DNA of 30,540 bases. Source: Nitrospinota bacterium. GTDB lineage: Bacteria > UBA8248. Of this stretch, positions 1 to 30,540 are shown piece by piece. Location: contig JASLZZ010000004.1 in NCBI GenBank assembly GCA_030754595.1, forward strand, positions 1-30,540, given 5' to 3'. Each line of letters begins with the position of its first letter. Positions within the stretch are counted from its first letter, which is position 1. The notes below the pieces were generated by a model. It was given only the letters and a program-made list of their open reading frames with translations, had not been told where the DNA came from and did no database searches. Both the position numbers and the translations under genes were made by a program.

Positions 1-102
1 AAAAAGGACGGCACCTGGAACGCCGGCATCGCCATTAAGGAATTCCCCGACGACAGGGACAAATTCCAGACCTTCCTCGAGGGAATTCACCAGAAAACCT
101 GA
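1..102 (+). CDS. 3' end of a gene entering the window; possibly a PilZ-like C-terminus
   Basis: Frame 1 is open from base 1 to TGA at 100-102 (KKDGTWNAGIAIKEFPDDRDKFQTFLEGIHQKT) with GC-rich third positions. The G-I-x-I..F..D..F pattern recalls PilZ C-termini, which is weak evidence. Confidence 0.45.
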   Translation, partial: KKDGTWNAGIAIKEFPDDRDKFQTFLEGIHQKT

Positions 103-409
103 CCCTTTCGATTTCCTCCAAACATCTCCGCTATATTCCGCGTGAAGTGATTCATCAAGGCCGGGGCCATGGAAACACAGCCAAAGGCAGTCCCTCCAGC
201 GTGGGCGGCGTCGGCATCCGCTCGGCCACCGGTGCAAGCGGATGGAGGGGAGACTCCTATTTCGCGGAATCCCGGCCCGACACTCTAGCCGGGAACGCGC
301 CAACGCACCCCACCGCCCCCCGTGTTCTCACTTCGAGAGCCGGAGATTTTTTTTGAACGGAGTTGGTGCAAGTTTTTTCTTACGGAAGAATCCTGCGGGT
401 GAATCTCGC

Positions 410-925
410 CTACGGATAAACCTTGAGGGTGGGATGGCGCCGCCAGCAATAGGCGCCCATCGCCGCCGCGGCCAGCAGGTTGCCGATGAGGATATCGGGT
501 ATCGCCAACGCCTCGAGCACCTCCTCGGCGAAGATGGGGCTCACGCAGATGAACCCGAACTCGAAGAGGACGAAGAGGAGCAGCACCCCGAAGCCGTAGT
601 TCGGGTCGCGCTCGGCCAGATTCAGGAGCCACGAGGTGGCCATCCCGATCACGACGAAAACCATCCCGTGGATCCAGGTGAACATCGCCACCGTCTCGAA
701 TGAGATCGGATGTGTGGAAAGCGAGGTGAGGCCGTCCCCGCCCTTGAAGAGCACGGTGCCCAGCAGGCTCGGGGTGAGAAGGGGACGGCCCTGAAACGAG
801 TCAACGATGAGGAACCACAGCGCGATCGTCAGCGCCCCCACGAGGCCGATCATCATCCCCTCGGTGTAGATCTCGATATCCGCTTTTAATAACCCAGGCG
901 CCCGCGTGCCTTGAAGCGCTGTCAT
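410..925 (-). CDS. Uncharacterised integral membrane protein (4-5 TM)
   Basis: 171-aa ORF with an AGAGGAG RBS before the ATG, several hydrophobic segments and the motif EGxxxGLVGAxxxALWFLxxDxxxGRPLxTP. Confidence 0.85.
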   Translation of the reverse strand: MTALQGTRAPGLLKADIEIYTEGMMIGLVGALTIALWFLIVDSFQGRPLLTPSLLGTVLFKGGDGLTSLSTHPISFETVAMFTWIHGMVFVVIGMATSWLLNLAERDPNYGFGVLLLFVLFEFGFICVSPIFAEEVLEALAIPDILIGNLLAAAAMGAYCWRRHPTLKVYP

Positions 926-1195
926 TGGCCCGGCTCCTCTTTAGACAAGGGAAGTGAAAGAGAGCGGCGGAGCCGAAATAACCGGAACGGCGCCGCTCCT
1001 CTCCCCTCTTGGAATGATTAACAACCCCGGGGGGCCGGATAATCCCTCTCCCGCCCCTCCCGGACGCAAGAATTTGGGTAGGGTCCGAAATTTGGCCGGG
1101 CGGACCCGTGTGCGAGGGGTTTGAACGGGAAGGCGGAAGGAGATCGGATGGGGGGAGTGGCCCTGGATTTTTTGAGAGGGAGGAAATTTTTTCGC

Positions 1196-1225
1196 TTGAC
1201 TTTCGCTAAACGGATCACGTATATA
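1196..1225 (+). promoter_or_regulatory. Candidate sigma70 promoter (distal, facing recA)
   Basis: TTGACT-N18-TATATA in an AT-rich part of the intergenic region. Confidence 0.45.
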
Positions 1226-1475
1226 TGCCGAAAGTCTTGGACGAACGAGAACCACTTATGTTTCTTTATACCATTGATATTTAACTTGTTATATTGTTTT
1301 CGCACTTCAGTTCCGGGCCGGTGGTTTTTGGCCCAAAGGATTTTCGCCCTGGAAGGCTTTCGGCTTGGGGGATTTTCGGCCGGATTCGGGGGGCCCACCC
1401 GCCGGGCGGCGAAAAAGAGGCCGGCCCGGAACCCCGGGAAAAATCGAGCCTCGCGGCGTTTGGACGCCGCGGGTG

Positions 1476-1510
1476 TTGCAGGCATGGAGCCAGATCACCT
1501 AGATTTGATC
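1476..1510 (+). promoter_or_regulatory. Candidate proximal recA promoter with an inverted repeat around the -10
   Basis: TTGCAG-N18-TAGATT; GATCA (1493-1497) and TGATC (1506-1510) flank the -10. Confidence 0.4.
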
Positions 1511-1559
1511 GTGAGCCCGCCCAGGACGAAGCGATCCACTCCAGCGAGGAGTTTTACCG

Positions 1560-2723
1560 ATGAGCCAGAAGAACGGGTCCCCCAAGACGCCGGACGCGAA
1601 AGACAAGGGGCGCAAGGACAAGGCGCTCGAATCGGCCTTTACGCAAATCAACCGCCAGTTCGGCAAGGGCTCGATCATGCGCCTGGGGGATGGGCCGATG
1701 GTCGAATCGATGCCGACGATTCCGACCGGATCGATCTCGCTCGACGCCGCGATCGGGATCGGCGGCGTCCCGCGCGGCCGCATCCTCGAGATTTTCGGGC
1801 CCGAGTCGTCGGGCAAGACCACCATCGCCCTTCATATCGTAGCCCAGGCGCAGAAAATGGGCGGGATGGCGGCGTTCATCGACGCCGAGCACGCTCTCGA
1901 CCCGGTATATGCCAAGGCGCTGGGCGTGGACACCGATAATCTCGTCGTCTCGCAGCCCGACACCGGCGAGCAGGCGCTCGAAATCTCCGAGATTCTCGCG
2001 AGCAGCGGATCGGTGGACGTCGTGGTGATCGATTCGGTGGCCGCCCTTGTCCCGAAGGCTGAGCTCGAGGGCGACATGGGGGATCACCACGTCGGCCTCC
2101 AGGCGCGGCTGATGAGCCAGGCCCTCCGCAAGCTTACCGGCGTCGTCCACCGCTCGAACATCTGTTTCATCTTCATCAACCAGATCCGCATGAAGATCGG
2201 CGTAATGTTCGGAAACCCCGAGACCACGAGCGGCGGCAACGCCCTCAAGTTCTATTCCTCGCTCCGCTTCGACATCCGCCGCATCGCCGCCATCAAGGAA
2301 GGCGATCAGAACGTGGGCAACCGCACGCGGGTGCGAATCGTCAAGAACAAGGTCGCCCCCCCGTTCCGCACCGCCGAGTTCGACATCATGTTCGGCCAGG
2401 GGATCTCGCGCGAGGGCGACGTCCTCGACTTGGCGGTCGAAAAGGAGATCGTCGATAAGTCGGGGGCCTGGTATTCCTTCAGCGAGGAGCGCATCGGACA
2501 GGGCCGGGAGAACGTCAAGCGCTTCCTGAAGGAGAATCCGGACATTTATGCCGAAATCGAGTCCCGCCTCAGGGCGGCCATCATGCCCGAGGGGGAGGCT
2601 TCGCCCGAAGACGCCGTGCCCGAGTGGGCGGCTGCGCCGGAAGATGCCGCGGCCGGGAAGGACGCTGCGCAGGCCGGAGCGGCGCCAACCGGCGGCGCCG
2701 AAAAGTCGGCCACCCCGCGTTAA
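1560..2723 (+). CDS. recA: Recombinase A
   Basis: Walker [30 protein letters not shown] and [19 protein letters not shown]. Confidence 0.99.
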
Positions 2724-2874
2724 CTGAAACTCCTTCCCGGGCATCCGCCCGGGGCGCGTCCGCTTGAGACGAACCCGCCCGGGACATGTCCGTCCGAAGC
2801 GAACCCGCGACGGATCTTTGCGCCGCGGATGGCACGGGCGGTACGTGCAGTACTGGTAGTAGAGGACCTCGCGC

Positions 2875-3510
2875 TTGAGTTTTTCGGACCATCCCCCGGA
2901 AAGTAGCCGTAAAAGAAAAAACCGGCGAAACGGTGACCACCGAAACGGGGCCCTCTCCACGCGCGAGCGGTTGGAGGCCTCCGCCCTCCGGATCGTCACC
3001 CTCCGCTCACACACCCGCGCCGAACTCCGCAAGAAACTTCGGGCCAAGAAATACCCGGGCGAGGATATCGACACCCTCCTGGACCGCTTCGAGCGAAACG
3101 GCTACATCGATGACGGGGCCGCCGCGCGAAGCTGGGTCCGCCGGCGCCTGCAGGCGCGGCCGATGGGCCGCCGGGCGATGGCGGCCGAGCTCAGGGGAAT
3201 CGGCGTATCCACGGAAATCGCCGAGGCCGCGCTGGCCGAGGGCTACGGTGAGGGGGGCGAGGCAGAATCCGCTCTCCGGGCGGCGGAGAAGCGATTGAGG
3301 GTGCTCGATGGAAAGGATAAGCTCCGGGATCGGCTGCTCCGGTTTCTCATGGGGCGCGGGTTCCCGGCCGGGGTCTGCATTCGGGCCGTGGAGGATGCCT
3401 TGGCCAGCGCCTGCGGCACGGGCTTGGAGGCCGGCGGCACGGGCGGGGAGACGGGCCGTGAAACCGATGATTTCTTGAACACCTCGGCCGATTTTGAGCC
3501 TTTTTCCTAG
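2875..3510 (+). CDS. recX: RecX regulatory protein
   Basis: Directly downstream of recA; motifs RSHTRAELRKKL, GYIDD and LRFLMGRGF. TTG start is uncertain. Confidence 0.93.
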   Translation: MSFSDHPPESSRKRKNRRNGDHRNGALSTRERLEASALRIVTLRSHTRAELRKKLRAKKYPGEDIDTLLDRFERNGYIDDGAAARSWVRRRLQARPMGRRAMAAELRGIGVSTEIAEAALAEGYGEGGEAESALRAAEKRLRVLDGKDKLRDRLLRFLMGRGFPAGVCIRAVEDALASACGTGLEAGGTGGETGRETDDFLNTSADFEPFS

Positions 3511-3526
3511 GCGGCGGCGGTCAGTC

Positions 3527-4045
3527 ATGGCGGAACTCAGGATTCTCACCTATCCCGATCCGATGCTGCGGAAGAAGTGCCGGCCCGTTGAAGAGATCGA
3601 CGGCCGGATCAAGCAGCTTGTCGCGGACATGGTGGAGGCGGTCCACGCCGCGCCCGGCGTCGGGCTCGCCGCCCCCCAGGTGGGCGAAGCTCTGCGGATC
3701 GTCGTGGTCGATCTCTCGATCGGCGAGGATCCGGACCAACTCCACGTCCTCGTGAACCCCGAGGTCGAGTCCCTCGAGGGGGAGGAGATCGAGGCCGACG
3801 AGGGTTGCCTGTCCCTCCCCGAGATTTTCGAGAAAATCACCAGGCCCGAGAGGGCGCGCGTGCGCGCGCTCAACATCGAGGGAAGGGAAATCCTCCTGGA
3901 CGCCCGGGGCCGCCTTGCCCGCGTCCTCCAGCACGAGATCGAGCACCTCGACGGCAAACTGCTCCTCGATCGACTGACCCGCGTCAAGCGGGAGCTGATC
4001 AAGCGCCGCCTGAAAAAACTGGCCAAGGCCGCTCCCGCCCTTTAG
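3527..4045 (+). CDS. def: Peptide deformylase
   Basis: Motifs GVGLAAPQVG, EGCLS and QHEIEHLDG; ATG at 3527; upstream of fmt. Confidence 0.97.
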   Translation: MAELRILTYPDPMLRKKCRPVEEIDGRIKQLVADMVEAVHAAPGVGLAAPQVGEALRIVVVDLSIGEDPDQLHVLVNPEVESLEGEEIEADEGCLSLPEIFEKITRPERARVRALNIEGREILLDARGRLARVLQHEIEHLDGKLLLDRLTRVKRELIKRRLKKLAKAAPAL

Positions 4046-4134
4046 TCCATTCCGGCTTGTTTCCCGTTTGACCCCGGAAGCGTCCCTGCGTATGAGAGGG
4101 GTGCTGTGCGCCTGTTATTTTTAGAGGTAATTCG

Positions 4135-5100
4135 ATGCGCGTGGTTTTCATGGGAACGCCGGAGTTTTCGCTGCCCTCGCTCGAGGCGCTTCTCTCCGCC
4201 GGGGTCGAGATTGCCGCGGTGTTTACCCAGCCGGATCGCCCGGCCGGGCGCGGGCGAAAGCTCACCCCCCCGCCGGTGAAGGTGCGCGCCCTCGAGCGCG
4301 GCCTCGAGGTCCGTCAGCCCGAGCGGGTGTGCGCCGCCGATATCGCCCCGCTCTCGCCCGATGCCGCCGTGGTGGTCGCCTACGGGCAGTATCTATCCGG
4401 GAAACTTCTGGGAGTTCCTCCCCTCGGCGGGGTGAACGTCCATCCCTCCCTGCTTCCCCGGTGGCGGGGGGCGGCTCCGATCCAGCGGGCGCTGCTCGCC
4501 GGCGACGAGGAGACCGGGGTCTGCACGATGCGGGTGGCGAAGGAGATGGACGCCGGCGCGATCCTGGGGGTCGCCGCCGTGGCGGTGGGGCCGAGGGAGA
4601 CCTCTGAGTTGCTTCACGACAGGCTTGCCGAGGAGGGCGGCCGCCTTCTCGTCCAGACCCTTGAACAACTCGAAAGAAACGAGGCCGATGAAAGGGAGCA
4701 GGACCCCACCCTCGTGACCTGGGCCGATAAGCTGACCAAAGAGGAAGCCCCGCTCGACTGGGGGGCTCCGGCTGCGGCGCTCGACCTCCGGGTGCGCGGG
4801 CTGCGCCCCTGGCCGGTGGCCGAGACGGCCTGGCTAGGCTCTGGAACCAAAGCTGGAGCTGGTCCAATGCGAATCTGGCGGGCCTACCCACTGGAATCCG
4901 AGGCGGGCGCCAGCGCCGGGCCCGGCGAAGTGCTTGGCGAGACCGATACGCCCGAGGGGCGCGGCCTCCGGGTCAGGACCGGTGAGGGGGATCTGGTTCT
5001 GTTCGAGGTGCAGCCCCCCGGCGGGAGGCGTATGGCGGCGGCGGACTATCTCAGGGGGCGCTCGCTCGCCGGCGGCGCTGTGCTGGGGGAGCGGGTTTGA
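4135..5100 (+). CDS. fmt: Methionyl-tRNA formyltransferase
   Basis: MRVVFMGTPEF, TQPDRPAGRG and NVHPSLLPRWRGAAP. Confidence 0.98.
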   Translation: MRVVFMGTPEFSLPSLEALLSAGVEIAAVFTQPDRPAGRGRKLTPPPVKVRALERGLEVRQPERVCAADIAPLSPDAAVVVAYGQYLSGKLLGVPPLGGVNVHPSLLPRWRGAAPIQRALLAGDEETGVCTMRVAKEMDAGAILGVAAVAVGPRETSELLHDRLAEEGGRLLVQTLEQLERNEADEREQDPTLVTWADKLTKEEAPLDWGAPAAALDLRVRGLRPWPVAETAWLGSGTKAGAGPMRIWRAYPLESEAGASAGPGEVLGETDTPEGRGLRVRTGEGDLVLFEVQPPGGRRMAAADYLRGRSLAGGAVLGERV

Positions 5101-6563
5101 GTCCACGGGGCGCGAAGCCAAAAAGAGGCGCTGCCTCAAAGCGCACCGCCCCAAAGCGCCACGCTTCTGGGCGCAAAAAAAATAAACGGCCGGCGTCGCC
5201 CGCCTCCCCGACCATGATCTCGATCCAATCGGGGGCGGACCCGGTCCGCGAGGCGGTCCACCGGGCGCTCATCGCCTTCAGCCGGCGGCCCTCGAACGCA
5301 GAAAATCTGATTGATCGTTTTTCGCCGCGCGATTTCGGGGCGAGGGACCGCGCGTTTTTCCGCGAACTCCTCTATGGTTCGCTTCGCTGGCGGGGCCGCC
5401 TGGACGCGGCCTACGAGCGTTTCCTGACCGAGCCGGCCGGGTGTCTCTCCGGCCCCGCGCGCGAGGCCCTTCGCCTCGGAGCCTACCAGATCATGTTCAT
5501 GGACCGGGTCCCCAACCACGGGGCGGTGAACACCTCGGTGCACCTGGCCGGGCAGGAGGGAGGACGCGGTGCGAAAGGGTTGGTTAACGCCGTTCTTCGC
5601 CGAGTGTCGAGGGAGCCGCTGGGGCCGCCGAAGAAGATCGAGGATCGCCTCACCGTCTGGGAGTCTCACCCCCGCTGGCTGGTCCGCCGCTGGCTCGCCG
5701 CTCTGGGGCCCAAGGCGGCGCGGGCGCGGTGCGAGGCGAACAACGCCGAGGGGCCGGTGGTCCTGCGGGCGAACCCCTGGATCTCGGACGCCGCCTCGCT
5801 GGCCCAAAAACTCGCTGCCGAGGGGGTGGAGACCGAGCCGGGCCGAGTCGATCCCGACAGTTTGTGGATTAAGCCCAAGGGAGGCGGGCAGCCCTCCTTC
5901 ACGAAGACCGCCTCCTTCGCCGGGGGCGCGTTCATCGTCCAGGACGAGTCGTCCAGCCTGGCCGCGCGTTTCGCCGGGACCGGGCCGGGCCACCTGGTGC
6001 TCGACGCCTGCGCCGCGCCGGGTGGGAAGGCGGCGGTGATGGGCTGGATGGCCGGAAAAAGGAGAGTGGTCACAGCCGCCGATAACTCCCGGGGCCGGCT
6101 CAGGCGGCTCAAAATCAACTGTGCTAGAATCGCTCTCCCGGTCCGGGTAGTCGCGATGGACGCGGGAAATCCCGCCTTCGGCGAGGCGTTCGACACCGTT
6201 CTCGTGGACGCGCCCTGCTCGGGGGTCGGCGTGCTCCGCCGCCACCCGGACGCCCGCTGGCGAATTCAGGAAAAAGACCTCGCCCGGCACCGGGCGTCGC
6301 AGTTAGAGATACTCGCGGGAGCGGCCCGGACCGTGCGTCTGGGCGGATGGCTCACCTATTCGGTCTGCACGAACGAGCCAGAGGAGACCGACGATGTGGC
6401 CCGGTCGATGGGCCGCGCGGGGTTTGTACGCGATTCGGGGGTGGCCGCTCTTCCCGCCGCTGCGCGCGCCTTCGCCGACGAGGATGGGGCGCTTCGCATC
6501 CTCCCGGAGAGCGGACTCGGGCTCGACGGGTTTTTCGCCGTCAGGTGGCGGCGCGAGGGGTGA
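5097..6563 (+). CDS. rsmB: 16S rRNA m5C967 methyltransferase RsmB/Sun
   Basis: NusB-like N-terminal domain (LRLGAYQIMFMDRVP, LVNAVLR), QDESS, DACAAPGGK, DAPCSGVG and YSVCT; follows fmt. Start uncertain because of a basic N-terminal extension. Confidence 0.95.
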   Translation: MSPRGAKPKRGAASKRTAPKRHASGRKKNKRPASPASPTMISIQSGADPVREAVHRALIAFSRRPSNAENLIDRFSPRDFGARDRAFFRELLYGSLRWRGRLDAAYERFLTEPAGCLSGPAREALRLGAYQIMFMDRVPNHGAVNTSVHLAGQEGGRGAKGLVNAVLRRVSREPLGPPKKIEDRLTVWESHPRWLVRRWLAALGPKAARARCEANNAEGPVVLRANPWISDAASLAQKLAAEGVETEPGRVDPDSLWIKPKGGGQPSFTKTASFAGGAFIVQDESSSLAARFAGTGPGHLVLDACAAPGGKAAVMGWMAGKRRVVTAADNSRGRLRRLKINCARIALPVRVVAMDAGNPAFGEAFDTVLVDAPCSGVGVLRRHPDARWRIQEKDLARHRASQLEILAGAARTVRLGGWLTYSVCTNEPEETDDVARSMGRAGFVRDSGVAALPAAARAFADEDGALRILPESGLGLDGFFAVRWRREG

Positions 6564-6565
6564 AC

Positions 6566-7504
6566 ATGGTCCGCACACTCTTCAGAGGGATCGTCTGGAC
6601 CATCTTTCTGGTGGCCCTGGGCGGGGTGGCCGGCCTCGGGGCGATCTATGTTTCGCGCGGGGGCGAGGGCGTGGCTCTGCCCCGGGTGGTGGGCCGGGAC
6701 ATCGTCCGAGGCCTTGAGATGCTCAGCGAGCGGGGGATTCCCCTCGAGGTGAGCGGCTGGGTCTTCAGCGACGAGGTGCCCCAGAACCACATCGTGAGCC
6801 AGCTGCCCGCCGGAGGCGGGCGGATTCGCAGGGGGAGAACCGTCTCGCTCGTCATCAGCCGGGGCGCGCGCGATGTAGCCGTACCGGCTGTCGTGGGCGA
6901 GGACCTGAGCCGCGCCGAAACGCTGGTGCGGCTGAGGGGCCTGCGCGTCGGCCCCGTCGAGCGGGCGTTCGACCCTGCAAGGCGCGTGGACGAGGTGCTC
7001 GGGGTATGGCCCCCCAAGGGCAAGAACGTCCGCCGGGGGGACCAGGTGGTCCTCCTCGTGAGCCAGGGGCCCAGGGAGCGGGCCTACGCGATGCCCGCGC
7101 TCATCGGCGAGGGGATCAACACCGCCCTTGACCGGGTGCGACAGGTCGGGCTGACGGTCGGGCGCGTGCGCTATGTGGATAGGGAGGGGACGAAGCGCGG
7201 CACCATCGTGGCCCAGATTCCGCAGGTGGGCCAGCGCGTCCTGGCGGGCCAGCGGGTGCATGCGGACGTGGCGCGCGGCTCCCAGGCGCTGGTGGGCAAT
7301 TTCAGCGTCTTGCGCTACCGGGTTCCGCCCGGCCGGCCCCGCCGCCGGCTCCGGGTCGAGCTCGATTCCGGGGGAGAGAAAAAGAACGCTCTTGACCGGG
7401 AGGTCCGTGCGGGCGAGGAGATTCATCTCATGATCTCCGTCAAGGGCAAAACCTGGGCGAGAATTTATCTCGACGACGAGCTCATCGAAGAACAAGACCA
7501 CTAG
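6566..7504 (+). CDS. Membrane-anchored PASTA-domain protein (3 PASTA repeats, no kinase domain)
   Basis: N-terminal TM helix, then repeats starting LPRVVG, VPAVVG and MPALIG, each followed by a (S/V/A)-(Q/W)-x-P-x-x-G segment and ending in V-x-x-G. Alternative start GTG at 6560. Confidence 0.9.
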   Translation: MVRTLFRGIVWTIFLVALGGVAGLGAIYVSRGGEGVALPRVVGRDIVRGLEMLSERGIPLEVSGWVFSDEVPQNHIVSQLPAGGGRIRRGRTVSLVISRGARDVAVPAVVGEDLSRAETLVRLRGLRVGPVERAFDPARRVDEVLGVWPPKGKNVRRGDQVVLLVSQGPRERAYAMPALIGEGINTALDRVRQVGLTVGRVRYVDREGTKRGTIVAQIPQVGQRVLAGQRVHADVARGSQALVGNFSVLRYRVPPGRPRRRLRVELDSGGEKKNALDREVRAGEEIHLMISVKGKTWARIYLDDELIEEQDH

Positions 7505-7515
7505 GAAATCCACAG

Positions 7516-8196
7516 ATGCCGAAACCGGATATGACTCGCGGCCCGATCCGCGTGGCGCCCTCCCTGCTCTCTTGCCGATTCGAGATCATGGCCGAGGAAA
7601 TCGCCGCCGTCGCCGAGGCGGGGGCCGACTGGCTCCACTTCGATGTCATGGACGGCCATTTCGTCCCCAACATCTCGGTCGGGCCCCTCGGGGTGGAGGC
7701 CGCGCGGCGGGCTTCGCCTGAGCTGGTCCTCGACGTGCACCTGATGATCTCAGAGCCCGACAAGTATCTGGAGGCCTTTGCCGGCGCGGGGGCGGATATC
7801 CTCACCGTCCACGTCGAGACCTCGCCCGACATCCGCCGCACACTCGGGCGAATTCGCGACCTCGGCGTTTGCGCCGGGGTGACCCTGAACCCCGGAACCC
7901 CGCTAGAGGCCGTCGAGACGGTTTTAGGGGAAGTGGACATGGCGCTGGTGATGAGCGTGAACCCCGGTTTTTCGGGCCAGAGCTTCATCCCCGCGTCGCT
8001 GGGGCGAATCCGCGCCCTGAGGGAGCGGATCGGCCGGGAGGGCCTCCCGGCCCTGCTCGAGGTGGACGGGGGGGTCAAACCCGGGAACGCGGCCGAGATC
8101 CGCGAGGCGGGGGCGGATATCCTGGCGGCAGGCTCCGCCGTCTACGGTGCGGGCGACTACGCCGAGGCCATCCGGGCCATTCGGGGCGGGGGCTGA
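7516..8196 (+). CDS. rpe: Ribulose-phosphate 3-epimerase
   Basis: APSLLS, HFDVMDGHFVPN, DVHLMI, VMSVNPGFSGQSF and EVDGG. Confidence 0.98.
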   Translation: MPKPDMTRGPIRVAPSLLSCRFEIMAEEIAAVAEAGADWLHFDVMDGHFVPNISVGPLGVEAARRASPELVLDVHLMISEPDKYLEAFAGAGADILTVHVETSPDIRRTLGRIRDLGVCAGVTLNPGTPLEAVETVLGEVDMALVMSVNPGFSGQSFIPASLGRIRALRERIGREGLPALLEVDGGVKPGNAAEIREAGADILAAGSAVYGAGDYAEAIRAIRGGG

Positions 8197-8204
8197 ATGG
8201 CCTG

Positions 8205-8233
8205 TTGAAATGGCCCCGGATTTCCCTTATAAG
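8205..8233 (+). promoter_or_regulatory. Candidate sigma70 promoter of the ffh operon
   Basis: TTGAAA-N17-TATAAG about 80 bp upstream of ffh. Confidence 0.55.
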
Positions 8234-8312
8234 AACATGTTTTTCCGGGCCTTACCGGTGGCCCCCCGGCCCCGGTCACCCTTTGCCGCCGGGGGGCGGA
8301 AGAGAGGGCTAA

Positions 8313-9647
8313 ATGTTTGAAGGTTTGCGGGATCGCCTGACCGGAATTTTCAGGGACATACGCTCCCGGGGTGTGCTCGGGGACCGGGAGGTCGATGCCG
8401 CCCTCCGCGAGATCCGGCTGGCCCTCCTCGAGGCGGACGTCAACTTCAAGGTCGCCAAGGATTTTATCGCCCGGATCAGGGGCGATCTCGTCGGAATCAA
8501 TCAGGCCGCCCACCTCGACCCCTCCCAGCAGGTCGTAAAAGCGGTGCAGGCCGCCCTGGTCGAATTGATGGGCGGCCGCGGGGCGGAACTCGAAAAGGCT
8601 TCCTCGGGCGCGACGACGGTGATGTTCGTCGGCCTTCAGGGATCGGGGAAGACCACCAGCGCGGGCAAGCTCGCCCTCCGGCTGAGGGAGCGGGGCCTTC
8701 GCGTCCTGCTGGTGCCGGCGGACGTGGCCCGGCCAGCCGCGATCCTTCAGCTCAAGCGGCTCGCCGAGCTGTCCGGGGCCGATGCGTTCGACTCCGAGGG
8801 GATGAAGGACCCTGTCGCCATCGTGTGCTCGGCGATGGAGCGATCCAAACTCGAGCACTACGACTATTGCATCGTGGACACCGCGGGCCGGATGCAAGTG
8901 GACGAGGCCCTGATGGACGAGCTTCGCCTGATGAAAGAGGCGGCCTCGCCCCATGAAGTCCTGCTCGTGGCGGACGCCATGACCGGCCAGGAGGCGGTCA
9001 ATCTCGGCGAGGCCTTCGCCGCCGCCGTCGGCCTGACCGGGGTCGTGCTCACGAAGATGGACGGCGACGCGCGCGGCGGGGCGGCGGTTTCCCTTGGCAC
9101 GGTGACCGGGGTGCCCATCAAGCTCGTTGGCGTCGGCGAGAAGCTCGACGCCCTCGAGGAGTTTCACCCCGAGCGGATGGCCTCGCGCATTCTCGGTATG
9201 GGCGATGTCCTATCCCTCATCGAAAAGGCCGAGGTGGCCTTTGAGCCCGAAGCGGCCCGGGCGATGGCCGAGAGCATCCAGAAGGGGGCTTTCTCGCTCG
9301 AAACGCTGCGCGACCAGATGATCCAGATGCGCAAGATGGGTTCGATGAGCGATCTTCTCTCGATGGTTCCCGGGATGGGCGACAAGATGAAGGATGTCGA
9401 GGTGGACGATAAAGAGATCGTCCGCACGGTGGCCATCATCGACTCGATGACGCCCGAGGAGCGGCGGCGCCCGGCGCTCATCAAGGCCAGCCGCCGGAAG
9501 CGAATCGCGGCGGGAAGCGGAACCGAGGTCATGCACGTTAACAGGGTGCTCAAGCAATTCAAGCAGATGCAAAAAATGATGCGCGGATTTTCCAAAGATG
9601 GAAAACGCAAACAGATGCAAATGATGCAGCAGATGCTCAATCATTAA
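8313..9647 (+). CDS. ffh: Signal recognition particle protein
   Basis: ALLEADV, GLQGSGKTT, DTAGR, TKMDGDARGG, RILGMGD and a Met-rich M domain. Confidence 0.99.
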   Translation: MFEGLRDRLTGIFRDIRSRGVLGDREVDAALREIRLALLEADVNFKVAKDFIARIRGDLVGINQAAHLDPSQQVVKAVQAALVELMGGRGAELEKASSGATTVMFVGLQGSGKTTSAGKLALRLRERGLRVLLVPADVARPAAILQLKRLAELSGADAFDSEGMKDPVAIVCSAMERSKLEHYDYCIVDTAGRMQVDEALMDELRLMKEAASPHEVLLVADAMTGQEAVNLGEAFAAAVGLTGVVLTKMDGDARGGAAVSLGTVTGVPIKLVGVGEKLDALEEFHPERMASRILGMGDVLSLIEKAEVAFEPEAARAMAESIQKGAFSLETLRDQMIQMRKMGSMSDLLSMVPGMGDKMKDVEVDDKEIVRTVAIIDSMTPEERRRPALIKASRRKRIAAGSGTEVMHVNRVLKQFKQMQKMMRGFSKDGKRKQMQMMQQMLNH

Positions 9648-9656
9648 GGAGAGAAA

Positions 9657-9902
9657 ATGGCGGTAAAAATCAGGCTTGCCCGTGGCGGAATGAAAAAGGC
9701 CCCGTGCTATCGCGTCGTTGTTCAGGACGAGCATATGCCGAGGGACGGACGGTTTATCGAGGCCGTGGGGCGATATGATCCCACGAAGAGCCCCTCCCTC
9801 GTCGAACTCGACGCCGAGAAGATCAAGGGGTGGCTGAGCAAGGGGGCCAAACCCACCCGGACGGTCCAGAACCTGCTCGACAAGGCCGGAATCGGAATCT
9901 AG
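9657..9902 (+). CDS. rpsP: 30S ribosomal protein S16
   Basis: [11 protein letters not shown]...[21 protein letters not shown]. Confidence 0.99.
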
Positions 9903-9938
9903 GCCCCTCTACGCCGCCGGGAGTCAGGAGGAGCCGGG

Positions 9939-10472
9939 ATGAGCGGGCGCGTGGCCGTGGGAGTGGCGGTCAAGGCCCAGGGGCTCAAGGGCGAGGTCCG
10001 CGTCCGTCCCTGGCTGGACGATGTGGATGATTACGCGGAAATCGGAGAAGTATTCCTCGCCTCCGACCCCTCGAGCGGGCTCGAGATCGAATCCTTCAAG
10101 AAAGGTGGAAAGGGTTCGGTCGTTTGGAAGTTCAAGGGCTTTGACAGCCTCGAAGCCGCCGAAGGGCTTCGGGGCGAAGTTTTTTTGGCCGATCGGACGC
10201 TCCTCCCGGGTCCCGGCGAGGGCGTCTACTACTGGGAGGATTTCGAGGGCCGCGATGCGGTGGATGAGTCGGGTCGCCCGTTGGGCCGGATTGTGGACAT
10301 GTTCGGTGCCGGCGGCAACGACGTTATCGTCATCAGGTCCCCGGAGGGAGGAGAGCTTCTGATCCCCGCCGTCCGGGAGGCGGTCATTCGCGGCGAGGAG
10401 GGCCGCTGGGTTTTCCGGCCCCCCGAAATCGCCGACGATCAGGGCGAGGAGGAGGGCCGCGGTGAGGTTTGA
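9939..10472 (+). CDS. rimM: Ribosome maturation factor RimM
   Basis: [22 protein letters not shown] and LLIPAV; located between rpsP and trmD. Confidence 0.95.
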
Positions 10473-11190
10473 TGTCCTGACGGTCTTTCCCGAAATGCTC
10501 GAAGCCGTCTTCGGCTACGGCGTCGTCGGCCGGGCGCGGGAGCGGGGCCTCATTGAGCTCAAGGCGTGGGACCTCCGGGACTTCGCCGAGGGGAGCTACC
10601 GCCAGGTGGACGACACGCCCTACGGCGGCGGCGGCGGAATGGTCATGAAGCCTGAGCCGATCACCCGGGCGATCGAGACCGTCTCGGCCGAATGCTCGCC
10701 CCGGCGGATATTTCTCTCCCCCCAAGGGAGACCCTTCGATCAGAAAAAGGCCGAGGAACTGGCCGCCGGAGGGAGTCCGCTGCTCTTGATCTGCGGCCGC
10801 TACGAGGGAGTGGACGAGCGCGTCCGCGAGGGGTTCGTTGACGAGGAAATCTCGGTGGGCGATTACGTGCTGACCGGGGGCGAACTCCCGGCCCTGATCG
10901 TGATCGACGCCGTGAGCCGGCTCCTGCCCGGAGTGCTGGGCAACGAAGACTCGGCCGCCAACGACAGCTTCACAACGGGGCTGCTGGACTGCCCCCACTA
11001 CACGCGGCCCCCCGAGTTCAGGGGGATGCGGGTGCCCGAGGCGCTCATGTCGGGGAATCACGACGAGATTCGCCGATGGCGCCGCCGGGCCGCCCTGGAC
11101 CGCACCAGGGAGCGGCGGGGCGATCTGCTCGACAGGGCGGAGCTGAGCGAGGAGGATCGCCGCCTGATGGGGCGGTCCCCCGAGAGCTGA
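10462..11190 (+). CDS. trmD: tRNA (guanine37-N1)-methyltransferase
   Basis: [35 protein letters not shown] and PHYTRP. Confidence 0.99.
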
Positions 11191-11222
11191 GAGGCCCCGA
11201 GGCCTGAGAGGGAGGAGCCGGT

Positions 11223-11843
11223 TTGTTCCGCAGCTATATCGCGCTGATTCACCATCCGGTGGTGGACCGGACGGGCCGAGAGGTAACCTCATCGGTTACG
11301 AGCCTGGATATGCACGATCTGGCCCGGGCGGCCCGCACCTATGGCATCCGGGGCACGTTTGTGGTACACCCTTCGGCGGTTCAGCGTCGGTTTGTCGCCC
11401 ACGTGACGGGGCATTTCGTCAGCGGCGCCGGCCGGCGGGCTCACCCCGAGCGGGGCGAGACCCTGGATATGCAGCTCAACGTCGTTCCGGACCTCGATGG
11501 CGCGATTGAGGCGATTGAGGCCCGGGAGGGCGAAAAGCCCCTGCTGGTGGGCACATCGGCCAGGGAAGGGGATGGCGCCACCGGCTACGGGGAGATGGGC
11601 GCTCTTCTTAGGGGCGGCGCCCGGCCCGGCCTGATTCTTTTCGGCACGAGCTGGGGGCTGACGCCCGAGGTGATGGATCAACTGGATTTCAGGCTTCCCC
11701 CCCTTCGAGGTCGGGAGGTTTCCGGGTATAATCACTTGTCGGTCCGGGCGGCGGCGGCCGTCATCCTGGATCGCCTGTTTGGCGACAGGGAGACGCCCGA
11801 AGCGGCGGCGGCCGAATCGTTCGAAGAAGGAGCAAGGCCTTGA
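11223..11843 (+). CDS. Stand-alone SPOUT RNA methyltransferase (Methyltrn_RNA_4/DUF2168 type)
   Basis: [32 protein letters not shown] and [17 protein letters not shown]; located between trmD and rplS. Confidence 0.9.
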
Positions 11844-12187
11844 ATGTCATTGATCGCATAGAGCGCGAGGGGATGCGAAAAGATGTCCCCGATTTCGGGC
11901 CGGGAGATACGGTCCGGGTTCACGTCAAAATCGTCGAGGGCGATAAAGAGCGAATCCAGGTGTTCGAGGGACTCGTGATCGGCCGCAGCGGTGGGGGGCT
12001 CAGGGAGACATTCCGGGTCAGGAAGTTGTCCTACGGCATCGGCGTCGAGCGGATCTTCCCGATTCACTCCCCGAGGATCGAGAAAATCGACGTAATCCGG
12101 AGGGGGCGCGTCCGCCGGGCCAAGCTCTACTATCTCAGGGATCGGCGGGGCAAGGCGGCCCAGGTGAAGGAAAAACGCCACCGCTAG
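11840..12187 (+). CDS. rplS: 50S ribosomal protein L19
   Basis: [26 protein letters not shown] and [13 protein letters not shown] start with a GAAGGAG RBS. Confidence 0.99.
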
Positions 12188-12222
12188 AAGCGGCCCGGAA
12201 GCAAACCGAGTATCGATACCAC

Positions 12223-12254
12223 ATGCGGCGGGGGATTCCCCGCCGTGTTTTTTT
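12223..12254 (+). terminator. Intrinsic terminator after rplS
   Basis: ATGCGGCGGGG-GATT-CCCCGCCGTGT hairpin followed by a T-run. Confidence 0.9.
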
Positions 12255-12266
12255 ATCTCTCCATTA

Positions 12267-13265
12267 TTATCCTTCGAGGAATAGCCGTACTTCCCCGTAG
12301 AGCTCCTCGTGTCTTCTCTCGAACTGAATAAAATGGGTGGCGTCGCCGATGATGACGTGGCGCTTGCCCCGGCTGGCGGTCAGGGCCTTATAGAGACCGT
12401 TGGCCTCGGGGTCGAGCGATCCGCGGTCGTGGTCCCCTCGTATCAGGAGAACGGGAATTTTTATTTTCGAGGCGTCGTAGAGGGGAACCCCCCGCGCGCG
12501 GTCGTAGCGATCGGCCAGAGGGCCGTTTGGCACCTTGACGGCCGGCACCCGCCGTTTCCTCCCCTCGGGGTCGAATTTGAGTTGTTCCTCCCAGTAGTAT
12601 TTCACGGCGCGGGCTTCGCGCCATTTTTTGTGTTGCCCCCGGGGGATGCTGCCGTCCCAGCGCTCCATCTGTTCCCGCCGGGTGACCCAGCGCCAGGCGC
12701 CGAATTTCGGGTCGAGGCGGCCCGGATGGCGGGGGTCCTCCGAGAGGACGGCCACCTCGGGCCGCTCGTATGCGTAAAAGGGCGCATAGAGGACAAGCCG
12801 GCGGATGCGCGCGCCGTTTGCCGCAGTGTAGGCCGCCGATGTGGTCGTGCTGAACGAGTAGCCGAGCAGGTTGATCCGGCCGAGAGAGCGGCGCCCCAAC
12901 ACGAAGCGGACGGCCGCATCGATGTCGCGCAGGGCCACATGGCCTCGTCCTGCGGGCGGATTGGCGAGCCGGGGGGCCGAAAGCTCGGGCTGGCGCGACG
13001 AGAGGCCGTAGCCCCGGATGGTGAGGGCGAAAACATCAAAGCCCCTCAGGGCCAAATAGTCCATCCACGAGTAGCCGGGCAGGCGGATGTCGAAGGTATG
13101 AGGCGCCGTCATGCTCTGCCCGTGGAGAAGAAGGATAGTTCTCGCCTCCTCGAAGCGCGTCAGCCCGCGTGGGCGCTTCTCGCGTATATGAAGGCGAATT
13201 CCAGGGTCCTGGCCGTCGATGAAATGATCTTCCTGAATAATTTTTGGGGACGACATTCGGCGCAT
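12267..13265 (-). CDS. Alpha/beta-hydrolase fold protein
   Basis: LLLHG, RGYGLS, nucleophile elbow GYSFS, RGDHD and C-terminal DATHF. Start may be the second ATG at 13256. Confidence 0.9.
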   Translation of the reverse strand: MRRMSSPKIIQEDHFIDGQDPGIRLHIREKRPRGLTRFEEARTILLLHGQSMTAPHTFDIRLPGYSWMDYLALRGFDVFALTIRGYGLSSRQPELSAPRLANPPAGRGHVALRDIDAAVRFVLGRRSLGRINLLGYSFSTTTSAAYTAANGARIRRLVLYAPFYAYERPEVAVLSEDPRHPGRLDPKFGAWRWVTRREQMERWDGSIPRGQHKKWREARAVKYYWEEQLKFDPEGRKRRVPAVKVPNGPLADRYDRARGVPLYDASKIKIPVLLIRGDHDRGSLDPEANGLYKALTASRGKRHVIIGDATHFIQFERRHEELYGEVRLFLEG

Positions 13266-13470
13266 GGCGTTTCCTCTATGGGTGTACCGGCTCCGGTTCC
13301 AGCTCCCGCTTCGGCGATGGAGGCGGGCCTCGTTTGAATTCAGGTTTGAATTTCGCGCAATGATGATCTTATTCTACCCCCGAAGCTTCCGTTTAAACAG
13401 GCGCGCCTGAACAGGCTCTGCCTGAAAAGGCACCGCGCTGACCGCTTCCCGCGCCCGAATCAGGTTGTCC

Positions 13471-14070
13471 ATGTATACCCTGGAGCAGAGCCTCCGAAGC
13501 GAGGGATGGCGATCGGTCGCCGGCGTGGACGAGGTTGGCCGCGGGCCTCTCGCGGGCCCGGTCGTCGCGGCCGCGGTGATCCTCGATCCCGGCGATCCGA
13601 TAGCGGGTCTTGCCGACAGCAAAAAACTCACCCCCAAAAAGCGTGATTCGCTCTTCGCCGAAATCGGCGAGCGGGCGCTGTCCGTCGCGGTGGCGGGTGT
13701 CGGCGCGCGCGAGATCGAGCGGATTAACATTCTCCAGGCCTCTCTTCGTGCGATGGCCACGGCGGCCGGCCGCCTCGACGCCCCGCTGGACTATCTCCTC
13801 ATCGACGGCAACAAGAAAATACCCTTCGACGCACCGCAATCGGCGGTCGTTTCCGGGGACTCGAAATGCGCCTCGATCGCGGCGGCGAGCATCGTCGCCA
13901 AGGTGGTCCGGGACCACCTGATGAAACGTCTCGACAAGCGGTTTCCCTGCTACGGCTTTGCCCGCCACAAGGGCTACCCCACACGGGATCACCTCGCCGC
14001 GCTACGCGAGCACGGCCCCTGCGTCCTCCACCGGCGCACATTTCGAGGCGTTCCGGGAGCAGGACAGTGA
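13471..14070 (+). CDS. rnhB: Ribonuclease HII
   Basis: AGVDEVGRGPLAGPV, DSKKL, LIDGN, SIAAASIVAKV and HKGYPT. Confidence 0.98.
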   Translation: MYTLEQSLRSEGWRSVAGVDEVGRGPLAGPVVAAAVILDPGDPIAGLADSKKLTPKKRDSLFAEIGERALSVAVAGVGAREIERINILQASLRAMATAAGRLDAPLDYLLIDGNKKIPFDAPQSAVVSGDSKCASIAAASIVAKVVRDHLMKRLDKRFPCYGFARHKGYPTRDHLAALREHGPCVLHRRTFRGVPGAGQ

Positions 14071-14423
14071 GCCGGAGCCGAGGGGCGGAAGGCGAGGAGG
14101 CCGCCTGCCGGGTTCTCCGGCGCGGCGGCTACAAGATTCTCGCGCGAAACTACCGGGGTCCGCGCTACGAGGTGGACATCGTCGCGCGCGAGGGAGATGT
14201 CATCGCCTTCGTCGAGGTTAAGATGCGGGCGCCGGGCAGCGAGGAGAGCGCCGCCGCCATCGACGCGCGCAAGCAAAAGCGAATCACACGCGCGGCCGAG
14301 CACTACCTGATGACTCACCCCGAGGCGCAGGGGGTCCAATGCCGGTTCGATGTGGTGTTGGTGGAGGCGGAGGCCGGCGCTAAGCCGAGAGGGGGCAGGC
14401 TGATGCGGGACGCTTTTCGCTAG
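14067..14423 (+). CDS. yraN: YraN (UPF0102) family protein
   Basis: GAEGEEAA..L...GYKILARNYR, EVDIVA, FVEVK and RFDVV; GTGA overlap with the rnhB stop. Confidence 0.92.
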   Translation: MSRSRGAEGEEAACRVLRRGGYKILARNYRGPRYEVDIVAREGDVIAFVEVKMRAPGSEESAAAIDARKQKRITRAAEHYLMTHPEAQGVQCRFDVVLVEAEAGAKPRGGRLMRDAFR

Positions 14424-15271
14424 CGGCGCTTTTCGGGTTTGACGAGAACGCCGTCCACATCTCCGTAATAAATGGCATCCTCCACCGTCGTGGCGACGGG
14501 GACCATTTCGGGATCGAGCCAGACACGGACTTCCCCCGTTTCCTGTCCGAAGAGGTTTTTCGGGACTTTGACGAGGACGAGCAGCCCTTTCTCCCCCGAG
14601 CGGCCGAACCGCTTGCGGTAGGCGCGCTCGGCTTCGGCGGTGGGAATCCGGATCTCGAATTTCTGGAACTCCTCCTCCTCGCTGTCCTCTCCTTCGTTGG
14701 TCGCTTTCGCTTTGTAGTTTGGCAGTGTGAAAAGCGTAATATTTCGGCCGCGCTCAACCGGCCCGAGCCCTCCGATGCGGAAATTGAAAAGGCCGGAGAG
14801 GAGATCCTCGACCCGAGCGCCCTCGGGGATTGGATCGTGTCCCTTTCCGTAAAGCTTTTCGCGCCAAAAATACTTCCACTTCACCATTCCGCTTTCGGTG
14901 TCGATGACCGCTTCGGTCCGCTCGACGCCCGCCTGCTTACGGACCTGCTTGATGTAGAGGCGGCTGATGAAGCGGCGCCGGATGGGATCGAACTCCATTT
15001 CGCTGATATAGTGGTTTTCCCTTCCGTACATCAGAATGCCCGCGAGCCCTTTCGTTTCGGCGGTCAACTCGGCCCTGTAGCGTCTCCCGCCGATAGGGCG
15101 GATCGACAAGCGCCCCTGAGCCGCCTTCGTGAACAACAAAAATTGAATGTTGTAGGTGAACGACTCCGAGCGCGGCTCCGGCGCGGCGGCGGGGGCGCCT
15201 ATGCCAGAGAAAACGGCGGCGGCGATAAGTGCCGCCGCGCAAAATAGCTTCGCTGAAAAGTGCGTTGTCAA
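14420..15271 (-). CDS. Exported beta-rich protein, DUF3108-like
   Basis: Signal peptide (LFCAAALIAAAVFSG...AAA), E-x-F-x-Y-x-I, G-x-L-x-I, DLLSGLFNFR and VRVWL. TTG at 15271 is preferred because it lies 13 bp after the restored HD-GYP stop. Confidence 0.72.
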   Translation of the reverse strand: MTTHFSAKLFCAAALIAAAVFSGIGAPAAAPEPRSESFTYNIQFLLFTKAAQGRLSIRPIGGRRYRAELTAETKGLAGILMYGRENHYISEMEFDPIRRRFISRLYIKQVRKQAGVERTEAVIDTESGMVKWKYFWREKLYGKGHDPIPEGARVEDLLSGLFNFRIGGLGPVERGRNITLFTLPNYKAKATNEGEDSEEEEFQKFEIRIPTAEAERAYRKRFGRSGEKGLLVLVKVPKNLFGQETGEVRVWLDPEMVPVATTVEDAIYYGDVDGVLVKPEKRR

Positions 15272-15284
15272 AGGGAAATAATTC

Positions 15285-16632
15285 TCACTGGTTGGTGGGC
15301 AGTTCGGATTCTTCCACCTCATCGACGATATAGAGGAGAGGGAATTCCCTCAGCGATATAAAGCGGTCTTCCCCTATTTCGTTGCCGTCGGCGTCGAAAA
15401 TAAGCTGGACGACGGCACCGGAGGGGTTGCCCCGGAATTGTTTCGGTCACCCGGCCAATGGCGTTTGAATTCAGGCGGACCAGGCTGTTTAGCGAGAACG
15501 CCGAGAGCTCCTCGATCATCACCTTGAGGAGGCGCTGGTGGAACTGAACCTTTTGGGTCTGAACGATTTCCTGGACCGCTTTGTGCGGGAGCAACCGCTT
15601 GCGCTGAGGCCGGTGGTGAGTGAGGGCCTCGTAGACGTCGGCGAGCCCGATGATCTTTCCGTACTCCGATATCTGGCTTCCGGAAAGCCCCTGAGGGTAT
15701 CCCCGCCCGTTTTTCCGTTCGTGTTCGTGATAGACCGCCTCGGCGAGCCAGCTGAACTGATCGCCGTACATGTGCATGACGATCTCCATCCCGTACTGCG
15801 GATGGCTGCGGATTTCGGCGATCTCCTCGGGGGTCAGCTTGCCTTCCTTATGGCGGATTCCCTGGGAGATGGCGCACATGCCCACGTCGTGAATCAACGA
15901 GGCGACGCCGAGGCGGACGAGGCGGTCCTGCGACCACTTGAGGCCGATTCCCAGTTTCATCGAATAGACCGTGTGATTGAACAAATGAATTGCCATCGAA
16001 TTCGACTCGTCGATAACGCTGACGGCCAGGTTGTAAAGATTCTCCATGGCGTCGGGCTCTTCGATGAAGTCGTAGATGATGTCCTCGGCCTCGTCGAGCG
16101 GAGGTTTTTCGTCCTCGGCGATGGCCTGTAGAAAACCGATGATGAACTTGAGCGCCCGCTCCCGGAGAGGGGTATGAGGGTTGTTGAGAAGCGGGTCGAT
16201 GATAGAGGACTCGACGCCGGCGCCTTCTCCGCCGATGGATTCGGGGCCGGCCAGAACGGAGCGCCGGGGCCTTTTCTTTTCGGGCTCGCCCGCGGCCGCC
16301 TCGGGCGCGCGCCGGCTTTCATGGCGCAGATCCCGGGTGGGCGCGGCGGCGTCATCGAAGGGAGAGGGAGCCGCTTCCTCATCCTCGGGCGCGTGCCGGA
16401 CCTGTGGTGCGCCCGGCAAATCCAGCATGGGCGCCGCCTCCTCCTCCTCGGCGGGGATGGCCGCGGGGAGATCGGGAATGGGGGCCGCCGTTTCCTGAAG
16501 CTCCTGGAGGTTTCCCAACTCGCTCAGGCGAAAAGTCTCTTCTTTCGCGGGCGGCGGAGCGGCGGGTTTTTTCTTCTCAGGATCTTTTTTCGGGCCCTCG
16601 GGTTCGTCTTTGATCAAATCACTCAGGCGCAT
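15285..16632 (-). CDS. HD-GYP domain phosphodiesterase-like protein with an apparent one-base insertion near the 3' end
   Basis: IHDVGM, HPQYG, EHERKNGRGYPQGL and ADVYEALT..RP. The uninterrupted frame stops at 15319, while the family-like tail continues in the shifted frame to TGA at 15285-15287. Confidence 0.9.
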
Positions 16633-16635
16633 GGC

Positions 16636-17442
16636 CTATACCTCACCCTCGCTGTCGCTGATGACCTTATCCACCAGTTTACGATTAATTAGAGGGACCT
16701 TATAAGTAAATCCGACGAGGAGACACAAGTCGCACAGGTTGACGATCCGCCTCGGAATTTCTCCCGAGGCGTTGAAAATGTTCTTGATGGCTTCCTCCGA
16801 GAAGATGCTTTTATTCAGCCCGCCGACCTTGAGCCGGAAGAAAATGAATTTTACCGTATCCGTATAGTCCAGCGGACTGAGGGGGTACTTGATGGATATT
16901 CGCTGGCTGAGCTGGGGGATTTTCGCCACCTTCTTCAGAAGTTCGGGCTGGCCGACCAAGGTGAGGGTGAGCAAAAAACGGTCGTTCATCTGAAAATTCA
17001 GAAGAAGGCGAAGCTCTTCAAGGGTTCTTTTGTCCTCGATGGCCTGCGCTTCGTCGATGATGACGATCGTATCCTTGTCCTCCTGAATATTAGCCAGCAT
17101 TTTCTCGTTGAGGAGGCGGAGAAGATCCACCTTGGAAGTCGTGTCCTCCTGGACATCGAGCTGATAGAGGATCTCCTTGATGAAATCGACGGGCTCGAGG
17201 CTCGGGTTGGCGACCAGGCCGACATCGAAGCGCTTCGAATCGAGCTGGCGGATAAACGCGCGCGTCAGTGTGGTTTTTCCCATGCCGGCGTCGCCCGTCA
17301 GCATCGCCGCCCCCTTTCTCCCCTGGGCCGCGTAGATGAGACGGGTCAGCGCCTCCTCGTGCTTGGGAGAAAAGTAGAGAAAATCCGGGTTCGGAAGATT
17401 CTCTAAAGGAGGAACCTTTAAACCCCAATATTCAAGATACAC
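16636..17442 (-). CDS. ExeA/GspA-family AAA ATPase (ATPase domain only)
   Basis: MYLEYWGL..PP, Walker A GDAGMGKT, Walker B IIDEAQ, LEELRLLLN, LVGQPEL and GEIPRRI. Confidence 0.92.
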   Translation of the reverse strand: MYLEYWGLKVPPLENLPNPDFLYFSPKHEEALTRLIYAAQGRKGAAMLTGDAGMGKTTLTRAFIRQLDSKRFDVGLVANPSLEPVDFIKEILYQLDVQEDTTSKVDLLRLLNEKMLANIQEDKDTIVIIDEAQAIEDKRTLEELRLLLNFQMNDRFLLTLTLVGQPELLKKVAKIPQLSQRISIKYPLSPLDYTDTVKFIFFRLKVGGLNKSIFSEEAIKNIFNASGEIPRRIVNLCDLCLLVGFTYKVPLINRKLVDKVISDSEGEV

Positions 17443-17503
17443 GCGATGCCTACCTTATTTGTTCAGGGCAAAAAACATTGGCGAATCCCGGGAGGCGATA
17501 CGC

Positions 17504-18277
17504 CTAAGGATTTCGCTCCGCGACCAATCGAAGCCCGATGAGAGTGAGGTCCGGGTTGATGTGGTCGAAAATTTCCTCGTCGCCGGAAAAAAGAAGGCTT
17601 TGTCCTCCAGTGGCCACCACCTGGGTGATATCTCCGAGTTCGAGTTTCATTCGCCCTACAATCCCTTTAATCAATCCTTTGTAACCGAAAAACATGCCCG
17701 CCTGAATGCTGTTGACCGTATTTTTTCCGATGACCGAGGACGGGGCCGAGGGCTCGATGCGCGGAAGCCTCGCCGCACGCTCCACCAGCGCCTCCAGCGC
17801 GACTCCGAATCCCGGAGAAATCGCGCCCCCAAGATACTCTCCCGCGGCGGAAATCGCATCAAACGTGATGGCGGTGCCGAAGTCCGCAATGATGAGAGGA
17901 CCGCCGTAAAAGTGGAAGCCCGCCACGGCGTTGACGATCCGGTCGGCGCCCACCTCGTGGGGGTTGTCGTATTTGATGACGATCCCGGTCCGGGTGCCGG
18001 GTCCGACGAGCAGGGGGGCCACTCCGAAATGGCGGATCGACATTTCCTCGAGCGTCGGGCCGAGGGGGGGGACCACGCTCGAGATCGCCACGCGCCCGAC
18101 GATGGACATCTCGAAGCCTGAAAGGCGAAAGAGCCCCTCGATCAGGATAGCCAACTCGTCCGAGGTCCGCCGGGCGACCGAGCCCAGCCGCCAGCTCGCT
18201 TCTTTCTTCTCGCCCCCGAAAAGGCCGATGACGGTCTCGGTGTTTCCCACGTCGATGGCCAGAAGGTGGGTGCTCAT
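17504..18277 (-). CDS. coaX: Type III pantothenate kinase
   Basis: LAIDVGNT, ISSVVP, EVGADR, DFGTAITFD, GGAISPG and VATGG. Confidence 0.97.
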   Translation of the reverse strand: MSTHLLAIDVGNTETVIGLFGGEKKEASWRLGSVARRTSDELAILIEGLFRLSGFEMSIVGRVAISSVVPPLGPTLEEMSIRHFGVAPLLVGPGTRTGIVIKYDNPHEVGADRIVNAVAGFHFYGGPLIIADFGTAITFDAISAAGEYLGGAISPGFGVALEALVERAARLPRIEPSAPSSVIGKNTVNSIQAGMFFGYKGLIKGIVGRMKLELGDITQVVATGGQSLLFSGDEEIFDHINPDLTLIGLRLVAERNP

Positions 18278-19035
18278 GACTCGATAATCTCCCCCGCGTC
18301 CACGGAAAGCAACTTTCCGCCGCCGGTGTCGAGTAGGAGCCGGCCGGCTGCGTCGATGCCGGCCATCTTCCCCTCGGTGGGCTCGCCCGCCAGCGAGACC
18401 GAAACCCGGCTACCGATCCCGTCCGAGAGCGCCTCCCAGCGCTCCCGGACGGGATCAAAGCCCGAATCGAGAAATGTCCGGTACCACTGCTCAAGGCGCT
18501 CCAGAAGCCCCCCGATCATTTCACCCTCCTCCGGGAAGCGGCAACCTGCTCCCTCGAGCGAGGTGGCCCGCTCCGCGAATTTTTCAGGAAATCCTCCGGG
18601 TGGAGTCCTGAGATTGATTCCGATTCCGGCGACGACGGCCGGCCGTTTTCCGCCCTTGGGCTCGAAATCCAAGAGGATTCCACCCACCTTTTTCCCCTCG
18701 ATTCTGAGGTCGTTGGGCCATTTCAGGCCGACCGCCAGGCCACAGACGCCGGACAACCCCTCGGCCATGGCCACAGCGGCGACGAGGCTGATCGAGGCCA
18801 GATGCTCTCCCGGAACCGCCGGGCGGAGCAGGACCGAAAAATACAATCCGCAGCCGGGAGGGGATGTCCATGACCTGCCGAGACGGCCCCGGCCCATTTC
18901 CTGGCTCTCGGCCCAGATGACAAGACCCTCCGGGGAGCCCTCGCGGGCGCGCTCTAGCGCGAGTTCGCTGGTCGAGCCAACCCGCCCGACTTTTTCGAGA
19001 CGCCAGGCGAGGGCGGGCGCGCGGGTACCGGCCAC
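18274..19035 (-). CDS. birA: Biotin-protein ligase without an N-terminal HTH domain
   Basis: GST, QEMGRGRLGRSW.SP, LKWPND, KKVGGIL and GIGIN. Confidence 0.96.
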   Translation of the reverse strand: MAGTRAPALAWRLEKVGRVGSTSELALERAREGSPEGLVIWAESQEMGRGRLGRSWTSPPGCGLYFSVLLRPAVPGEHLASISLVAAVAMAEGLSGVCGLAVGLKWPNDLRIEGKKVGGILLDFEPKGGKRPAVVAGIGINLRTPPGGFPEKFAERATSLEGAGCRFPEEGEMIGGLLERLEQWYRTFLDSGFDPVRERWEALSDGIGSRVSVSLAGEPTEGKMAGIDAAGRLLLDTGGGKLLSVDAGEIIES

Positions 19036-21657
19036 CTAGCTTTTGAGTTCCATCAGGCGGGAGAGGCTCTCCTGGAGCTTTTGCTCCCGGCCGCGCTCTT
19101 CGTCCAGGGCGCCGCGGTTCTTTTCGACGACTTCCTCGGGCGCCCGTTCGATGAAATTGGGGTTGGAGAGTTTCTTTTCGAGAGCGCCGATGGTCTTGGC
19201 GATGTCGGCGATCTGCTTTTCGAGCCGGCTGATCTCTTCATCCACGTCGATCAAACCTGCGATGGGAACGAAGGACGCCGTGTTTCCAAAAACGGCGGAC
19301 GCGGAAGCTGCGGGCTGTTCGGCGCCTGTGCCGATAACGATGTCGCCGCTGATGTTTCCGAGCCGCAGGAACCATTCCAACTCTTTTTCTATGAGATTTT
19401 TTTCCGTCTTGTCTCCGGGACGGATAGTGGGTGTGATTTCTCTCTTGGGCGAAATATTGAGTTCGCCGCGGATGTTCCTGATGCTGCCCAGTATGCCGGA
19501 CAGATATTCAAAATCTTTTTCCGCCGCCTGATCGTCCCAATCGGGCTCGGGCTCGGGCCAAGGAGCGATCACGATGCTCTCACCCTCGCGGCCGGGGAGC
19601 TTCTGCCAGATCTCCTCGGTAATGAAAGGAACGATGGGATGAAGAAGGCGAAGGGTGCGCTCGAGCACGCGGCCCAGGACGGCCTTGCTCGTCTCTCCGC
19701 CGCTCTCCACCATCAGGGCCGGTTTGATAACCTCGATGTACCAGTCGCAAAGCTCGTGCCAGGTGAACTGGTAGAGGGCGAGGGCGGCGTCGTTGAAGCG
19801 GTACTCCTCGAGGGCGGTGTCCACCCTCCGAGTCACATCGTTCAGGCGGCTGAGTATCCACCGGTCACCCAGGGAGAGCTCTCCGCGCGGAGGGATGTCG
19901 GGCAACGCCTCGCCCATGTTCATCAAGGTGAAGCGGGCCGCGTTCCAGAGTTTGTTGCAAAAGTTCCGGAAACCCGAGATGCGCTCCTCCGAGAGGCGGA
20001 TGTCGCGGCCCTGGGCGGCCATAGCCGTCAGCGTGAGGCGCAGCGAGTCGGTGCCGAACTTCTCGATAATATCCAGGGGGTCGACCACGTTGCCCCGCGT
20101 TTTGCTCATCTTGTGGCCGTGCTCGTCACGCACGAGGGCGTGGATGTAAACGTCGCGGAAGGGAACATCGTCCATGAACTTGAGGCCCGACATGATCATC
20201 CGGGCCACCCAGAAGAAGATGATGTCGAACCCGGTGACGAGAACCGAGGTGGGGTAGAAGTAGTCCAGGTCGCGGTTTTTTTCCGGCCAGCCGAATGTCG
20301 AGAACGGCCACAGCGCCGAACTGAACCAGGTGTCGAGGACATCGGTCTCGCGCCGGAGCTTCGGGTCCTCGGGGTCCTCGCGCGAGACGACGATCTCGCC
20401 CGTCTCATCGTTGTGCCAGGCCGGAATCTGATGGCCCCACCAAATCTGGCGGCTGATGCACCAGTCGCGGATATTCGTCATCCACTCGAAATAGGTGGCT
20501 TCCCACTGCTTGGGGACGATGCGAATCCGCCCGTCCTTGACGGCGCGGATGGCCTCCTCGGCGAGCGGTTTCGTGCGCACGAACCATTGTTTCGAAAGGT
20601 AGGGTTCGATTGCGGTGGCGCAGCGATAGCACTCGCCCACCGAGTGCGAATGGTCCCTGACCCCGCGCATGAGCCCGAGGTTTTCGAGATCGTCGACCAC
20701 CCGCTTCCGGGCCTCGTAGCGGTCCATGCCCTCGTAGTCTCCGCCGTTGGCGTTGATGGAGCCGTCCGGGTTGAGGATGTTGATCTGGGGAAGATCGTTC
20801 CTGAGCCCTGCCTCGTAGTCGTTCGGATCGTGGGCGGGGGTGACCTTGACGGCGCCGGAGCCGAATTCGGGATCGACAAACGAGTCGGCGATGACGGGAA
20901 TCCGCCGGTCGAGAAGCGGCAGGCGGAGCATCTGGCCGACGAGGGGCTTGTAGCGCTCATCGTCCGGGTGTACGGCGACGGCAGTGTCGCCCAGCATGGT
21001 TTCGGGCCGGGTGGTGGAGATGGTGAGGCCCTCGCCTCCCTCCCATAGGGGATAGTGGAAATCCCACATATGGCCGCCGCGGTCCTCGTACTCCACCTCG
21101 AGGTCGGAGACCGCGGTTCCGCACCGGGGGCACCAGTTGACCAGATAGTCGCCCTGGTAGATCAACCCCTCCTCGTAGAGGCGGACGAAGGACTCGCGGA
21201 CGGCCCGCGAGAGACCCTCGTCCATGGTGAAGCGTTCACGTTCCCAGTCGCATGACGCGCCCAGCCGCTTGAGTTGGCGGATGATGGTGCCGCCGCTCTC
21301 CTTTTTCCAACTCCAGACGCGCTTGACGAACTCCTCGCGGCCCAGCTTTTCCCGGCTCAGGCCCTCGCCGGAGAGCTGACGCTCAACCACGTTTTGGGTG
21401 GCGATCCCGGCATGATCCATGCCGGGCATCCAGCACACATTGAACCCCTTCATCCTCTTCCAGCGGGCGAGGATATCCTGAAGGGTGTTGTTCAGGGCGT
21501 GGCCCATGTGAAGGGAGCCGGTGACGTTCGGCGGGGGAATGACGATAGCGAAGGGCTCGCGGCTATCGTCCGCTTTCCCGTGGAAGTAGTTTTCCTCCAG
21601 CCAGTAAGCGTACCACCGGTCTTCCGCCGCTTTCGGGTCGTAGCGGGGTTCTAACAA
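19036..21657 (-). CDS. valS: Valine--tRNA ligase
   Basis: PPPNVTGSLHMGH, DHAGIATQ, TTRPETMLGD, DWCISRQIWWGH, KMSKT and a C-terminal coiled coil. Confidence 0.99.
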   Translation of the reverse strand: MLEPRYDPKAAEDRWYAYWLEENYFHGKADDSREPFAIVIPPPNVTGSLHMGHALNNTLQDILARWKRMKGFNVCWMPGMDHAGIATQNVVERQLSGEGLSREKLGREEFVKRVWSWKKESGGTIIRQLKRLGASCDWERERFTMDEGLSRAVRESFVRLYEEGLIYQGDYLVNWCPRCGTAVSDLEVEYEDRGGHMWDFHYPLWEGGEGLTISTTRPETMLGDTAVAVHPDDERYKPLVGQMLRLPLLDRRIPVIADSFVDPEFGSGAVKVTPAHDPNDYEAGLRNDLPQINILNPDGSINANGGDYEGMDRYEARKRVVDDLENLGLMRGVRDHSHSVGECYRCATAIEPYLSKQWFVRTKPLAEEAIRAVKDGRIRIVPKQWEATYFEWMTNIRDWCISRQIWWGHQIPAWHNDETGEIVVSREDPEDPKLRRETDVLDTWFSSALWPFSTFGWPEKNRDLDYFYPTSVLVTGFDIIFFWVARMIMSGLKFMDDVPFRDVYIHALVRDEHGHKMSKTRGNVVDPLDIIEKFGTDSLRLTLTAMAAQGRDIRLSEERISGFRNFCNKLWNAARFTLMNMGEALPDIPPRGELSLGDRWILSRLNDVTRRVDTALEEYRFNDAALALYQFTWHELCDWYIEVIKPALMVESGGETSKAVLGRVLERTLRLLHPIVPFITEEIWQKLPGREGESIVIAPWPEPEPDWDDQAAEKDFEYLSGILGSIRNIRGELNISPKREITPTIRPGDKTEKNLIEKELEWFLRLGNISGDIVIGTGAEQPAASASAVFGNTASFVPIAGLIDVDEEISRLEKQIADIAKTIGALEKKLSNPNFIERAPEEVVEKNRGALDEERGREQKLQESLSRLMELKS

Positions 21658-21660
21658 AAG

Positions 21661-23622
21661 CTATTCTCCGCGTTTGATTTTTTCGATTTCACGGGTGACG
21701 ATTCTTTCGACCATATCGGGAAGCTGTTCGACGACCATGGTCTCGATTCGCCGGAGGAGAGCAGGGACAATCGCCTCGACGGTTCGCTCCAGGCTTTTCT
21801 GAATGCTGGCGGTGGCGAGGCCCTCGCCCTCAGCATCCCCGGAAAGGGATGTTTCCAAAACTGGCGCCGCTTCATCGGCCTCGGCAAGAGGGAAATCCTC
21901 CGGAAGCGGAGAGATAAGCTCTTCCTCGAAAGGGGTGCCCGCGTCCTCTTCCTCCGAAATGGTTTCGAGGGCTGGGGCCGAATCAGTTATCTCTTCGTCA
22001 AATTTCTCTTCTTGGGGGATAGCGAAAATTTTGGGCGATTCGGACGGCGTTTCATGCTCGGATTCCTCCTCGATTTCGAGCTGCTCCCAGAACGCCTCGT
22101 CTAAAAGGTCGTCTTCCGTTTCCAGGGTCTCCCCGGGAAGGGTTTCGGATTCCGGAGCGGGTTCCTCAAGGGCGTTCTCGAAATCGCTGTCGATCTCGGA
22201 GATGAGCCCGCCGGTTTCCCCGGCCGCCTCTGCTTCCCCGGTGTCCTCTTCGAGAGAGGCAGGCTCGTGAAACTCCATTTTATCGAGAAATTGCTCGGTC
22301 TCGATGGCGGAGGTTCCGTAATCGGTTGTCCCTGAGGCGGCCTGGGCTTCCGGAGCGGCGGGGTCATCCACCGTCTCATCCGAAAGCTCTTCCTGAAGTG
22401 AGGCGAGTTCCTCCTCGGCCGCCTGGACCTGATCGTCGGCCAGGTGTTCGAGGCCACCCTCGTCGACATCATTTGGCGCATCGAAGTCGGCTGCCAGCTC
22501 GGATTGCAGGGCGGCGAGTTCGGCTTCCGCCTCCTCCAAACCTGGGGGATCGTCCAAATCGGTCAACAAGGATTCGACCTCGGGTACCCCCGAAGTGCCG
22601 TCCTCTGGAGACGCATCACCCTCGGCCAAGGATTCAAGTTCATCGGCAAGGGCGTTTTCCGCCGCCAGAAGGGTCGCATCGATATCTTCATCCAGGTCGG
22701 CTTCAGGGGCGGTGTCCGAGGTTGAGGGAGCGGCCTCGCCCGCGTCGGACTCGGGGGCTTCAGCTTCAGAGTCGACAGCTTCGGGGACGCCGGTTTCCTC
22801 GTTTTCCTCACCGATGGAGGCAAAATCGTCCGCGAGGGTGTTTTCTATCGCCAATTGGGCGGAGTCGAGTTCCTCCTTGCCCGAAACCTCATCGGCGCTC
22901 TCCTCTTCGCCTTCGTCGAATTCATCCAGGAATTCATCCAGCCCCATATCCGCCAGGAGGCCTCCCTCCTCGTCGGCGGTAGATACGGCTTCCGCCGGCG
23001 CATCGGGGGTGCTTTCCTCGGCGGCGGCTTCTCCGGCCTCAGGTGGCGGAATTTCGAGGGATACATCCTCGCCGAGACTCTCGTCCATGAGATCCTCGTC
23101 CATATCCTCGAAATCGAGCGGAGCATCCCCGGCTCCCGCCCCTTCGTCCAGTTCGGAGGGCACCTCGATTTCGTCGAAAATATTCTCCTCGCCCTCCGCG
23201 AGGGGCTCCTCAGCTGAGGGCTCCGCCGCCGCTGCGGCCTCATCGCCGCCGCTCGGCCCGGCCAACGCCTTTTCGACCTCGGCGAGCAGGCTCTCGGGCT
23301 CGAAAGGTTTGGTGAGCACCCCGATGGCTCCGGCCGCGACGGCCTCGTCGCCGTTGACCTCCTCCTTGGCGCTGGCGAGAAGAAGGACGGGGATAGCGGC
23401 CAAATCTGCGTCCTCCTTGAAGGCGCGGCACAGATCGAACCCGCTGTTTCTCTTGAATGTTGTGCTGGCCAGGATGAAATCGGGCTTGAGACTCCGGGCG
23501 AGGGTCAACGCCTCTTCGGTGTCCTCGGCCGAGTAGACGGATATATCGAGCCCCTCCATCGTCAACTCCACGACGCGATGAATCAGGGGGCTCTCGTCCA
23601 CCAGAAGTAGGTTGCTCGCCAT
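21661..23622 (-). CDS. RomR/PopZ-like protein: atypical receiver domain, long acidic linker, C-terminal helical domain
   Basis: CheY-like N-terminus (LLLVDES...KPF), about 480 aa rich in E/D/A/P, and C-terminus LPDMVERIVTREIEKIK; ends 3 bp upstream of valS. Alternative start TTG at 23631. Confidence 0.8.
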   Translation of the reverse strand: MASNLLLVDESPLIHRVVELTMEGLDISVYSAEDTEEALTLARSLKPDFILASTTFKRNSGFDLCRAFKEDADLAAIPVLLLASAKEEVNGDEAVAAGAIGVLTKPFEPESLLAEVEKALAGPSGGDEAAAAAEPSAEEPLAEGEENIFDEIEVPSELDEGAGAGDAPLDFEDMDEDLMDESLGEDVSLEIPPPEAGEAAAEESTPDAPAEAVSTADEEGGLLADMGLDEFLDEFDEGEEESADEVSGKEELDSAQLAIENTLADDFASIGEENEETGVPEAVDSEAEAPESDAGEAAPSTSDTAPEADLDEDIDATLLAAENALADELESLAEGDASPEDGTSGVPEVESLLTDLDDPPGLEEAEAELAALQSELAADFDAPNDVDEGGLEHLADDQVQAAEEELASLQEELSDETVDDPAAPEAQAASGTTDYGTSAIETEQFLDKMEFHEPASLEEDTGEAEAAGETGGLISEIDSDFENALEEPAPESETLPGETLETEDDLLDEAFWEQLEIEEESEHETPSESPKIFAIPQEEKFDEEITDSAPALETISEEEDAGTPFEEELISPLPEDFPLAEADEAAPVLETSLSGDAEGEGLATASIQKSLERTVEAIVPALLRRIETMVVEQLPDMVERIVTREIEKIKRGE

Positions 23623-23743
23623 TGGTGTCAATCTCCGCCCGGGCGCCGGCCGGATGTGGGGTGTGGATGCGAGGTTCGGGGCGGGGTGCAGGCCGTCAAG
23701 GCATCCGGCTACGCCAAATATAAATGAAACGCAACTGCCGCCA

Positions 23744-23773
23744 ATTTCCGCTAAATCATGCCATTTCCGCTAA
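23744..23773. repeat. 11-bp direct repeat ATTTCCGCTAA x2
   Basis: Exact copies at 23744-23754 and 23763-23773 in the intergenic region between mltG and the RomR/PopZ-like gene. Confidence 0.7.
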
Positions 23774-24856
23774 TTACCGGTCAACCTTCCCTCTTCGAAG
23801 TTGATAGCGGCGAACAGCGCTCTGGTGCTCCCTGTAGGAGCGCGAGAATTTATGCCCCCCCTGCCGGGTGGCGACGAAATAGAGATAGTCCACCGGAGCC
23901 GGGTGAAGGGCCGCCCGGATGGAGGCGAAACCGGGATTGGCTATCGGGCCGGGAGGCAATCCTTTGTAGCGGTAAGTGTTGTAGGGGGAATCGTAGGCCA
24001 GGTCCCGGCGGCGGATGTTTCCATCGAAGCGGGGCAGGGAGTAAATGACGGTGGGGTCGCTCTGAAGGCGCATGTTCCGCCGGAGGCGGTTCACGAACAC
24101 GGCGGCGACCAGTGGGCGCTCGGATTCAACCGAGGTTTCTTTTTCGATGATCGAGGCAAGGGTCAGCGTCTGGTGAAATGTCAGATCCCGCTCGGCCGCC
24201 CGGCGGCGCAGATCGGGGCCGAATTTCCGCCGGAGGGTGTCCACCATCCGGGCGAGAATTTTTCGCGGCTTGGTTTCCAGCGGAAAGCGGTAGGTATCGG
24301 GAAACAGATAGCCCTCAAGCGAGGCCGCCTGAATCTTGAGGGAGGCGAGGAAAGCGGAATCGGCGGCCAGCGCGAGGACCTCCCGCCGGGAGCCGAAGCC
24401 GGCTTTTTCGATGGCCGAGGCGATTTCCCGGAGATTGTACCCTTCGGGAATGGTAAGGGCGCGCTGGGCCACCCGGCCCTCGGTGATGTCCCGGTAAATA
24501 TGCCGGGGAGTCATCGATGGGCTGAGGAGGTATGCGCCCACGTGAATCCGGTCGGCTCCGCCGTGCAGACGGGCCTGGAGCCGGAACAGGTCCGGGCTGC
24601 GGATAAGCCCCCGCTCCCCGAGGGCCCGGGAGATTTTCCCGAGCCCCATTCCAGGTATTACCCTGAAAATAATACTTTTCTTCCCCGGCGGGGCGGCCGG
24701 AAGGTCGAAATCGCGCTCGATATACCAGTACCCCCCTCCCGCGGCGATGGCGAGCGTCAATAATGCGGCGATGAAAAAAGGGCGGCGGAACTTTCCGCCG
24801 AAAAAAGAGGCGGGAGAGATGTCGTCCCTCGGGCCGGCCGGTTCGCCTTCGCTCAA
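23774..24856 (-). CDS. mltG: Endolytic transglycosylase MltG (YceG)
   Basis: N-terminal TM, TIPEG, LEGYLFPDTY, LASIIEKE, LQSDPTV and SPYNTY..GLPPGPIANPG. Confidence 0.97.
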   Translation of the reverse strand: MSEGEPAGPRDDISPASFFGGKFRRPFFIAALLTLAIAAGGGYWYIERDFDLPAAPPGKKSIIFRVIPGMGLGKISRALGERGLIRSPDLFRLQARLHGGADRIHVGAYLLSPSMTPRHIYRDITEGRVAQRALTIPEGYNLREIASAIEKAGFGSRREVLALAADSAFLASLKIQAASLEGYLFPDTYRFPLETKPRKILARMVDTLRRKFGPDLRRRAAERDLTFHQTLTLASIIEKETSVESERPLVAAVFVNRLRRNMRLQSDPTVIYSLPRFDGNIRRRDLAYDSPYNTYRYKGLPPGPIANPGFASIRAALHPAPVDYLYFVATRQGGHKFSRSYREHQSAVRRYQLRRGKVDR

Positions 24857-25287
24857 GGGCGGGGCCTCGCAGCGCTCTTGAGGTCCAGGTAGCCCTGGAG
24901 GATGAGCTGGGCAGCGATGGTGTCGCGGCGCTCCTTGCGGCGGCTTCGCCGCACATCCATCTCGACGAGGGCGCGCTCGGCCTCCGAAGAGCTCAGCCGC
25001 TCATCACAGGCCTCGACCTTGATGTCCAGGAGCTTTCGGAGCCGTGAGATAAACCGGCGGGTTCGTTTCGTCTGGGGCGAATCACCGCCCGAGAGGTTGA
25101 GGGGAAGGCCGACTATTATACGCTCGACCTCGTGGGCCTTGGCGAGTCCCTCGATCTCGGAGGCCACCTGCGCGTCGGTTTCGCGTCTGATCGTCTCGAG
25201 CGGCTGGGCGGTGATGCCCAGCGGGTCGCTCAGGGCAAGCCCGACCATTTTTTCTCCGTAGTCGAGCGCCATGATCCGTGGAATCAT
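24853..25287 (-). CDS. ruvX: YqgF/RuvX family nuclease
   Basis: ALDYGEKMVGLALSDP, IIVGLP, DERLSS and D..AAQLILQGYL; ATG at 25287 overlaps the tolC stop (ATGA). Confidence 0.95.
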   Translation of the reverse strand: MIPRIMALDYGEKMVGLALSDPLGITAQPLETIRRETDAQVASEIEGLAKAHEVERIIVGLPLNLSGGDSPQTKRTRRFISRLRKLLDIKVEACDERLSSSEAERALVEMDVRRSRRKERRDTIAAQLILQGYLDLKSAARPRP

Positions 25288-26915
25288 GGTTTTTCGCCCG
25301 GCACGCCTTTTCGGGGGTCGCCCAGCTTGATTTTGAGTCGCTTGAAGGTGGTATAGGTGGCGCGTCCCAGCTGAGCGACGCTTTTGTTGTAATCGACGAG
25401 GGCCTGGACCTCGTTGGTGAGCGCGTTCGCCACGCTCTCCTGGTCCTCGAGGACATCCCGGCTCGTGGAGAGGCCGACCTTGAATTTCTTCTCCTGGGAA
25501 TCGAGGCGCTCCACGGCCAACCGCCGGGCGAGGCGGGTGGCCTCGATGCGCTTGGTGTCGGTGCGCACCCGCCGCACGCTTCGGCGGACTTCCTCGATGA
25601 TCGATTGCTCGAGCCTGGCGAACGAGGAGTTGGCGCGCTGAAGCTGGAGACGCGCCTTGTCGAACTTTGCCTTTGCGGCGCGGTTTCCGAGGGGAAGCCG
25701 GAAGGAGAGGCCGCCCTCGAAGGTATAGCCCTTGTTCCCGGATTCGCGGTCGATGGATTTTCCGAAAGTTTTCTCCGCCCCCTGATTGGATGCGCTGGCG
25801 GACAGGTCGAGTTCGGGGAGAAGGTTCTGACGGTCGCGATGGAGCTGGATCCGGCTCTTCTCGATTTCGATCTTCGCGTTCTGCAGATCGGCCCGCCTTT
25901 TGAGGGCTTCCATAGTGGAGGTCAATTCCTTGACCCGGACCGGCGAGAATTGAGCCTGGTCGGAAGGGATGATTCGGAGTCCCCATGAGGAAATATTGTC
26001 TGAGACGTTCAGGAGTTTTTTCAGGGCGTCCTCGCGGTCCTTCACCTGGCGCTCGGCGACGATGACTTCCTCCTCCCGGCGGGCGACGGTGGCCTCGGCC
26101 TCGAGAATTTCGATGGGAGCGAGCGTGCCCACATCGACCTGAATCTGGTTGCGGCGGCGAAGATCCTTCGCGAGTTCCAGCGATTTTCGTTGGAACGCGA
26201 TGTTCGAGATGGAGAACACGAGGTCCCAGTAGGCCTGCTCCACGCTGTCGATGACCGAGATCACGCGGTCGCGGTAGATGAGGAGGGACTGGTCCAGCGA
26301 GAAAGTAGCCACCCGGATTTCGGCCTTGTTGACATCTACGCCGAAGTTTTTGAGAAGAGGCTGTGAGATAGAGAAGGTGAGGCTCGAGTCGAAGTCCGGG
26401 TTGATGGTTTTTTGCCGGGAGTTCGAGTCCTCCCGCACCGTTTCGAAGACGAGAGATATTTCGGCGCCGGTGACGAGCTTCTTCTCGATGCCGGCGGAGA
26501 CTGTCTGCTCGCTGGAGGTTTGCTGACCACCGCTCGCGAGAAGGCTGCTCGGGGTGTCGGCCCTCGATTTTTCGGTACTGACCTCGGACGTGAATGCGGA
26601 GTCGAAGACGGATTCCCGCTCAACCACCTCCCTCTCGCGGATGCGGGGGTTGTGGGCCTCGATGGTGATGTCGAAATTTCGCGCGAGGGCCAGCGTGACG
26701 GCCTCGCGGAGGGAAAGTTTCAGGCGCCGGCCCGATATTAAGGGAGCCATGGAGGGCGCGCTGGGCCGCTCGAAAAAGAGCTTCTTGATTGGAGGCTCCG
26801 AGGTTATCGGGGCCTCCGGGACCAGGGGCGCCGGCGCCCCCCAGGCGGCGGCCATCGGGAAAATAAACAAGGCGGCGGCGAATCGTGTGAATGAAACGAA
26901 TCTCGGTTTTTTCAT
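25284..26915 (-). CDS. TolC-family outer membrane protein
   Basis: Signal peptide, LSLREAVTLALARN, SQPLL, VEQAYWDL, LLPELDL and a duplicated helical efflux-protein architecture. Confidence 0.92.
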   Translation of the reverse strand: MKKPRFVSFTRFAAALFIFPMAAAWGAPAPLVPEAPITSEPPIKKLFFERPSAPSMAPLISGRRLKLSLREAVTLALARNFDITIEAHNPRIREREVVERESVFDSAFTSEVSTEKSRADTPSSLLASGGQQTSSEQTVSAGIEKKLVTGAEISLVFETVREDSNSRQKTINPDFDSSLTFSISQPLLKNFGVDVNKAEIRVATFSLDQSLLIYRDRVISVIDSVEQAYWDLVFSISNIAFQRKSLELAKDLRRRNQIQVDVGTLAPIEILEAEATVARREEEVIVAERQVKDREDALKKLLNVSDNISSWGLRIIPSDQAQFSPVRVKELTSTMEALKRRADLQNAKIEIEKSRIQLHRDRQNLLPELDLSASASNQGAEKTFGKSIDRESGNKGYTFEGGLSFRLPLGNRAAKAKFDKARLQLQRANSSFARLEQSIIEEVRRSVRRVRTDTKRIEATRLARRLAVERLDSQEKKFKVGLSTSRDVLEDQESVANALTNEVQALVDYNKSVAQLGRATYTTFKRLKIKLGDPRKGVPGEKP

Positions 26916-27239
26916 AGGGCCCGTGAATTTCCATAAAAATCGAAAAAAGAGGCTGCCGCACGCGGCTCGCAGGTTAAAACCGCGGGCGAGCGCGGCCCGG
27001 CAGTCATTTATAAGCCGGTGTTCGTTGTGGCCTTCCGAACCGGTATCATCCTACTCAAAAGGGCGCGGACTATGCAATGAAAGCGCGAGGGTGTATTTCT
27101 ACTTCTTTTGGACGGTCGGGGTTCCGCTCGTGCCGCCCGGAAGTGGCTTTTCTTGCGGCGGCCCGAGCCGCTCTGTTAATAACAGGTCCTCCGGCGGAAG
27201 CGCCGGGTCCGGCCCATTCATACTTGGGGAACTCTTTCA

Positions 27240-28205
27240 TTGGACGTAATCCGGGGTGTCGATTCGATGCCCTCCGGGGACGGGCGCACCGTCCTGACCA
27301 TCGGGAATTTCGACGGCGTTCATCTGGCGCACCGCCACATTTGCCGCCTGATCAGGGAAGCCGCCGGCGAACGGGGCGGGCGGAGCGTGGTCCTCACCTT
27401 TGACCCCCATCCCCTCTCGATCGTCGCCCCCGAGCGGCGTCCTCCCTTGATGACGACGCTCGAGGAGAAACTGGCGCGCCTCGAGACCCAGGGCGTTGAC
27501 ATGGTCATTGTCCAACCGTTCACGGCCGAGTTGGCCGGGACAGAGGCCGGTGAGTTCGTGCGGTCCATCCTGCACGAGAAAATCCGCACCGGGCTCGTCT
27601 TCGTCGGCTTCAACTTTCATTTCGGGAAGGGTGCGGCCGGGAACGTTGCTCTCCTTCGGAGCGAGGGGGAGCGGATCGGGTTCGAGACGCGCGAGATCGA
27701 AGCGTTCTTGTCCGTGGGGCAGAGGGTGAGCAGCTCGGCCATCCGGAAACTCCTGCTCGCGGGGGAGGTCGAGGAGGCGACGCGCTTTCTCGGGGGTCAT
27801 CACGTGATCGAGGGGCCGGTTATCGAGGGAGACGGCCGGGGGCGGCGGATCGGGGTGCCCACGGCGAACGTCGAATATCCCCCCGTTCTTGTTCCGGCGA
27901 ATGGCGTCTATGCCTGCTGGGTCCGAATCGGCGGGCGGGCGGGCGCGCTGCTTCCGGCGGTAACGAACATCGGTGAGCGGCCCACCTTCGGGGGAAAAAA
28001 AATCACGGTCGAGGCCCACCTCCTCGAAGGCGGGCGGGACTTCTACGGAGAGCGGGTTCGCGTCGAATTCGTCTCGCGCCTCCGGGAGGAGAGAAAATTC
28101 TCCGGCCCCGACGAGCTTGTCCGGCAAATCCGCGCCGACATCGAGGTTGGAAAAAAACGCCTCGCCGAAACGCCTCAACCCGGCCCCGCCCAAACGCCCT
28201 CGTAG
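27240..28205 (+). CDS. ribF: Bifunctional riboflavin kinase/FAD synthetase
   Basis: IGNFDGVHLAH, TFDPHP, VSSSAIR, GRRIGVPTAN, NIGERPTF, EAHLL and LREERKF. Confidence 0.98.
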   Translation: MDVIRGVDSMPSGDGRTVLTIGNFDGVHLAHRHICRLIREAAGERGGRSVVLTFDPHPLSIVAPERRPPLMTTLEEKLARLETQGVDMVIVQPFTAELAGTEAGEFVRSILHEKIRTGLVFVGFNFHFGKGAAGNVALLRSEGERIGFETREIEAFLSVGQRVSSSAIRKLLLAGEVEEATRFLGGHHVIEGPVIEGDGRGRRIGVPTANVEYPPVLVPANGVYACWVRIGGRAGALLPAVTNIGERPTFGGKKITVEAHLLEGGRDFYGERVRVEFVSRLREERKFSGPDELVRQIRADIEVGKKRLAETPQPGPAQTPS

Positions 28206-28819
28206 AGGAAAAAAGCGGCGAAAGCGAGGAGCGCCGCTCCGCATCCCGCCTCGATGAGCCCCCACCACTCGGCTCTGAGCCCTTCGCCGCCCCGGTGCGC
28301 TGTCCAGGAGAGAAAAGTCCCCCAGCCCAGATCGCAGGCGAGGTGGAGGGCAACCATGCCGAAGATGATCGCCCCCGGCGAGATCGCCCGCTCCTCGGAC
28401 GAAAACCCCTGGGCGCGGGCGATGAGCCCGGTTCCCACCGTCAGCCACCAAAGCATCCAATAGGGATTGAAGGCCGTCATGGCCGCGCCCTCGAGCACAA
28501 GGCCCCTCTGGCCCGCGGGGGCGGTCTCTCCGCCGCCGCCCCGCCGCATGATCAGGTTCACACCCATCCAGAGCAGCACCGCGCCGCCCGCGATCGAAGT
28601 GCCCCGGTAAACGTCGGGCGACTCGAGGAAAGGCCCCAGCCCCGCCACCAAGGCGAGTATGAGCGGCGTCTCGGCGATGGCGTGGCCGATGTTGATCCAC
28701 AGGCCGGCCAGCGAGTCCCGGCGGCCCCGGGCGAGGGTGAGGGCGGTGATGGGGCCCGGGGCCATCACCCCCGACAGCGAGATCGCGGCCACCATCCCGT
28801 AGAAGGCGAGAAGCGCCAC
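28175..28819 (-). CDS. LysE/RhtB-family translocator
   Basis: SGVMAPGP, GHAIAE, GGAVLLWMG and NPYWMLWW; six hydrophobic segments. Confidence 0.9.
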   Translation of the reverse strand: MALLAFYGMVAAISLSGVMAPGPITALTLARGRRDSLAGLWINIGHAIAETPLILALVAGLGPFLESPDVYRGTSIAGGAVLLWMGVNLIMRRGGGGETAPAGQRGLVLEGAAMTAFNPYWMLWWLTVGTGLIARAQGFSSEERAISPGAIIFGMVALHLACDLGWGTFLSWTAHRGGEGLRAEWWGLIEAGCGAALLAFAAFFLYEGVWAGPG

Positions 28820-28826
28820 CGGTCGG

Positions 28827-29093
28827 TTAGCCGCCCCGCCGGGCGTTTTTGAGCAGCCGCCTCAACCTTCGAATGTCGGCGCGGTATTTGAACGCTTTCT
28901 CGCTCCCGACAAATCCCACCGGGACCTCCTCGCCGAAGCGCTCGGCCAGGGCGGGATCCGAGTCCACGTCAATCTCCTCGATTTCGATCTCTCCGAGCCG
29001 GGCGCGAATCTCGGCCTTTGCCTCATCGCAAAGGTGGCAATCCACACGGGTGTAGATAATCAGTTTGTCCGGAGATAAATTGGAATGAGACAT
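28827..29093 (-). CDS. Glutaredoxin-like protein (DUF836 type)
   Basis: YTRVDCHLCDEAK (CxxC) and EEIDVDSDP.L.ERFGEEVPV. Confidence 0.9.
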   Translation of the reverse strand: MSHSNLSPDKLIIYTRVDCHLCDEAKAEIRARLGEIEIEEIDVDSDPALAERFGEEVPVGFVGSEKAFKYRADIRRLRRLLKNARRGG

Positions 29094-29141
29094 TTCTCGC
29101 CCGGGGGTGAGTGTTCTGAAAAAAGAATCCGTCCGGCTACC

Positions 29142-29170
29142 TTGACATTATAGGCCGGGCTTCCTATATA
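29142..29170 (+). promoter_or_regulatory. sigma70 promoter of tRNA-Leu
   Basis: TTGACA-N17-TATATA, 10 bp upstream of the tRNA. Confidence 0.8.
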
Positions 29171-29180
29171 CGCTTCCTGT

Positions 29181-29267
29181 GCCCGAGTGGCGGAACTGGT
29201 AGACGCGCTAGATTCAGGTTCTAGTGTGCTTCGGCATGTGGAGGTTCAAATCCTCTCTCGGGCACCA
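29181..29267 (+). tRNA. tRNA-Leu(CAG)
   Basis: Acceptor stem GCCCGAG/CTCGGGC; anticodon arm CTAGA-TTCAGGT-TCTAG; long variable arm; T-loop TTCAAAT; discriminator A and encoded CCA. Confidence 0.98.
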
Positions 29268-29490
29268 TTTAAATTCAAAAGGTTAGAGGGAGAACGCGAA
29301 TTTCGTGAACCCCGCTTTTTCTGGTCGCGTCTGTTTTTAGGTTTGTTTTGTGGGTTTTTGCTAAGTACTTTTCTTCCCCGCGGCAAGCTGTTTTGGGGTA
29401 AGATGAGCGTGCCTCTGAGTGGTTTCGACTGAGGCGTGACCTAAAACTTGAAGGCGTCTCATAGATGCCGAGTGAAAAGGGGCGCGGGTT

Positions 29491-29691
29491 ATGTGCATGT
29501 ACTATCCGGGTCAACACAACCAATACCTCGAAGAGCAGGCGCGGCGGCATCGTCATGTCCTCGATCTCTGCCCGGAGCGGACGCCTCTGGCCGAGAGGCT
29601 TAGGCAGGCGGGCGAACAGATCGGCGCCGGGGCCAAACGCCTCCGGGAAGCAGGGGCCAGAGCCGCCGCCTCGGTTGCGGCGCTCCTCTAA
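29491..29691 (+). CDS. Small hypothetical protein
   Basis: 64-66 aa ORF with host-like GC3, a purine-rich AAAAGGGG upstream and a GC hairpin downstream; no family recognised. Confidence 0.45.
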   Translation: MCMYYPGQHNQYLEEQARRHRHVLDLCPERTPLAERLRQAGEQIGAGAKRLREAGARAAASVAALL

Positions 29692-29900
29692 CCGGAATCC
29701 GCGCTTCAGGGCGGAGAGGGTGGTGGCGGTCCGAGCCTCCCGCTAAGTTCGTTTTGCTCGTTTGTGTGCCTCCCCGGTCAAACCGGCCTCATTTCATAAT
29801 CCCTTAAGGCCGTGTTTTTGATCTGTCCTTCTTCAGAAATTCCTTTCCGCTTGATTCGCGATTCGCCATGCTAGGGTCCGCTACCCATTTGCGCCGCCGG

Positions 29901-29909
29901 TGCTATAAT
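29901..29909 (+). promoter_or_regulatory. Extended -10 promoter element
   Basis: TG-c-TATAAT, 33 bp upstream of the ATG at 29943. Confidence 0.6.
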
Positions 29910-29942
29910 CGGGAAATCATTATCCTGTGCGAGGGTTCTCCC

Positions 29943-30101
29943 ATGGCCGAAAATTACGAGGTTCTTGAGAGCTACAAGAGGTTTAATCAAAAAAATACGG
30001 CATCAAGACGCTGCGAGTGGGACTCCGCTCTCAATCACATCTCGACCAGCAATAAAGCGGCCATCAAAAAGCATATCGAAAAAGGGCACAAGGGCTTCTG
30101 A
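29943..30101 (+). pseudogene. 5' fragment of a gene interrupted by the IS element (possibly reductive-dehalogenase-like)
   Basis: ATG with a GAGG RBS and an upstream promoter; the stop codon is the first three bases (TGA) of the IS left end. Confidence 0.6.
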
Positions 30102-30540
30102 TCTTCCCCCTCAAAACCGGTCCATGCTGGATGGGAGTATTTTCGGTATTCTTTCTGTGTGACCGCCCAATCCGGGGGGATTCAGATGAGCAAGAAGCGT
30201 CATACACCTGAGCAGATCATATCCAAGCTGAGAGAAGCAGAAGTTCTTCTTTCCCAGGGCCAGAGCGTGCCTGTGGCCTGCAAGCGCACCGAGGTTTCAG
30301 AGCAGAATTGCGGGATGAACTCTTGAATCTGGAGGGATTCGATACGCTAGATGAAGCAAAGGTGCTGGTGGAGCGCTGGCGGCATATCTACAACAGAATC
30401 AGGCCGCACAGCTCGCTAGGCTATCGGCCTCCAGCTCCTGAAATAAAAGAACCATGGCCTCCGGGCTTCGCTCCGCTTCGCCCTTCGTCCATGGTTCCAG
30501 GACTCTCGTAGCTAGTGGTACAACTATTGGGGGGAGGTCA
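30099..30540 (+). mobile_element. Internally deleted IS3-family (IS407-like) element, 442 bp
   Basis: Left end TGATCTTCCCCC; right end reverse complement TGACCTCCCCCC; contains the orfA start and orfB end only. Confidence 0.9.
30186..30511 (+). pseudogene. IS3-family transposase remnant (orfA N-terminus fused out of frame to orfB C-terminus)
   Basis: MSKKRHTPEQIISKLREAEVLLSQG...SEQ is joined at about 30307 to LRDELLN.E.F.TL.EAKVLVERWR..YN..RPHSSLGYRPP. Confidence 0.9.

Follow-up and report, generated by a model that had tools for sequence, protein, structure and literature searches.

The window (the whole stretch of DNA that was analyzed, 30,540 nucleotides, from a Nitrospinota bacterium) contains a series of genes on its reverse strand that runs from a TolC-like outer-membrane protein to a valine-tRNA ligase, with a protein named "response regulator" in the databases directly ahead of the latter. 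A receiver fold heads this protein, a polyanionic disordered linker of 480 aa follows, and a helical tail of 50 aa completes it. The features of the locus, in order of coordinate, are as follows.

19036..21657, minus strand: valS (valine-tRNA ligase), directly downstream (Pfam tRNA-synt_1 at E 4.5e-148, Anticodon_1, Val_tRNA-synt_C)
21655..21669, minus strand: valS junction, with GGAG in the last two codons (G-E), stop TAG, a 3-nt spacer, and TTG (from the sequence)
21661..23622, minus strand: coding sequence of the scaffold-like protein, 653 aa, stop codon included, start ATG at 23622
21664..21825, minus strand: conserved helical tail, residues 603-656, RomR-C-like and PopZ H3H4-like (AF2, Pfam, NCBIfam, hhalign, BLASTP)
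21826..23259, minus strand: polyanionic, mostly disordered linker, residues ~125-602 (composition, AF2)
22063-22116, minus strand: predicted linker helix, residues 506-523, similar to that at 319-337 (AF2; partly conserved)
22372..22539, minus strand: best conserved linker island, helices at residues 365-383 and 393-420 (relatives' alignment, AF2)
22621..22677, minus strand: predicted linker helix, residues 319-337 (AF2; partly conserved among relatives)
22807-22863, minus strand: predicted linker helix, residues 257-275, also similar to that at 319-337 (AF2; partly conserved)
23275..23607, minus strand: receiver (REC) fold, residues 9-119 as counted from the TTG of the 656-codon ORF (Pfam, PDB, AF2)
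23464..23466, minus strand: Ser56 codon, where receivers have the phospho-acceptor Asp (alignment to three solved receivers)
23717..23744, minus strand: promoter-like hexamers TTGGCG and TATATT, 16 nt apart, within the 150 nt preceding the gene (consensus scan)
23774..24856, minus strand: yceG/mltG-like gene, directly upstream (Pfam YceG, E 4.1e-91)
~24853-25290, minus strand: ruvX, between mltG and the tolC-like gene (Pfam RuvX, E 2.7e-42)
25284..26915, minus strand: TolC-like outer-membrane efflux protein, three genes upstream (Pfam OEP, E 6e-39)

The longest ORF (21661..23631, minus strand) has 656 codons and is opened by a TTG at 23631. The original prediction placed the gene in exactly this ORF; the frame stands, but the start does not. 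Because M-A-x-N starts are common to 16 aligned relatives and a database twin at 99% identity is 653 aa long, the real start is the ATG at 23622. With conservation across 35 genome loci and approximately 100 protein clusters, a chance ORF can be dismissed. Antisense or otherwise spurious ORFs (e.g., 22595-23536 on the plus strand) were rejected, given that the conserved frame is the one on the minus strand. The promoter-like sites in the region number three versus 0.6 expected, a count that comes from a consensus scan only and is no evidence of function.

The linker contains 165 D+E versus four K+R over 480 aa (net charge -161), and its composition (E 22.7%, A 15.2%, D 11.7%, P 7.1%) agrees with the very acidic, P/E/D/A-rich stretch of about this length that had been predicted. 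Most of it has a pLDDT < 50 (AF2), and it is weakly conserved in both sequence and length, with clade proteins spanning 220-668 aa. In the best conserved island, each of the two helices bears a motif of the A-E-x-E-L-A-x-L-Q-x-E-L type (pLDDT up to 87, AF2); among 125 Nitrospinota-type proteins the motif occurs in 25, all of at least 302 aa.

The C-terminus, which reads in the ORF translation letter for letter as first quoted, is predicted to be helical over residues 603-654 (pLDDT 84-92, AF2). A profile of 18 such tails, run against 1.84 billion proteins, retrieved 323 representative sequences with E <= 1e-3. Among the best 137 of these 323 matches, 86 have a Response_reg domain, usually at residues 6-116, and most of those lacking it are short fragments. 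The tails of the matched family combine W-x-x-x-P with abundant Glu, and the same two features appear in the description of RomR-C in PMC3441718. We refer to this large receiver-linker-tail family as RomR-type because it fits the description of RomR given there; the label therefore rests on that description and not on a Myxococcus RomR sequence, and the set, gathered with a mostly Nitrospinota tail profile, is enriched for Nitrospinota-like members. An HMM built from the RomR-type tails alone gives the window protein 28.3 bits (p 1e-10), and hhalign pairs the tail with the RomR-type tails at 97.5% (E 5.7e-12, 48 columns). By these comparisons, the tail and the C-terminus of the RomR-type family, as identified by description, are homologous. 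The RomR architecture that had been proposed is thus borne out to the extent that the tail belongs with a family of receiver, acidic linker, and helical tail.

The likeness to the RomR family extends over the whole plan: a receiver at about residues 6-116, a variable acidic and disordered linker (~27-30% D+E and ~2.4% K+R in both groups), and a Glu-rich helical tail of ~50 aa with its Pro. In addition, valS also follows the gene in three Desulfuromonadales RomR-type members. There are differences as well. In the alignments the Trp described as invariant in RomR-C, four residues ahead of the retained Pro, is absent from the Nitrospinota-type tail, where the position is occupied by Val. Helices of the A-E-x-E-L-A-x-L-Q-x-E-L type, present in the window linker, were found in none of the RomR-type linkers (0/80 proteins). 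The two groups also differ at the receiver (see below). RomR-C has been described as unique to RomR, without homology to characterized domains, and RomR residues 369-420 as sufficient for pole localization (both in the account of RomR in PMC3441718).

The same tail is picked by both curated models of PopZ, as the best or the sole match outside the receiver. Pfam DUF2497 (PF10691) matches it with E 3e-5 over model positions 31-75 of 75, and NCBIfam PopZ_fam (NF052660), its sole NCBIfam match, does so with E 2.8e-5 over positions 116-167 of 167. Because the scores lie under the curated cut-offs (24.8 bits against 27 for DUF2497, 25.4 against 125 for PopZ_fam), we do not consider the protein a member of the PopZ family. 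Across relatives, PopZ_fam is listed for 13/15 Nitrospinota-type tails and DUF2497 is matched at E <= 0.1 in 14/17 family members; Pelovirga-type tails alone match neither PopZ model (0/3). Direct comparison with the tail of a Sinorhizobium PopZ (itself 87.5 bits on DUF2497) gave E 8e-8 by BLASTP, at 33% identity over 48 aa, and 93.3% by hhalign. The PopZ-like tail of the original prediction is supported by these matches, and the profile check that it had suggested, run here against DUF2497 and RomR-type tails, found similarity to both; the sequence-based checks that it had listed all spoke for it. What requires revision is the picture of a RomR architecture carrying a PopZ-like tail: both likenesses hold, but the tail is not a foreign PopZ tail, as the RomR-type tail is itself PopZ-like. 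On the profile evidence, the Nitrospinota tail is the RomR-type version closest to PopZ.

Other searches were less informative. In the ESM Atlas, a cluster with DUF2497 in 54% of its members ranked second for the tail (0.81) and sixth for query P0169 (0.80), although all matches were <0.9 and are to be taken as leads only. In the PDB, the tail profile found no solved relative (one Rab27B match, E 1.1). Searched among longer proteins (E <= 10), the tail profile retrieved its own family alone (98 proteins, none with PF10691), and residues 597-656 searched among shorter proteins likewise retrieved only family members. A three-copy complex prediction for the 62-aa tail scored 0.02 against a mark of 0.42, was run without controls, and weighs neither way.

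Like the window protein, PopZ has an acidic disordered region followed by C-terminal helices that end L-P-x-L-V-E-R-x-V-x-x-E-I-E-x-x-x-R-G. Unlike it, PopZ has no receiver (a short N-terminal client-binding helix, in Shinella and Sinorhizobium, stands in place of the 120-aa receiver here), and the window protein is two to three times as long. Further, the window tail has no match to model positions 1-30 of DUF2497, its H2 region. The text of PMC6414705 describes PopZ as a protein of Alphaproteobacteria, and the window lineage is Nitrospinota.

Gene neighborhood provides a second line of comparison. The survey of valS adjacency that had been suggested found valS directly downstream of the family gene in 35/35 relatives' loci, three of them those of the Desulfuromonadales RomR-type members. 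In the 32 Nitrospinota/Tectomicrobia loci, yceG/mltG lies upstream in 30 (the remaining two contigs start at the family gene) and the TolC-like gene is present in 27 (the other five end at contig edges). The TolC-like gene was correctly foreseen three genes upstream; the intervening genes are ruvX and mltG/yceG. Directly downstream valS and an upstream tolC are shared with PopZ loci, tolC being the immediate neighbor in Sinorhizobium and the third gene upstream in the window. The gene popZ lies directly before valS in 3/3 Rhizobiaceae records, and the original statement that it often sits between tolC and valS holds for one Sinorhizobium record, which reads tolC-popZ-valS. That valS follows popZ in A. 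tumefaciens and C. crescentus as well is noted in PMC5686542; in one paper that names both popZ and tolC, the PopZ passage is silent on gene order. A literature search joining RomR with valyl-tRNA found nothing.

One alternative is that these resemblances are convergent: a short amphipathic helix rich in Glu, Ile, and Arg could mimic PopZ (and perhaps RomR-C), the valS neighborhood could be a coincidence in a few lineages, and the protein could be a lineage-specific acidic disordered protein with some other role (e.g., linked to ValRS or to the mltG/tolC envelope genes). The scores on the curated PopZ models, all of them subthreshold, speak for this, and much of the signal falls within the last 20 residues (fragments score 17-24 bits on DUF2497 model positions 56-75). 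In a tblastn search of a plasmid collection with the tail, the Sinorhizobium match reached only E = 2, and the block tolC-ruvX-mltG-gene-valS-birA-coaX is conserved as a unit in Nitrospinota. However, the lone match within a 3.7-Mb alphaproteobacterial record sits inside popZ, and the two proteins, like the two models, match co-terminally. A three-way alignment of Nitrospinota-type, RomR-type, and PopZ tails has invariant P, E, E-I-E, and G columns (one Pro, three Glu, one Ile, and one Gly across three phyla), and the adjacency to valS recurs in Nitrospinota, Desulfuromonadales, and Alphaproteobacteria despite differing other neighbors. We regard convergence as unlikely.

The N-terminal domain is a receiver, as first proposed: Pfam places Response_reg at residues 9-119 (E 3.9e-15), solved PDB receivers are matched with E down to 1e-13, and AF2 predicts the beta-alpha fold at pLDDT ~86-92. 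A point that the original prediction did not contain is that it is a pseudo-receiver. Its "ilaS" aligns with "ilTD", "imLD", and "iiSD" of three solved receivers, so that Ser occupies the acceptor Asp position. In the receivers of 93 distinct relatives this residue is Ser in 83, Gly in 10, and Asp in none; 79/80 RomR-type receivers retain the Asp. By alignment, the phospho-accepting Asp is lost throughout the Nitrospinota-type clade, which still keeps the K-P motif Lys together with one or two acidic residues of the pocket. Nor does the window receiver appear specifically RomR-like. On an HMM of RomR-type receivers it scores 101.8 bits, RomR-type members at least 146, and six multi-domain response-regulator proteins without a RomR-type tail 79-134; by this score, unrelated receivers come as close to the RomR-type ones as it does.

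These results bear on a second alternative, to which we also assign a low probability, that the protein is a true RomR ortholog: as in Myxococcus and Bdellovibrio, it would recruit a RomX-like partner and switch on an MglA-type GTPase at a single pole to steer surface motility by type IV pili or gliding. The three-part plan and the homologous tail are common to both, RomR is reported to co-occur with MglA/MglB in 26/31 genomes (in the survey within PMC3441718), and in Pelovirga two CheW-like genes precede that of the relative, a chemosensory link. Against it, the acceptor Asp is gone in every one of the 93 relatives, which excludes Frz-like input, and the Trp of RomR-C is missing. A scan of the 42 ORFs in the window for MglA-, MglB-, or RomX-like genes identified none, and a search for literature joining RomR or MglA/MglB with Nitrospina found nothing. 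Cultured Nitrospina are described as non-motile, which counts against the motility part of this reading. Finally, an ordinary two-component response regulator with an output switched by phosphorylation, as the database name, the receiver fold, the K-P Lys, and the remaining acidic pocket residues might imply, is very improbable given the loss of the acceptor Asp in all 93 relatives, the lack of an output domain in Pfam and NCBIfam (in particular, of any DNA-binding or enzymatic domain in Pfam), and the lack of a kinase gene among the adjacent window neighbors in Pfam.

The explanation that we favor, at a probability of roughly 0.6, is that the gene product is a self-assembling scaffold of the RomR/PopZ kind, cytoplasmic and independent of phosphorylation; the proposed function rests on the homology of a 50-aa segment. 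The protein may form condensates and lie at the pole, as first suggested. The tail would drive self-association and accumulation at the cell pole, for which RomR-C in Myxococcus and the H3H4 trimeric coiled coil of Caulobacter PopZ may serve as models. The acidic linker would keep assemblies apart via charge repulsion, and its short conserved helices could be displayed to bind client proteins. The receiver without its Asp would act as a phosphorylation-independent docking module, rather than as a kinase-fed switch. FrzS-type pseudo-receiver scaffolds offer a precedent, in that a receiver fold without phosphotransfer heads a long polar-localizing protein, as proposed here; FrzS differs in having a long coiled coil after the receiver, and neither an acidic disordered linker nor a RomR-C/PopZ-like tail. 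For PopZ itself, the relevant text of PMC12999525 describes H3H4 as a trimer and the acidic IDR as tuning condensation through repulsion.

If the scaffold interpretation is taken one step further, the matches suggest that RomR-C and the PopZ oligomerization domain share ancestry. We consider it slightly better than an even bet that the two are one ancient domain, and that romR-type genes and popZ derive from a single pre-valS scaffold gene predating the split of Nitrospinota, Desulfobacterota, and Alphaproteobacteria. PopZ would then be the form that lost the receiver, and the Nitrospinota protein, with a dead receiver and the tail nearest to PopZ, a living intermediate. No such link between RomR-C and PopZ appears in the papers searched. 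RomR and PopZ are among the best studied bacterial pole organizers and are treated as unrelated, so a protein that matches both and has a valS neighbor in three phyla constitutes a concrete, testable case for a common self-assembly module. If this is true, Myxococcus/Bdellovibrio and Caulobacter/Agrobacterium would build their polarity hubs as variations of one such module, and structural work on PopZ trimers and filaments could inform RomR, and vice versa. For Nitrospinota, which are major marine nitrite oxidizers with almost no cell biology, the protein is a first candidate polarity scaffold, and one in which a receiver without its Asp has been retained over tens of lineages.

The junction with valS deserves separate comment. 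The gene ends 3 bp ahead of valS, as had been noted (TAG, 3 nt, TTG), and the spacer is 3 nt in 31/32 Nitrospinota/Tectomicrobia loci and 6 nt in one. GGAG is present in 32/32 of these loci, and valS starts with TTG in 30 and GTG in two. The last codons of the scaffold gene therefore carry a putative ribosome-binding site (the GGAG) for the TTG start of valS, a feature that was absent from the original prediction. From the stop codon, the 3-nt spacer, the TTG, and the embedded GGAG, the gene is predicted to be fused in expression to valS, a coupling that would keep the scaffold protein constitutively made. With a valS ribosome-binding site embedded in them, the invariant last residues of the protein would be constrained at two levels.

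The open reading frame on the reverse strand at window 21661..23631 (656 codons from a TTG), which the original prediction had singled out as a candidate polar scaffold, is real. Because all 16 aligned relatives begin with M-A-x-N and a database protein 99% identical to this one has 653 aa, we place the start at the ATG at 23622. The receiver-like N terminus and the very acidic linker of about 480 aa that had been proposed for the product are both there, the linker (480 aa) carrying 165 Asp+Glu versus 4 Lys+Arg, for a net charge of −161. An AlphaFold2 model based on an 18-sequence alignment has a mean pLDDT of 57, with a confident receiver fold (about 86–92) and a linker that is mostly below 50.

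Features of the scaffold gene and its product (residues numbered on the 656-codon frame)
Residues 9-119: receiver domain (Pfam, E = 3.9e-15)
Residues 257-275, 319-337, 365-383, 393-420 and 506-523: helical islands in the linker (AlphaFold2)
Residues 603-654: terminal helix (AlphaFold2, pLDDT 84-92)
Window 21655-21669, reverse strand: GGAG in GGA GAA/GAG, 8 nt before the non-ATG valS start; same junction in the Nitrospinota/Tectomicrobia loci L001-L032

Alignment of relatives reveals conserved helix motifs in the linker, namely A-E-x-E-L-A-x-L-Q-x-E-L (twice), F-W-E-Q-L-E-I-E, and E-S-P-E-I-Y-A-x-P. Two forward-strand frames, one of 313 aa antisense to the scaffold gene (22595-23536) and one of 655 aa antisense to valS (19081-21048), have no coding evidence and are typical of GC-rich DNA. 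By analogy, we read the protein as probably (at roughly 60%) a pole-targeted, self-associating scaffold of the RomR/PopZ kind.

A profile of 18 tails, 15 from Nitrospinota-type proteins (the relatives with Asp-less receivers) and three from Desulfuromonadales, was searched against 1.84 billion representative proteins and returned 323 matches at E ≤ 1e-3 (27 at E ≤ 1e-10), nearly all at the extreme C terminus. Response_reg was found in 86 of the 137 matches scanned with Pfam (from the best 150 of the 323; the other 13 had already been seen), usually at residues 6–116, and the remainder were mostly short fragments. Members of the larger receiver–linker–tail family combine a canonical receiver, in which the D-D pocket and the acceptor Asp are intact, with an acidic linker that varies among them (median 29.6% D+E) and a tail bearing the motif W-x-x-x-P-D-L-A-E...E-I-x-K-I-K. 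The name RomR-type, as we use it, rests on the Desulfuromonadales members and on the description by Keilberg et al. (PMC3441718), in which the receiver of RomR is followed by an unstructured linker and then by RomR-C, an alpha-helical region rich in Glu whose Trp and Pro are invariant. The same paper places RomR in Myxococcales, Geobacter/Pelobacter, Acidobacteria, Deferribacterales, and Aquificales, describes RomR-C as unique to RomR and without homology to characterized domains, and reports that residues 369–420 alone suffice for polar localization (PMC3441718).

The RomR architecture that had been proposed is upheld by homology of the tails. An HMM of 118 RomR-type tails alone gave the window protein 28.3 bits (p 1e-10) and scored 38 of 38 Nitrospinota-type proteins (median 27.7 bits), and hhalign of the two tail alignments gave 97.5% (E 5.7e-12, 48 columns), for a RomR-type set that was gathered with the mixed profile and is thus enriched for members resembling Nitrospinota tails. 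The RomR-C Pro is common to Nitrospinota-type tails, whereas the Trp is replaced by Val. A functioning RomR orthologue tied to MglA/MglB, a reading that could draw on this homology, seems unlikely to us; the protein falls short of the full definition of RomR, with the Asp, the Trp, and receiver-clade support all missing, and no Ras-like or Roadblock-type gene occurs within the window.

The tail also proved PopZ-like, as predicted, at scores under the curated cut-offs. Residues 611–654 match positions 31–75 of the 75 in DUF2497 (E 3e-5, 24.8 bits; cut-off 27), a model that covers Caulobacter PopZ residues 105–173 according to a table in PMC12682051, and 14 of 17 family members match it at E ≤ 0.1. 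Among 18,950 models, the window's 62-aa tail matched only PopZ_fam (NF052660; E 2.8e-5, 25.4 bits, last 52 of 167 positions; whole-protein cut-off 125), a model that 13/15 Nitrospinota-type tails (E 2.8e-5 to 0.16) and none of the three Desulfuromonadales tails matched. Two 125-aa proteins (P0111 and P0169; tail-profile E 2.4e-6 and 2.1e-5) score above the cut-off of DUF2497, at 29.9 and 32.0 bits (PopZ_fam only 20–26 bits), and so link the scaffold-tail and PopZ groups transitively. Both have two tandem copies of an L-P-x-x-A-E-x-L-V-x-x-E-I-x-R-I helix without a receiver, and their Atlas leads point to Nitrospirota. Four other proteins (P0087, P0089, P0103, P0121) have an extra ~15–20 residues between the tail halves and end in R-E-I-E-K-I/F; P0087 (398 aa) is acidic and lacks a receiver by Pfam and NCBIfam.

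A tblastn search of a plasmid collection with the tail gave a weak match (E = 2, not significant alone) to a 3.72-Mb Sinorhizobium meliloti record, in an unannotated gene between annotated tolC and valine-tRNA ligase; the intervening frame is PopZ (DUF2497, 87.5 bits). The record (L036; CP090106.1, strain Ak57, locus 6232-7161) is titled pSymB yet has the chromosomal genes tolC, valS, exoR, and xth, and its popZ is absent from the feature table and split across two reading frames. Against the PopZ tail, BLASTP of the window tail gave E 8e-8 (33% identity, 48 aa), and hhalign gave 93.3% for the Nitrospinota-type profile (E 2.7e-7, 50 columns) versus 82.9% for the RomR-type profile (E 9.2e-6, 30 columns). 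In a three-way alignment of Nitrospinota-type, RomR-type, and PopZ tails, the L-P, E, E-I-E, and G columns are invariant. The Nitrospinota tail is thus the nearest to PopZ among receiver-bearing tails. Convergence of short helices in a protein with some other role, a reading to which such short alignments and sub-threshold scores might lend themselves, is in our view comparably improbable beside these matches and the shared neighborhood. A literature search yielded no paper on a RomR–PopZ homology link and, among papers naming DUF2497, none about RomR; in passages from some of the papers naming both RomR and PopZ, the latter figures only as a tool, analogy, or reference.

The same-strand order is a TolC-like OEP gene (three genes upstream, as had been noted), ruvX, yceG/mltG, the scaffold gene, valS, birA, coaX, and genes for an AAA_22 ATPase, HD_5, and DUF3108; housekeeping genes (recA, recX, def, fmt, rsmB, rpe, ffh, rimM, trmD, rnhB, ribF) make up the remainder of the window. 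valS is the next same-strand gene in 35/35 loci. Of the 32 Nitrospinota/Tectomicrobia loci, 30 have mltG upstream and 27 have a TolC-like gene; contig ends account for the misses. valS is the sole shared neighbor in the three Desulfuromonadales loci, 175–231 nt downstream. It had been proposed that popZ often lies between tolC and valS; three Rhizobiaceae records have popZ followed by valS after 138–314 nt, with tolC preceding in at least two (tolC-popZ-valS in Sinorhizobium). For A. tumefaciens and C. crescentus, valS is likewise reported to follow popZ (PMC5686542). valS is thus the constant neighbor in three phyla whose other flanking genes differ, a pattern that is difficult to account for unless the genes share ancestry or are functionally tied.

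In Pelovirga terrestris (L034, 9098-10029; valS 175 nt downstream), the RomR-type gene is immediately preceded by two CheW-like genes, the second of which overlaps it; this chemosensory link is not present in Nitrospinota loci. The AAA_22, HD_5 (HD-GYP-like), and DUF3108 genes (window 14420-17442, reverse strand) are matched in 6/32 Nitrospinota/Tectomicrobia loci (L001-L003, L005, L006, L008; AAA_22 only in L005 and L008), and in none of the short-form Nitrospinota loci. Elsewhere, at window 6347-7504 (forward strand), a 385-aa protein has three PASTA repeats and, by Pfam, no kinase or transpeptidase domain.

The predicted 3-bp gap before valS is exact: a TAG stop, three bases, and a TTG start, and no terminator-like site was found between the two genes. 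The gap is 3 nt in 31/32 Nitrospinota/Tectomicrobia loci (6 nt in one), and valS starts with TTG in 30 and GTG in two. Because GGAG lies within the last two scaffold codons (Gly-Glu) in 32/32, the invariant K-R-G-E end doubles as the valS ribosome-binding site and is constrained in both roles, and the two genes are probably coupled in translation.

Ser56 (“ilaS”) aligns with the acceptor Asp of three solved receivers (“ilTD,” “imLD,” “iiSD”). Of 93 distinct Nitrospinota-type receivers, 83 have Ser here, 10 have Gly, and none has Asp, versus Asp in 79/80 RomR-type receivers; the domain is a pseudo-receiver that has lost its acceptor. An ordinary phospho-switch, in whose favor every receiver compared retains the K-P motif Lys, is very hard to credit with no Asp at that position.

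A mechanism for the preferred scaffold can be sketched on the anatomy, homologies, Asp loss, and coupling signals that the analysis establishes. The tail would self-associate and target the protein to the poles, as do RomR-C and PopZ; in PopZ, H3H4 assembles into a trimeric coiled coil from which hexamers and filaments are built, and the acidic IDR restrains condensation via repulsion (PMC12999525). By the same analogy, the polyanionic linker may act as spacer and tuner, its conserved helices as docking sites, and the Asp-less receiver as a constitutive binding module. The protein would thereby work like RomR and PopZ but satisfies neither full definition, being for PopZ without the N-terminal client helix and sub-threshold in score.

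A single scan covering 185,579 species genomes recovered 35 loci, 32 of them in records titled Nitrospinota/Nitrospinae, Tectomicrobia, or “bacterium” and three from Desulfuromonadales (two Pelovirga records and one MAG). Among full-length relatives, source names include “response regulator [Nitrospinota bacterium]” and “[Nitrospinaceae bacterium],” and short forms of 241–350 aa share the head and tail. Nitrospinota-type lengths are bimodal (220–302 aa and 348–668 aa; e.g., 253 aa in locus L009 versus 653 aa in the window), with the linker the sole difference. A-E-x-E-L-A-x-L-Q-x-E-L helices occur in the long class alone (25/125 proteins, all ≥302 aa). One short-form relative (P0044, 348 aa) has a ~90-aa non-acidic insertion of ordinary sequence mid-linker that looks like a folded domain or inserted element.
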